DNA of 64,000 nt from Rebecca billardiae RCC1528 (Eukaryota; Protista; Haptophyta). Position numbers and translations under genes: made by a program. Location: contig OZ251226.1 in NCBI GenBank assembly GCA_965240325.2, positions 1,302,001 to 1,366,000 on the forward strand. The letters run 5' to 3'. Below are positions 1 to 64,000 of the stretch, piece by piece (within the stretch, counting starts at the first letter, position 1; every line of letters begins with the position of its first letter). Below the pieces are notes generated by a model. The model had not been told where the DNA came from and did not search any database. It saw only the letters and a list, made by a program, of their open reading frames with translations.

Positions 1-929
1 GCTTACAAAGATTCAGTCGTGAGTTCCTGTTTGAGTTCACTCAGTTCACAGTGTAAGTTCACTGATCATCCGGTATAATAGTTGTAACTTGTATACCCAT
101 TACCCGTGCCACCCGCGTCCCATCCAGGAAGCCGGAACCCGCTGAGCCCGATTAGTCCCCGCTCGGACCCGGGGGCGGGGGCTGAGCGACTTTATTGTGC
201 TTGACCTGCGCTGGTTGAGACCTGTATATATGGCGAGATTGCTCGGGTCGAGATCATTGACGCAGGCGTTAATCTCGCTTGAGGCCTGCTCATGCTGGTC
301 GAGAACCAACCCGTCTCCGCAACCGTGAGTGCCAACCGTCGCCGATGGCGATGGTGATGCTAGCGCCGTCTGTAGGGGGTCCATGACAGCAGCCCACTGA
401 TTTGTGATTTTCGACAACCATGCGATTTAGGTGTCTGACGAGCGAGGCGCTTGCGAAGGCACCCACAAATATGTCCCGGAACCCAGCCCAGCCGTCAGAA
501 GCACGCAAAACCGACTCACCGCGTGCCGTCGCGCGGTCGTGCGCACGCGCCAGCTGCGCCACTGTGTCACATACAGATTCAGCCAAACGTCAACGACTTG
601 TTATGGCGGCTAAATGACGGTATATCGCCGAACTTACTTATTCATAACCGTTGCAACCCGCCCAAATAAAATTACGGCGGAATTGCTGATGTTTAGAAGG
701 CACGATGAGTGCGCGTAGAGGGCGAGGAAAAACTACTCCAAGATCGAGCATGTTACCCATTTAATTAGAGACACGTACCCGTATATATGCACATATCTAC
801 CCGCTTATTATATATAATGCGGGTGTGTTTTAAATATATATTCAGGGTGCTGTCAATATGAGGGTACCTTGTTCACTATTCGTGCTGGGTCATCCGAATA
901 GGCCGCGCCGCCGCGCGGAGACGGCGGGC

Positions 930-2400
930 TCATGCCACTCGAACCGTGCCGCAGCAGGCCCGGACGGACCTGATGCGGGCGGCGGGCTGCGTGCCGAAGC
1001 ACACTACCAAGCCCACCTCTGAGCATGCCACCATCCCCATAGTCGTGAGAGAGTCCTCCGCCATCGAGGCTTGCGTGCGCAGACTAGCAGTCGCCGCCGC
1101 CGAGCTTGCCGCGGTCCGTTCGGCGACTTCCGTGCCCGTGCTCTGTGTCACCGGCGTCGTCGCCGTTCGTCGTACCCTAGCCCACGCGAGGGCGTCACCG
1201 GTCCACCAGTACTGCGGCGGACTGCGCGCGCTTCGCCGCGCGCTCGCCCTCGAGCTCCGCCGCTCTCCTCTCGCGCTCGAACTCGGCGCAGTCGGCAGCC
1301 ATGGCAGCCCGCTCGGCCGCAGCTCGATCTGTGCCCCCGCTCGGTTGCGTTGGCGCGCAAGCTGGCGCGCGCAGCGTCGGCGACGGCGCGCGCGATCGCC
1401 TTGCGCGACGAGTTCAGCTCCACCTGCTACTCCGTCAGGCGCACCTGCTGCTCCAAGATGATCGCGTGCTCAGCAGGAGTCACGCGCTGCTCGTGCAGCT
1501 GCACCTGCACGCGGCCTGCTGCGGACGCGCGCGGCGCGCTGGCGTCGGGGGGCGAGTAGAGGTCGCGGAAGGGGCAGCTGTCGTCGCCGGCGCCCAGCGA
1601 CATGTCGTCGACATCCAGCTCCGCCTTCCTCTCCGCCGCCGACGCGCCCTGCTTCCGGCTCAGGATGCGCTCCATGTCCTCGTGCTTGCCCTTCCACCAC
1701 CTGTGCACGGTCATCAGCCAGATGCCGATCACCTCGAGCCGCGGCGAGTCGTGGCGCAACGAGATGCCGAGCGCATCCACGCAGACGAGCGTGAGCGCCT
1801 TGGGCTTCTTCGTCCGACCGTCGCGCGCGGTCTGGGCGCACGCAGGGGTGAACACTCTGACCAACGGCTTGTGCTTCTTCGAGTTCTCAAGCATGAGCTC
1901 CACGAGACCACGAGCGTGCGGAGGAGGTCGAGGAGCATGAAGTCGAGCACCGATGCGTACCGCGGGCGAGTGCCGGCCACGCGCCAGCTGGTCGAGGGCT
2001 GTAGCACGTGGATGGCGCGCGCCGCCACCGCCGTCTCCTCGAGCTGCTGCGCGCTGACGTTGACGTCAGGCCGTAGCTCGGGCCTGCACGGTTGCTCACA
2101 GTCGAGGCCGTCCGCGGAGGAGGCGAGCCCCTCGGCGGTGCCGGCAGGGACCTCGGGCGGGTCGCACACACCCATAGGCACGCGTGCATCATCATCTGCC
2201 GCGCCCTGGACCTCGTCATGCCCGGCACAGCGGTCCGCAAGTTGGTCGGCGGCAGCTGGCCCTTGCGGCAGAGGCGTCGCGGGCACGTCCGAGGGCGAGA
2301 TGGCAGCGACGGGTGGGGAAGGAGACAGTGTCCAGTCGTTGTCGATGCCCATCCCACCATATTGCGCATGTTCGTCTCCGTATTGCTCTCCTGCACGTGC
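930..2400 (-). pseudogene. Decayed ORF of unknown origin, possibly transposon-derived
   Basis: Coding-like ORF 1427-1903 (MELMLENSKKHKPLVRVF...) is interrupted by a single TAG at 1427-1429 and continues in frame (1148-1423). It appears frameshifted from upstream ORF 1729-2511. No family recognised. Confidence 0.3.
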
Positions 2401-2792
2401 TCCTAGGACGCGCTCCTTGGTCGCGAGCAGCACACGTCGAGCACGCAGATTCAAATGATGAAGCACGAGCGTCGTTTGGCCAGCGACTCCCAGCGAGAGC
2501 CCGGTCCACACGAACCGTGGCTACGTGTCCGTGTCCACCGAGTCGCTCGGCGAGGCGCCTGCGCCGATGTGGGCGCGCCCAATGGCGAGCGGACGGCCGT
2601 CGACGAGGGCCATCAGCCTTGCCGACCCCGTTCAGAGCTCCGCTCCCGCGCCGGGCCGAGCCGAGCGCGGATTTGGAATCTGCCGATCGCGAAAACACGC
2701 CGAACAAGTTCTGAAAAGGAAAAGAAAAGAAATCAAAACTCGATTTAATCAGATGGACCCCCTACCGTCTGGAAGTTTCATCATATTATGAC

Positions 2793-2909
2793 ACATGTAA
2801 TAAGGAGAAAAAATGCCTTATCGTCAAGGAGCTTTCCGCTTTCTAAAGCTCATTCAGGCCGGGCCAATAAGAATTTGCGAGATGACATGTAATACGGAGA
2901 AAAAATGCC

Positions 2910-2910
<1 letters not shown>
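2793..2910 (+). repeat. 26-bp direct repeat abutting the microsatellite, possible subterminal repeat of an element
   Basis: ACATGTAATAAGGAGAAAAAATGCCT (2793-2818) and ACATGTAATACGGAGAAAAAATGCCT (2885-2910), 1 mismatch. Confidence 0.75.
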
Positions 2911-3277
<367 letters not shown>

Positions 3278-3434
3278 CCGCGGTGCAGGGCGGAGCGCGC
3301 AGCGTGGAGCCCGCTCCGTGGGCCCTAACCACGTAAACGTTTCAAAAAGATCTTTGATCAAGAAAAAAGGGACGGGGGACGATTTTCATGGCTGGAGGAG
3401 ACCGAGTTTCGAATTTTGAGACCCTCTCCCAACC

Positions 3435-4171
3435 GGTCCAGACCTCAGGATTATCGGTAGATCTGCACGCCAGTGGGCGGCCCACTGGCGTGCAGATTTC
3501 GGGTTTCGTCAGGTTGGCGCGCGCTGGGGCGGACGCTCCCGCCGCCACCTCGCTCTCGCCTTCCGCCGCCAGGGCGAGGCCGCGCGAAGTCCAGTAGATC
3601 TTCCGATGGGACGCAGCGGGGCGGTAGCGAAGCGGTGAACTACTGTCGCTTGCGCGTGGCGCAGCGCTTCGCGCCCTCGCACCTCGACGGTCAGCTGCAG
3701 GCCCGCGAGAGCGCGAGCGTGCGCCGCCGCCACATTCAGCCAGAGCCATGCCGCGCCTTGCCTGCCGAGGCAGCAAAGAGGCACGCACGTGAAGCCGCTG
3801 GGCACCATGGCGCGCGCCCACGACCGTACTGTCACATGGCTCACGCCGTCCTGGGATGCGCGCCTCGGGTTGCGCTCAGCGCGCGCATACTTTGCGGGGA
3901 CGACAGCACGGCTGAAGCCGAGAGGCGGCGCACACGCCCGTGCGGGCTCAAGGCGCCGAGAAGATGGTCAGACGCGAGTTGCCCGGCTCAGGGCGGCGCA
4001 GAAAGGCCCTATGCCTCTGCCCGACCGCGTGCGCCATCGCCGCGTGCACGTCTACGACTGCGGCGGCGCGGCAGCGGGCGGCGCCTCGCGGCGGATGGCT
4101 GTGGCGGGCGCACGCGGCGGGTTTTGAATTTCTCTCATTTTCCGCGTTTCCCAAATCCTGAGGTCTGGACC
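3435..4171. mobile_element. MITE-like insert with perfect 18-bp terminal inverted repeats
   Basis: GGTCCAGACCTCAGGATT (3435-3452) / AATCCTGAGGTCTGGACC (4154-4171). No clear TSD. Confidence 0.55.
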
Positions 4172-7100
4172 CATTCTACAGTCCCCTCAACAATTGGTTA
4201 CCCTTGTGTCTAGCTGTCTATACCAGCTCAGTCACTGTTTGAGGCCCACTGCTGCATGCTATCTGTTACTGCACCTATAGCCCTCACAGACCAGGTGGGT
4301 ATGAGCTGGGCGGGTGTGTGGGCTGAGTCAGTCAGATAAATTGAATGCAGGTGCACAACCGGCTGACGGGTGCTGCGCGGGGGTGCTGGACCACCACGAG
4401 GGCAGGCTGGGATGCAGAAATTCACCCCCTGAGCAGGCTATGGGCTGGCTGGCTGGGAGTGTAGCAGCTGTATAGTGGGCCCTGGCGCTGCAGCTGGAAG
4501 TGGCCTTTGATACTGCCTAGCAGCCAGCCTAGCAGCACAGCCTGGCGTGAGCAGTGCGGTTTCAGTGCGCAGGCCACGTCTCTGCGGGTGGTGGTCGGGG
4601 AATGGCCACCACAGTGCACCAGATGCACCTAGCCTGCCAGCGGCCCACCTGCTGATTGGGTATGCCCTGTAGCACAGCACACGAGGCTCCGCCGAAAATC
4701 AGCGGCGCGCTGTGCTACAGGCTGGGCTGAAAGGGGTGTGGGAGCCAGTCGAGAGCCTGTCGGCCACTGTCACGTCCGAGCTGGCCGGCTTCACGTGCTG
4801 CCCAGAGGAGTCCTCCAATTGTCACTCACCCGGCTGAAGTCATGATGGGTGGGTGCAGCTCGACCGAATGGAGAGTGCTGGGGCCGCAGGTGCCCGTCAT
4901 GCAAGCCTAGGCGGCCAGGAGAAGGTGTGATGTGCAGGTGTGCTCTCCATAGGGTAATTTATTGTTGAGAGGACTGTATGATTTAACGACACAGGTAGGA
5001 CGACGCGGGTCTCCTGATTCGTCGGCCCGGTTGGACACGCATCACGGCCGAAAAAGGTCGCGCCCGGCCCTTTTGTATAGTCAGAGGAATCAACGAAACC
5101 CACGCCCAAGTGTGCCAGGCTGGGTAATTGTGGGTAGACTCTCGTTCATGTAGTGCGCCGCCGCAAGATGCCAAGAACGACCGTTGACGCTGCGTTCCTG
5201 AGCCCCAGCGCCAGAATTACGCGAGAATAAAGCCGCGCAATTGTTCACATACGAAGAATCGCATTTTCAGCGCACCCGCATCGGTTGGCGGTCTTCGATT
5301 GATGAGCGAACGAGCCCAAAGCCGTGCTATGCGGGCGAGGCAGATCGCGAGAGATTGCCACCGAGGGTTCAAGAGGCCAAGACGAGAGTGTGTCGCCGCC
5401 TCGCCGGTCGTCGGCGGGCGGCAGGGCTTCGAACGCAGCCCGGCCAGGCCAGGCCGCCAGAGAGTCTCTGCGACATTGGCGTGGCTGAGGAGCTCTCGCG
5501 CGGGTCCAGGGACATCAGCGCTCAGTGTCAGCCGCGTGCACACCTTCGTAGGTCCACATTGGGCGTCGCCCTTTGCTTGCACACGCACGTGCGCACCTGG
5601 TCCTCTTCTGCGGCTAATGCGCACTCCGCAATCATTGCTCCTGACGCTGATCGTGCAGGTGCGGGCGCGGGGGGGCGAGCCTGCCAGCAGTCGGCGTGCG
5701 ATGTACGGCGAGTCGCATGTTTCCTATTCGACCCCGATAGCGGCCACTCGAGCTCTTTCCTCGCCGTCGGACACTCTGTGCCCGCGCGCCTACAGAGGTC
5801 ACGGCCCAGATCCGCAGAAAGCTGCCGCCAGTTCACATCCTCACGTTGTGCCTTCGATCGGCTTGGCGTGCAGTGTCAACAAGCGGTGTGCAGTACTCGT
5901 AAGGTCACGCACCAGCTGCAAGCACACCTTCGGAGCCCCAGGCTGGCTCCGGGGGCTGCACGCGAGCGCACGCAATGCTGCTCGGGCAGTGACACGCTGC
6001 GCTGGGAGTCCGTGAGCGGGTCTCTACGCAGGCTCGATGGAGTACCGCTGTACCGCCCGTACCGCCTTGGCCGGCGCCCGCGGCTCGACTCGCTGACTAA
6101 CTCTGACAATCCAGTCGGCTCGACCGCTGCCAGTGCGCGGGCGCTCGTAATCTGCGACTCAGACTGGAGGCGTAGCCGGTTCAGCCGTCGGCGTGTTGCC
6201 GGCGCACGCCCGCCGGGCCCAGTCACTGCAACATTTACTACGGAGCCTCGGTACGTACCGGGCGCGGGGCTTTATAAGACTACTGCTCATCACTCGATAC
6301 TGCGGACCGTCCGCACTATTCACTAACGGGCACGCGGCTAAGGTTCCGTTGTCCGTCTGTCCGTGCGCGCGCAGCTGATGCTGACACTCAGACAGCCGTA
6401 ACCGTTTCGGTTTATAATATATATATATATATATATATATGCACTGAATACTGATGATGCAGCAGTCAGCACGCGGACCCAAGGTGAGTCGCGCTATACG
6501 CGGCATGCTGCGATAAGTGCATGATGACGACTATACCGTAGTGACGACCGTGTCTGTGATCGAATATCCTGACTCCGGCGGCACGTTTGAGTCGATGAGC
6601 GCTGCCACGGCCGCCGCGGCGCGAGCGGGTCGCCCCGAGCCGGCAGAGCAGCACCGCCACTGGTCCAGAGGGCAGCGGCACTGAGCCGTCGTGCTATGTG
6701 ACCCGGGGCCTTACCGTCTTAGGCCAGGCCTCGGCGTGGGCAGAGGCGGCCCAGGCCCTGTGGGCCGGCAGGCCCAGGCCCAGCGGCGAGCGAGTGTTGC
6801 TCGGAGCCGCGCCGTCCAGTGTCCGAGACAGCGCGTGGCCCGGTCAACGAGTGCGTCGTGACTGCGCCAGGCGCCGCGCCACGTCTGCGACACAGAGCCA
6901 AGCACTGCCACTGACGACTGCCGCCGTGCCGACGCATCCACACATCCAAGTCAGTAGGGCTTTGCCATGCCGCACGTACAACGGTGCCCACAGATGAGCG
7001 TGAGATCCTGTCTAATGAGCCATGAGCATCGACGTGTGATGCAGCACGTCCGGTGGCGGGTAGCTGCGGCACGCGGCGGCGGCGGTCATGAGGAGTATGC

Positions 7101-8406
7101 TCGTTGCCACCGACCGCAGTATCGCTGTAATCGCTGTGGCCCATCCTCTGCACTGCAGAGGTGAAGAGCGACTGAGCAAGCCATGCCGACTTGCCGCACC
7201 GTCGTGCAGCTGCCGGCACGCGCGCGCTGTCACGAGGGCACGGAGGCTGTCGAGAGCAGCGCGGTGGGCAGCATCGAAGACAACTCAAAGTGGGCCCGGG
7301 ATGCCCACCTGAGTGGTGGCTGAACCTTCAAATCGCGCCCTTCGATCACCAACTTGTCGGCGGCGCTGGCAAGTTGTCGGGCCACGCGCGGTGCCACGGA
7401 TGATGAACGGCGCAGGCGTGGCAGGCAGAAACAACAGGAGCTGCCGGGACTGCGTCGGCCGCGCCTGCCCGCAGTCGTATCGAGCGAGGCTACGCGCACT
7501 CAAACATCCCCTAGTCCGTGCACTAGCGTTGTTCGCCATCGACCTCGTACTAGTGTGCCGGGGAGGCGTCGCCTGTCGTCACTCGCTCGTAGATCGTGCG
7601 CCGACGAAGGGTCTAGGAGCGTTGAGGGCCTGCAGGATCAACCGATGGAGAGATGCTGCTGTGTATCCTCACAAAAGCGACGCTTCGGGGCAGATGTTCG
7701 AGAGATCGGACGATCAAGCGAAAGTCATAGGTTGCAATTTTGGGCCCACTACGGCGAGACTTACTCACGTCATTAACAGAAGGTTACCCGCTGCTCAACT
7801 TTCGGCCCCCTTCAGCGACGTCTCGACCAATGGCGCGCGTGGGAGGAAAGAAAGGTTCTCTGATCTCGCGTAATTCTGGCGCTGCGGCTCAGGAACGCAG
7901 CGCATAATAAATAGTCCAACCAACTCCAATAGTGCGAGACATTGAAAAATATCCGCCGCAGCTATCCGTATCGCTTGCCGCGCGCGGCGTGTCCGCCGCG
8001 TTTTGTACGCCAGTCAGTTGCGAGAGGCAAGACGAGGGGGCGAGCCACGAGCGACCGACTCGTCGCACTCGCGAGGGGACGGGGTGAGGACGGCGATGGC
8101 CCCGCGATGGGAGGTACGCGCGGCGAGTGGCGCCTGGTGCGCGCGGCTGCGGCGGGTCCCGACTGACGGGCGACATCGAGTTCGTGCCCCGCTCACTCCG
8201 CGCGCCCCCGCCGCCCCGTGTCGACTGCCTGCGCGTCCGCCGCGCGTCGGGCCGGCGCCTGCGCCGCGGCAGCCGCCCTGTATTCGGGCTCTCGCAAGCT
8301 CGGGGGCAGCGGCGCCAGCCGGCGCCTGATGCCGGACTGATCGATCTCTGAGTCTCCGACTTCACCACGCGCCGCCCTTGCCATGCCTGGTGCCCTCGCA
8401 CCTCGG

Positions 8407-8731
8407 CACCGTGCTCCCTCGGGCTGACAGCACCGCCGACCGCGTGGCCTGGCGTGCACGTAGAGTTGCGCTCATGCGTCGATCACGCCTCGCGCCCGCC
8501 TGTCGGCCGTCGCGCAGGCGCTGGTCGAACCCTACTCGGATCAGTGCAAATCATCTAACTATCCTGGCGCTGCCGGTGCGCGGTGACCCGCGGGACAGCG
8601 GTCAGTCAGCAGCAGCGGCCCGAACGAATCCGCGGCCCCGCACCGTGCTCCCTGGCTGTCAGCTTCGCGTGGCCTGGCGTGCACGTGGAGTCGCGCTCAT
8701 GCGTCGATCACGCCTCGTCGCATCCGCCTGT
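8407..8731 (+). repeat. ~95-bp imperfect direct repeat
   Basis: GCACCGTGCTCCCT...CGCGTGGCCTGGCGTGCACGT...GCGCTCATGCGTCGATCACGCCTCG at ~8407-8502 and ~8640-8731. Confidence 0.8.
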
Positions 8732-8929
8732 ACACAATCGGCGCCGCGCCGGCGGCTGCAAAGTGCGATGGGCCCGCGCCCGGCGCGGCGGGCGTCGGCG
8801 CGCCGCTGGAGTCTAGTTGTTACGGGCATGCAACTCCGGGTCTGTCAATAGACGACTGCGATGGAGGGTGCACCGCCACAGCGGGCCCTGAACTACGTTC
8901 GTTCTACGGAAAAGGACCGCGGAACGCGG

Positions 8930-9064
<135 letters not shown>

Positions 9065-9329
9065 CCCTCATGATTCAGCCGTCTGAACTGTTACCGTGCG
9101 TGACGCTAGACCTGATGCTAGCTGCATCATCATATGTGCGCAGGGCTTGCGGCCGCCTCACGTGGCGCGCCAGCGCCCGTCGTCGTCCTCGCCCCACCGT
9201 CGGCGTCGTCCACAAAACGTCGTCGTCCGAACTCACCACCCAGGCACCCACACTCCACAGTGCTGGCGAAAATAACATCCATATCAATAATGGCGGGGGC
9301 CGTTAATAAACTGCTGACGAGTGCTGAAT

Positions 9330-10041
9330 CAAGGGCGGTAAGGGCTGCGAACTCCCAGTGCCGCGAGTGAGAGGAGGTTGGGTGCGCGCCATGCCGCCAC
9401 GCGCTGCCGCACACGAGCTTGATCACGTTCCACGCGGCTGCTGAAAGGTGCTCGTCGAGCATTCCTCGGCCATCAGAAATGAGCTTGGATATTAGCGGCT
9501 GTGAGCGCATATCAGTGCGAGAAATACGACGACTTGGGGACTCTTGTGCCATCATAGGATGCCAGTCGTTCACACATCAGTGGTCTGCGCATGTCTATCG
9601 CGCTTTGCTGCCTTCCCATGATCGTCTCAACGTGAGCATGTTCAAACTTATTGGCATATTAGTGCACACTCGACAGCATGAAAACGCGGGCGCGCCGACC
9701 CATGCGGGCGTCAGCGCGGCGGCACGCGGCGGCATGGCGCGCGCCCATCATACGCGAGCCTCGCCCCGGGCGCACGCCCGACCCGCGCCGACCGCACCGC
9801 ACACCGCGCACGCGCCAGCGGCTGGCGCGTGGCCACACGGCTGGATGTTGGTGCGGCGCGCGGGCGCGGGCTGGCCTGAGGCACGGCGAGGGCGCCGGCG
9901 AGCGCGGCGCGCGGCGTGGGAGGGTACTACGTGCTGTCTAGCAGGCGACCAACCACGCGCGCCGTGTCCGCGCCCGCTGCCGCGGGCGCAGGAGCACGCG
10001 GCGTGCGCACCCCACGCGCCCTCCAGGGCGGCCTCCCAGGA
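9330..10041. mobile_element. Internally deleted, truncated copy of the 11641-12725 foldback element, in opposite orientation
   Basis: Starts CAAGGGCGGTAAGGGCTGCGAACTCCCAGTGCCGCG, closely matching the reverse complement of the 12725 end. 9385-10040 matches the reverse complement of ~11690-12330. Confidence 0.7.
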
Positions 10042-10065
10042 GAGTCACTATGGCGTCGTCGAGCG

Positions 10066-11241
10066 ATGGCGTCGTCACTCGTCAACTCGTGTGCTGGTGA
10101 TGGTGGTCGATGTCCGCGCACACGATCAGCTGATCGTGCTGTCCTGGCTGTGTGCTGCCTGCTTCCGATGGCATGGGCTGGAGACGACGCCGCACGGCTG
10201 CATCACGCCGGCGCCAGTGCCCCGACTCGCGTGGTCGCCACGCTCGGCACCATTCCGGGTCGGGACCCGTCAGACGCCATCGCGAGCCTCCTGGGGCAAC
10301 AGCCGGCCCTCGACGCCATCCACGTCACCCTGGGCGGGAGCTCGAAGTTCAATCTGACGACACCGCCGGAGCCGTCCGCCGCTTTGCTCGCCGCCGTCCG
10401 CGCTGGTCTCGGGCGCGTGCATCTCCACAGCCTCGAGCTCAGCGAGGACACCGGACCGGCAGACAAGTACCTGCGCACACTGCGCGTGGAGCGCGAGCCC
10501 ACGACGGTTGTGCTGGTCGTGGACGACGACCATAAATATGCGCCATCGTTTGCGAACGTGCTGGTAGACGAGCTCACGACGCGTGGACGTGGACATGCTG
10601 TCGGTGGCTCGGGCGCCGTCTTTGCAGACAACATTGCGCGACACCGCTTCTGCTTGGGGAGCACGAATCGTTCGTGCGCCGAGCAGATGACTCGGAAATG
10701 TGTGGACCCTGACAGCGGGACTACTGTGTATACACGCAGTCTGCGCGAGGGCTGTGCGCGCAGCGCAGAAGTGCTTCACGGCTTCTGCGGCATTGCATTC
10801 TGGCGCGGAGACATCAACGCGAGCCGGCTGGACGCGTTGGTGCGCGCGGTGCCTGGTGGGCCGCACAACTGGGACGACGACCTGCTCCTCGCGACCGAGA
10901 TGCTTCGCGCGGGTGTGCAACGGTGGACGGTGGGCGTGCCGGTCCCGGTTATCACACCTGCTGCATTCGTGCATCCACTCAGCAGCTCCACCGAGCATCG
11001 GTGTGCTGGGTTTGGGCGCACTTTTCGCTACGCGCTCAAAAACCAGTTCGGGGTGCGATGGCTGCAGCAGCACTGGCAGGCATGGACGCACGTGAATATG
11101 TCCACGCTGGCGGTTGGAGACGATGCCCTGGAGGAGCTCTTCACCACGTGCTTGTCTGACCTCGTTCTGCATGAACAGAAGCGTGCGCAACGCGCTGCAG
11201 AAAGGCGCGAACGCAAGCGCTCGGCGCGGCCACTTCTCTGA
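10066..11241 (+). CDS. GT-A fold (GT2-like) glycosyltransferase, paralogue 1, with N-terminal hydrophobic segment
   Basis: Motifs VVATLGTIPGR, SLLGQQ, DTGPADK, VLVVDDD (DxD), VLHGFCGI, DDDLLL, typical of a GT-A family seen in protists, bacteria and giant viruses. Intronless. Confidence 0.75.
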   Translation: MASSLVNSCAGDGGRCPRTRSADRAVLAVCCLLPMAWAGDDAARLHHAGASAPTRVVATLGTIPGRDPSDAIASLLGQQPALDAIHVTLGGSSKFNLTTPPEPSAALLAAVRAGLGRVHLHSLELSEDTGPADKYLRTLRVEREPTTVVLVVDDDHKYAPSFANVLVDELTTRGRGHAVGGSGAVFADNIARHRFCLGSTNRSCAEQMTRKCVDPDSGTTVYTRSLREGCARSAEVLHGFCGIAFWRGDINASRLDALVRAVPGGPHNWDDDLLLATEMLRAGVQRWTVGVPVPVITPAAFVHPLSSSTEHRCAGFGRTFRYALKNQFGVRWLQQHWQAWTHVNMSTLAVGDDALEELFTTCLSDLVLHEQKRAQRAAERRERKRSARPLL

Positions 11242-11640
11242 GTTCTCATCCAGTGCGGAGCGTTGCGCCAGCTGGACAAACGCGAAGGACCCAAGCTGCA
11301 GAAATCATGCGCATGTGGTGGGTAGTTTACACATATAGTGTCACAGATGACTTTATAATCGCGAGCCCCGCTCGCATTGGTTGTTCTGTAAGAACAAGCA
11401 TGCGAGCGGAGCGAGTTTTCCGGTAGGACACGCGAAGTCCGGTGATTCTTACAAGGTTGATGGCCTTCCAATAGGTATCCCGAGGAATACAGTTTAGTCA
11501 GATCCCAATTGGGGCCAACGGTTTTTCGTGCAATCTGTCAGTCAACTCCCCCAGCTACGTCCCCGGGAACAGCAAGAGATGTAGTGATGATGATGATTCA
11601 AAGGTCGGATCAAGGGTCCGGAGTGTCGGATCCCTCCTCG

Positions 11641-12725
11641 CAAGGGCTGCGAACTCTGCCGCGCCGGTGAGAGGAGGTTGGGTATCGATCTCCTGGGGCG
11701 CCGCCCTGGAGGGCGCGTGGGGTGCGCACGCCGCGTGCTCCTGCGCCCGCGGCAGCGGGCGCGGACACGGCGCGCGTGGTTGGTCGCATGCTAGACAGCA
11801 CGTAGTGCCCTCCCACGCCGCGCGCCGCGCTCGCCGGCGCCCTCGCCGTGCCTCAGGCCAGCCCGCGCCCGCGCGCCGCACCAAGAGCCAGCCGTGGCCA
11901 CGCGCCAGCCGCCAGCGCGCGCGCGGTGCGCGGTGCGGTCGGCGCGGGGCGGGCGCGCGCCCGGGGCGAGGCTCGTGTACGATCGGCGCGCGCCATGCCG
12001 CCACGCGCCGCCACGCTGGCGCCCGCATGGGTCGGCGCACGCGTTTTCATGCTGTCGAGTGTGCATTGGCCAAGTTTGAAAATGCTCATGTTGAGACGAT
12101 CACGGGAAGGCAGCGAAGCGCGATAGACATGCGCAGACCACTGATGTGTGAACGATTGGCATCCTATGATGGCGCAAGAGTCCCCAAGTCGTCGCATTCC
12201 TCGCACTGACGCGCTCACAGCCGCTTGTCCAAGCTCATTTCTGATGGCTGAGGAATGCTCGACGAGCACCCATCAGCAGCCGCGTGGAACGTGATCAAGC
12301 TCGTGTTCGGCGACGCGTGGCGGCATGGCGCGCGCCGATCGTACACGAGCCTCGCCCCGGGCGCGCGCCCGCCCCGCGCCGACCGCACCGCACACCGCGC
12401 GCGCGCCGGCGGCTGGCGCGTGGCTACAACTGGATCTTGGTGCGGCGCGCGGGCGCGGGCTGGCCTGAGGCACGGCGAGGGCGCCGGCGAGCGCGGCGCG
12501 CGGCGTGGGGGGGTACTACGTGCTGTCTAGCATGCGACCAACCACGCGCGCCGTGTCCGCGCCCGCTGCCGCGGGCGCAGGAGCACGCGGCGTGCGCACC
12601 CCACGCGCCCTCCAGGGCGGCGCCCCAGGAGACATAGCCGCTGCGCCGCGAGGGCGCACGAGTTGATCGATACCCAACCTCCTCTCACTCGCGGCACTGG
12701 GAGTTAGCAGCCCTGACCGCCCTTG
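11641..12725. mobile_element. Foldback-type non-autonomous element with long inverted arms and CAAGGG...CCCTTG ends (P/Galileo-like)
   Basis: Arms ~11641-12008 and ~12314-12725 are reverse complements, with one ~30-bp indel. Flanks CTCCTCG / CTCCACC may be a degenerate 7-bp TSD. Confidence 0.65.
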
Positions 12726-12743
12726 CTCCACCGGCTCGTTCCT

Positions 12744-13574
12744 CACGGTTCGGCAAGAGAGCAAGGACCCGTGAAGGTGCTTACATCAGTTGCTCGCTCC
12801 TTCATGAGATCGGTGCGCAGTGATCGGTGAAGGAGTGAGGACTGATGATGTATGAGCTGAGGAAGCCGGACAAACACCAAGCAAGCAGTGCCGGACCGCC
12901 ACGGTTCGGCAAGAGAGCAGGACCCGTGAAGGTGCTTACATCAGTTGCTCGCTCCCTTCATGAGATCGGTGCGCAGTGATCGCGGTGAAGGAGTGAGGAC
13001 TGATGATGTATGAGCTGAGGAAGCCGGACAAACACCAAGCAAGCAGTGCCGGACCGCCACGGTTCACGGCAAGAGAGCAAGGACCCGTGAAGGTGCTTAC
13101 ACCCGTGAAGGTGCTTACATCAGTTGCTCGCTGCCTTCATGAGATCGGTGCGCAGTGATCGGTGAAGGAGTGAGGACTGATGATGTATGAGCTGAGGAAG
13201 CCGGACAAACACCAAGCAAGCAGTGCCGGACCGCCACGGTTCGGCAAGAGAGCAGGACCAGTGAAGGTGCTTACATCAGTTGCTCGCTCCCTTCATGAGA
13301 TCGGTGCGCAGTGATCGCGGTGAAGGAGTGAGGACTGATGATGTATGAGCTGAGGAAGCCGGACAAACACCAAGCAAGCAGTGCCGGACCGCCACGGTTC
13401 ATATCACTACAAGAGAGCAAGGACCCGTGAAGGTGCTTACACCAGTGAAGGTGCTTACATCAGTTGCTCGCTCCCTTCATGAGATCGGTGCGCAGTGATC
13501 GGTGAAGGAGTGAGGACTGATGATGTATGAGCTGAGGAAGCCGGACAAACACCAAGCAAGCAGTGCCGGACCGC
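12744..13574 (+). repeat. Tandem array of five ~156-180 bp units, with a sixth partial copy at ~14990-15140
   Basis: Units start CACGGTTC at 12744, 12900, 13058, 13235, 13393; core GTGAAGGTGCTTACATCAGTTGCTCGCT...GCAAGCAGTGCCGGACCGC. Confidence 0.95.
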
Positions 13575-14025
13575 CCCGGCCGGCGGTGCGGAAGCACTGC
13601 GCAGGCGGGTCTACCGGATGCTTCGTGGCGCCCTCGCCAAGGCGCGCGCTTCTTGCGGCCGCAGATCTCCCAGTGGATGCGGCGCGTGGTCGGTGCCAAG
13701 GCGCATGCGGAATAGTGTGCGCCCCTCGTACCTGAACCTCACCCCGGCTGCTCGCCGGACCCAGCGCCATGACCGCTGCGCGCACCGCGTGCGCGTGCGG
13801 CTCGCCGAGTCTGCGGACGCTTCGTGGCAAACCGCGGGCGGTCAGAAGGATGCAGCAGCTTCGGGAGGTGCCGCATCGGAGTGCCTGCTGCTTCGAGCTG
13901 CTGGTTCTTGCTTCTCCCACCACCTGCGAGCACTCCCACCACCTGCGCGCTTGCTTCTCCCACCACTCCTGCGCGCTTGCGTCTGCTTGCTTGGCCGTCC
14001 CGCCACCTGCGCGCTTGTTTCTTGC

Positions 14026-15915
14026 GTGCAGCAGTACCATACCATGCACGCAGCAGTACCATACCATGCGCACAGCAGTGCCATACCATGCGCGCAGCAG
14101 TACCGCCAGTACCATACCATCATGCGTGCAGCAGTATCATACCATGCCGCGCGGCACGGTACCATACCATGCGCGCAGCAGCAGTACATACCACCATGTG
14201 TGCAGCAGTACCATACCGCCATCATGCGCACAGCAGTACCATACCATGCGCGCAGCAGTACCATACCATCATGTGCGCAGCAGTACCTACCATGCATGCA
14301 GCAGTACCATACCATGCGCGCAGCAGTAGGCCATAACATACCATGCAGTACCATATACCATGCACACCGAGCGAGCAGTACCACACTACAGTGCGCGCAG
14401 CAGTACCATACCATGCGCGCCGCAGTACCATACCATGCGAGCAGCAGTACCATACCATCATGCGTGCAGCAGTACCATACTACCATGCTTGCAGCAGTAC
14501 CATACCATGTGCACAGCGGTGCCATACCATGCCATGTGAGTGCCATGGATACCATGCGCCCAGCAGTACCATAGTCCATACCATGTGTGCCGGCAGTACC
14601 ATATGGCACTACTGCACGCATGGTAGGGATGGTACTGCTGCACGCATGGTATGGTACTGCGCTGCAAGCATGGTCGTATGGTACTGCTGCGTGCATGATG
14701 GTATGGTACTGCTGCGCGCATGGTATGGTACTGCTGCGCACATGGTATGGTACTGCTGTGCGCATGGTAGTATGGTACTGCTGCACGCATGATGGCCGTA
14801 CTGCTGCGCGCATGATGGTATGGTACTCAGCTGCGAGCATGGTATGGTACTGCTGCGCGCATGCGGTATGGCAATGGTACTGCTGTGTGCATGGTACACT
14901 GTACAGTATGAAGCTGCGGAGAGAGCAAGGACCTGTGAAGGTTCCTCAGTTCAGCTTCCTCTCGGTTGCTTCCGGTTCCTCACTGTTTCAAGAGAGCAAG
15001 GACCTGTGAAGGTGCTTCAGCTTCCTCCGTTGCTCGCTCCCTTCATGAGATCGGTGCGCAGTGATCGGTGAAGGAGTGAGGACTGATGATGTATGAGCTG
15101 AGGAAGCCGGACAAATACCAAGCAAGCAGTGCCGGACCGCCCCGGCCGGCGGTGCGGAAGCACTGCGCAGGCGGGTGGCGGGTCTACGATGCTTCGCCCT
15201 CGCCAAGGCGCGCGCTTCTTGCGGCCGCAGATCTCCCAGTGGATGCGGCGCGTGGTCGGTGCCAAGGCGCATGCGGAATAGTGTGTGCCCCTCGTACCTG
15301 AACCTCACCCCGGCTGCTCGCCGGACCCAGCGCCATGACCGCTGCGCGCACCGCGTGCGCGTGCGGCTCGTAGTCGCGGCCACGCTTCGTCTGCAAACCG
15401 CGGGCGGTCAGAAGGATGCAGCAGCTTCGGGAGGTGCCGCATCGGAGTGCCTGCTGCTTCGAGCTGCTGGTTCTTGCTTCTCCCACCACCTGCGAGCACT
15501 CCCACCACCTGCGCGCTTGCTTCTCCCACCACCTGCGCGCTTGCGTCTGCTTGCTTGGCTCCCACCACCTGCGCGCTTGTTTGTTTCTTGCGTGCAGCAG
15601 TACCATACCATGCACGCAGCAGTACCATACCATGCGCACAGCAGTGCCATACCATGCGCGCAGCAGTACCGCCAGTACCATACCAACATGCGTGCAGCAG
15701 TACCATACTGTACCATGCACGTGGCAGTACCATACCATGCGCGCAGCAGTACTTACCATACTGCTACCATGCGCGCAGCAGTACCATACCATCATGCGTG
15801 CAGCAGTACCATACCATACGACCATGTGAGTGCCATACCACGCGCCCAGCAGTACCATACCATGCGCGCAGCAGTACCGCCAGTACTCTGTCACTACCAT
15901 CATGCGTGCAGCAGT
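14026..15915. repeat. ~22-bp minisatellite (GCAGCAGTACCATACCATGCGC) within a larger direct duplication (~13410-14130 vs ~14990-15700)
   Basis: Forward units ~14026-14602, inverted units ~14603-14900 (centre CCAT|ATGG), forward again ~15594-15915. Confidence 0.92.
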
Positions 15916-16169
15916 ATTGATGATAATGAAGTCGTGGTGGCCTGTGTGGCGCGCGGCGCTGACGGTCACGGAGCGGCCAGCGGGGCGAGCCCTGCATTCC
16001 GGTAGGACCGGGGTGAATGCAGCATTGCCGGGTGCAACCCGGCAATGCCCGCCTGAATGGTAGTTAAAACAGTACTAGGGGGTACAGCCGTACAGACGAG
16101 TCACGGGCGCCTCCCGAACATTATTCACGAATATTTCATTTATGTATGCTGATCGATTTGCATGACACA

Positions 16170-16398
16170 GAGGAGCTCTTCATCACGTGCTTGTCTGACC
16201 TCGTTCTGCATGAACAGAAGCTTGCGCAACGCGCTACTGCAAAAAGGCAAGAACGCAAGCGCTCGGCACGGCCACTTCTCTGACTTCGCATCCAGTGCGG
16301 AGCGCTGCGCCAGCTGGACAAACGCGAAGGACCCTGGAAGCTGCAGAAATCATGCACATGTGGTGGGTAGTTTACACATATAGTGTCACAGATGACTT
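16170..16398 (+). pseudogene. 3' fragment of the glycosyltransferase gene and its downstream sequence, bracketed by ~90-110 bp direct repeats
   Basis: Matches ~11130-11355 (GAGGAGCTCTTC...CACAGATGACTTTA). Flanked by TAGTTAAAACAGTACTAGG...TTTGCATGACACA at 16061-16169 and 16399-16485. Confidence 0.85.
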
Positions 16399-18110
16399 TA
16401 GTTAAAACAGTACTAGGCGGTACAGGCGAGTCACGGGCGTCCCGAACATTATTCACGGATTTCATTTGCTGATTTGCATGACACATATGAATACGTCTAT
16501 ACGAGTCCAGTGTAGTTCTCGATCACTGAGCGCCTATAACAGTGTAACCCTAACAGAACCGGAAGCGCCCGCGTGTTTGTCCATCGATCCAGCTGGTGCA
16601 ACGCGCGGAAAGCGCCGCCCCCTTCATATGGTCCTGTGAAGTGTCATCATCACTCATCTGCATACATGTGCTGACGAGAACAGCATTCAGCTGAGATCTA
16701 AGTGCGTTGCAGCGTTCCTGGCGGACTGGCGGTTGATTATTATATCAGTGCTGCATAAGCGGCAGTCCGGCAGACGAGTCCAGTTGTTCTGACAATATCG
16801 CGCACTGCGTGCTCGTCATGCGCCCGATTAATGTGAACGCCACGTCAACTATGCTATTACTCAGCCTGGCCGGTGAACTGCTTGACTACGGGCTCAGTAC
16901 AACTATTACTACTGTTAATCAACAATTAACGACTAGCTTAGTAACTGACGAGTGACGGGCGGGCCGTCGGCGTTGCGTCGTGGGCGGGGCCAGTTACAGA
17001 ATTGAGAATACAGAGTACAGGCACAGTGTGTGAGTCGCGGAGCTCGCCACGGGTAAATACGCCTTGAAGGTTGGGCAGCTGCTCGACGCCGTTCTAGCTC
17101 GGCGTGAGCAGCCAGTCAGAGGCACCCAATGCCGATGGGCCCGCCACACTCACAGCACCAGCTGCGTATTCGGTAAATTTGGACTATATTTGACTTTGAG
17201 TATTGCGTACTGGCTAGCTTCGTACGGCTACGTGACAGTGCCAGCGCCAGCAGCGAGGGGAGGCCTGCCACGCGTCAGGCGGCCATCCTGCTCGGCCATG
17301 TCGCTTCGTGCGCTGGCCGGCGGCCAGTGAAATAAACTCCAAACTGCTTGGCAGTTGATGACAATGCTACACTAACAATGAGTGACGCCGATGATCGACT
17401 TGCATGTCAGTTCATCACAGTTGTCACATTGATATACTGGAAACCCACGAGAACAAAGGCACGACTTCACGCTGGGGACCAGCCCGTCGCAGGCCTTTTT
17501 TGACGCCACTGCTGCGTCTGTAACCGGGTCACACATATATATATGCACAATTCACGAACCCGCTTAGGCGCGCCATAGGACAAAAGCCGCTCGTCGTTCG
17601 GTCAAATACCGCTCGTCGTTCGGCGCTTTGCGTACTCACATTCGCGCGAATCGCATCGGCCCATTTCCTCAAACACGTCGTGGCGATACTGCATGCTGTT
17701 CCACCACCTCTGACCTCCGCCGCCTTCGGCATGATGTCGGGGGGGGGGGGGGGGGTATTATTAATCCCGAATTTCCTACGTGCATGATTTCTTTTCCTCT
17801 CCGACTCCAGGCGGTTGGCTCCAACCGCCCGGATGGTCGAAGGACCCGGTACTGCCTGCAGGGCTGCAGGCGAAAGCTGCGCTGCCAGTTACCTATGGCG
17901 GCCGTTTGGCCCACCGCTTTTCGCATCCGTTTCTGACTGAGGACCGACATCGTCACACCGCCCGCTCTGCGCTCGTCCGCACGAACGACGCCCTGCTGAC
18001 AACGTCCGCAGCCCCTGGACCGAATGCTATGGTAAGCCCCTGCGTGGTGACCGGGGAACTGGTCAGGCGGAATAAACATCAGAGTGTGACAACTGGAATA
18101 CTGCCGGTAA

Positions 18111-19337
18111 TTAACGATGGCGGTCGTTATGATGTGCCGACGAGTCGTTCTGGATGAGGAGTGGCCGATCCAAGAGCCTGAGTTTGTGCCTTTCTGCAGT
18201 GCCTTGTCCGCGCGCCAGTTTCGCCTTCTGCTCATGCCGAGTGAGGTCGGACAAGCAGGTGGTGAAGAGCTCCTCCAGGGCATCTCCCACCGCTAGTGTG
18301 GACATATTCACGTGCGTCCATGCCTGCCAGTGCTGCTGCAGCCATCGCACCCCGAACTGGTTTTTGAGCGCGTAGCCAAAAGTGCGCCCAAACCCAGCAC
18401 ACCGATGCCTGATGAAGCTGCTGAGTGGGTGCACGCGTGCAGCAGGTGTAGGGACCGGGGACGGCACGCCCACCGTCCACCGTTGCACACCCGCGCGAAG
18501 CATCTCGGTCGCGAGGAGCAGGTCGTCGTCCCAGTTGTGCGGCCCACCAGGCACTGCGCGCACCAACGCGTCCAGCCGGCTCGCGTTGATGTCTCCGCGC
18601 CAGAATGCAATGCCGCAGAAGCCGTGAAGCACGTCCGCGCTGCGCGCACAGCCCTCGCGCAGACCGCGTGTAGCCACAGAAGTCCCTCTATCAGGGTCGA
18701 CACATTCCCCAGTCATCTGCTTGGCGCACGACCGCTTCGTGCTCCCCAAGCACAAGAGGTGCCGCGCAATGTTGTCTGCAAAGACGGCGCCCGAGCCACC
18801 GACAGCATGTCCACGTCCACGCGTCGTGAGCTCGTCCACCAGCACGTTCGCAAACGACGGTGGATATTTGCTGTCGTCATCCACGACCAGCACAACTGTC
18901 GTGGGCTTGCGCTCCACGCGCAGTGTGCTCAGGTACTTGTCTGCCGGTCCGGTGTCCTCGCTGAGCTTGAGGCGGTGGAGATGCACGCGCCCGCGACCAG
19001 CGCGGACGGCGGCGAGCAAAGCGGCGGACGGCTCCGGCGGTGTCGTCAGATTGAACTTCGAGCTCCCGCCCAGGGTGACGTGGATGGCGTCGAGGGCCGG
19101 CTGTTGCCCCAGGAGGCTCGCGATGGCGTCTGACGGGTCCCGACCCGGAATGGTGCCGAGCGTGGCGACCACGCGAGTCGGGGCACTGGCGCCGGCGTGA
19201 TGCAGCCGTGCGGCGTCGTCTCCAGCCCATGCCATCGGAAGCAGGCAGCACACAGCCAGGACAGCACGATCAGCTGATCGTGTGCGCGGGCATCGACTAC
19301 CACCACCAGCTCGCGAGTTGACGAGTGACGACGCCAT
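18111..19337 (-). CDS. GT-A fold glycosyltransferase, paralogue 2
   Basis: 408-aa ORF highly similar to 10066-11241 with the same motifs and a different C-terminal tail. Confidence 0.75.
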   Translation of the reverse strand: MASSLVNSRAGGGSRCPRTRSADRAVLAVCCLLPMAWAGDDAARLHHAGASAPTRVVATLGTIPGRDPSDAIASLLGQQPALDAIHVTLGGSSKFNLTTPPEPSAALLAAVRAGRGRVHLHRLKLSEDTGPADKYLSTLRVERKPTTVVLVVDDDSKYPPSFANVLVDELTTRGRGHAVGGSGAVFADNIARHLLCLGSTKRSCAKQMTGECVDPDRGTSVATRGLREGCARSADVLHGFCGIAFWRGDINASRLDALVRAVPGGPHNWDDDLLLATEMLRAGVQRWTVGVPSPVPTPAARVHPLSSFIRHRCAGFGRTFGYALKNQFGVRWLQQHWQAWTHVNMSTLAVGDALEELFTTCLSDLTRHEQKAKLARGQGTAERHKLRLLDRPLLIQNDSSAHHNDRHR

Positions 19338-19353
19338 CGCTCGACGACGCCAT

Positions 19354-19461
19354 CGCCGATGTCGGTTGGTTCGTGCTCTGACCTGCTGCCCGGCGGCCAG
19401 TGAAATAAACCCCGAACTGCTTGGCAGAACTTGTCAATTTGATATTCTCGCCGCCACCCCA
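19354..19461. promoter_or_regulatory. 108-bp spacer, candidate bidirectional promoter between GT paralogues 2 and 3
   Basis: Only unique DNA between two divergent ATGs. Contains CCGGCGGCCAGTGAAATAAAC(C/T)CC(G/A)AACTGCTTGGCAG, also present at 17317-17354. Confidence 0.45.
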
Positions 19462-19477
19462 ATGGCGTCGTCGAGCG

Positions 19478-20713
19478 ATGGCGTCGTCACTCGTCAACTC
19501 GTGTGCTGCTGGTGGTAGTCGATGTCCGCGCACACGATCGGCCGATCGTGCTGTCCTGGCTGTGTGCTGCCTGCTTCCGATGGCATGGGCTGGAGACGAC
19601 GCCGCACGGCTGCATCACGCCGGCGCCAGTGCCCCGACTCGCGTGGTCGCCACGCTCGGCACCATTCCGGGTCGGGACCCGTCAGACGCCATCGCGAGCC
19701 TCCTGGGGCAACAGCCGGCCCTCGACGCCATCCACGTCACCCTGGGCGGGAGCTCGAAGTTCAATCTGACGACACCGCCGGAGCCGTCCGCCGCTTTGCT
19801 CGCCGCCGTCCGCGCTGGTCGCGGGCGCGTGCATCTCCACCGCCTCGAGCTCAGCGAGGACACCGGACCGGCAGACAAGTACCTGCGCACACTGCGCGTG
19901 GAGCGCGAGCCCAAGACAGTTGTGCTGGTCGTGGACGACGACAACACATATCCGCCGTCGTTTGCGAACGTGCTGGTGGACGAGCTCACGACGCGTGGAC
20001 GTGGACATGCTGTCGGTGGCTCGGGCGCCGTCTTTGCAGACAACATTGCGCGACACCGCTTCTGCTTGGGGAGCACGAAGCGGTCGTGCGCCGAGCAGAT
20101 GACTCGGAAATGTGTGGACCCTGACAGCGGGACTACTGTGTATGCACGCGGTCTGCGCGAGGGCTGTGCGCGCAGCGCGGACGTGCTTCACGGCATATTC
20201 GGCATTGCATTCTGGCGCGGAGACATCAACTCGAGCCGGCTGGACGCGTTGGTGCGCGCAGTGCCTGGTGGGCCGCACAACTGGGACGACGACCTGCTCC
20301 TCGCGACCGAGATGCTTCGCGCGGGTGTGCAACGGTGGACGGTGGGCGTGCCGTCCCCGGTTATCACGCCTGCTGCACGCGTGCACCCACTCAGCAGCTT
20401 CACCAAGCATCGGTGTGCTGGGTTTGGGCTCACACATCGCTACGCGCTCAAAAACCAGTTCGGGGTGCGATGGCTTCAGCAGCACTGGCAGACATGGACG
20501 CACGTGAATATGTCCGCACTGGCGGTGGGGGATGTCCTGGAGGAGCTCTTCACCACGTGCTTGTCTGACCTCGCTCGGCATGAGCAGAAGGCGAAACTTG
20601 CGCGACATCCAACGCGTAGCAGCAAAAGCTCAAGCACAAACGCAACTACAAGTTCTACAACTGATGCTGCCGGCTCGGCGCAGGCACTCACTACTCCAGA
20701 ACGCTTCGCTTGA
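19478..20713 (+). CDS. GT-A fold glycosyltransferase, paralogue 3, with Ser/Thr-rich tail
   Basis: ATG equivalent to paralogues 1 and 2 (MASSLVNS) and the same motifs. Confidence 0.75.
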   Translation: MASSLVNSCAAGGSRCPRTRSADRAVLAVCCLLPMAWAGDDAARLHHAGASAPTRVVATLGTIPGRDPSDAIASLLGQQPALDAIHVTLGGSSKFNLTTPPEPSAALLAAVRAGRGRVHLHRLELSEDTGPADKYLRTLRVEREPKTVVLVVDDDNTYPPSFANVLVDELTTRGRGHAVGGSGAVFADNIARHRFCLGSTKRSCAEQMTRKCVDPDSGTTVYARGLREGCARSADVLHGIFGIAFWRGDINSSRLDALVRAVPGGPHNWDDDLLLATEMLRAGVQRWTVGVPSPVITPAARVHPLSSFTKHRCAGFGLTHRYALKNQFGVRWLQQHWQTWTHVNMSALAVGDVLEELFTTCLSDLARHEQKAKLARHPTRSSKSSSTNATTSSTTDAAGSAQALTTPERFA

Positions 20714-21541
20714 CGACATCATTGCGTAGTCGTGATTAAACACTAATGACTACGAATACTGCGCCATATCCGTGATGGCGGCGGACGCGGAGTAGCTTAC
20801 GGCTAGTAGTTAGTAGCGACTATAATGCTCGACTGCCGCGCGCGGCATCATCAGCAATTCATCAGCAGCAGGGTTCAGCAGCTGAGGCCTGAGCGCAGAG
20901 TCACTGCAGTCACGCAGACTGTGCCAGTCGTCAATCAAGAATGCAGACCCGGTCCGATGATGAGTCGCCTCCGAGACTGCAGAAACTGTCTGTTGAGTAG
21001 CGCGAGCTTACTTACTGCGCGCCCTCGGCCTCGGGCTGCTCGTAACACGGTGCGCCGCCTCCTGCTCGGCCCCTGGCCCTGCTGCACGGGCCTGCTCGGA
21101 GTGAGTGAGTCGGCTCCTGGCCTGGCGGGCCGCCTCGCCCTCGGCCTTCGCAGCCGGGTAAGCAGATTCGTCGCGTCATCATCATCAGGCTCATCAGCAG
21201 AATAAATTGTCACTTAGCTGCTGATGTCGTCACCGCGACTTAGTAGTACTAACAACGACGAGTCACTTAGTAGACGACAGAGTCAGACGTGCGCGTGGCC
21301 GTAGTACGTGGGCTAATGGTGATGGTGCCCGGGGGCCGGCGCCGTCCGCGCCGTGGCCCGTGCCCGGCTCACGGACACGGTCCGTTGGGCGGCCGTTGTC
21401 AGGCCGGCTGCGGGCGCTGGCCCGGGCGGCGTGGCGGCTTGGCACTGAAGCCTGACGATGACGGATGAGTCTGTTATTATGATACATTTAGCTGCTGGCC
21501 ACTCGTCATCAGTCGTCAGTATCGTCTGTCCGCTTTCGTCG

Positions 21542-22522
21542 TCAAGTGAGGGTGCGGACCGGTGCCGTTCCACACACGTCCTGTGCGCTCGCCCCCGGGC
21601 AATGCGTCGAGATGAACGCATCGCAAGCAGCACTGCGCTCATGCACAAAGGCGAACTCGGCGCAGCCGCCCCTCAGGCAGCCCCACACGTTCGCTTCCTT
21701 GTGGAAGACGCGCATCTCTGCCCGGTCCGCCGCAGCGAACAAGGCGGCGAGCCGATTTCTACTCATGTGCGTGTTGTTCCTGTAATGGAGCTCGATCTGC
21801 AGCTGCCCCACCTGTACACGCCCAGCAGCGATGGCGTCGAAGATGTCTGGGAGCACCTGCCACTCGCAGCCCTCGCAGTCGATCTTCAAGACGTCTACCC
21901 GCCTGGACTCGGGGCCGTAGCGCGCCACCATGTCCTCGAACGAGATCAGCTTCTGCGTCCTGTTGGTGCTCGCCCCTAGGCCGAGCGGATGGAAGCGAGT
22001 GACGTGCCAGCCGGTGAAGTTCAGCCGCCCCGCCAGGGTGTGGTCGAAGGTGTGGATCCTGCACCCAGTGCGCGCGTGCATGGCGAACTCGAAGCTCCAG
22101 TCGTTGTTGCTGCCAATGCTGAACACCGTGCAAGGCGTTCGCAGCGCATCGAGGCCGCACACAAACTTGGGCCCATCGCCAACAGGCACGTAGTGGGTCA
22201 AGCCGCCGAGCTCGACGAGGCGGCCGCCCACGCGCTCCTCGCTCTCGCACACCCACTCGGGCTCGATCGGGTTGTAGAACTTCTCCAACATCAGCACAGC
22301 CTTCTTCAGCTGGTGGAGCCGGGCGTTCTCCACGGCGCGGTAGCCGCGCCGAGCCTCCGCCAGCTCGAGCTTTCTGCGCCACAGCGCTGGACATCCGGCG
22401 ATCAGCGTCGGGTCCTCAGCCGCACCGAGCGAGAAGATGCCTCCATGCAGCGTGACGACCAGCGCGGCGACGAGGCAGGTGCGCGCGCGCCATCTGTGAC
22501 CGCCGCCACAACCCCTCTCCAT
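21542..22522 (-). CDS. Methyltransf_22 / METTL24-like SAM-dependent methyltransferase with N-terminal signal or anchor
   Basis: GDGPKFVC, CTVFSIGSNNDWSFE, IHTFD, DVLKIDCEGCEW, QLQIELH, FHKEAN...CAEFAF motifs. Confidence 0.85.
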   Translation of the reverse strand: MERGCGGGHRWRARTCLVAALVVTLHGGIFSLGAAEDPTLIAGCPALWRRKLELAEARRGYRAVENARLHQLKKAVLMLEKFYNPIEPEWVCESEERVGGRLVELGGLTHYVPVGDGPKFVCGLDALRTPCTVFSIGSNNDWSFEFAMHARTGCRIHTFDHTLAGRLNFTGWHVTRFHPLGLGASTNRTQKLISFEDMVARYGPESRRVDVLKIDCEGCEWQVLPDIFDAIAAGRVQVGQLQIELHYRNNTHMSRNRLAALFAAADRAEMRVFHKEANVWGCLRGGCAEFAFVHERSAACDAFISTHCPGASAQDVCGTAPVRTLT

Positions 22523-22729
22523 AGGCCACCGGTGCCCACTCCGACTTAATTAATACACCTGGGGGCATGATGGATGCCAAGGGTGACGTGATGAAATTGC
22601 CTTGTCGAGTCGTCGTCGGGAGGTCGGGGAAAGCCGATACTTCGATTAGATAGCAGCAACATGCGCTCACGGACATACCGTATGAGTAAACTGTATAGTG
22701 TCCGAAGTTCACCTTGCCTCCTCATCGCA

Positions 22730-23761
22730 CTACTGCGAAGCCCACGCGTTGCAGTGGGGCTTGTGCACCTTCCACGAGCTGCGCAGGTGCTCACGCGAGC
22801 AGAAGACCGCCACATGGCATCGCTCGCACTTCTTCAGACCACTGCCTGTCCGTCCGCAGGCGATGCAGCACGTGGCGACCACGTCACGCTCTCCAGCCTC
22901 CTCGGCCAGGACCTCGCGTACACGGTCTCCGAGGGCTGGATCGAGCTCTTGGCCACGGTGCAACAGCCGAGCTGCCTCCTCCACATCACGCTCCACTCCC
23001 GTGCCATGCAGCGTCAGCTCTCCAAGACCAATGTGCCCATGTGCGCTCCCTCCCTGAGTAGCCAGCCGGTACCAGCGCACAGCCTCGCCCCAGTCCTGCG
23101 GCACGCCCTCGCCTTGTGCGTACTGCGCGCCCAGATTGCACTGCGCGAGTGCGTCGCCCTGCTCGGCCGCCAGCCGGTACCAGCGCATCGCCTCGCCCCA
23201 GTCCTGCGGCACGCCCTCGCCTTGTGCGTACCGCACACCCAGATTGCACTGCGCGAGTGCGTGGCCCTGCTCGGCCGCCAGCCGGTACCAGCGCATCGCC
23301 TCGCCCCAGTCCTGCGGCACGCCCTCGCCTTGTGCGTACCGCACACCCAGATTGCACTGCGCCTGAGCGTAGCCCTGCTCGGCCGCCAGCCGGTACCAGC
23401 GCACAGCCTCGCCCCAGTCCTGCGGCACGCCCTCGCCATGTGCGTACTGCAGGCCCAGAATGCACTGCGCTCTGGCGTCGCCCTGCTCGGCCGCCAGCCG
23501 GTACCAGCGCGCTGCTGCCTCGAGGTCCTTTGGCTGCCCAAGCGCGCCGTTCACGTAGATGTGGCCCATCTCCGTCTGCGCATCTGCAAAGCTGCGCTCA
23601 GCGGCGAGGGTGTACAGGCGAAAGGCTTCGCGGTGGTCCTGTGCGATGCCCTCGCCATTCTCAGCCCGCCGCGCCAGAAGGAACGTCGCACGCGCGTCCC
23701 CACGCGCCGACTTGCGTAAGAGGAGCCTGACCGCAGGGCTAGCCGTCGAATCCGCCATCAT
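22730..23761 (-). CDS. Sel1-repeat protein with C-terminal MYND zinc finger, copy A
   Basis: 36-aa Sel1 repeats (AQCNLGVRYAQGEGVPQDWGEAVRWYRLAAEQG) and CIACG...CERC...FCSREH...W..HK.HC. Confidence 0.92.
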   Translation of the reverse strand: MMADSTASPAVRLLLRKSARGDARATFLLARRAENGEGIAQDHREAFRLYTLAAERSFADAQTEMGHIYVNGALGQPKDLEAAARWYRLAAEQGDARAQCILGLQYAHGEGVPQDWGEAVRWYRLAAEQGYAQAQCNLGVRYAQGEGVPQDWGEAMRWYRLAAEQGHALAQCNLGVRYAQGEGVPQDWGEAMRWYRLAAEQGDALAQCNLGAQYAQGEGVPQDWGEAVRWYRLATQGGSAHGHIGLGELTLHGTGVERDVEEAARLLHRGQELDPALGDRVREVLAEEAGERDVVATCCIACGRTGSGLKKCERCHVAVFCSREHLRSSWKVHKPHCNAWASQ

Positions 23762-23905
23762 TCGATCGCACCCGATTCACCCGCCATTCATAGGCTGTCC
23801 GACTCTACACTGCTGTGTAGACGGAGGGGGGCCGGACAGGCTACGCCATTCACGGACGGGAGGTGTTGATCACCAAACCGAGCTCAGAATGAGGACCGAC
23901 GGTGA

Positions 23906-24955
23906 ATGATGGCGGATTCGACGACTAGCCCTGCGGTCAGGCTCCTCTTACGCAAGTCGGCGCGTGGGGACGCGCGTGCGACGTTCCTTCTGGCGCGGCG
24001 GGCTGAGAATGGCGAGGGCATCGCACAGGACCACCGCGAAGCCTTTCGCCTGTACACCCTCGCCGCTGAGCGCAGCTTTGCAGATGCGCAGACGGAGATG
24101 GGCCACATCTACGTGAACGGCGCGCTTGGGCAGCCAAAGGACCTCGAGGCAGCAGCGCGCTGGTACCGGCTGGCGGCCGAGCAGGGCTACGCTCAGGCGC
24201 AGTGCAATCTGGGCGTGCGGTACGCACAAGGCGAGGGCGTGCCGCAGGACTGGGGCGAGGCGGTGCGCTGGTACGGGCTGGCGGCCGAGCAGGGCCACGC
24301 ACTCGCGCAGTGCAATCTGGGCGTGCGGTACGCACGAGGCGAGGGCGTGCCGCAGGACTGGGGCGAGGCTGTGCGCTGGTACCGGCTGGCGGCCGAGCAG
24401 GGCGACGCGCAGGCGCAGTGCAATCTGGGCGTGCGGTACGCACGAGGCGAGGGCGTGCCGCAGGACTGGGGCGAGGCGATGCGCTGGTACCGGCTGGCGG
24501 CCGAGCAGGGCCACGCACTCGCGCAGTGCAATCTGGGCGTGCAGTACGCACAAGGCGAGGGCGTGCCGCAGGACTGGGGCGAGGCGGTACGCTGGTTCCG
24601 GCTGGCTACTCAGGGAGGGAGCGCACATGGGCACATGGGTCTTGGAGAGCTGACGCTGCATGGCACGGGAGTGGAGCGTGATGTGGAGGAGGCAGCTCGG
24701 CTGTTGCACCGTGGCCAAGAGCTCGATCCAGCCCTCGGAGACCGTGTACGCGAGGTCCTGGCCGAGGAGGCTGGAGAGCGTGACGTGGTCGCCACGTGCT
24801 GCATCGCCTGCGGACGGACAGGCCGTGGTCTGAAGAAGTGCGAGCGGTGCCATGTGGCGGTCTTCTGCTCGCGTGAGCACCTGCGCAGCTCGTGGAAGGT
24901 GCACAAGCCCCACTGCAACGCGTGGGCTTCGCAGTGCGATGAGGAGGCAAGGTAG
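23906..24955 (+). CDS. Sel1-repeat protein with C-terminal MYND zinc finger, copy B
   Basis: Inverted duplicate of copy A with the same domains. Confidence 0.92.
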   Translation: MMADSTTSPAVRLLLRKSARGDARATFLLARRAENGEGIAQDHREAFRLYTLAAERSFADAQTEMGHIYVNGALGQPKDLEAAARWYRLAAEQGYAQAQCNLGVRYAQGEGVPQDWGEAVRWYGLAAEQGHALAQCNLGVRYARGEGVPQDWGEAVRWYRLAAEQGDAQAQCNLGVRYARGEGVPQDWGEAMRWYRLAAEQGHALAQCNLGVQYAQGEGVPQDWGEAVRWFRLATQGGSAHGHMGLGELTLHGTGVERDVEEAARLLHRGQELDPALGDRVREVLAEEAGERDVVATCCIACGRTGRGLKKCERCHVAVFCSREHLRSSWKVHKPHCNAWASQCDEEAR

Positions 24956-25099
24956 TGATTTATAGTGAAGGTGAACTTCCGGGACTGCACTGTACTCACA
25001 CTGTAGTCTGTACAGAACTTCCGGGACACTGTAGTCTGTACACTGTCGGCTGCTGATCAGAATTAATAATGGCGTCACATTTCCTTCATATCATCGTCA

Positions 25100-28000
25100 T
25101 CACGAATGACGATGATAAGCCCCACCTGGCACTGGTCGGCCGGCAGGCGCCGGCGCGGCGATACTGTGGGCGCCTGCGGCCGCAGCGTGTGCCAAGCGCG
25201 CGGCAATGGCGAACCCTTCCTCAGCGAGAGCGCTCAGCTCCGCGCTCTGCGCACCGCCACGGTGCGCCTCCGCGCCACGCGCGGCCGACTCGACGGCCAC
25301 ACCGGTGCCGTACTGCCCGTACCCCGCGCTCGCATCGCCTCCGCCTGCCCACGCCGCGCCGAGCGCGCGCGCGTCGCTCGCGATCCGACTCCCCTCGGAG
25401 CGCAGCAGGCGCGTGCGCTCGCGCACGAGCTCCGACTCGAACTGCGAGCGGATGGCGGCGACCTCGTGCGCGTGCCGACGCGCAAGCTCGTCGACGACGC
25501 CGGTGCCAGCGCCGGCGCCGGCGGCGCCGCCGCCAAAGTCCCCGTCAGCTGCGCCGGGCTGCTGGCAGACAGTCCCGGGTTGTTGCGCGGCCGGAGCACG
25601 GGTCGCGGCCGTCGCATCGGCCACGCCCGCCCAACCGGCCGTGCTCTGCGGCGGCTGTGGCGCATGGCGTGCGTGCGGCGGCGGCGGCGGCGGCGGCGGC
25701 ACTGCGCCGGCGGGCATCGGCGCATCGCTCGCCGCCATCCCCGAGTCGCCGCGCCCCGAGCCCAGGCAGCAGGCGGCGCGCGCACGCTCGGACAGTGGCT
25801 CGGTCGGAATGGCCGCGCCAAGCCGCCGCCCGTCTGATTCGCTCTGCGCTCTGCGCGCGCTCGCGGCGTGCTCGCGGCCCTCGGCACGGGCGCGCTCGGC
25901 GGCGGCGCGCTCGCGATTCGCACGCGCCTCGGCCGCGCGCGTGCCCTCGGCGAACGCCGACAGCTCGCGCTCGCGCTCACGCAGGGCGGCTGTGGCGCTG
26001 TCAGCGCGCGCGTGAGCGGCACTCGCCTCGGCGCGCGCGGCGCGCGCGTCCGCCTGCGCCTCCGCCGCCGCGCGGCGCGCCGCCTCCATCGCCTCACGAC
26101 GTGCCAAGGCCTCCTCCGCGGCAGTCTCCGAGCCCGCGCGCGCGGCCGCGAGCGCGTGCGCGTGCGTCGCCTGAAGCTCGCCCACCGCCCGCAGGTAGCC
26201 AGCCCGCTGTGCGCCCAGCTGGCGCGCGGCCGCGGATTGCGCGTCGCGCAGCTCGCGGATCGCGGCGCGCGCGCGCTCGGCCGGCCGTCGAAGCGGTGTC
26301 GGCAGCGGCAGCGCGCCGTCCGACGAGCCGGACTCGGAGCTCCCGGACTCGTCCGCCTCGAGCCCTTCGCTCCCGCGGCCCGCGTCGCTGGCGCCGCCCA
26401 GCGCGCCGCGAGTGCCGCCACGCCGCTGCGCCGCCGCCGCCGGCTCGGGGGCCGGCGGGAGCCCCGCTGCGCGCAGGGCGCGCGCGACGTGCGCGCTCGC
26501 GGTGCGCGCCTCGGCCGCGAGCGCGTCGAGCGCCGCCGCGCACTGCGCGCTCACGGCGCGCCCGACGCCCTCGTGCGCGCCGCGCGCGCCGTCGGCGGCG
26601 GCGAGCTCCGCGGCAAGGGAGGCGGCCACTGCGCGCGCTTCGGCGCGCGCAGCGCGCGCGGCGCGCTCGAACTCGCCCGCCGCGGCACGCGCGCGCGAGA
26701 GCTCTGCGCGCGCGGCGCGCAGCTCGGCCTCCAGAGCCGCCTCGTGCTCCTCGGCCAGGAGCGCGCCGACGCCGTCGTCGCCGCCGCGCGCCGCCGCCTC
26801 AGCGCCCGCCACGGCGCCGGCCGAGACAGAGCCGCGCGCGCCCTGCTGCTCCGGTCGCGCGGCGCGTGCGCGCTCGCCCGCCGGCGCAGTATCGATGGCC
26901 GCGCGCGGGGGCGTGCGCGCGGCGCCATCGGCGGCGCCGGCGGCGCCGTCAGCTGGCGCCAGCAGCGCCGGCAATGCGCTGCGCACCGCGCCCACGCTGT
27001 CCAGCTCGAGCGACGTCCGGTCCGGCGCCGCGGGCGCGCGCGCCACCAGCCTCGCGACCGCGGCTTCGAGAGCGTCTGCCCTCGCACCCGCCGTCTCGTC
27101 GAGCCGCGCGGCGCCATCCTCGCCGCGGCGCCGAGCGGCGACGCGCTCGGCCAGGCTGCGCGCGGACTCGTCCAGCGCGCGCGCGCTCGTCACGTGCTGC
27201 TCGACCGACGCGTCCACGCGCGCGCGCGCGCGCTCGAGCTCCCTGCCCACTGCGGCACTGACGGCTCGCTGCGCCTCGCGCGCGGTGCGCGCCGCCTCGC
27301 GCGCACGCTCCGCGCCCTCGGCGAGCTGCGCGCGGTACGCGACGAGCGAGGCAGCGAGGCGCTCGAGCCTGTGCAGCTCCGCCGCGCCGAGCGTCGCGCG
27401 AGCATACTCTTCAGCCGCCGCCGAGGCGGGCGGCTTCGGGGCGCCCGCTCCCGCGCCCGCCCGCTGCATGGCTGTGGCCGCGCCGCGCGGCGCGCGCGCG
27501 GCGGAAGTGGCCTGCCGCAGCCCGCCGCTGCCGGGGCGGGAGGCAGGGCGCGCGCGCGCGTCCTCCTCGAGTGTAGCGGGCAGCAGCTCGCCGTCCGCGC
27601 CCGCCGATAGGTAGCGAAACGACTCGTCGCCGAGGACAGTCTCGCGCCCCAGATCGCCATCTCGGAGATTGCCATCTCGGAGATTGCCATCTCGGAGAAT
27701 GTTGCCATCTCCGAATTCGCCATCACGGCGCGCGCCCGCGGCCGAAGTGGCGCGGATGCCGCCACGCGGCGGCACCGGCTGGGCCAGTTGCGCCTCGCGC
27801 TCGTGCCAGAAGGCCTCCTGCGCCGCGTACGGCCGCGCCGACGCGGCCGCGGCCGCACCGGACGCGCGTGCGTCACGAGGCGAGCCGCCGGTGCGCGCTG
27901 CATAGCCTCGGCCGTACGCCGTCGGCCGGAGCGGGCTGCTGCCGGGGCTGCGCGCGGCTGCGTACGCGGGGAGAGGCATGTGCTCGACCACGGAGGATGA

Positions 28001-28432
28001 CGTCGCCGCCGCCCGCGCGACGCCGCCCTGACCAATCGCAGCGTCTGCATGCCGGAGTGCCTCCGCCACCTCGCGGTCGAGCGAAGATTCCAACTCGACC
28101 AGCGTGGAGTAGAGCGCGGAGGGCTCGGCGGGCGGGGCTGAAGCGGATGTGTTGCGCGGAGATGGTGGTGCCTCGCGACCGGGGAGCTCGGCAGCGGCCG
28201 ACGCCTCGGCCGCACGCCCCGACTGGACGCGTGGCGGCTGTGCGCGCTCTGGCGGCGCGCTGGAAGCCACGCCGAGCGATTCTGCGGCGGGAGAGGGTGG
28301 TTGGGGCGCACTCGTCGACGACGGGGCGAGCGCACGGATCGAAACCACGGGAGGGGCTGCCGGCACGCCGAACAGGGCCTCGCGAGATGCGGGCTCCAGC
28401 AGCGCGGCGTCGACGTCGAGGGCCTGCGCCAT
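25100..28432 (-). CDS. Ala-rich predicted coiled-coil protein, function unknown
   Basis: 1110-aa ORF from ATG with E/A/R/L helical stretches and a short LRDGN repeat. In-frame introns are possible. Confidence 0.65.
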   Translation of the reverse strand: MAQALDVDAALLEPASREALFGVPAAPPVVSIRALAPSSTSAPQPPSPAAESLGVASSAPPERAQPPRVQSGRAAEASAAAELPGREAPPSPRNTSASAPPAEPSALYSTLVELESSLDREVAEALRHADAAIGQGGVARAAATSSSVVEHMPLPAYAAARSPGSSPLRPTAYGRGYAARTGGSPRDARASGAAAAASARPYAAQEAFWHEREAQLAQPVPPRGGIRATSAAGARRDGEFGDGNILRDGNLRDGNLRDGDLGRETVLGDESFRYLSAGADGELLPATLEEDARARPASRPGSGGLRQATSAARAPRGAATAMQRAGAGAGAPKPPASAAAEEYARATLGAAELHRLERLAASLVAYRAQLAEGAERAREAARTAREAQRAVSAAVGRELERARARVDASVEQHVTSARALDESARSLAERVAARRRGEDGAARLDETAGARADALEAAVARLVARAPAAPDRTSLELDSVGAVRSALPALLAPADGAAGAADGAARTPPRAAIDTAPAGERARAARPEQQGARGSVSAGAVAGAEAAARGGDDGVGALLAEEHEAALEAELRAARAELSRARAAAGEFERAARAARAEARAVAASLAAELAAADGARGAHEGVGRAVSAQCAAALDALAAEARTASAHVARALRAAGLPPAPEPAAAAQRRGGTRGALGGASDAGRGSEGLEADESGSSESGSSDGALPLPTPLRRPAERARAAIRELRDAQSAAARQLGAQRAGYLRAVGELQATHAHALAAARAGSETAAEEALARREAMEAARRAAAEAQADARAARAEASAAHARADSATAALRERERELSAFAEGTRAAEARANRERAAAERARAEGREHAASARRAQSESDGRRLGAAIPTEPLSERARAACCLGSGRGDSGMAASDAPMPAGAVPPPPPPPPHARHAPQPPQSTAGWAGVADATAATRAPAAQQPGTVCQQPGAADGDFGGGAAGAGAGTGVVDELARRHAHEVAAIRSQFESELVRERTRLLRSEGSRIASDARALGAAWAGGGDASAGYGQYGTGVAVESAARGAEAHRGGAQSAELSALAEEGFAIAARLAHAAAAGAHSIAAPAPAGRPVPGGAYHRHS

Positions 28433-28797
28433 GGCGTGCCCGAGCTCCCGCGCGCGCGCACCGGTCGGCGGTTTGAAAAAAATGCACTAAGGCTTCCGCT
28501 GCCGCATTTCGGAAAGAACTCGCGGCAAATGAATAATCTTATTTGTCGTCGTCATCATCATCTTCCGGACACGGCGGCGGGATCTCTCATTCTTTGTTTG
28601 GAATGGAGAGCTCTGCTCAGGCTGGGTCCGCCCGACCGGGCCCTAGTCTTAGCAGTCCAATGTGCCGCGCGAGTTCGGCTGCGCTCACAGTCCGTGCGAC
28701 TTCCGGGTCCTTCCACTAGCAGAAGCCCGGTCCGAGTGAAGTAGCCCGCCACCGGCACGCAGCGCGGTGCCAACGGCAATGACTAACGCCGCCCGTC

Positions 28798-29326
<529 letters not shown>

Positions 29327-29343
29327 CTTGACCCTTTGGCTCG

Positions 29344-31995
29344 ATGCACGTGGATGGCCGATGGCGGGCAAGTCCTCTGGCAATCCGGCGTAATAGTAGT
29401 ACTGGTAATGATCGCCCGTACCGTCCGATCGCCCATCTTGTCTCGCTCGCGCCCGCCATCGTCGATCCGGACCGCGTCAACGGGCAAGACATGAGAGCCC
29501 GCACGCGGCCGCGCTGTGGCCTCGGCTCGTGCCTCGCGTCGCGGCCGCCCGCGCCGCGTCGGCGGGCCCTCGCCAGCTTGCTGGCAGACGGTGACCAGGT
29601 CGACGTGCTCGACCCATTCCTCCCGGCCGCCGTGCGCCAGCTGCGCCTCGCCGGCGCGCGCGCGAGCGCGCAGGCGTGGTCGACCGATGGCCGGTTGCTC
29701 ATCGTTGCCTCCACGCGCGCGCTGCACGTCTTCGACGCGGACGCGGACTTTGCCGAGCTCGCGACGTGCCAGCTGCGCTTCTCCGCCGCCTCGCTCTGCG
29801 CGGCGCGCGTGGGCGAGTCCGAGCTCTACGCCATTGCCATCGGCGGCGCGCCTGGCCTGCTCGTGTGCGCATGCGACGCGCACGGGCGCGCGGCGTGCTT
29901 TGCGTCGTACCACGTGATCGGAGGCCCGGTGGTGTGCGTCGCGGTGGATGCCGAGGCGCACTGGCTCGCGTGCGCCACGATCGACCGCCGCCTCGTGCTG
30001 TGCCCGTTTGCCGACGTCTGCGCGTCCGCAACCTCGGCGCTCGCTGACGGAGCACAGTCGGCCGCGCCCGCCGGCGCAGCGCCGACAGCCTTCCGTGCGG
30101 ATCTCCCGGTCTCGTACGGCGCGCGCATGCACGGCGAGCGGCCGACTGGGCTGATGTGGGCGCCTCGCTCGTGGCAGCTCCTCGTCACGAGCTGGGACGG
30201 CTGCGTCGAGCTCGTCGAGGCCGAGGGCGCTCAGCTGGTGCCGGGCGCCCCTGCAGGGCCGCTAGGCACGACGCGCGTGCGGTGGAGGGTCTCTCTCATG
30301 TGCGACCGCCGCGCGGCGGGCGCGCTGAGCGCGGAGTGGTACCCGCCGCTCGTGGCGTGGTCGCCGAACGGCACGGCCGTGTGCATGGCGCACACCCTCG
30401 ACAGCCCGCCCGAGCGCCTGGGCGCGCGCGAGCACGCGCCGCGCAGCCGGCTGTGCGCGGCCGCAACCGGTCCGCGCGGGTGTGCCCTCGCCGCCGCGGA
30501 CGGTGCGCAGAGCACGTGGGCTGAGGCCGCCGGTCTCGAGGGCAGGGTGCACGAGGCGTGGGCCGCCGTGCACGCGCTCGATGGCCCGCGCGTCCACGAT
30601 CTGCTCGAGCCAACCGTCGGCCTGTGCTGCTGCTGCGCGCCGCCCGACGAGGACGCGCGCGGCGGGGGTCGCCCGGGCGCGGGGGCGCGGTGCGACGAGT
30701 CGAAGCTGAATCTGCATGCGTGCGCGCTGGCGTGCTCGGTGACGGGCGTGCTGGCCTCCGTGGCGCTGCGGCCCGTCGCCGTGCTGCAGCCCGCAGACGT
30801 GCGGCGCACGGCCGTCTTCCGCTCGGTGGCGCTGCGGCTGTATCTCGAGCCCGAGATACGGCCGCGTCTCGCTCCCGAGATCGAGGCGCGGCCCGAGCCT
30901 GCAGCGACGGCGGAGGTCAGCGCGGCGTCAGGGCCGTCCGACGCCCGCACCGCAGCCGGCGCGCTCGGCGCGAGCAGCGCAGGGCCCAGCGGTGCTCGCG
31001 CCGGCGCTGAGCATGACGAGGGCGCTTGGCGCGTGCGCTGCGTGCCGCGGGGGCGGGGCAGCGCGCCGCGCGCGCCGGCGCGGCTCTACCCAATCCAGTT
31101 TGCACATCTGCCATGGCCGGACGTGGCAGCTGTGGTGGAGATGGCGTGCTCGGCGCGTGCGCCGGAGCACGCCGGCGGCGCGTCCGCGCCGCTCGTCCTC
31201 ACGGCGAGCGCGACGCACCTCGTGCTCGCGCACCGCAATGCGGTGTACTTCCGACGGCGTGACGCGGACGAGGGCAGCGCAGCGAGCGTCAGCAACGCAC
31301 GCGGCGACGACGCAGCCGCCACCGAGGCGGCGCGCGGGTGGCATCTGCTGGCCCTGACGCGGCCGGTGCACGCGTGCGTGTGCGCGCCCGGCGCGCAGCT
31401 CGTCGTGCTCAGCTCTGCAGGCACGCTCGCGCGCTGGAGCCTGCTCACCCTCGCTCGCACGAGCCAGGAGCTCCGCGTGTTCACCGACGAGCCGCCGACC
31501 GCGACCGCGGTGCTGATCGCCGAGGGCCGCGCGGATGCGGACACGGCGGCGGCGGCGTGCGGCGTAGAGGGTCCCGTCACCGAGCTCGGCGGCGGCGCAC
31601 GCGGCGCGTGCGCCGCCGGTCCGCCCACGCCGGGCGCCCCGCTTCCTCCGGCCGAGTGCCGCGTGCTCCTCGTGCAGCGTGCGATTGCCGACACGCGGCC
31701 CGGCACCGATCGTGAGCCGCGTGCTTCCGGCGCCTTCCGAGTGGCGGCGCTGACCCTGCACGCTTCAAGCGTGGGGGCTGGAGGCGCGGCCCCGGCCGAT
31801 GGCATCGGCGGTGGGGACGATGGCGGGCCGAGCTGGCGCGTGGTCGAGGGGCCGGCGACGCGGCCCTCGCACCAGCTCGCGGCGGTGGTGCCGATCGGCG
31901 CGTACGACGACGACGACCTTCTCTTTGACGACGACGGCTCAGCGGCGGATGATGGGAGCGACGCTGACGAGTGCGGAGTGACGACTCGACTTTGA
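29344..31995 (+). CDS. Putative WD40-like beta-propeller protein; true start uncertain, probably downstream of 29344
   Basis: Long ORF with AWSTDGRLLIVA, VAVDAEAHWLACATID, LLVTSWDGCV, VAWSPNGT segments and an acidic C-terminus. Confidence 0.55.
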   Translation: MHVDGRWRASPLAIRRNSSTGNDRPYRPIAHLVSLAPAIVDPDRVNGQDMRARTRPRCGLGSCLASRPPAPRRRALASLLADGDQVDVLDPFLPAAVRQLRLAGARASAQAWSTDGRLLIVASTRALHVFDADADFAELATCQLRFSAASLCAARVGESELYAIAIGGAPGLLVCACDAHGRAACFASYHVIGGPVVCVAVDAEAHWLACATIDRRLVLCPFADVCASATSALADGAQSAAPAGAAPTAFRADLPVSYGARMHGERPTGLMWAPRSWQLLVTSWDGCVELVEAEGAQLVPGAPAGPLGTTRVRWRVSLMCDRRAAGALSAEWYPPLVAWSPNGTAVCMAHTLDSPPERLGAREHAPRSRLCAAATGPRGCALAAADGAQSTWAEAAGLEGRVHEAWAAVHALDGPRVHDLLEPTVGLCCCCAPPDEDARGGGRPGAGARCDESKLNLHACALACSVTGVLASVALRPVAVLQPADVRRTAVFRSVALRLYLEPEIRPRLAPEIEARPEPAATAEVSAASGPSDARTAAGALGASSAGPSGARAGAEHDEGAWRVRCVPRGRGSAPRAPARLYPIQFAHLPWPDVAAVVEMACSARAPEHAGGASAPLVLTASATHLVLAHRNAVYFRRRDADEGSAASVSNARGDDAAATEAARGWHLLALTRPVHACVCAPGAQLVVLSSAGTLARWSLLTLARTSQELRVFTDEPPTATAVLIAEGRADADTAAAACGVEGPVTELGGGARGACAAGPPTPGAPLPPAECRVLLVQRAIADTRPGTDREPRASGAFRVAALTLHASSVGAGGAAPADGIGGGDDGGPSWRVVEGPATRPSHQLAAVVPIGAYDDDDLLFDDDGSAADDGSDADECGVTTRL

Positions 31996-32838
31996 CCGAG
32001 ATGGCATCTCAGCACATGGCGAGCAGCTGATGGGCAGGCGGGGCGATTACTACTGAGTATGCCTTGGTACGTGACAGTAATACGTGTGTCACGAGAGGCC
32101 ATGGCAGGCTGCCGCCATGCAGCGACTGAAAAGGTTTTGGGCGTGTTATTTTTCGAGGAGTGTCTCGATCAGCCTTGATTCCGCGCAGTACCCCAGATCA
32201 AGGCAAGATCATAGGGGGCCGTACCCATATTGAGTGATTGACCATCAAATTATCGATGAGGCACTGAGGCAGGGTGGTTCGGATACCCCGCCTCACTCTA
32301 GATCTCTTGAGCACCGAGTCAAGACACCGATACCGGCGACCATCTTGATCTTCGAGGAAATATCGTCGAGTCGGAGTTCGCGCAGGCGGCGCAGGGCAGA
32401 TTGTGATCTCTAGCGGGCGCTCGGACAGATGATTTGCCAATGATCCGACTACGGCTTAGTCTGAGTCATCATCGCCCGGAAGCTGCATTGCTGAGAGGGG
32501 CGGTGAGCTGCCCGCCGAATTGCGGCCGTCCGAGGTAGTTCATCACGCGTGGCCCGCCAGGTTGAGCCGCGCTGCGGACTGGCGCCGGCCGGCAGACTCA
32601 CATTGACCCGCGCGGCGGTCCGTCTGCGGCCGGGTGTGCACCGACACGAAAGGTGGCAAAGAGGAGGTGGTGAGCGGCTCGGCCATCGATCCACTCGATG
32701 GCATTGTGTCACCCACGCCGTTTCCCCCCGCGCCTGAAGCCGGTGCACTCCGCAGTAGGGGGTGCTGGGTGCGCAAGGTCGAGACTGAGACTGGTGTGCG
32801 TCGATGTGCTTGCTTGCCCGAGGACAGCGTGTGGTGGG

Positions 32839-33153
32839 CTAGGCGTCCTCGGCGACAATCTCGGCGGTGACAAGCGTGTGCGCCTCGGCGCCCTCGAACA
32901 CTGCCGCCACCACCGCGCTCTCCTGCGCGACCACGTTGCCCGCCGTGCGCATCAGAATCGTCTCCGCAAGCAGCGTGTCTGCCGCCGCGCGGTTCTCCGC
33001 GGCGAAGTACATCGGTGGGGGCTGCATCGTCTGGGCTTTCGGCGGTGGTCCGTTCCAGCCATGCGCGCCCCACGACGGCGGGGGGTCGTGAAGCGCCCTC
33101 TTGCCGAGCTCCTTGGCGCGCACGAGAAGCCGCAAACGCACGCCTGCAAACAT
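32839..33153 (-). CDS. Small hypothetical protein
   Basis: ~104-aa ATG-initiated ORF with protein-like composition; no family recognised. Confidence 0.25.
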   Translation of the reverse strand: MFAGVRLRLLVRAKELGKRALHDPPPSWGAHGWNGPPPKAQTMQPPPMYFAAENRAAADTLLAETILMRTAGNVVAQESAVVAAVFEGAEAHTLVTAEIVAEDA

Positions 33154-33642
33154 GACTGATGTGCTCGTTCGACGTCGATCGTGTCTTGGAACGCTCGGGG
33201 CCGAGTTTCGCAAGCGGCCACCTGGGCTCGCGAACCTCGCGAAATTGTCCGAGCACTCGGCGGACGCGTCGAGACGCGCTGATTGGCAGATCTCTTCTGC
33301 GAAACATGTGCAACATGTGCTCGGACGAAACTCAAGTTGCGCGAAGCGGTAACCACGGTTCGTCCCCGATAATGAGACGGGGACAGGACGAATGTAACCG
33401 TCGAATTCCTTATGAAAGCAATTACAAAAATGGAGAATAAAGACCTGCCCGAGTATCTCAACTTTGATTCATCATTCTCCTATTTAACTATTTTGCTGTC
33501 TCCTTGGAGCCAAAAATAATCTCAAATCTGCCGCTTGCAACCTTCCGGAATCCGGAGCCACGTGCATGGCGTGACGGCGGCGGCAAGTCCGGGAGCGACG
33601 TCTTCCGCGCGGACCGCGCCACGTGCGCCCGTCTCCCCAACA

Positions 33643-34932
33643 ATGGCGGACAACACAACAGCGCCTACCGCGGCCGCGGTCGCGGCGGCGGCCGCGGCGG
33701 CGTCGGCGGAGCCGCTCTCCGCGGCCGCCATCGCCGCCGCCGCCGCCGCGCCCGCCGCCGCGCCCACGGAGATGCCCAAGATCGAGGAGCGCCCGCAGGT
33801 CGAGGTCGTCGAGCTGGACGGGCTCGTGCTGCTCAAGATCATCCGCCACTGCAAGGAGAGCCTACCCTCCTTCGTGACGGGGCAGCTGCTCGGCCTGGAC
33901 ATCGGGCGCGCGCTCGAGGTGACCAACTGCTTCCCCTTCCCCTCGCGCGACGACGCGGACGTCGGCGCCACCGACACGGACGACAAGGACGGTGCGGAGT
34001 ACCAGGTGGAGATGATGCGCTGCCTGCGCAACGTGAACGTGGACAACAACACGGTGGGCTGGTACCAGTCGACGCACCTCGGCTCGTACATCACGGAGTC
34101 GTGCCTCGAGCACCAGTTCCACTACCAGGAGAACATCCGCAACTGCGTCGTCCTCATCTTCGACCCGATGCAGACGACGATCAACAACCTGCACCTCAAG
34201 GCGTTCCGCCTCACCGACGAGTTCATGAGCCTATACCGCGAGAAGCAGTTCACGCCGGCAGCGTACGCGCCGCGGGCCGTCCCGCGAGCCCTCCCGCCCG
34301 CGCCGCGGCCGCCCACCGCGCGCGTCACACCTCACGCAGCGCGCGCCGCGCCGCCCCCCCGCCGCGCCCCGCCGCCGCGCCGCGCCTCCCCCCCGCCGCG
34401 CAGGCTCGCCGCGGCCAAGGTGAGCTCGGTGAACGTGTTCCAAGAGCTGCCGATCAAGCTGCACAACTCTCAGCTGGTGATGGCGCTGCTGCTCGAGCTC
34501 GAGGAGGACGAGACCTCCGTGATCGAGGCGCAGGCCGCCTCGTTCGACATGACGGGCGGGCCGTTCCTCGAGAAGCACGTCGAGCTGCTGATCGACTGCA
34601 TGGACGAGCTCTCGAACGAGGCGTACAAGCTGCAGTTCTACGAGCGCAACGTGCAGCGGCAGAAGCTGCAGCAGCAGGCGACGCTGGCGAAGCGCAAGGC
34701 GGACGGCTCGCAGAAGACGCAGGAGGAGCTCGACGAGGAGCTCGCGAGCAACCCGGCGTTCAAGCCTATCCAGCCGCCCAACCGGCTCGAGTCGCTGCTC
34801 GTCGCCAATCAGATCAGCCACTACTGCGAGCAGGTGCACCGCTTCTCGAGCCAGAGCCTGGGCAAGCTGTACCTGATGAACCACCTCGCCGAGGACGCGG
34901 CGACCGCCGAACAACAGCACGGCAAGCAGTGA
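33643..34932 (+). CDS. EIF3H: Eukaryotic translation initiation factor 3 subunit H (MPN domain); intron 34263-34403
   Basis: ELDGLVLLKIIRHC, VTGQLLGLD, LEVTNCFPFP, YQVEMMRCLRNVNVDNNTVGWYQS, PPNRLESLL. Confidence 0.96.
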   Translation: MADNTTAPTAAAVAAAAAAASAEPLSAAAIAAAAAAPAAAPTEMPKIEERPQVEVVELDGLVLLKIIRHCKESLPSFVTGQLLGLDIGRALEVTNCFPFPSRDDADVGATDTDDKDGAEYQVEMMRCLRNVNVDNNTVGWYQSTHLGSYITESCLEHQFHYQENIRNCVVLIFDPMQTTINNLHLKAFRLTDEFMSLYREKQFTPAAYAPRAVPRALPPAPRPPTARVTPHAARAAPPPRRAPPPRRASPPPRRLAAAKVSSVNVFQELPIKLHNSQLVMALLLELEEDETSVIEAQAASFDMTGGPFLEKHVELLIDCMDELSNEAYKLQFYERNVQRQKLQQQATLAKRKADGSQKTQEELDEELASNPAFKPIQPPNRLESLLVANQISHYCEQVHRFSSQSLGKLYLMNHLAEDAATAEQQHGKQ

Positions 34933-35484
34933 GGGCTTCGCCTGGCACCGGCTCGAAACGCCGCGCCCGCGCCGTGCACGCCAGCCGACTGCAGCGCGCG
35001 AGCGGCGCGGCTTCGCGGTGCCAGCTTGCGGGTCGCACCGCTCGGCACGCTCATGGCGCCGCCACAGGTCTTGCAGCACACGCCCCGATGCCGTCTCGCC
35101 CGCGCCGTCCTGCTCCTCCTGACGGTATGTCGAATACCGTGTCGCCGGCCGTGCGGCCGTGCACTGCGATGACTCCGAGTCCGATGCGGCGGCGGCACTC
35201 CGCACGTTGGTATTGGTAACTTGCGCATATTGAGACCTACAGTAGTGGTAACATTCTTATAGGAGTACGTCATCTCTGATGACTCATATTCGTCGTAGCT
35301 AGTCCGGAATAAGCGCGCAGTCTAAGTCTTAGAGAGTCGTACTACTTAGTACTTTAACAGTTTAACCGATGTAGTAAGTAATTACAGTTACTATATATCA
35401 CATCAATCATGGACGACTCGGTTTACTTCGTCGGAATAAGCAATATACGCGACTGCTGCTACGACTGTTTATTTTTGGACGACG

Positions 35485-37122
35485 CTACCGCAGCCTCTGC
35501 GGTTCAAAATCAAGCTGATCTCGACGCCAGATGAGCCCCACCCCACCAACCACGCGTACGCCGAGGTTGCCGCGCCCCGGTGGTCTCCCGCTCGCCACGT
35601 CATCCGCCAGCGCCGACTCGTCCTGGGCTGCGGCCGTCAGCCGCGCGCGCTCGGCGACCGCGCGCGCCACCTCATCCGCAGCCTCAGGCCATGTGATGCC
35701 CAGTGTGTCCCAGTCGAAGCTCGTGCGGCAGAGGGTCGCGCTCCCGGCGAGCTGCGCATGCGCCGCACGCGCCGCGGCGCGAGCCCATCCAAAGTCGACG
35801 CCTGCACCCGCCGCCGGGCCGCGCGCGCCGGGCTGCCGCTCGCGCAGGTGGGCCATGAGCTCGAGCAGCAGGCTCGAGAACACAGCGTGCGCCTGCTGCG
35901 CCGCATCCGCGCCATCCGTATCCGCCGCCGCCGGCGGTGCCGCGCCGAGTGCCGCGCCGAGCGCCCACCGTCCGCCGTCCGTCCCGTCCAGCGCGGCTTC
36001 CTTGTGCCCTCTGAGCTCCCGCTCCCGCCCGGCGCGGATGGAGCCGTCCGCCTCGAGCAGCCTGTCCCACGGCAGCTCGCCCATGCAGATCGACGCCATC
36101 GAGTACAGCAGAGACTCCACGTCGTCGCGGTCGCACGTGCTCCGAGCCTCTGCCGGCGACTCCCGGCCGCGTGCACCGCCGTGCGCGGCCGCGGAGGCGA
36201 ATCGCGCGGTGCCGACGAGCGCGGCGTCGTCGGCCGCGGGCGCGCGCGCGCCCGAGCCCAGCGCGCACGAGCTCCCAAAGTCGACGAGGTGCACCAGCTC
36301 GCGCCGCCGCCCAAGCCGGCCCATGAGCAGGTTGTCCGGCTTCACATCATTGTGCACGAGGCCGCGCGCGCGCACGCGGCCGAGCAGGCCGAGCGCATCG
36401 TGCAGCAGCACGAGGGCGGTGCGCGGCGAGAGGCCACGGCGCGGCCCGGCGTCGGCGGTGTCAGCGCGCTGCTCGTCCGCACACGCCTCGAGCGTCGCCC
36501 AGTACAGCTCGTCCACGCTCGGGCCGAGAAGGTCAAGCACGAGGACGTCCGCGGGCTCACCGAGCACCTCGGCGCGCGCGATGAACTCGAGCGCGTGCGC
36601 GAAGCCGCGCGCGCCGCCGAGCTTGCGCATCGCTCGGTACTCCCGGTGCAGCGGCGAGTGCTCGAGCGGGCGTGCGGGCTCGCACTTGAGCGCGACCATC
36701 TCGCCCGTGTCGAGCGAGCGGCCGAGTAGCACGCGCGCCTCCGCCCCGTATCCGAGCTGCCGCACGAGAGGCGCGATGGACGCGTCGGCGGCCAGGCGGC
36801 GCATGCGCTCGAGCTCGTCGCGCACGCGCAGCTTGCGCCGCTTGAGCGCCGGAGCCTCCCACTCGGCGTTGATCTGCTCGTCGAGGCGCCTGTGCTCGGC
36901 CTCGAGCTTGGCGATCCGCTGCTCGATCGGCTGCGCGTGCTCCATGGCACCGCCGATGACGAGCGGGCTCGTGCCCTCCGGCTGGTGCCACAGCGCGCGG
37001 CCACCCGCGTACGCGGTCGGCACGACGACGTACGAGCCGCCCGCGACGTACTGCAGCGCGAGGAGGAGGAGGAGGAGGAGCGTAGGCCGTAAATTCCGGG
37101 GCTGCATGGTGCGCACGGCCAT
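35485..37122 (-). CDS. Casein kinase 1-like protein kinase with signal peptide and DUF465-like segment (start 37122 or 37107)
   Basis: LGYGAEARV, VALKCE, LVLDLLGPS, VHNDVKPDNLL, LVDFG, GTARFAS, RDDVESLLY; Leu-run at the N-terminus. Confidence 0.85.
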   Translation of the reverse strand: MAVRTMQPRNLRPTLLLLLLLALQYVAGGSYVVVPTAYAGGRALWHQPEGTSPLVIGGAMEHAQPIEQRIAKLEAEHRRLDEQINAEWEAPALKRRKLRVRDELERMRRLAADASIAPLVRQLGYGAEARVLLGRSLDTGEMVALKCEPARPLEHSPLHREYRAMRKLGGARGFAHALEFIARAEVLGEPADVLVLDLLGPSVDELYWATLEACADEQRADTADAGPRRGLSPRTALVLLHDALGLLGRVRARGLVHNDVKPDNLLMGRLGRRRELVHLVDFGSSCALGSGARAPAADDAALVGTARFASAAAHGGARGRESPAEARSTCDRDDVESLLYSMASICMGELPWDRLLEADGSIRAGRERELRGHKEAALDGTDGGRWALGAALGAAPPAAADTDGADAAQQAHAVFSSLLLELMAHLRERQPGARGPAAGAGVDFGWARAAARAAHAQLAGSATLCRTSFDWDTLGITWPEAADEVARAVAERARLTAAAQDESALADDVASGRPPGRGNLGVRVVGGVGLIWRRDQLDFEPQRLR

Positions 37123-37460
37123 CCTGAGGAAGCAGTAATTTGGTCCGGGGAGGCAGTGTGGTGCAATTCTGAGAGGTTCTGCCAATCTTCAACGAGCAGG
37201 ACGACGAAATCGCCAAGAAGAAATCGGTGTAAGCCAATAGAGCTCAAAGCTGAAAGTGCGACTCGAAGCAGCCAACCAGAGGCCGAGGATCGAGGAAAAG
37301 GACCACGTCTCTGTGCTTCCGCTGCGAACGGGCGCGCTGTCGTCCCGGACAACGAGACCAAGCGCCCGTCCGTCGGCGGTCCAACCCCCGACGCGTCACC
37401 GACACCGCCGCCGCACGGCACTCCTCTTCCCGACCGGCAATCATGTGGCAGGACGTCGCT

Positions 37461-38573
37461 ATGGGCGCCGAGATCGATGTCGACACGAGCGCCGCCAAGG
37501 AGGCCGACGCGCAGCGCTCGACGGAGTACGTCACCATCGCCGTCACCGGCGCGGCCGGCCAGATTGCGTACGCGATGCTGCCGCGACTTCTGTCGGGCAC
37601 CATCTTTGGCAACAAGATGATCAAGTTCCGGCTGATGAACCCGTCGCAGGACAAGCTGGCGGGCGTGGTGTACGAGCTCGAGGACCTCGCCTCCGAGCGC
37701 CTCTCGAGCATCGTGTGCACCAGCGATCCACGCGTCGCCTTCGAGGGCGCTGACGTTGCCATCCTGCTCGGCGCGATGCCGCGCAAGCCCGGCATGGAGC
37801 GCGCCGACCTCCTCGCGCGCAACTCGAGCATCTTCGCCGAGCAGGGGCGCGCCCTCGGCGAGGTGGGCAAGCCCACTTGCAAGGTCCTCGTCGTCGGCAA
37901 CCCCGCCAACACCAACGCGGCCATCCTCGCGCAGCACGCCGCGCCGCGCATTCCGGCATCCAACATCTCGGCCCTCACGCGCCTCGACCAGAACAGGCTC
38001 AAGGCGCAGCTCGCGCGGCGGTGCGAGGCGGAGTGCAACATGATCCGCCGCGCCGTGATCTGGGGCAACCACTCCTCCACCCAGTTCCCCGACGTCTCGC
38101 GCGTGACCGTGCGCGGCCAGCCGCTCGACCTCGAGCTCGCCGACTCGGCGTTCGCCCTGTGGGAGGAGGACGAGGCGGAGGAGGCGCCGATCGGGCAGTG
38201 GGCGCGTGGCGAGCTGGTGACGACGGTGCAGCAGCGCGGCGCGGCGGTGCTCAAGCTGCGCAAGATGTCCTCCGCCATGTCCGCCGCCTCCGCGTGCATC
38301 GACCACCTGCACGACCTCTTCAAGGGCTCGGAGGACTGGGTCTCGATGGCGGTGCCGTCCGAGGGCGAGTACAACGTGCCGCGCGGCATCTGGTTCTCGT
38401 TCCCGTGCGTGTGCACGGGCGACGGCAAGTACGAGATCGTGAAGGACCTGACGCACGACGAGTTTGCCCAGGCGAAGATGACGCGCACCGCCGATGAGCT
38501 CGTCTCCGAGCTCAAGGAGGCGACGAAAGCGCTGTTGACATCGACGCCGGCGCCGCGGGTGGCGGGCTCGTGA
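37461..38573 (+). CDS. MDH1: Malate dehydrogenase, cytosolic/MDH1-type family (alternative ATG at 37443)
   Basis: VTGAAGQIAY, GAMPRKPGMERADLL, VLVVGNPANTNA, LTRLDQNR, IWGNHSSTQFPD, VQQRGAAV, SSAMSAA. Confidence 0.93.
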   Translation: MGAEIDVDTSAAKEADAQRSTEYVTIAVTGAAGQIAYAMLPRLLSGTIFGNKMIKFRLMNPSQDKLAGVVYELEDLASERLSSIVCTSDPRVAFEGADVAILLGAMPRKPGMERADLLARNSSIFAEQGRALGEVGKPTCKVLVVGNPANTNAAILAQHAAPRIPASNISALTRLDQNRLKAQLARRCEAECNMIRRAVIWGNHSSTQFPDVSRVTVRGQPLDLELADSAFALWEEDEAEEAPIGQWARGELVTTVQQRGAAVLKLRKMSSAMSAASACIDHLHDLFKGSEDWVSMAVPSEGEYNVPRGIWFSFPCVCTGDGKYEIVKDLTHDEFAQAKMTRTADELVSELKEATKALLTSTPAPRVAGS

Positions 38574-39630
38574 GCGGCAACGCTGCACGCGCGCGCCTCG
38601 TGGCGGCAGCCCTGCCGCCGCGTGGGCCTGGTGGCCGCGGACCGTGGTGCCGGCGGCTACGAGTCCGCGCGGAAGCGCACGCGATGGCGATGGCGATGCC
38701 TTGTCCCCAGCCCACTTCACACGCCAGGCGAAGCTCATCTCATGCCTCGAGCTCAGACCGTGCACGTTCGGTGACTCGGCCTAACTCCGTAGTCCGTAAC
38801 TCGGTCTCGGGCCAGCCAGATGACTGGCAGTGGCACAGCTCGAGTACTGCTGGACATCTGCAGTTTGTGCTGGCTAGTCAAGTCGTCAGATGGAGCTCGG
38901 GCAACTGTCTGAATAATAAAGGCGCACTCGGCCACTGAGGCCCACTGGCCGCACTGTTAGCTTGATTAATGTTACATTATTTTGAGTAAAATAACGACTG
39001 CTAGTACTTAGTAGCTTTTACTAAAGCTACAATCGACCCTGCGACCCAGGAATTCACTGCTGGTTCTGCAGGAGGACCGGACACAGTGCCCGTCTTTGGC
39101 AGGCGTCAACCGAAGCCAAAGCCTACAGGTGTCCGGATCGCTCCCGGGCTGTGCGGAAACCTGAGTCGTAAGTGACGCGGTAATTACGGCATAGTTATAG
39201 TAGTAAGCTAGTATAAAAATAGCGTCTGATGAACCTATCTTAATTGGGAGGTGGTCTGACTCTGATGCGAGGGCATTTCTTGTTGAACTTGAAGTCATCA
39301 ATTGGGGGTCGGACTCGTCGGAACGGTCTGACGGACTCGGCTGCATCACTGGTCCGCTTGGATGACTTCGGCTCAGGGCCAAGACGAGCTTAGGGGGGTC
39401 AACCGGAGCTGGAGCCTCGGGCAAAGCAGCAGTAGCTTAGCTAGTACGGTAGCCGAGTTACTGTGGCGCGCCGTCGAGGCGGCTACGGCCGGTAACGGCC
39501 GCAGCGGCCGCAGCCGTCGACCTCGTCCAGGGCCAGGCCTCGCAGGCAGACGGCTGATGAACGAATAATCTTTCGGTGCTGACGGCGCTACCGCATCGGC
39601 GACGGCTTCATTCATGGGCAGTGACAGTTG

Positions 39631-39670
39631 GCGGGCGTCAATCTCGCCTGCCTGAGCTGTGTGCGTCTCT
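39631..39670 (+). repeat. 40-bp dispersed repeat, second copy at 47938-47977
   Basis: GCGGGCGTCAATCTCGCCTGCCTGAGCTGTGTGCGTCTCT in two intergenic regions. Confidence 0.85.
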
Positions 39671-39832
39671 GATATTCGTCTGCTTATAAATAGTAAACGA
39701 TAGCTATACTGTACGTGGTAGTGACCATTAAGCCGCCAGCAGTACGTACGTACCCGGTACTGCTCATCCTCAGTCGGACAGTGATGCTGCAGCGGCGGCG
39801 CAGTGCGCCACTGCCAGCTAAGCAGCAATAAT

Positions 39833-40054
39833 GGCCCGCGGTGCAGGGCGGAACGCGCAGCGTGGAGCCTGCGACGCGGGCACTAACCACGTTTCAAAAA
39901 TATCTCATTATGGCCCGCGGTGCAGGGCGGAGCGCGCAGCGTGGAGCCCGCACCAGCGGGCCCGAACAACGTTTCAAAAAGATCTTTGATCAAGAAAAAA
40001 GGGACGGGGGACGATTTTCATGGCTGGAGGAGACCGAGTTTCGAATTTTGAGAC
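39833..40054 (+). repeat. Two tandem hairpin units plus tail, homologous to 3275-3422 (element terminus)
   Basis: GGCCCGCGGTGCAGGGCGGA.CGCGCAGCGTGGAGCC at 39833 and 39912; ~86-bp tail matches 3337-3422. Confidence 0.9.
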
Positions 40055-41163
40055 TCCCTTACAGGTGCATTAGCGTCGAAAAAGGTCGCGCCCACGCAAG
40101 TTCATAGTAAAGCGTGGAGTGACGCCCGTCCAAAAAACTTCACGCCCTTTAGGATCCCTAACGTAACGAGCCGTTACAAGCGAATTTTTCGGCCAATGAT
40201 ATTCAAGGAGCGACGACGTTTGATGATCAAATGTATGCCAATTACTGCTGTCGTATAGTAGGTTCTGGCTTCGGTTGACCCCTGCCAGAGACGAGCACTG
40301 TGAGCTCCTTCATGAAGACACTCGTGAAAACTGCACAGGAGGACCTCAATGGATGCCATAGTGGATAATGGATGCCTAGATGATGACTTCAGAGTTCAGA
40401 GCGATATTGGGCCAACAAGCACTTCCTGGTCTATAGTTCAGACTACTCTATTTTATAATTTATTTACTATATGCATTTACGACCCATTTCAGACTCTGGT
40501 CAGAACACGGTCCGGGAGCGATCCGGATGGCACCCGTAGCTATTGGAAATATGTCATCAGGCTGGGTGAATAGCTATGAAAATAGAGTCTGAATAAGTAA
40601 CATGAAAATCATCACAAATAGCTGATTTTCACTCACCCTGGGCACTTATTGGCCAGTGTCCATAGCTAGCAACCCCACTTGGGGCCCTGTGGGACACTTC
40701 GGGCGTGCATTCGGCCGCAGGAATGCGATGATATATATGCGATCATTTATTTCGGCGTAGCTACGCCCGGCGGCGGTTTCTATGACCGGACTGGCAGGTG
40801 TCAACCGGCGGAGCCAGAGCCAGCAAAGTTCTCCAGGGCGGCGGTCTCTCTGAGTCGGAGAGCGTGGCTGCCGTGCGATGAACGGGATGGCGCGGCCGAA
40901 CCTACCACTGCCAGCACCGTGTCCGTGAGCACAATAAATAAATACTACTGTACTACGTACTCTGTAGTCGAATGCGCGCGCCAAGCAGACGAGCGATTAT
41001 TCTGCTACTGCTATATATATTCTGCTGCATGTGCAGCTGCTGATCAATGATGACCACTGCGCTTCTAATAAGCAGTCGAGTCGATCACTTATATATATAT
41101 ATGTGTTAATACGGATTGATGATGTCTGATGACGCTTATAGAGACGGACGTCGGAACGACGAC

Positions 41164-44100
41164 TCATCCGAGGACAATGCTGGGCTCCGCGTACTCGTTA
41201 TTGCGACTAAGCGCGGCGACAATCTCGTCGAGCACGCGAAGCCCAGCATTGTCCTCGGACGCGAGGCTGTCGATCGCCTCGCGGGTCATCTTCTCCATCT
41301 CGCGCAGCTTGGCGGCGCGCGTCTCCGCGGGTGCTGCCTGCACGGGCAGATCGAGCCGCCAGAGCAGAGTGCCTGGCATCAGGGAGGCCACGAGCGCCGC
41401 GATCTTGCCGTGCTCCACGCTGCCCGAGCTAGCCGTGCTGAGGAGCGTGTGAGCGAGGCCCAGCATGGACGTGCGGCTCTCGGCAAGCACCGAGTCGTCG
41501 CCCGAGCCAAGTGATAGCGCGAGGCGCGCCCCCTGCGCCGGCCAGAGGGCCGCCGCCTCGCGCAGGCCGACGAGCGTGGGGTTTGGCGTGGACATGGAGC
41601 CGGTCAGGTACGCCGACCCGCTCGCCTTGGTCACCGGCGGGAACCAGCCCGGGTGGGAGACGCACGCGACCACTACGTCCTCCACGCTGAGCGCGCCGTC
41701 AACGTTGGCCGGCAGCCCGGCGCCGCGCGCGTCGCCGAGCGCGTACGTGCGCAGCATCGCCGGCTGCAGGAAGCGGTCGACAAACTGCTTCGCGCTCGCG
41801 CGCGTGACCACGATGGCCGCGTGCGGCGCACCCGGCGGCGGCGTGCCGAGCGCGCCGGCGCCGCCGAGCAGCTCCGTAAAGGCGCGCGCGAACTTGCCCG
41901 CGCCGACCGCCGTGCCCCTATACCCGGTGCGCAGCAGGTGGCTCGTGCTCCTGAGCTCGCGCAGGAGGGTGTCGGTGAGAAGCGCCACGAGCTGGCGGCA
42001 GCGCTGGAGCGCGAGCGAGCGCACGCCCGCGGGCAGCGGCCCGTCCTCCGGCGCGGTGCCGCTGAGCACCATGGCCACGAGCGCGCCGAGCCCCGAGCCG
42101 ACGGCGATGTCGAACAGCCTGCCCACGGGCACGCGCGCGCGCTCCTCCAGCGCCTCGAGGCAGACGACGACGTTGAGCACGCGCGAGCCCACGCCCTCGA
42201 GTGCGAGCACGCGCGCGCCGGAGGTGCGCTGGGGCTCTGCGTGCCGGCTGCTGGCGTCGGCGTGCGTTGGAGGAATCGTCAGCTGTGGTGCGCTGCCAAT
42301 GAACGAGCCAGTGAAGCGGCGCACGAGTGCGCGGCGCTTTTTGAGCTCGTCGTCGCTGCCCCGGCTGCTGCCGCTGGAGCTCGCCGGAGTGAACAGGCGG
42401 CGCACGGTCACGGTCACCTCGGAGCGCGCGCCAGCCTCAGCAAAGATGAGAAGGCCCGCGCGCAGGAGCAGCGTGCCGAGCCACGCCGTGATCAGCGCTG
42501 CTGCGCCGAGCGAGTCAAGCGGCGTGCCGCGCTGCGCCGCGAGCACGGCCACGCCCATGCCGAGCGCGAGCCCGTCGAAGGTGACTCGCAGCGCGCGCAT
42601 CAGGTGGCGCATCAGCTTGGGCTCATCGAGCAGCCCCAGCAGCAGGTGGACGCAGAGGCTCAGGCTCACCACCGCCACCTCGGCGAGCGCAAACCTATGG
42701 ATGGTCTCGACGTCGAGGCAGCGCGCGCCCGTGCACGGCGCGTTCAGCGCGAGCAGCTGCGCGACCACCGGCACCGCCAGCACCCACGCGTTGTACGCCG
42801 TTCCCATGAGCGCCAACGGCACCGCCAGGCGCTCAGCAAAAAGCACAACGCGCGCGCGGAGCCGGCCCATCGCGTGCTGCCTCCGCTGGGCCTTGCGGGC
42901 GGGGATGCACGCGCACGCCACGCGGCGGGCCCAGTCCAGCGCGGGGGCGGCGAGCGCATAGCACGCCCAGAGGAACGTGCAGACGTACAGCACCCAGCGC
43001 AGATACCACAGCGCCAGCGCATCAGCGCGCGCCAGCACGACGCCCGGCCGGCGCGCGATCGTGGCCGCGTCCGCCGTCCCAGCGCGTGCGAGCATGAGGA
43101 GCTCAGAGCGCGCGGCGAGCATGTTGGCGACGCCGACCGCGATAGCTAGCACCTCTGTGCGCGCGCTCGCGCCTGCGTGGGTGAGCGGCTGCGCCTTGAG
43201 GGTCGGCAGAGTCGACATCAGCCTGAGGGTCGAGCACGCGGACGCACACAGCCCGACGCCCGCGGCCAGCATGTGCGCGCTGAACACGGCGGCGTGCGCG
43301 GCCGCGCTCACGTCGAGGAGCGAGGCTTGGCCGCGCGAGAGGCGCGCGAGCACGACGCCCATCTGCGCGCACCACGCGCTCAGCAGCACGACCGCGAGGA
43401 TCACCGGCCGAGCGAGGCTCAGCACCGAGACGGGGACGCTCATCGCCGCCGCCTCGCCCGCCTCGGCGCGCGCGCGCCGCAGCATACGCGCGTGCGGGCT
43501 CAGGAAGAGGGTGTGCCCGCCGCCGCCCCGCGCGCGCTGCAGCAGCCGGCTTAGTTGCGCGCGCAGGCGTGAGAGCGCGGGGGGCTTCTTGGCCTGCTTC
43601 TGAGCCGCCCAGCCTCCGGCAAGCCGCTTGGCCATGAGCGCTTGCCCCACGGTGTTGCCCATCGCCGTGAGCGAGCGCCTTCGTGCGAGGAACACCTGTG
43701 ATGGCGCGGGCGGCGGTGCCTTGCCCGGAGGGCCAGCCGGGGGCGGCGTGGCGGCGCCGCCGCCGAGCGCCTCGATCACGCTGTCCAGCGCGTTCCCGTG
43801 CGTCTGCAGGTAGCGCGAGCACTTGTCGCGCATCTCCTGCAGCACCCCGGGGGTGCGCTCGTCGATCGCGTAGTCGCCGGTCGGCGGGTTGATGCGAAAG
43901 TATTGCATGCGGCCGTGCACGCTGTCGGGGCGCGCCGCTTGCAGCATGCCGAGCACGCCGTCGTGCGTCTCCTCCGACGAGACGGCGCGTGCCATCAGGT
44001 GCATGGTGTACGTCATCGCTGAGTCGAGCCGGCTCGAGGCGAGCCGGCTGCACTTGCCGCAGCCGACGGACACGAGCACGCCCACTGCCCGGCCTGTGCG

Positions 44101-46291
44101 TGCACGCGCACGCGCACGCGCGCGCAGCCGCGCACGTGAGCACTGGGCACGGCTGCGTGTGGGGACGTGCGCGCACGCCGAGCCGAGGCGCACCAGTGCG
44201 GTGCGGCGGGCGCGCGCACACACCTGGGAAGAGCTGCGTCGCCTCCTGCAGCGCGATGATCGACGGGTTGTTGGCGATGAACGCGCCGTCGGCGAAGGGC
44301 TCGCCGTCGTGGAAGTACTGCTTGAACAGGTACGGCACCGCGCCGGTCGCTCGGCAGCCCTCCGCGTACGTCCACTCGTGCGAGCCAGCGATCCCCTTTG
44401 GGTCCGAGCCGTGCGGCATGCGGTACGTGCGGCAGAGGAACGGCTGCGGCGTGCCGCCCGTCATCCGCGCGGTGAGCGCGGCCGAGTAGGGGCGCGAGCG
44501 AGGCGCCTCGACGTCCTCGCCGTCCAGCGGCTTCTTGCCCAAGCCGAACGCATTCTCGAACACGCGCTGGACCGTCTCCGTGTCGCACACGGAGCCCCCG
44601 GGCATGGCGAGCCGCGAGAGGTTCGCCGTCTCCATCACGCTCATGAAGTCATCGAAGATGCCGCGCCGCATCGCCTGCACGCCCCCGAAGCCGGGGAAGC
44701 GATGCAACGCGAGCGCGCCGATCCCTCCCGCGCTCGTCCCCACGACCATGTCGAAGAGCTCGTCGATCGGCCGGCCGGCGCGCGCCTCAATCTCCTCGAG
44801 GACGAGGACGAGGTTCTGGCCCTTGCCGCCGCCGCCGTCGAGGGTGAGGATGCGCAGGGGGCGCTGCTGCTCCGCGGGCGGGGCGAGGCGCGGCACCCAG
44901 GGTAGACGCGGCATGGCTGGCAGTAGCAGGACGCGCCGAGGGTCCGCCGCGCCCTTCGCAGCCCCGCCCTCGGCGCGCTCGGCAGGTGCAAAGGCCATGA
45001 GCGCCAAGCTTACGTGCCTGATCTTGGCCTTCGTGTAGTCCAACTGATCCGGGATCCGCTCCGGCTCCTGATCCTCGGCCACTGCGTACCGGCACGAGAT
45101 GTGGGCGAGCGAGCGCACCAGCCACACGCACCCAAGGGCCAGCACGTCCTCGGGCGAGCGCCGCACGCTCGCCACGACCGCCGCCACTGCGGTGGCTGCG
45201 TCCACCAACCCGAGCACAACGTTCATCGCCACAGAGAAGAAGGCTGCGCCGCTGAGCGCGACGTGGAAGGCGAGGTTGAGCGTACGCAGCGCGGAGGTGG
45301 CGAGCAGCCATACCTGTGCCACGTACCACGCTATGAGCCGACTGAACTCGGCTTGCACATTGGCTGACTCGTCCTCGTTCGCGCGTCTGATCGCCATGAA
45401 GGCGATCAGCATCGCCAGCAACAGGCCAATGTCCGCGTGCACAAACGCCCTCCACAGGTCTTCGTAGAACGGGTGTTGGGTGACGAGCAGCTCGATTCGC
45501 CCCAGCATGCTCGTGGTCGCTGCGATGCGGTGCCCCTTCGAGTGGAAGAATCGGCGCAGCTTCCACCCCTTCGGGATGCCATTGAAGTGCTTCGTGGGCC
45601 ACCCGCTGTGCGCACGCGTGCGCGCACGCGCGCGCGCGCGGCGGGGACGGTCCGCCGGTCCGTGCGGGGACGCGCGCGCCAAGTGAGCGTGTGCAAGGGT
45701 CTCATCCGCGCACGCGCGGGCGCACACAGGCGCGCGCCACGCGTCTGCGCCGCACGTGTAGATCCCAGAGACGTAGCTCAGCCAAAACATTCCGACGAGG
45801 TTGACAAACATCGAGGCTGCAAAGCTGGCTGGATGGCCCCACGGTGCTTGCAGGCCGGCGATCGCGATGTCCAGCTGGAACGAGAAGATCATGGTGGCTA
45901 TCACCATGTCCATCGCAGCGAGTGGCGGACTGGCCGCACGGTGCGCATGCCGTGCCTTGTCCCTGCGCATCAACAACTCCAGGCTGGCCGCCGACATGAC
46001 GATGAGGAGAAAGCAGCAGCAGGCGGCCGCGGCACTCAGCGCCAGGCGCCACATCATGGAAGGGAGGCTCTCACTGGATCGCGAGTCGGCGATGTCGCGC
46101 TCCAGCGAGAGGCTCAAGGCGAACGCACGTGCGTTCGGGGAAGTCGTCGTAAGAACGATCAGGAGGATGAGCAACACCACGCACACGATCGGCACCCCTC
46201 TGGCGAGGAAGGCGAGCGTTCGGTCGAAACGCGAGCCGTGCGGGTGAGCGTTGTCGGCGAGGAGAACTTCGTCGCTGTCGCCCCGCGGCAT
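41164..46291 (-). CDS. Multi-pass membrane protein with two patatin-like domains (~1615 aa; introns 45755-45606 and 44223-44094)
   Basis: Domain 1: LTLDGGGGKG, FDMVVGTSAGG, FADGAFIANNP. Domain 2: LALEGVG, FDIAVGSGLGA, YLTGSMSTPNP. Each follows a hydrophobic block. Splice phases are consistent. Confidence 0.85.
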
Positions 46292-46673
46292 CGTCAGCTC
46301 TTGATTGATCGAGTGAGAATGCGCGACGACTATCTATCATATCATAGCATAGCAGCGATATCCGTCATCGAAAAGTGAGCAGCCGTATAGTATTCATTGC
46401 CTGAGCCGATCGACGACGAGACATTATTGATGATGTAAAAACTGGCGGCCGTAACGCAATTGCGGACGATATCTAGATACTACTAGTAGATATGCGTGAG
46501 TAATGGAGCCTGCCGCCCTGCGCCGGCCCGCGCTGCGGCTGCGCACGCCTTGCCGCGCACGTCACGGTTCTGGTAGTAGTCCCGGCTCAGGCCGCCCGCC
46601 GCCTACTTGCTTGTAGCTATCTAAGTTACAAGTTGCTGTGTTTCGCCAGAGGCGCTACGGTGTCTGTCAAGTG

Positions 46674-47663
46674 TCAGCTGTGCCTGTGGGCGTGCGAGTC
46701 CCGTGATCGTCCGATCAGGCGTGGAGCCCGAGCGCCGCTGCGCGGCGTGGTGCAATTTCCAGCCCGGACAAAGCTCTTGCCATGCTTCTTGACTCCATAG
46801 TAGTCCTCGAGCATGCCGCATGGGCTCAGCGCCAGGCCCGCGAGGGAGCGTAACGAGGCAGCGGGGCCGAGCTGTAACCTGGGCTTGGCGCTGGAGCCAG
46901 TGCGCCACATGTTCGCAGCGCCAGCTGCTGCGCCGCAGATCGCCTCTAGAGCCTGGTGCACCTCCAGCGTCACGCCTCCTTTCATCCGCGTCTTTCGACT
47001 GCCCTGGGGCCCTGCACCGAGCTCCGCCAGAGCGGAGAGCATACCCAGCGCGCCTTCACGGCCAGTCGTGCCCCAAAGGCCAAATGCTCGCATGCGCTCA
47101 AACCCAGTTGCGGTGACCTCGAATGCGCAGTGGTTGACAACTGTCCAATTCCAGGGTGGCCTCACGCCGAGGCGCCTGAGCAAATCGTGCGTCAGCTCGT
47201 GCTTGCGCCAATAGGGATTGTCCATCTCGTTCTCGCGCACGATGGCCCGGGCGTGGCAGTGCTGCGGCATGCGAGGTACACACCTGACCAAGGGCGTGGA
47301 GTGCTGCAGGAAGAGGAGGCGCTCGAACGATTCTCCCGAGAGTTCGAGCAGCCTGAGGGCGCCAAGCTGGCCATCGTCACGTTCTAGTCTGCGCACGTCA
47401 TATACGGAGGCATTCTGCACAAGCCGTGCCACGTCCCACGCCGATGCGCTGTCGACAATGATCACGTGGGCTTGTGGCGCGTGCCGTTGGATAGAGCTGA
47501 CAGTGGCGACGAGCAGGCGTGCGTTCTGCGGATCGCAGATATGCGCAGTGACGACGACAGTCAGGTTGGGCACCACTGGACAGGCGATCGGCGCAGCCCT
47601 CCAGAACGAGTTCAGGGACGGCGTGGACACGGCTGCCCACAGCGCGGCCATCACGGCAGCCAT
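46674..47663 (-). CDS. Putative GT2-like glycosyltransferase with N-terminal signal
   Basis: LTVVVTAHI...VSSIQRHAPQAHVIIVDSAS...LLFLQHS pattern resembles a GT-A N-terminal half. Intronless. Confidence 0.5.
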   Translation of the reverse strand: MAAVMAALWAAVSTPSLNSFWRAAPIACPVVPNLTVVVTAHICDPQNARLLVATVSSIQRHAPQAHVIIVDSASAWDVARLVQNASVYDVRRLERDDGQLGALRLLELSGESFERLLFLQHSTPLVRCVPRMPQHCHARAIVRENEMDNPYWRKHELTHDLLRRLGVRPPWNWTVVNHCAFEVTATGFERMRAFGLWGTTGREGALGMLSALAELGAGPQGSRKTRMKGGVTLEVHQALEAICGAAAGAANMWRTGSSAKPRLQLGPAASLRSLAGLALSPCGMLEDYYGVKKHGKSFVRAGNCTTPRSGARAPRLIGRSRDSHAHRHS

Positions 47664-48053
47664 GATGATTGCGCGCTTGAAGCAGTTTTTTTGGACAAAA
47701 AACAATTCTCATCGGATTTCCTTGCTGCCGCAGTGCCGCACCACCGGCGGGGATGGCAGCACTTGCGGTGTTTTTGGCAGCAGTGAGCGGCTGAGGGCGA
47801 GGCTGCACTGGCCGGACATTCACTATGTCATAAGTCAGCACCGTAGTAGTTAGTGTTGGTGTGAGTTACCCTGTTAGACAGTTAGTACCGTCCGTGCTGC
47901 CCTTATTCTAGCGCAGAAGCCAGAATTAACTACTGTAGCGGGCGTCAATCTCGCCTGCCTGAGCTGTGTGCGTCTCTTATTCTTAGTAAACTGTACGTAC
48001 TACAGGCAGATAATACGTTTATTATAATATATAATATATAAATATATTTTCAC

Positions 48054-48089
<36 letters not shown>

Positions 48090-48189
48090 GTATTAATCAC
48101 TTCACAATCGCTCGTACTAATGACTATCTACTGCTAATGCCCGCGGCGATGGTCCACGACTCACACTCACCGTGGATGCCCGATGGGCG

Positions 48190-49175
48190 TCAAGCCTCCT
48201 CAGCCGGCCCCGGCGTGTCACTGTCAGGCGCTCCTGAGTCGTGCAGCATCGGGTGTTGGGGCGGTGCGGGACCGCTCTCGACGTCGGTCTCTGCGCTGCT
48301 GTCGGCTCGCGCGGCGCCGGGCAAGGGGTGCATGCGCGGCGCCTCGCGCAGCTCGACGCTCCGGAGCCGAGCCGGCGGCACGCCGCCAGTGCCCGCCGCG
48401 GCTCTTCTCGCCCGCCAGGCCGCAACCATCCGCCGAATGTAAGGACCACATGCGCTCAGCGGAAGGCACACAACCACGAACGGGAGCAGGATGATCCACG
48501 TGCTCACGCTGCGGGCGCGGTCGGGGACGCGCGGTCGCGCGTGCGGGTGAGTCACCAGCGCACGCTTCGACCGGGCCAAGGGCGCGCCACCCCCCCGGCA
48601 CCGGCCGCGCCAGGCCACGCCGGGCGCGCGCGCGCGCGCGCGAGAGTGAGTGAGCAGTGAACACACCCGAAAAAGGTGAGGCCCCATGCGAAATACATGG
48701 AGACAATCAGGAAGCACAGGACGCCCACCGAGAGGAGCGTGACGAGCAATCGGAGCACGCTCGCCACCGGCGTGCTGCGCCGCTCGTCACTCACGCACAG
48801 CCGCACGAGCTTCTCCCACAAGTCCGTTGGCACGCGGCCGTTCGCGTCGAGTGCAGCCGCGCCGGTGCGCACGTGGTGCGTGACGCTGTAGGGCGTCTTG
48901 CACACGCGGCACGCGAGCAGCGTCGAGAGCGGCTTTGCGTCGGCCTCGCCCGCGTTGATGAAGGACTCGAGGCAGGCGAGGTGCACAGCGAGCGTGGTGC
49001 AAGCACACAGTCCGGTCTTAGGCAGTTCGCCCGGGCGGCCATGCACGGCGGGGCCAGGGCCCGATTCGAAGCAGATGAAGCAGGCGAGCCCCTCATCGTC
49101 GCCCACGGTCGACGTCGGCGCGCTGGGCGCGCTCGGAGTATCGGCGCCCGGGGTGACGCGTGGCTGCGTCTGCAT
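48190..49175 (-). CDS. RING-CH (RINGv, MARCH-like) membrane E3 ligase; intron 48666-48509
   Basis: CFIC...LCAC...VHLACL...CRVC (C4HC3) followed by two hydrophobic segments. Confidence 0.85.
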
Positions 49176-49606
49176 CGAGAGCCGCGCTTTCGCGTTCCCG
49201 CCCAGCGCGGAGCGGGACAGCAGCTCAAAAGGGACTGCCAGCGGTCGAATCCCATCAAGCAAACCGTCGAACCTGCCCGTCCATGCGAAACGGTGCACTG
49301 AAAACATTAGCTCAATAGGATCTTGGGCGGCGGACGCGGGCGATGAAGCGCCATCTACCCGCGAGATGACGTTTATCCTTGAGATTCCAGCCCAGCTACG
49401 CAAACGATCTGCACGTCTCACGAGCTCGGGTACAATCATGATTTAAATGGTTGAATACGGTTAATTTTTTGACCTTGTGCTGGCAGAAAAGAATCTCTCG
49501 ATCCACCGCCGGATTATTTGCCGCGTGCTGGCGAGCGCCGAACGGCACCGCGGCGCGAAAACTGAAAACCGGCCGCCCGGTGCGAAAATTGCAGCTTGGA
49601 TACACG

Positions 49607-52315
49607 ATGGGCGGCGCCGTGTGCAAGCCCAGGCGACGTGAGGAGGAGCACGCCGAGACGGTCGTGGTGGACGTCACGGATGCGCGTGCCCCCAACGCGG
49701 CCGCTCGAAGCGCACGCGCCACCACGGCGCCATCGTGGCTGATGCGCAGCCCGCCGCCGGCCCCTGCCGCGCCTCCCGCTGACATCGAGGCTGCAACGGA
49801 GGAGCTTGAGCGCGCGTTCGCAGACGTGCGCGGCGGCACCGACATTCCGAGCGTGCACGAGCGCGGGCTGACGCTCGCCCAGCTCGATCGCGTCTGGGAT
49901 GCTGCCCAGGCGCGCTGTGCCCGAGGCGCCCCGTGGTGGCGGCCCACCGAGGGCGACGAGTGGACGGCGACGGCGCTCGACTCGGCTGACGTGAGCGTAC
50001 GCGACTTTTTGCGCACCGTCGGCAGGCCAGCCACGGCGACGCGCGGGTGCTCGCTCGTCGAGGTGATCGCGCCGAGCGCGCAGCCCGCGCACTACTTCGT
50101 CGCACATGCCTTCGACGCGCCGCTCGCCGAGGTGGTCGCGAGCGTGCGCGCGCACGCCGCAGACCGCGGCGCGCCCAGAGCGCGGGGCGGCGCGCACGCC
50201 GCGCAGGCGGCGCCGGCGACGTACTGGCTGGCGGCGCTCGCGCTGTCCGAGCACGAGCTCGCGCAGCCCATGCTCGCGTGGCACGCCGCGCTCGTGCACA
50301 CGCGCGGCGCGCTCCTCGTGCTCGACGTAGCCCACCGCTTCTTCGACAGCGCGTGGTGCCTTCTCGAGACAGCGCTGGTGTCGGCCGATCGCCCGGCCGC
50401 GGCCGTGGATAGTGGTGGGTCGGCGCGCGTGACGCCGGCGGATGCGGGGTACCTCGTCGACGTGTACGGCTGCGCGGCGCACGAGATGTCCGCTGAAGCA
50501 CCGCTGACAAGACTGCCAGCGGGCCACGATGACGGCGAGGGCGGTGGCGGCCGCCCCGGTGGCGCCTCGCCTCTGGCGGCTTCGGCCGCCGACGGCGGCG
50601 GCGCCGACGGCGCAGGCGCGGCCGAGTCCACCCGCGCGCACCCGCTCGCGCGCGGCTCAGCACACGCGCGCGGCGGCGCCCTGGACCTCGAGCGCGACCT
50701 GCGTGTCGGCGGCCTGCTGGATGGCAGCCCGGCCGGCCGGAGCTCGTGGGGCGCGCGCGCGCGCGCCGAAGCGTTCCCGCGCGCCGCGTTGGCGCGCGCC
50801 GCGCACTGCCGAGTGGAGGAATCTCGGGGGGCGGACGGCCCGGTGCTCTTGCGCACGATCAAGGCGCACGGCGGCGCGGCCAGCGTGAACGCGACCGCGT
50901 CGGCGCGGCTGCTCCTCGCAGCCCTCCCCTACGCGGAGGGGCTGGGCGAGGCCGAGCGTGATCTGATCTCGCGTGCCCTGCCGCCGGCGCTCGCGGCTGC
51001 CGAGCTCCGAGCGCTCCGGGTGAGCTTTGGTGCGGCGTCGCGCCGGCCAGACGCGGGCTGGGTGGCGCGCGCGCTGGGCAGCGCGCTGCCACCATCCCTC
51101 GAGCACGTCCACATCGCCCACGCCGACGCTGCTGAGGTCTGCGAGAGCCTCGGCACCGCGCTGCGGGCGGCGACCGCCGCGCCGCCGCCGCTCCGAGTGC
51201 TTGAGCTGAGCGCGTGCTCGCTCGATGACGGCGCGCTCTGTGCGCTCGCCTCCGCAGTCGTCAGCTCCGGGGCGCGGCTGCGCGTGCTCAAGCTCGGCCT
51301 GAACGCCGTCGGCCCGCGTGGGTGCGAGGCACTCGCACCCGTCGTCCGCGCGGCACCCGCCTCGCTCCAGCAGCTCGACCTGTCTGACAACCCGATCGGC
51401 GACGGCGGCGTGTCGGCTCTGGCAGCCGCGCTCACAGGCTCCGCCGCGCCGGGCCCGCACGGCGCCGCCGGCGCGGAGGAGGCGGGCGGCGGCCCCGCGC
51501 TCGAGATCCTGCGACTCTCCGCCGCGGGCCTCGGTGCGGACGGCGCGCGCGCGCTCGCCGCCGTCGCCCTCCCCTCACTGCTCCGGCTCAGACTGCTCGA
51601 TCTCGGCTTCAATCTCGTCGGCGACGACGGCGCGGCAGAAGTGGCGCGCGCGCTCGCTGACCTGCCGGCGCTTCGCACGCTCGTCCTCCGCGAGACTGGC
51701 GCGGCGGACTCGGCGGCGCGCGCGCTCGGCGCCGCCCTGGAGAGCGGGCTAGGCCTGAGCGTCCTCTCGCTCGGGAGCAACCGCGCGGGCGACGACGGCG
51801 CGCGCGCGCTCGCCTCCGCGCTCGCGCGCGGCGCGCCGAATCTTGCAAAGCTTAACCTCGACGGCAACTCGATCGGCGAGGCGGGCGCCATCGCCATCGC
51901 GCGCGCGCTGCCGAGCGCTGCGGTGCGAGCGTCGCTCACCCAGCTCGACCTCTCGCGCAACTGGCTGGGCGTCGGCGGCGCCGCGGCGCTGAACGAGGCG
52001 GCGGCCTCGCTGCACAGCCTCGGGTCGCTTGAAGCGCCCGCACCTGCCGCGGCGCCTGCCGCGCTCGACGGTGCGTCGCAGCCTGCAGGGCAGCCAGGGC
52101 TCACAGCGGCCACCCTCGCCATGGTGGTGGACACCGAGCACTCCGGCTTGGGCGTCAGCGGCGTCGATGGCACACGCAGTGGCGCGGCCACGCCGCGCAC
52201 CGTCGTGGGCGACGCTTTCGATCTGGCTCAGCCTCGTCAGCAGGGCGATGGCTTTCGACCTGACGATGCTTCAGGGCGGCCGGGGCCTCGCCACGTCACC
52301 CTGCGCCTCGGCTGA
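49607..52315 (+). CDS. RI-like leucine-rich repeat protein with MG..C N-terminus and HET/TIR-like N-terminal domain
   Basis: About 9 RI-type LRRs (LQQLDLSDNPIGDGG, LAKLNLDGNSIGEAG); N-terminal RGLTLAQL, CSLVE, YFVAHAF, LLVLD, SAWCLLE. Confidence 0.8.
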   Translation: MGGAVCKPRRREEEHAETVVVDVTDARAPNAAARSARATTAPSWLMRSPPPAPAAPPADIEAATEELERAFADVRGGTDIPSVHERGLTLAQLDRVWDAAQARCARGAPWWRPTEGDEWTATALDSADVSVRDFLRTVGRPATATRGCSLVEVIAPSAQPAHYFVAHAFDAPLAEVVASVRAHAADRGAPRARGGAHAAQAAPATYWLAALALSEHELAQPMLAWHAALVHTRGALLVLDVAHRFFDSAWCLLETALVSADRPAAAVDSGGSARVTPADAGYLVDVYGCAAHEMSAEAPLTRLPAGHDDGEGGGGRPGGASPLAASAADGGGADGAGAAESTRAHPLARGSAHARGGALDLERDLRVGGLLDGSPAGRSSWGARARAEAFPRAALARAAHCRVEESRGADGPVLLRTIKAHGGAASVNATASARLLLAALPYAEGLGEAERDLISRALPPALAAAELRALRVSFGAASRRPDAGWVARALGSALPPSLEHVHIAHADAAEVCESLGTALRAATAAPPPLRVLELSACSLDDGALCALASAVVSSGARLRVLKLGLNAVGPRGCEALAPVVRAAPASLQQLDLSDNPIGDGGVSALAAALTGSAAPGPHGAAGAEEAGGGPALEILRLSAAGLGADGARALAAVALPSLLRLRLLDLGFNLVGDDGAAEVARALADLPALRTLVLRETGAADSAARALGAALESGLGLSVLSLGSNRAGDDGARALASALARGAPNLAKLNLDGNSIGEAGAIAIARALPSAAVRASLTQLDLSRNWLGVGGAAALNEAAASLHSLGSLEAPAPAAAPAALDGASQPAGQPGLTAATLAMVVDTEHSGLGVSGVDGTRSGAATPRTVVGDAFDLAQPRQQGDGFRPDDASGRPGPRHVTLRLG

Positions 52316-52794
52316 ACTCTCCTACAGGCCTATATAGCTATACAGCCCGACAGGATCCTAGTCGATCTGAACAGTATAGAGTCAGACGATAGAGACTGAG
52401 AGAGAGAGAGATGAGAGAGAGAGCAGCAGCAGATCGAATCATCAGATATCTATAGGCGGAATGATACATGCAGTATGCATCATGTCATCGGTCCAGTCGT
52501 GTCGTCATCGTCATCACTCATCAGTGACAGCGTCGGCACTCCGACGCGCGGTGTCGGGTGCATACTGTAGTGTGCACAGTCGTGGCCATCGGCCGTGCAG
52601 CCGGGCAGTGGCCAGGGCGCCGATGTCGCCCGATGGCCCGCATCGTCAGGCGTGGGCGGAGGGCGTGCTCATCATGCGGCTCACAGGGAGGAGAGACGAC
52701 ACGGCGAGAGGCGCCGCGTCGCGGTGTTACCTAGGCGCGGCGTCGGTCGCGAGATCGCGCCGAGCCGCGCGGCGCTGTCTGTCAGACGGGTCAC

Positions 52795-55700
52795 TCAGAG
52801 GGTGCGGGTGATGAGGCACGACCAGCGGTAGAGCCGGCCAAACACCGCGCGCCACCACCACAGAGTCACGCGGTGCGCGAACGCGCCGAGCAGCTCCTGC
52901 GCGACGAGCAGCCGAATCGACGTGTTGCCGCGCGCGTCATGCCACCACCAGCCGTCGTCGCGCATGCGGCGGCACGCGGCGAGCAGCTTCGCCTTGAGCT
53001 CGTCCAGGTCGGCCTGCGTCCAGTCGAGCGCAAAGTTGAGCCGGCCGGTGCCGACCCACGAGAGCTGCACGCCCTCGTCGCGCAGGTAGTACTGCAGCAT
53101 CCAGTGGTAGCGGCCGGGCTGCTGGAAGAGCATCGTCCACACGGTGGCGTACGCGGCGACGCGGAGCGGCAGCTTCTCGGCCTCGAGCTCGGCGTTCGTC
53201 GTCTCCACCCACTCCGACACGCGCGCGTGCACCGAATCGTACAGCGGCTTCGTCTCGGACGCCTCGAGCCATTTGAGGAACTCGCGCATCGTCGCCATCA
53301 CCACCGGGTGCGCGGCGAAGGTGCCGACGACGTACGCGACACGCAGCGGCGACGAGGGGTCCGTGCGCGTCATCAGCGTGCTCGGGCCGCACACCGCGCC
53401 GACCGGCAGCCCGCCGCCCAGTGTCTTGCCATAGCAAACGATGTCCGCCTGGCGTGCGCGCGCACGCGCGCGCGCGCGTGGCCCGCGGCGCGCGCGCGGT
53501 GCGAGGGCGTCGGCCGATGAGCAAAGCGTTGGCACGGCGCAGCGGCGCGCGGGGGGAGCGCTCGCGAGGGGGTGCTGTTGATGGGCCGGCCCGGCCCCGC
53601 CCAGGCACGACGGCGGCGCCCCGCGCAGGCAACACGCATCTGCATGCCCGACGGGCACATGTGCCCGCCCGCCCGCCCGTTGGCCCGCGCGCCCGCCCAC
53701 CCGCCTGCCGGCTGCGGTGGCAGCACTGCCAAGCGATTTGGCGCGCGCGCGCGCGCGGGCGGCCGCCCACGCACCTGCACGCCAAAGTACTCCTGCGCGC
53801 CGCCCGGCGCGAGGCGGAAGCCCGTGTACACCTCGTCGAAGATGAGCACGACGCCCGCCGCCGCGCACGCCGCCTTGAGCTCCACCAGCCACTTGGCGTA
53901 CGCCGACGTCTCGCCCGCCTGCCGCGTGTTGGAGACGAGCGTGAGGTCGGACGGAGGCGACTGGTTAGGATGGAACGACTGCAGCGGGTTGACAAGGACG
54001 GCGGCGATCTCGTTGCCGCGCGCGCTGCGCGGGCGGGCGCGCGGGGGGCGGGACGGGCGGGCGTGAGCGAGCGAGCCGCGCGCGCGGCGCGTGCCGCGCC
54101 GACGCGCGGCAGACGCGGACAGCCACTCGCATGGCCATGGCCTGCTTGGCTGTCCGCCGGCCGCGGGCGCACGCGTCAAACGCCGCGCGCCGCGCGCCGC
54201 GCGTGTCGCGGCGCGGCGCACCGGATGACTTGGAGCGAGCGCGCGTCGAGGTCGCGCAGCGTGAGCGTGTCGTCGACCGAGCGCTCGTTCCCCGCCGCCG
54301 TCTGCACGCCGTCCCACCAGCCGTGGTACGCGCCGCCGAAGAGCACGATCAGCTTCTTGCGCGTGTTGAAGCGCGCGACGCGGCAGGCACACATGACCGC
54401 CTCTGTCCCCGACATGTGAAATGACACCTCGTCCTTGCCGGAGACGCGCTGCAGCGCCTGCGGGGCGGGCGCGAGGGCGGGCGCGGGCGCGCGAGGGCGG
54501 GCGTGAGTGCCTGCGCTCGCGGCACCCGCGCACGCCAGTGCACGCAGGCGCGGCGCGCAACCCAGCGCGGCGCGCGCGCGCCCCCGCCAGCGCGGATTGG
54601 CGCGCGGCGCGGCGCGCGCGCCGGCGGCACACACACCTTGATGTTGTCGATCGTGAGCTCGGAGATGGGCCCGAGGACGCAGCCGAGGTCGGCCGCGGCG
54701 CGCTGCCCGCGCTCGAGGAACCCCTTGTACGCGTCGTACCCGCACACGTTCACGCCGTACGAGCCCGCCGCGTCCAGCAGCCGCTGGCCGTCGACGTCGA
54801 CGACAGCCGGGCCATCCGCCCTGGCCGCGATCGTGACGGGCTCGAACGACTCGCCGAGGAGGCGGTTGAAGGGGAGGTACACGCGGTTGGCCGAGGCGAA
54901 GCGCAGGTCGGAGAAGTGCCGGCGCAGGAACGGCGCCACCTGCGCCGCGTGCGGCCACTTGCTCCGCCACGACGCCGCGAGCGACTCGAACGCCGCGCGC
55001 CGCCGCGCCTGAATCTTGTCGGGCGCGCGGTCGGCGGAGAAAAAGGCTTTCTCGTCGTACGAGTAGGATGGGAGGAAGAGGGAGGCGAGGCGGAAGGCGG
55101 CGGCGGCGGGCGCGGTCGCGCGCGCCGTGAGCAGCAGCACGCGCAGCCGGCGGAGCACCGCCGCGCCGAGCAGCACGGCGATCAGCTGGCAGCCGATGTA
55201 GCCCTGGCCGACGCGCGTGTGCGACAAGAAGCCCAGGGCGAGGGCGACGGCGACGAGGAGGGCAGTTAGGGAGAGCGCGAGCGCGGCCTTGCGGTGGTGC
55301 GCGAGCGGGACGTGGAGCAGGAGGACGAGCGCGCCGGGCACGGCGAGCAGCCGCAGCAGCAGCGCCTGCGACGCCGCCGGCGTCACCGCCTGCACGCACA
55401 CGATGCACGCGATGCCGAGCAGGCAGTTGCGCGTGAGCGTGCTCACAAAGATGAGCATGAGCGCGCCGAGCGCGCCGACCAAGAAGCGGTTCCACTTGAG
55501 CGCGGTCGAGGCGGAGATCGCGCCGGAGATCGACTCGAGGGCGGGGCGCACGCGGGACCACGAGTTGAGCCGGCCCGCCCACTGCAGCAGCACCGCGCCC
55601 GGCGGGAACTCGAAGTCCGTCGAGCACGCCTCCTCGTGCTCGCCGCACACGGTCGCGCTCACGTTGGCGTGCCCGCCCGCGCTCGCGAGCTCGGCGAGCG

Positions 55701-57444
55701 ACTCGATCTCGTTGCGAGATCCGTGCAGGTCCTTCATGGTGGTGAGCCACGAGAAGTAGACGGCGACGCGCGGCGCCATCTTGAACGTGGAGGCGAGCCG
55801 CTCGATCGCCCAGCTCATCGGCCCGTAGAACTCGTACGGCGCGACGTACACCCAGCAGGTGCACCGGCCGGCGCCGCCGTCCGCGCCGCCGTCCGCCGCG
55901 CCGCCGCCGCCCGCCGCGCCCGAGGCCGCTGCCGGCTCCTCGACGAGCAGGCCGCACAGGTGGGCGAGCGAGCTGAGCTTGGAGCCGCGCGCGTCGCACG
56001 CGCCGTCGAAGGAGGCGCGCACCACGCCGAGCGAGAGGTGCTCGAACGGCAGCCGCGTCTCCGGCAGCTTCATCCGGTCGCGGATCGGCAGGACTTGCTC
56101 CAGGTTGCGCAGGGCTGTCGTGCGCGTGACGGGCGGCATGTGGAAGAGCTCGCGCGTCGCGCGCACGCCCGAGCCGATCATCTCGCGCGCGGAGTGGAGG
56201 AGCTGGGGCAGGCGGATGTTGTCCGGCGGCGCGGATGCCGCCTCGGCCCCCGCCTCAGCGGACGACTCCGCCGCCGGCGCCGCGCGGTAGTAGTTGAAGC
56301 CGATCCACTCAAACCACGCGGCGACGAGAGACGCCTGATGCTCCCACGCGGAAGGCAGCTCGGCGCGCGACGCGCTCAGCTCGACGTGGCGGAGGGTGGA
56401 GTACTTGACGTACGCGCCGAAGCCGGTGTTGGGGAACTCGACGCCCCACTTCTCCTCCAGGTACTTCTTCGTCGAGCGCGCCAGCCGCTCCGACCGCCGG
56501 TACGCGAAGAAGGGCAGGTCGCGCCAGCGCACGTTGCGCGCCCAGATGCGAAACTCGACTCGCGCGGACGGTGTGAACCACACGGTGGTGTTGAGGCAGC
56601 GCAGCGAGATCTGCGAGTCCATGTACTCCATCGTGTACGCGGCGGGCGGGTCGACCACCTGCCGGATGAACTCCGAGCGCAGCAGGAACGCGTGGTCCTC
56701 GAGGAAGTCGCTCTGCGCGCCCTCTGAGAAGTCCTCGCGCTTGCGCTTCGTGCCCGCCGACGCGTCGACCTCGTGCGAGATGAAGAGCACGCCGCTCTCG
56801 CGGCGGCGGAGGTGGAGGTTGGTGTTGATCGTGTGCGCGACGAGCTCGCCCGGGCCCTCCGCCTCGTAGATCTGCGGCGCAGCCGCGGCGTACGCCGGGT
56901 GCGCCTCCAGCGCCGCGTACAGCTCGCCAAGGAAGCGCGGCGCGTCGAGCGGGTACACGTCGTTGTGCATGAACAGCGTGTACGGCGTCTTGACGAGGTC
57001 GGCGGCGCGCTTCCAGCCGTCGAAGGGGTTCGCGAAGGGCTCGAGCTCGAGCACCTGCGCGTTCGGGAACCCCGAGATCGCCTTGCGCACGTCCTCGCGG
57101 TACGCGTCCTCGTCGATCCCGACGGCGCGCGGGTACGTGTAGATCATGTTGATGTTCTGCGGCACGACCTCGGACATGAAGGCGAGCTGCTCCGTGGCCT
57201 GCGAGAGGAAGTCCTTGGCGGAGACGACGACGGTGACGTCACGCGCGAGCACCTCGGCCGAGACCGGCGCGTACGCCGGCGGCATCGCCTCGGGCACGCC
57301 AGGCAGCACGGCGTTGCGCAGCGAGCGGTACACGAGAACCGAGAACGACGGCAGCAGCACGGCCGACCAGGCGAGCTTGTCGGAGAAGCGGGCGGAGAGG
57401 AGGATCGCCGAGAGCAGCACGAAGATCCCCTTCGGCGAGCCCAT
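52795..57444 (-). CDS. GT2-like + membrane + class-III PLP aminotransferase (GSA-aminomutase-like fold) fusion, ~1315 aa
   Basis: Introns 54636-54458, 54221-54025, 53774-53449. GT part: VTVVVS, LFMHNDV, FLEDHAFLLR, DLPFF. Aminotransferase part: DVDGQRLLD, SGTEAV, GAYHGW, LIFDEVYTGFR, YGKTLGGGLP. Confidence 0.88.
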
Positions 57445-57952
57445 GGCGGGCGACGCGGGGGCGCGGGCGCGAGACCCGGGCGTCGGCAAGACGCGTCGGC
57501 TAGTCGGTCGGCTGCCAGAGCCGAGATGCGCGCGCGTGGCAACTCCCTTGCACTCGACTCGTCGTTCAGTGCCTTGCAAAGAGTGCTGGATGTCGACAGC
57601 CGATTGGAGGACGAAGGAATCCTCGTCCCTACAAGCAGAGCGGTCCGGGGCGGGCGGTCGTCGTTTCCAGTTGCTAAAAGTGCGTAGTCGAAAGTTGTAC
57701 GTCCAGTCGTCCACGTGCAAGAGTCCGGCAGTTCTGGACTTTCGGAGCTTTCAACACGACCGGACCCGTCTGCTCACGCACAGGACACAAGCTGTCTCAG
57801 GCTAAGCTACCGTCAGCTCTATTACTAGTACTGTGACCCCAGGTGGGCCTCCGTGACGGGCACATGGGCGCAGCGCGGCCCGGTACTGAACTTAAGAAGA
57901 GCAGCGGCGAGCAAGCCTGCGCGACGGCGCAGCGCGCACCCACCACTGGCCG

Positions 57953-59366
57953 TCACCGCTCAGTCAGCGGCCCACAGCGCAGGGGCGGCAGCTGCACCAC
58001 GCGCTGCGGCCTGCCGGCGCCCACAGCGACCTGAACCGTGAACGCGCCCAACTGTACGCCGCACGTGTGCACATCGCCATCCGCCGTGACGTAGAGGGCG
58101 TGGTATTCGGCGAGTGAGCAGTCGATCACGCGCGCATGCGCGAGGCCCTCCACCCGCTCGGGCAGCGTGCGACGCATTCGCCAACCCAGCCCTAGCTGGC
58201 CATAGACGTTGAACCCACACGCGTGCACGCTGCCGTCCGCGCACACCACCGCGCTGCTGCGAGGGCCCGCGCTGGTGCGCACGGCACGCATGCCACTCAG
58301 TGCCTCGATGCGCACGGGTAGAGACCGATTGGTCCGGTCACCGTGGCCAAGCGCACCATCAACACCGTATCCGAAGGAGTGCACGCCGCCCGCTGCGTCC
58401 ACCACCAGGCTGTGCGCTGAGCCCGACGGCGCGCACGCCCGCGAGCGCCTCGATGCGCCGCGGCGTGCGCTGCCGCAGCGCGTCACAGTGGCCAAGCTGC
58501 CCAACATCGGCGTACCCGCACGAGTACACGGCACCGCACGCCGAGAGCAGCAGCGTGTGCCCAACGCCCGCGGCCACGCCGCCCACGCGCACGCCGTCCA
58601 GCGCCTCGATGCGCGTCGGCTCCAGCCGGTGCTCCGTGTCGCCATGGCCGAGCTTGCCCAAGGTGTTGTCGCCCCAGCTGTACGCTGGGCCAGCAGCCGT
58701 GAGCGCGAGGCTGTGGTAAGCGCCAGCGCCGATGCCGACGACGAGCTCCGCACCCAGCGCCGCCACCTGCACGAACGCCTGGCGCTCAGCCTTGTCGCCC
58801 ACGCCCAGCTGGCCAATCTCATTGCTGCCGCACGCGTACACGGCGCCGGCGTCGCTCAGCGCGAGCAGGTACGCGCGGCCGACAGCCACTGCACGGACGC
58901 GCAGCGACTGCAGCGAGCCCACGCACGTTGGCACGAGCACGCAGGGCTCCCTGCTGCGCTCGGGATGGCCCAGCGGTACGCCGCACGTGTGCACGCCACC
59001 GGCACCGTCGACAAAGGCGGCAAATCTCGTCAGAGAGGATGGACTGGCAGCGGCAGCGTGCGCGTGCGCGTACGCAAGCTCGATCTCGCGCTCGCACCCA
59101 AGCAGCTCCTCCGCCCACGTGCGCGTGCCCGCCGGGAGGGTCGCCGGCAGCGCGGCCTCGTGCCCGCGCGCACGCGCACGCTCGCGCAGAGCGTGCTCGA
59201 GTGGCGCGCCACGGAAGAGGCGAGCGGCGGCGTTGGCGGCGGCGAGATCGCGCGTGCCGTCGAAGTGGATCAGAATGCGCGCGACGAGCTCGGGCGGCAG
59301 GTCGGTCAGCCACACGGCCGCCGCTGCTGAGCGCGCCTTAACACGCGCGCGCGTCGTCGATGGCAT
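57953..59366 (-). pseudogene. F-box-like + RCC1-repeat gene with a frameshift near 58425 (pseudogene or sequence error)
   Basis: LTDLPPELVARIL; repeats GSNEIGQLG, GAYHSL, WGDNTLGKLGHG. The frame switches from ORF 58359-59462 to ORF 57953-58822 (GSAHSLVV). Confidence 0.7.
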
Positions 59367-59948
59367 GCTGTCCGCCGACGCGGCAGCGGAGACACGGATG
59401 GCGGATTGGCGGTTGGCAGTTGGCACTGTCTGGGCAGCGCGCGAAATTGCATCACACATCATTGGTGGCGGCCTTCACCTGAGTCAAGAGTCAAGACAGT
59501 CTCGACTCACAAGAGTCACGACGGTGTCACAAGTCATAATCGTGGATGCCATCCATACGCGGGTAGCGCAGCATCAGCAGCACAGCTTGTAACATCTGAG
59601 TAGCTTAGAGCACTGCACGGGATCTCACGGGCGGCTCCGCCGCGCGACGGTCGGCGACGGCCCCGCAGTGAGGCCGCACGGACTGCGTTACAGTTAATAG
59701 ACAGTGTAGCCAGCGCGCCCGCGGTCAGCACGCCGTGCGCACGTGCCTGACGATCGATATGAGCGAGGTGCTGCCAATGTACCACCGGAGCCTCTCGCCC
59801 GGACCTCCCCATGTCACACGTGGCCCGCGCTGCTGACTCAGCGGTCAGCCGCCTCGCTGAGTCGCTGGCCGCAATGCCGCCGCCTGACAAAGTCAAAGGG
59901 CAAAGCTCAGCCGGTAGGCGCTCGGCAAGCGCGGCTCACGCACACGCA

Positions 59949-60869
59949 TCACTTGGCAGCGACGCGCTTCGGCGCCTCCTTGTTTGCGGGCGCTGCGCCG
60001 CCGCCGCCCGCCATGCGATTCTGCGCGCAGTCAGCCCGGCGCGCCGGGCAGCAGCCGCGGCGCACGTGAGGGCCGTCAGCTCCACAGCCTGTCCTGCGCG
60101 CCTCGCGCCGCCCACGCACAGGCACACAGGCGCGCGCGGGCGCGCACACACCTGCGTCTCCTGGATCTCCTTGAGCGTCTCGGGGTCCATGTTTTGGATC
60201 AGCTTGGGCAGGACGAAGAGCGAGATCACCGAGAACCCCATCGTGAGCATCATCGGGTTGGCGAGCAGCGAGCTCACCTTGAAGCCCTCGCGCTTCTCAA
60301 AGTAGCCGGTGCGGCCGGCGGGCTGCAGCACGAGAGGGTAGGGGAGCGGCTCCTTGTACGTGGCGAGTGCGAAGGCGTGCACGGCGCCGGGCTCGCGCAG
60401 CCCGACATCCAGCTCGAGCTGCGCCCAGCTGCTGTGCGCGTCCACCACCTCAAGCACGTACAGGCCTGGAGGCACGTCATGGCTGCACGCGAATGCACGC
60501 CGGCGCGAGCGCGTGCCGGCGCAGAGCCGTGCAGAGTGCGGGCGTGTCAGTGCGCGCTCGGCGCGCGGAGCACGCGTGGAACGCGCCGCGTGGGACGCAC
60601 ATGACGAAGGTGCCATCCTGCCGCGAGAAGCCCGTGTACGGGCTGCCTTGCAAATGGACCCGCACCGTGCGAGGCGCATCGTCACCTGCGCGCGCGGCAG
60701 ACGCGCAGGGGTCGCGTGAGCTGCGCGGTGCTCGAGAGCGGGGGCTTGGTGAGACTGCTGCACGCATACCGAGCTCGACACGCCCTTCGACCGCCAGTCG
60801 CCTCTCCGCACCCACGTGGACGCCGAGTGCGGCCGCGAGGAGTAGGACGCGCCGCAACCAGGCGGCCAT
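59949..60869 (-). CDS. EMC7: ER membrane protein complex subunit 7 (multi-exon)
   Basis: Signal peptide, DGTFV-HDVPPGLYVLEV, YFEKREGF, LLANPMML, LPKLIQNMDPETLKE. Confidence 0.9.
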
Positions 60870-60979
60870 CGCGCGTCGTCTTTCGATTTATTCCTGATCG
60901 ACGAATAATCGAATATCCTGGCTCGCCGGATTTCTTTTCCGCGAGCGATGCGACGCGCCGCACCCGACCATCAACGAGG

Positions 60980-62086
60980 CAAGGGAGGTCCGGGCCGGGA
61001 GCTCCCAGCGAGCGGCCAGCGCGACATCACCTCAAGGTTTTTTCCTGAGCGCCGGGCGGCAGCGGCGGCGAGGGCGGTGCTCCGCTGGCGGGGCGCGCAC
61101 GGGGCACGGCGCTGCGGGCGCGGATGTGCCCGCAGAGCCGGCGCGTGCGGACGGGCTGTTGCGGGAGAGCATCTGGCGCCCTCCTGCGCCGCGCGCATTG
61201 CGCCACGCCTCTTTCGCCTTGACTCAGGGCAGCGCGCACATGCGCGCCGCGTCAAGGCCAGCCTTGCCGCGCCGCAGCCGACCGCGCGCGCGCCGTGCGC
61301 GGCGTGGTCGGGAAGGAACGGGCGTGGCTGCCGGGCGAGATGGCGACATCACGTGCGCACGCCATGCCGCCCCGCCACGCCTTGACGAGCGTGTCGCCGG
61401 TCCGTTTGCACGCCTCTTCGAGTTGTCTCAAATGGTCTGCACGGCCTCGCGGTCGCGACCCTTGTCGGGACGATCATTGAGACACAGAACAGTGCCAGAC
61501 GGGCACGCGGACTACTCTTACATGAATGTCCATCACCACGTGGCCATGTAGAAGTGCTGGGTGCGACGCTTTCCTCGCGCTGATGCACTTTCATCATCTT
61601 TTTCGAGCTCAGGTCTGGCTTCAGGCACGGCAAGAAATCAGCACTCGTCAACAGCTGTGCGGATCCGTTATCGCGCCCTTTCGCGGCGCCGCGGGACGAC
61701 ATGGCGTGCGCACGTGATGTCGCCATCTCGCCCGGCAGCCGCGCCCGTTCCTTCCCGACCACGCCGCGCACGGCGCGCGTGCGGTCGGCTGCGGCGCGGC
61801 AAGGCTGGCCTTGACGCAGCGCGCATGTGCGCGCTGCCCTGAGTCAAGGCGAAAGAGGCGTGGCGCAATGCGCGCGGCGCAGGAGGGCGCCAGATGCTCT
61901 CCCGCAACAGCCCGTCCGCACGCGCCGGCTCTGCGGACACATCCGCGCCCGCAGCGCCGTGCCCCGTGCGCGCCCCGCCAGCGGAGCACCGCCCTCGCCG
62001 CCGCTGCCGCCCGGCGCTCAGGAAAAAACCTTGAGGTGATGTCGCGCTGGCCGCTCGCTGGGAGCTCCCGGCCCGGACCTCCCTTG
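60980..62086. mobile_element. Foldback non-autonomous DNA transposon with 387-bp TIRs and 7-bp TSD (P/Galileo-like)
   Basis: Arms 60980-61366 and 61700-62086 are near-perfect reverse complements; ends CAAGGG/CCCTTG; AACGAGG on both flanks. Confidence 0.88.
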
Positions 62087-63166
62087 AACGAGGGCAGCAT
62101 CGAGAGCAACGACCATGCGGCATGCGCCGCTCTCCGGTAATCCTGAGGGTCAGATGCGTTTGCCTCTCGCCAGGTGTGCTCAGACGAGCAGAGACTAGGC
62201 GACAATCTCGTCCCTCTGGCAATGGCCGGCTCTGACATGTCGCTCGTCCTTACGAAGCAATGCCCTGGAACTCGGGGCCAGTCACAGACTTGAGTGCATG
62301 CACGAGGTGAGTTCGGTGTGTTCAGTGCGGGTGGTGGAGCGGCGCGGCGTGCAAGGGAACCCGTCTTCTGCTTGTGTCTAGACGAATGCACCCTCTGACG
62401 AACTCACCGAGCACGGGTGCTCCCAAGATTGCAGAGCCGCCATCAGCGAGTCGCGGTCTGCCGCCGCTATGATCGGGCACGCGCGCGCCCGATGCGGCCA
62501 TGTCTCGTTCCGTGGTCGGTTGTGGCCCAAGCCGTGTGCGCACATGTCCTCTTCGTCGGGCTCTCGCGAGGCCTAGTACGCATACAGTGTGGCCCAATAG
62601 TGCAAGCGCCACACGCGTTCTCACGGCGCGGCGCGGAGGCGAGCTGCGTCTGCCGCCGGTCGTCGTTTGAGCGAGATTCGAGCAGATACGCCGAACTCAT
62701 TACTCACCAAATTGAATGGCGCGGTAAAGTTCATAGTTCATACGTTGCTTCTCCAGGTTTCAGACTTCCTGCCCGCCAATCGTATCGGCAGGATCCATCC
62801 GCCCTCTTTTCATCGAGTTTACCCGCGGCTACTTGCGAGCATGATCGTGTAATAATACCTCGGCCGACCAACGGGCAGTCATCACGACAACCTACTAAGG
62901 CGTGATGAAGATTCGCCGTCCACCAAGCGACCACCTCGCCTGCTGGGCGTGAGATGGCGTGAGTGCGTGACGAACGGGCATACAAACTCTCCAAAAGGCG
63001 GTGATGCTGAGAGCGCAACATTGGCTCACAGCAAGGCACCAAGCACGCCCTTCCGCCGGCCCGGTTGGCGGGCGGTCATTTCGATCGGCCGGGTGAGGGT
63101 TACACCCCCGGAGGCTCGGACTTCCCGCGCCCGCAACGGCCGCGGCCGCGCGCGCGCACAGCTAGG

Positions 63167-64000
63167 ATGAGCTCCCCCGGCAAGAGGCGAGAGATGGACG
63201 TGATGAAGCTGTGAGCGCGTCGACACTCACGGAGCGCGCTTCGGGGGGTGCGCCCGTCCGGGGTGCGCACGCCACCCGCTCACGCGGCCTCCCGCGTGGC
63301 TCGCGGACACTGCGTGCTGCAGTATGATGAGCGACTACAACATCTCCCTGGTGGAGGACAATGTGAACGACTTCTATGTCATCTTCCCCGGGCCCAAAGA
63401 GAGTGAGTCGCCGCGTCGCGCGTGGGCGGCGTGCACGCGCTCCGGGCTGACGCGCCGTCGTGCGCGCACGCCTTGCGCACGCGCGCGCGCGCAGGCCCGT
63501 ACGAGGGTGGGCGATGGAAGGTGCACGTGGAGCTGCCCGAAAACTATCCCTACAAGTCGCCGTCCATCGGCTTCTGCAACCGCATCTTCCACCCCAACGT
63601 AGACGAGATGTGAGCGCGCGCGCGCCGCGCTCAGCGCCCTCGGTCGTCCTCGGCGCCGGTCGTGGACGGCGGCCGCGGGAGGAGGGGGAGACGAGGGGGG
63701 TGGGGTAGGATGAAAGGCGGGCGGGAAGCCGCCGCTTGCCCCAGCCCCGGCTCACGCACCCCCGCCTCCGCATCCGCCTCCTCCGCGCCGCGCGCGCGCA
63801 GGTCGGGCTCCGTCTGTCTCGACGTGATTAATCAGACGTGGTCGCCGATGTTCGACCTGCTCAACGTCTTCGAGACGTTCTTGCCGCAGCTGCTGCTCTA
63901 CCCCAACCCGACGGACCCGCTGAACGGCGAGGCGGCCTCTCTGTTGCTCCGCGAGCCCGAGCAGTACAAGGCGAAAGTCAAAGGTGCGCGGCGCGCTGCC
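63167..64000 (+). CDS. UBE2H: Ubiquitin-conjugating enzyme E2 H (Ubc8-like); multi-exon, runs off the window
   Basis: [80 protein letters not shown]. Confidence 0.95.

Follow-up and report, generated by a model that had tools for sequence, protein, structure and literature searches.

The question raised by this locus is why two genes, one for a predicted glycosyltransferase (GT) and one for a protein with Sel1 repeats and a MYND finger (Sel1-MYND), should each form a head-to-head palindrome, both of them within 7 kb. The DNA analyzed comes from Rebecca billardiae RCC1528 (Haptophyta; assembly GCA_965240325.2, contig OZ251226.1, positions 1,302,001 to 1,366,000 of the forward strand); this entire 64,000-nt stretch is referred to here as the window, and all coordinates are positions within it, its first letter being position 1 (Table 1). 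The host DNA is GC-rich, and the alga has a compact genome. The stretch surrounding the two pairs is crowded with further duplications and long-TIR elements.

Table 1. Features of the two palindromes and of related sequences in the window
Feature	Position	Strand	Remarks
Long-TIR element (copy of 11641-12725), truncated and inverted	9330..10043	-	Stops 6 nt before GT copy A
GT copy A, third full copy	10050..11241	+	CDS 10066-11241, 391 aa; outside the palindrome
Long-TIR element	11641..12725	+	Non-coding, foldback/MITE-like; downstream of GT copy A
Fragment D	16170..16400	+	From an A-type GT copy: 3′ end plus 3′ flank; ~96% identical to A
Orphan GT spacer copy, diverged	17282..17449	+	Carries an insertion of ~60 bp
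GT copy B, left arm gene	18111..19337	-	Intronless ORF, 408 aa; predicted GT-A fold glycosyltransferase; N-terminal hydrophobic segment
Left high-identity GT arm	18211..19353	-	Starts at out-of-frame upstream ATG (19353)
GT spacer, 108 bp	19354..19461	.	Presumed shared promoter
Right high-identity GT arm	19462..20604	+	Starts at out-of-frame upstream ATG (19462)
GT copy C, right arm gene	19478..20713	+	411 aa; DDD motif at residues 153-155
277-bp block, identical in three GT copies	19544..19820 (also 18995-19271, 10132-10408)	+	Probable conversion tract
Decayed 3′ tail of C	20605..20738	+	Homologous to B tail (~18108-18210), with short insertions
Methyltransferase gene, FkbM/Methyltransf_22	21542..22522	-	Single, between both palindromes; PF13383, E = 3.5e-28
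Sel1-MYND copy L	22730..23761	-	343 aa; array of four near-identical 108-bp units, 23081-23512
Sel1 spacer, 140 bp	23764..23903	.	Small internal hairpin; unrelated to GT spacer
Sel1-MYND copy R	23906..24955	+	349 aa; array of four near-identical 108-bp units, 24155-24586

Self-comparison of the window confirmed that both palindromes exist, with the spacers of 108 and 140 bp reported in the first-pass annotation, and that adjacent paralogs lie in opposite orientation at both pairs. The GT arms (1,143 nt, with 108 nt between them) are 95% identical, and the Sel1 arms (22732-23763 and 23904-24935; 1,032 nt, with 140 nt between them) are 97% identical, a gapped alignment of the latter extending over 22711-23763 and 23904-24953. 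As that annotation had it, all four ORFs are open, a 3-nt insertion in Sel1 copy L placing its stop 6 codons early, and the differences between the arms are clustered (p<0.001). Comparison of the spacers revealed neither residual palindromy nor common motifs, the GT spacer is not self-complementary (p=0.46), and a sigma-70 match in a spacer was set aside as irrelevant to a eukaryotic host.

The GT gene had been described as the pair alone; the window also holds a third full copy (A), a 3′ fragment (D) bordered by a direct repeat of ~100 bp, and a diverged spacer copy that has no GT sequence on either side. Carriage of copy A as cargo of a Pack-type transposon was considered and rejected: the outer ends at 9330 and 12725 share no flank, and the left element is truncated at its inner end. 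A database look-up returned no exact copy of any GT or Sel1 ORF, and no orthologous locus was found in the searches.

The description of the duplicated unit as essentially the CDS is supported, the CDS being roughly the unit that is both duplicated and homogenized. In both pairs, the coding core is far more alike than the flanks and tails. Homology sets in, as claimed, 16 nt (GT) and 2 nt (Sel1) upstream of the in-frame ATG. In GT, homology opens with the first letter of an upstream, out-of-frame ATG, the start of a 16- to 18-codon uORF. This boundary is sharp to the base, with no detectable homology upstream of it, and lies at the identical nucleotide in three GT copies, each preceded by sequence unrelated to the others. 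In copy A, the onset is preceded by a 6-nt filler matching a sequence 24 nt downstream. At the other end, homology had been thought to end near the stop codon, but there is no 3′ breakpoint: it fades into tails that align past the arms with many short insertions, at 77 of 93 bases in GT copies B and C (p=0.005) and 54 of 63 bases in the Sel1 pair (p=0.004). These decayed tails show that the duplications are older than the 95 to 99% identity of the cores would indicate.

The three full GT copies allow the arms to be compared with a copy that is not part of a palindrome. Over 1,053 coding nt, there are 44 differences between A and C, 48 between B and C, and 54 between A and B, with 25 sites private to A, 29 to B, and 19 to C. 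Copy A is as near to the arms as the arms are to each other; thus, homogenization is not palindrome-specific, and preferential arm-to-arm homogenization is ruled out, a comparison that concerns the GT gene, the Sel1 pair having no outside copy for comparison. The 277-bp block shows no silent changes against ~10 expected (P of ~4e-5, for a block picked after the fact). A raw runs test gave a p value of 0.001; when multibase events were collapsed, it rose to 0.76 and shared tracts were not in excess, so that the case for conversion rests on this block and on the contrast between near-identical cores and decayed tails. Gene conversion among the copies is indicated by these two observations. The proposal that the palindrome favors arm-to-arm conversion is supported in part: conversion is indicated, whereas the A-C and B-C counts and the presence of the block in copy A do not support conversion driven by the palindrome.

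The GT product is predicted to be a GT-A fold glycosyltransferase. An alignment-based model of copy C (pLDDT of 89) yielded 388 PDB matches at E values up to 0.001. KfiA and the GlcNAc-transferase domain of heparosan synthase are the top profile matches (E values of 1e-15 and 6e-9) and the nearest solved structures to the model (E = 4e-10) and have the DDD (DxD-type) motif in common with it, at only 12 to 16% identity. The DDD motif is nearly invariant across the family. The ω values are 0.60 to 0.70 (0.70 overall) and at most 1.28 in subregions; positive selection was ruled out, as ω is nowhere significantly above 1, in a test that, with few substitutions, has little power against selection at single sites. 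The variable residues fall at less conserved columns of the family (0.20 versus 0.35, p=2e-4), and CpG-driven hypermutation was discarded as a source, with only 9 of the 72 changes fitting it. The GT differences are mostly tolerated changes within variable loops. A peptide-pattern search of metagenome contigs returned no GT relatives. A relative at 49% identity from the same sample is also one uninterrupted ORF, which implies that the absence of introns is ancestral; no second called copy adjoins either this gene or the relatives in other organisms.

In the Sel1 copies, both the Sel1 and zf-MYND Pfam models score above their curated cutoffs. Copies L and R differ at 34 positions, 28 of them inside the array of 108-bp repeats (p=2e-6), and at 18 of these 28 both states are present in further units; outside the array, the caps carry 1 difference in 249 nt and 5 in 348 nt. 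Sel1 differences thus come mostly from exchange among the units of the array. With an ω of 0.56 for the array in register and a pN/pS of 0.76 pooled over the eight units, positive selection is not demonstrated at this locus. Sel1 searches returned generic Sel1 proteins only, and no paper in the literature searched joined Sel1, MYND, and haptophytes.

We consider it probable that these are ordinary adjacent inverted paralog pairs, subject to patchy conversion among nearby copies whatever their orientation, in a duplication-prone, repeat-rich stretch. Each gene would have been duplicated locally, leaving one copy head-to-head across a short intergenic piece, which probably persisted because one or both copies are still expressed from it. 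Patchy nonallelic gene conversion and purifying selection would hold the coding cores alike, the flanks meanwhile eroding through short insertions, and the exchange of Sel1 units would belong to the gene family, not to the palindrome. What this reading leaves unexplained is the sharp ATG-associated 5′ boundary in three GT copies: a boundary at the same base below unrelated upstream sequences is a poor fit to gradual erosion alone and counts against it.

Sharp 5′ junctions, at an ATG or 2 nt from one in both pairs, speak for a start-codon fold-back, a recurring, nonadaptive mutational mechanism that is compatible with later conversion and that we regard as unlikely here. Divergent genes on a short promoter, with ATGGC-like starts, would constitute a natural short inverted repeat, at which a broken or stalled strand would fold and copy one gene over its neighbor, the loop being the promoter and the arms running from the ATG; later cuts at the border of the stem-loop would free arm copies, of which copy A would be one, and leave spacers behind as orphans, as at 17.3 kb. 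In keeping with this, homology of copy A sets in, after its filler, where that of the arms does; the orphan spacer shares its first five bases with the start of arm B (at the left junction only); the order A(+) B(-) C(+) recalls an inverted triplication (PMC10766186); an ATGGC context occurs at several gene starts in the window; and the spacers between the inverted arms are short. However, no remnant of a replaced neighbor gene was identified, copy A lacks the spacer expected upstream of it under a simple triplication, both spacers exceed the junctions of yeast ODIRA in length (where inverted repeats of ~5 nt lie 40 to 80 nt apart [PMC10766186]), and the comparison comprises two loci only, with no outgroup genome. 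The wider claim that short bidirectional promoters with similar start-codon contexts are recurrent fold-back sites, at which the neighbor is overwritten ATG to ATG and the palindromes seed further copies, is more doubtful still. If true, it would mean a genome-wide, promoter-preserving route of gene duplication giving ready-to-express palindromes, which would account for the expansion of variable families such as Sel1-MYND; should an ATG start prove far commoner in palindromic pairs than in other paralogs across the genome, a specific duplication route giving immediately expressed copies would be indicated.

The first-pass annotation had proposed a dedicated system for diversifying paired paralogs, in which the palindrome is kept so that conversion or spacer inversion makes two coexpressed variants. 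The occurrence of two cases within 7 kb, with every ORF open and the differences clustered, agrees with this, and some of the GT changes fall in loops that are predicted less well and may contact the acceptor. Nevertheless, the proposal is distinctly improbable: the GT arms are no more alike than the nonpalindromic copy is to them, ω does not exceed 1 within error (~0.7 for GT, with changes at family-variable positions), and the Sel1 variation is mostly unit shuffling. Further, the spacers are mutually unrelated and without a shared motif, no recombinase or recombination site was seen among the part of the window genes scanned (the gene between the pairs encodes a methyltransferase), the 49% GT relative and those elsewhere have no adjoining second called copy, and, with arms starting at the ATG, a flip of the spacer would merely swap the sides of the promoter.

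RNA-templated copying, by which cDNA would make or homogenize the copies so that homology ends with the transcript, could draw on the intronless genes and the common 5′ boundary of three copies; it is highly improbable given that no copy has a poly(A) remnant or target-site duplication, that the 49% relative likewise has no interruption in its ORF, and that the tails decay gradually. An assembly or amplification artefact (a fold-back chimera, or two alleles set side by side) is hardly credible, even though no contig was obtained across either spacer, because the arms differ by 3 to 5% without frameshifts, their decayed tails differ, the third GT copy bears variants of its own, and Logan contigs from two runs (possibly of the same sample as the assembly) match positions 20547-22725 and 21025-22725 exactly, including the methyltransferase gene, the longer one running from the C-specific end of the arm into the tail of Sel1-L. 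A Logan contig stops inside sequence that is unique in the window, which suggests that further near-identical copies or alleles may exist elsewhere.

Sex-chromosome palindromes likewise have inverted gene-bearing arms around a spacer and undergo arm-to-arm conversion; their arms are far longer and nearly identical, noncoding DNA included. Unlike these, the arms here are ~1.1 kb long, 95 to 97% identical, and, for GT, no closer to each other than to the outside copy. Fold-back inverted duplications (PMC3907307) and ODIRA products (PMC10766186) resemble this locus in their short-spacer palindrome, in the order A(+) B(-) C(+), and in the lengthening of junctions by later rearrangement; here, by contrast, the palindromes are gene-sized and fixed, the junction is at an ATG, and copy A has no native upstream sequence.

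Fungal NLRs (PMC4986451) have repeat arrays that are strongly conserved and shuffled, and comparable arrays are described for brown-algal LRR/TPR candidates (PMC3341825). The Sel1 array resembles these in its near-identical units, swapped within and between genes, and in variation at a few unit positions (12, 14, 21, 22, and 25). Sel1-MYND differs from them in having Sel1 repeats and a MYND finger and in lacking a NOD domain.

Read as ordinary inverted paralogs, the two pairs would be one more case of inverted neighboring duplicates subject to patchy conversion, from a little-studied algal lineage and with spacers unusually short for stable eukaryotic palindromes, and the GT trio provides a built-in control for whether palindromes raise conversion rates. 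Newborn duplicates in Caenorhabditis elegans are frequently adjacent and inverted (PMC2728529); the pairs described here differ from them in the onset of homology at the start codon and in tails that are no longer young. Closer parallels are the dipteran hsp70 inverted pairs, which undergo concerted evolution (PMC3071340), and the C. elegans hsp16-1/hsp16-48 inverted module, with its 416-bp spacer, and hsp70-7/-8 (PMC3966223). As in the palindromes of R. billardiae, these genes are head-to-head, with near-identical cores, homology that decays into diverged flanks, and conversion that is independent of orientation, whereas in the algal pairs the spacers are shorter (108 and 140 bp), the 5′ flanks have essentially no homology, constraint is weaker (ω of ~0.6 to 0.7), and the genes are not dosage-type stress genes.

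Both inverted gene pairs were correctly located by the first-pass annotation, and the four ORFs it called intact are all open, with a 3-nt insertion in Sel1-L placing the stop six codons early. One methyltransferase gene separates the pairs. Of the six Sel1 repeats in the Sel1-MYND gene, which also encodes a MYND finger, four are near-identical 108-bp units. The other gene, which has no Pfam match of its own, is predicted to be a GT-A fold glycosyltransferase (GT) from Atlas features, a profile built on 61 relatives, and a high-confidence model (pLDDT 89), to which KfiA and heparosan synthase are the closest structures. The DNA is GC-rich and neighboring genes are spliced, as fits a eukaryotic alga. 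A GT relative (49% identical; L001:388-1644) from the same sequencing run is single-copy, lacks a palindrome, and adjoins a RING/ZZ gene; in another organism (L013:1865-5731), the GT domain is the C-terminus of a 1288-aa fusion protein with a sulfatase domain. No second called copy was seen beside GT relatives on short contigs from the same sample and other organisms.

Gene pairs, further GT copies, and repeats in the window
Feature	Coordinates	Strand	Arms or copies	Spacer
GT palindrome (ORFs B, left arm; C, right arm)	18111-19337; 19478-20713	-; +	1143 nt, 95% identical	108 nt
Sel1-MYND palindrome (ORFs Sel1-L; Sel1-R)	22730-23761; 23906-24955	-; +	1032 nt, 97% identical	140 nt
GT copy A, third full copy	10050-11241	+		
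GT 3' fragment D	16170-16400			
Orphan copy of GT spacer, diverged	about 17282-17449			
Invariant block (A; B; C)	10132-10408; 18995-19271; 19544-19820		277 bp	
uORF (A; B; C)	10050-10100; 19297-19353; 19462-19518			
Long-TIR element, inverted copies	9330-10043; 11641-12725		94% identical	1.6 kb
Non-coding element	60980-62086		402 bp, 98% identical	
Satellite, 22-25-bp units	14000-14910; 15570-15920			
Tandem duplication, 1566 bp	13410-14308; 14989-15878			
Tandem array, ~156-180-bp units	12738-13579			
Direct repeat, ~100 bp	16061-16169; 16399-16485			
Short repeated element	3272-3422; 39831-40054			
TA runs	2900-3270; 8930-9060			

Copy A, fragment D, and the orphan spacer copy, all inside 9 kb, were absent from the first-pass annotation. 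Lying outside the palindrome, copy A is a natural control for the palindrome hypothesis. Over 1053 coding nt, A and C differ at 44 sites, B and C at 48, and A and B at 54 (private sites: A, 25; B, 29; C, 19); the closest pair is not the palindromic one. The invariant block, where about 10 silent changes would be expected (P about 4e-5, for a block picked after the fact), suggests conversion among all local GT copies; no further tracts were evident among them once clustered sites were collapsed (p=0.76). The proposed gene conversion is suggested in this form; the idea that the palindrome favors arm-to-arm exchange failed the test, the outside copy A being as close as the arms and sharing the block.

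Both pairs have the sharp 5' homology start that had been claimed, with no upstream homology found. In the GT copies, homology begins in all three at the identical base, the A of an out-of-frame ATG. This ATG sits in an 11-14-bp tandem duplication of the GT start; the uORF that it opens, 16-18 codons long, overlaps the true start, so that efficient translation would not be assured. The B side carries the longer, 14-bp version, which, with the orphan spacer copy, indicates that B is probably the native neighbor of the spacer and that the C and A junctions are likely new. The supposed 3' breakpoint near the stop codon was not borne out: the tails can still be aligned beyond the arms, interrupted by short insertions (p=0.005 and p=0.004), so the duplications are older than the cores would suggest.

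These are local inverted duplicates, with A equally close, cores homogenized, tails eroded, and Sel1 units shuffled. Conversion would act regardless of orientation, the short promoter between the arms would be retained, and selection would trim central deletions back as far as the ATG. As to how the pairs arose, the main rival is a start-codon fold-back through ATGGC-type microhomology on either side of a divergent promoter, with later cuts at the stem-loop border. This would account for both the common 5' base and the copy order A(+) B(-) C(+) (compare PMC10766186); no replaced neighbor gene was found, however, and we consider this origin rather improbable.

An artefact is an unlikely source of both pairs: the arms carry differences but no frameshifts, and their decayed tails are distinct. 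A Logan contig from run ERR14847148 exactly matches 20547-22725, joining the C-specific arm end with the Sel1-L tail, and one from run ERR14847149 matches 21025-22725; contigs of these runs, possibly from the same sample as the assembly, cross neither spacer. Since they stop within sequence unique in the window, we infer that beyond it lies either a further, nearly identical Sel1 3' end or an allele.

The proposed programmed diversification locus failed its tests, with no excess of amino acid changes. GT omega is 0.60-0.70, with no sub-region significantly above 1, and changed residues fall in family columns of low conservation (0.20 versus 0.35, p=2e-4); the DDD motif and second aspartate pair are unchanged among copies. 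Between Sel1-L and Sel1-R, 28 of 34 differences lie inside the repeat array, and 18 of these 28 are repeat shuffling, both states being present in other Sel1 units; the caps contain 6 differences in 597 nt.

The region around copy A is rearrangement-prone, with one truncated and one whole long-TIR element flanking A amid satellites and tandem repeats. The two elements enclose A as a third palindrome-like structure, the left one having an internal deletion and no inner end. The non-coding element has CAAGGG-type ends, a 7-bp target-site duplication, and inverted arms related to those of the right long-TIR copy; their interiors share little or no similarity. Its ends and target-site length resemble those of P-type DNA transposons. 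The satellite, part of the 1566-bp duplication, flips orientation near 14610, forming an imperfect palindrome, and the tandem array has a higher-order ~335-bp repeat. The direct repeat, one copy of which is inflated by short insertions, exactly bounds fragment D. The short repeated element adjoins TA/TATG microsatellites.

Among young duplicates, adjacent inverted ones are common (PMC2728529), and concerted evolution classically shows itself in near-alike cores beside decayed tails (PMC3966223, PMC3071340). This locus belongs with, and behaves like, pairs of adjacent inverted paralogues that undergo concerted evolution, resembling the hsp-type pairs of the latter two reports in its homogenized cores and eroded tails.
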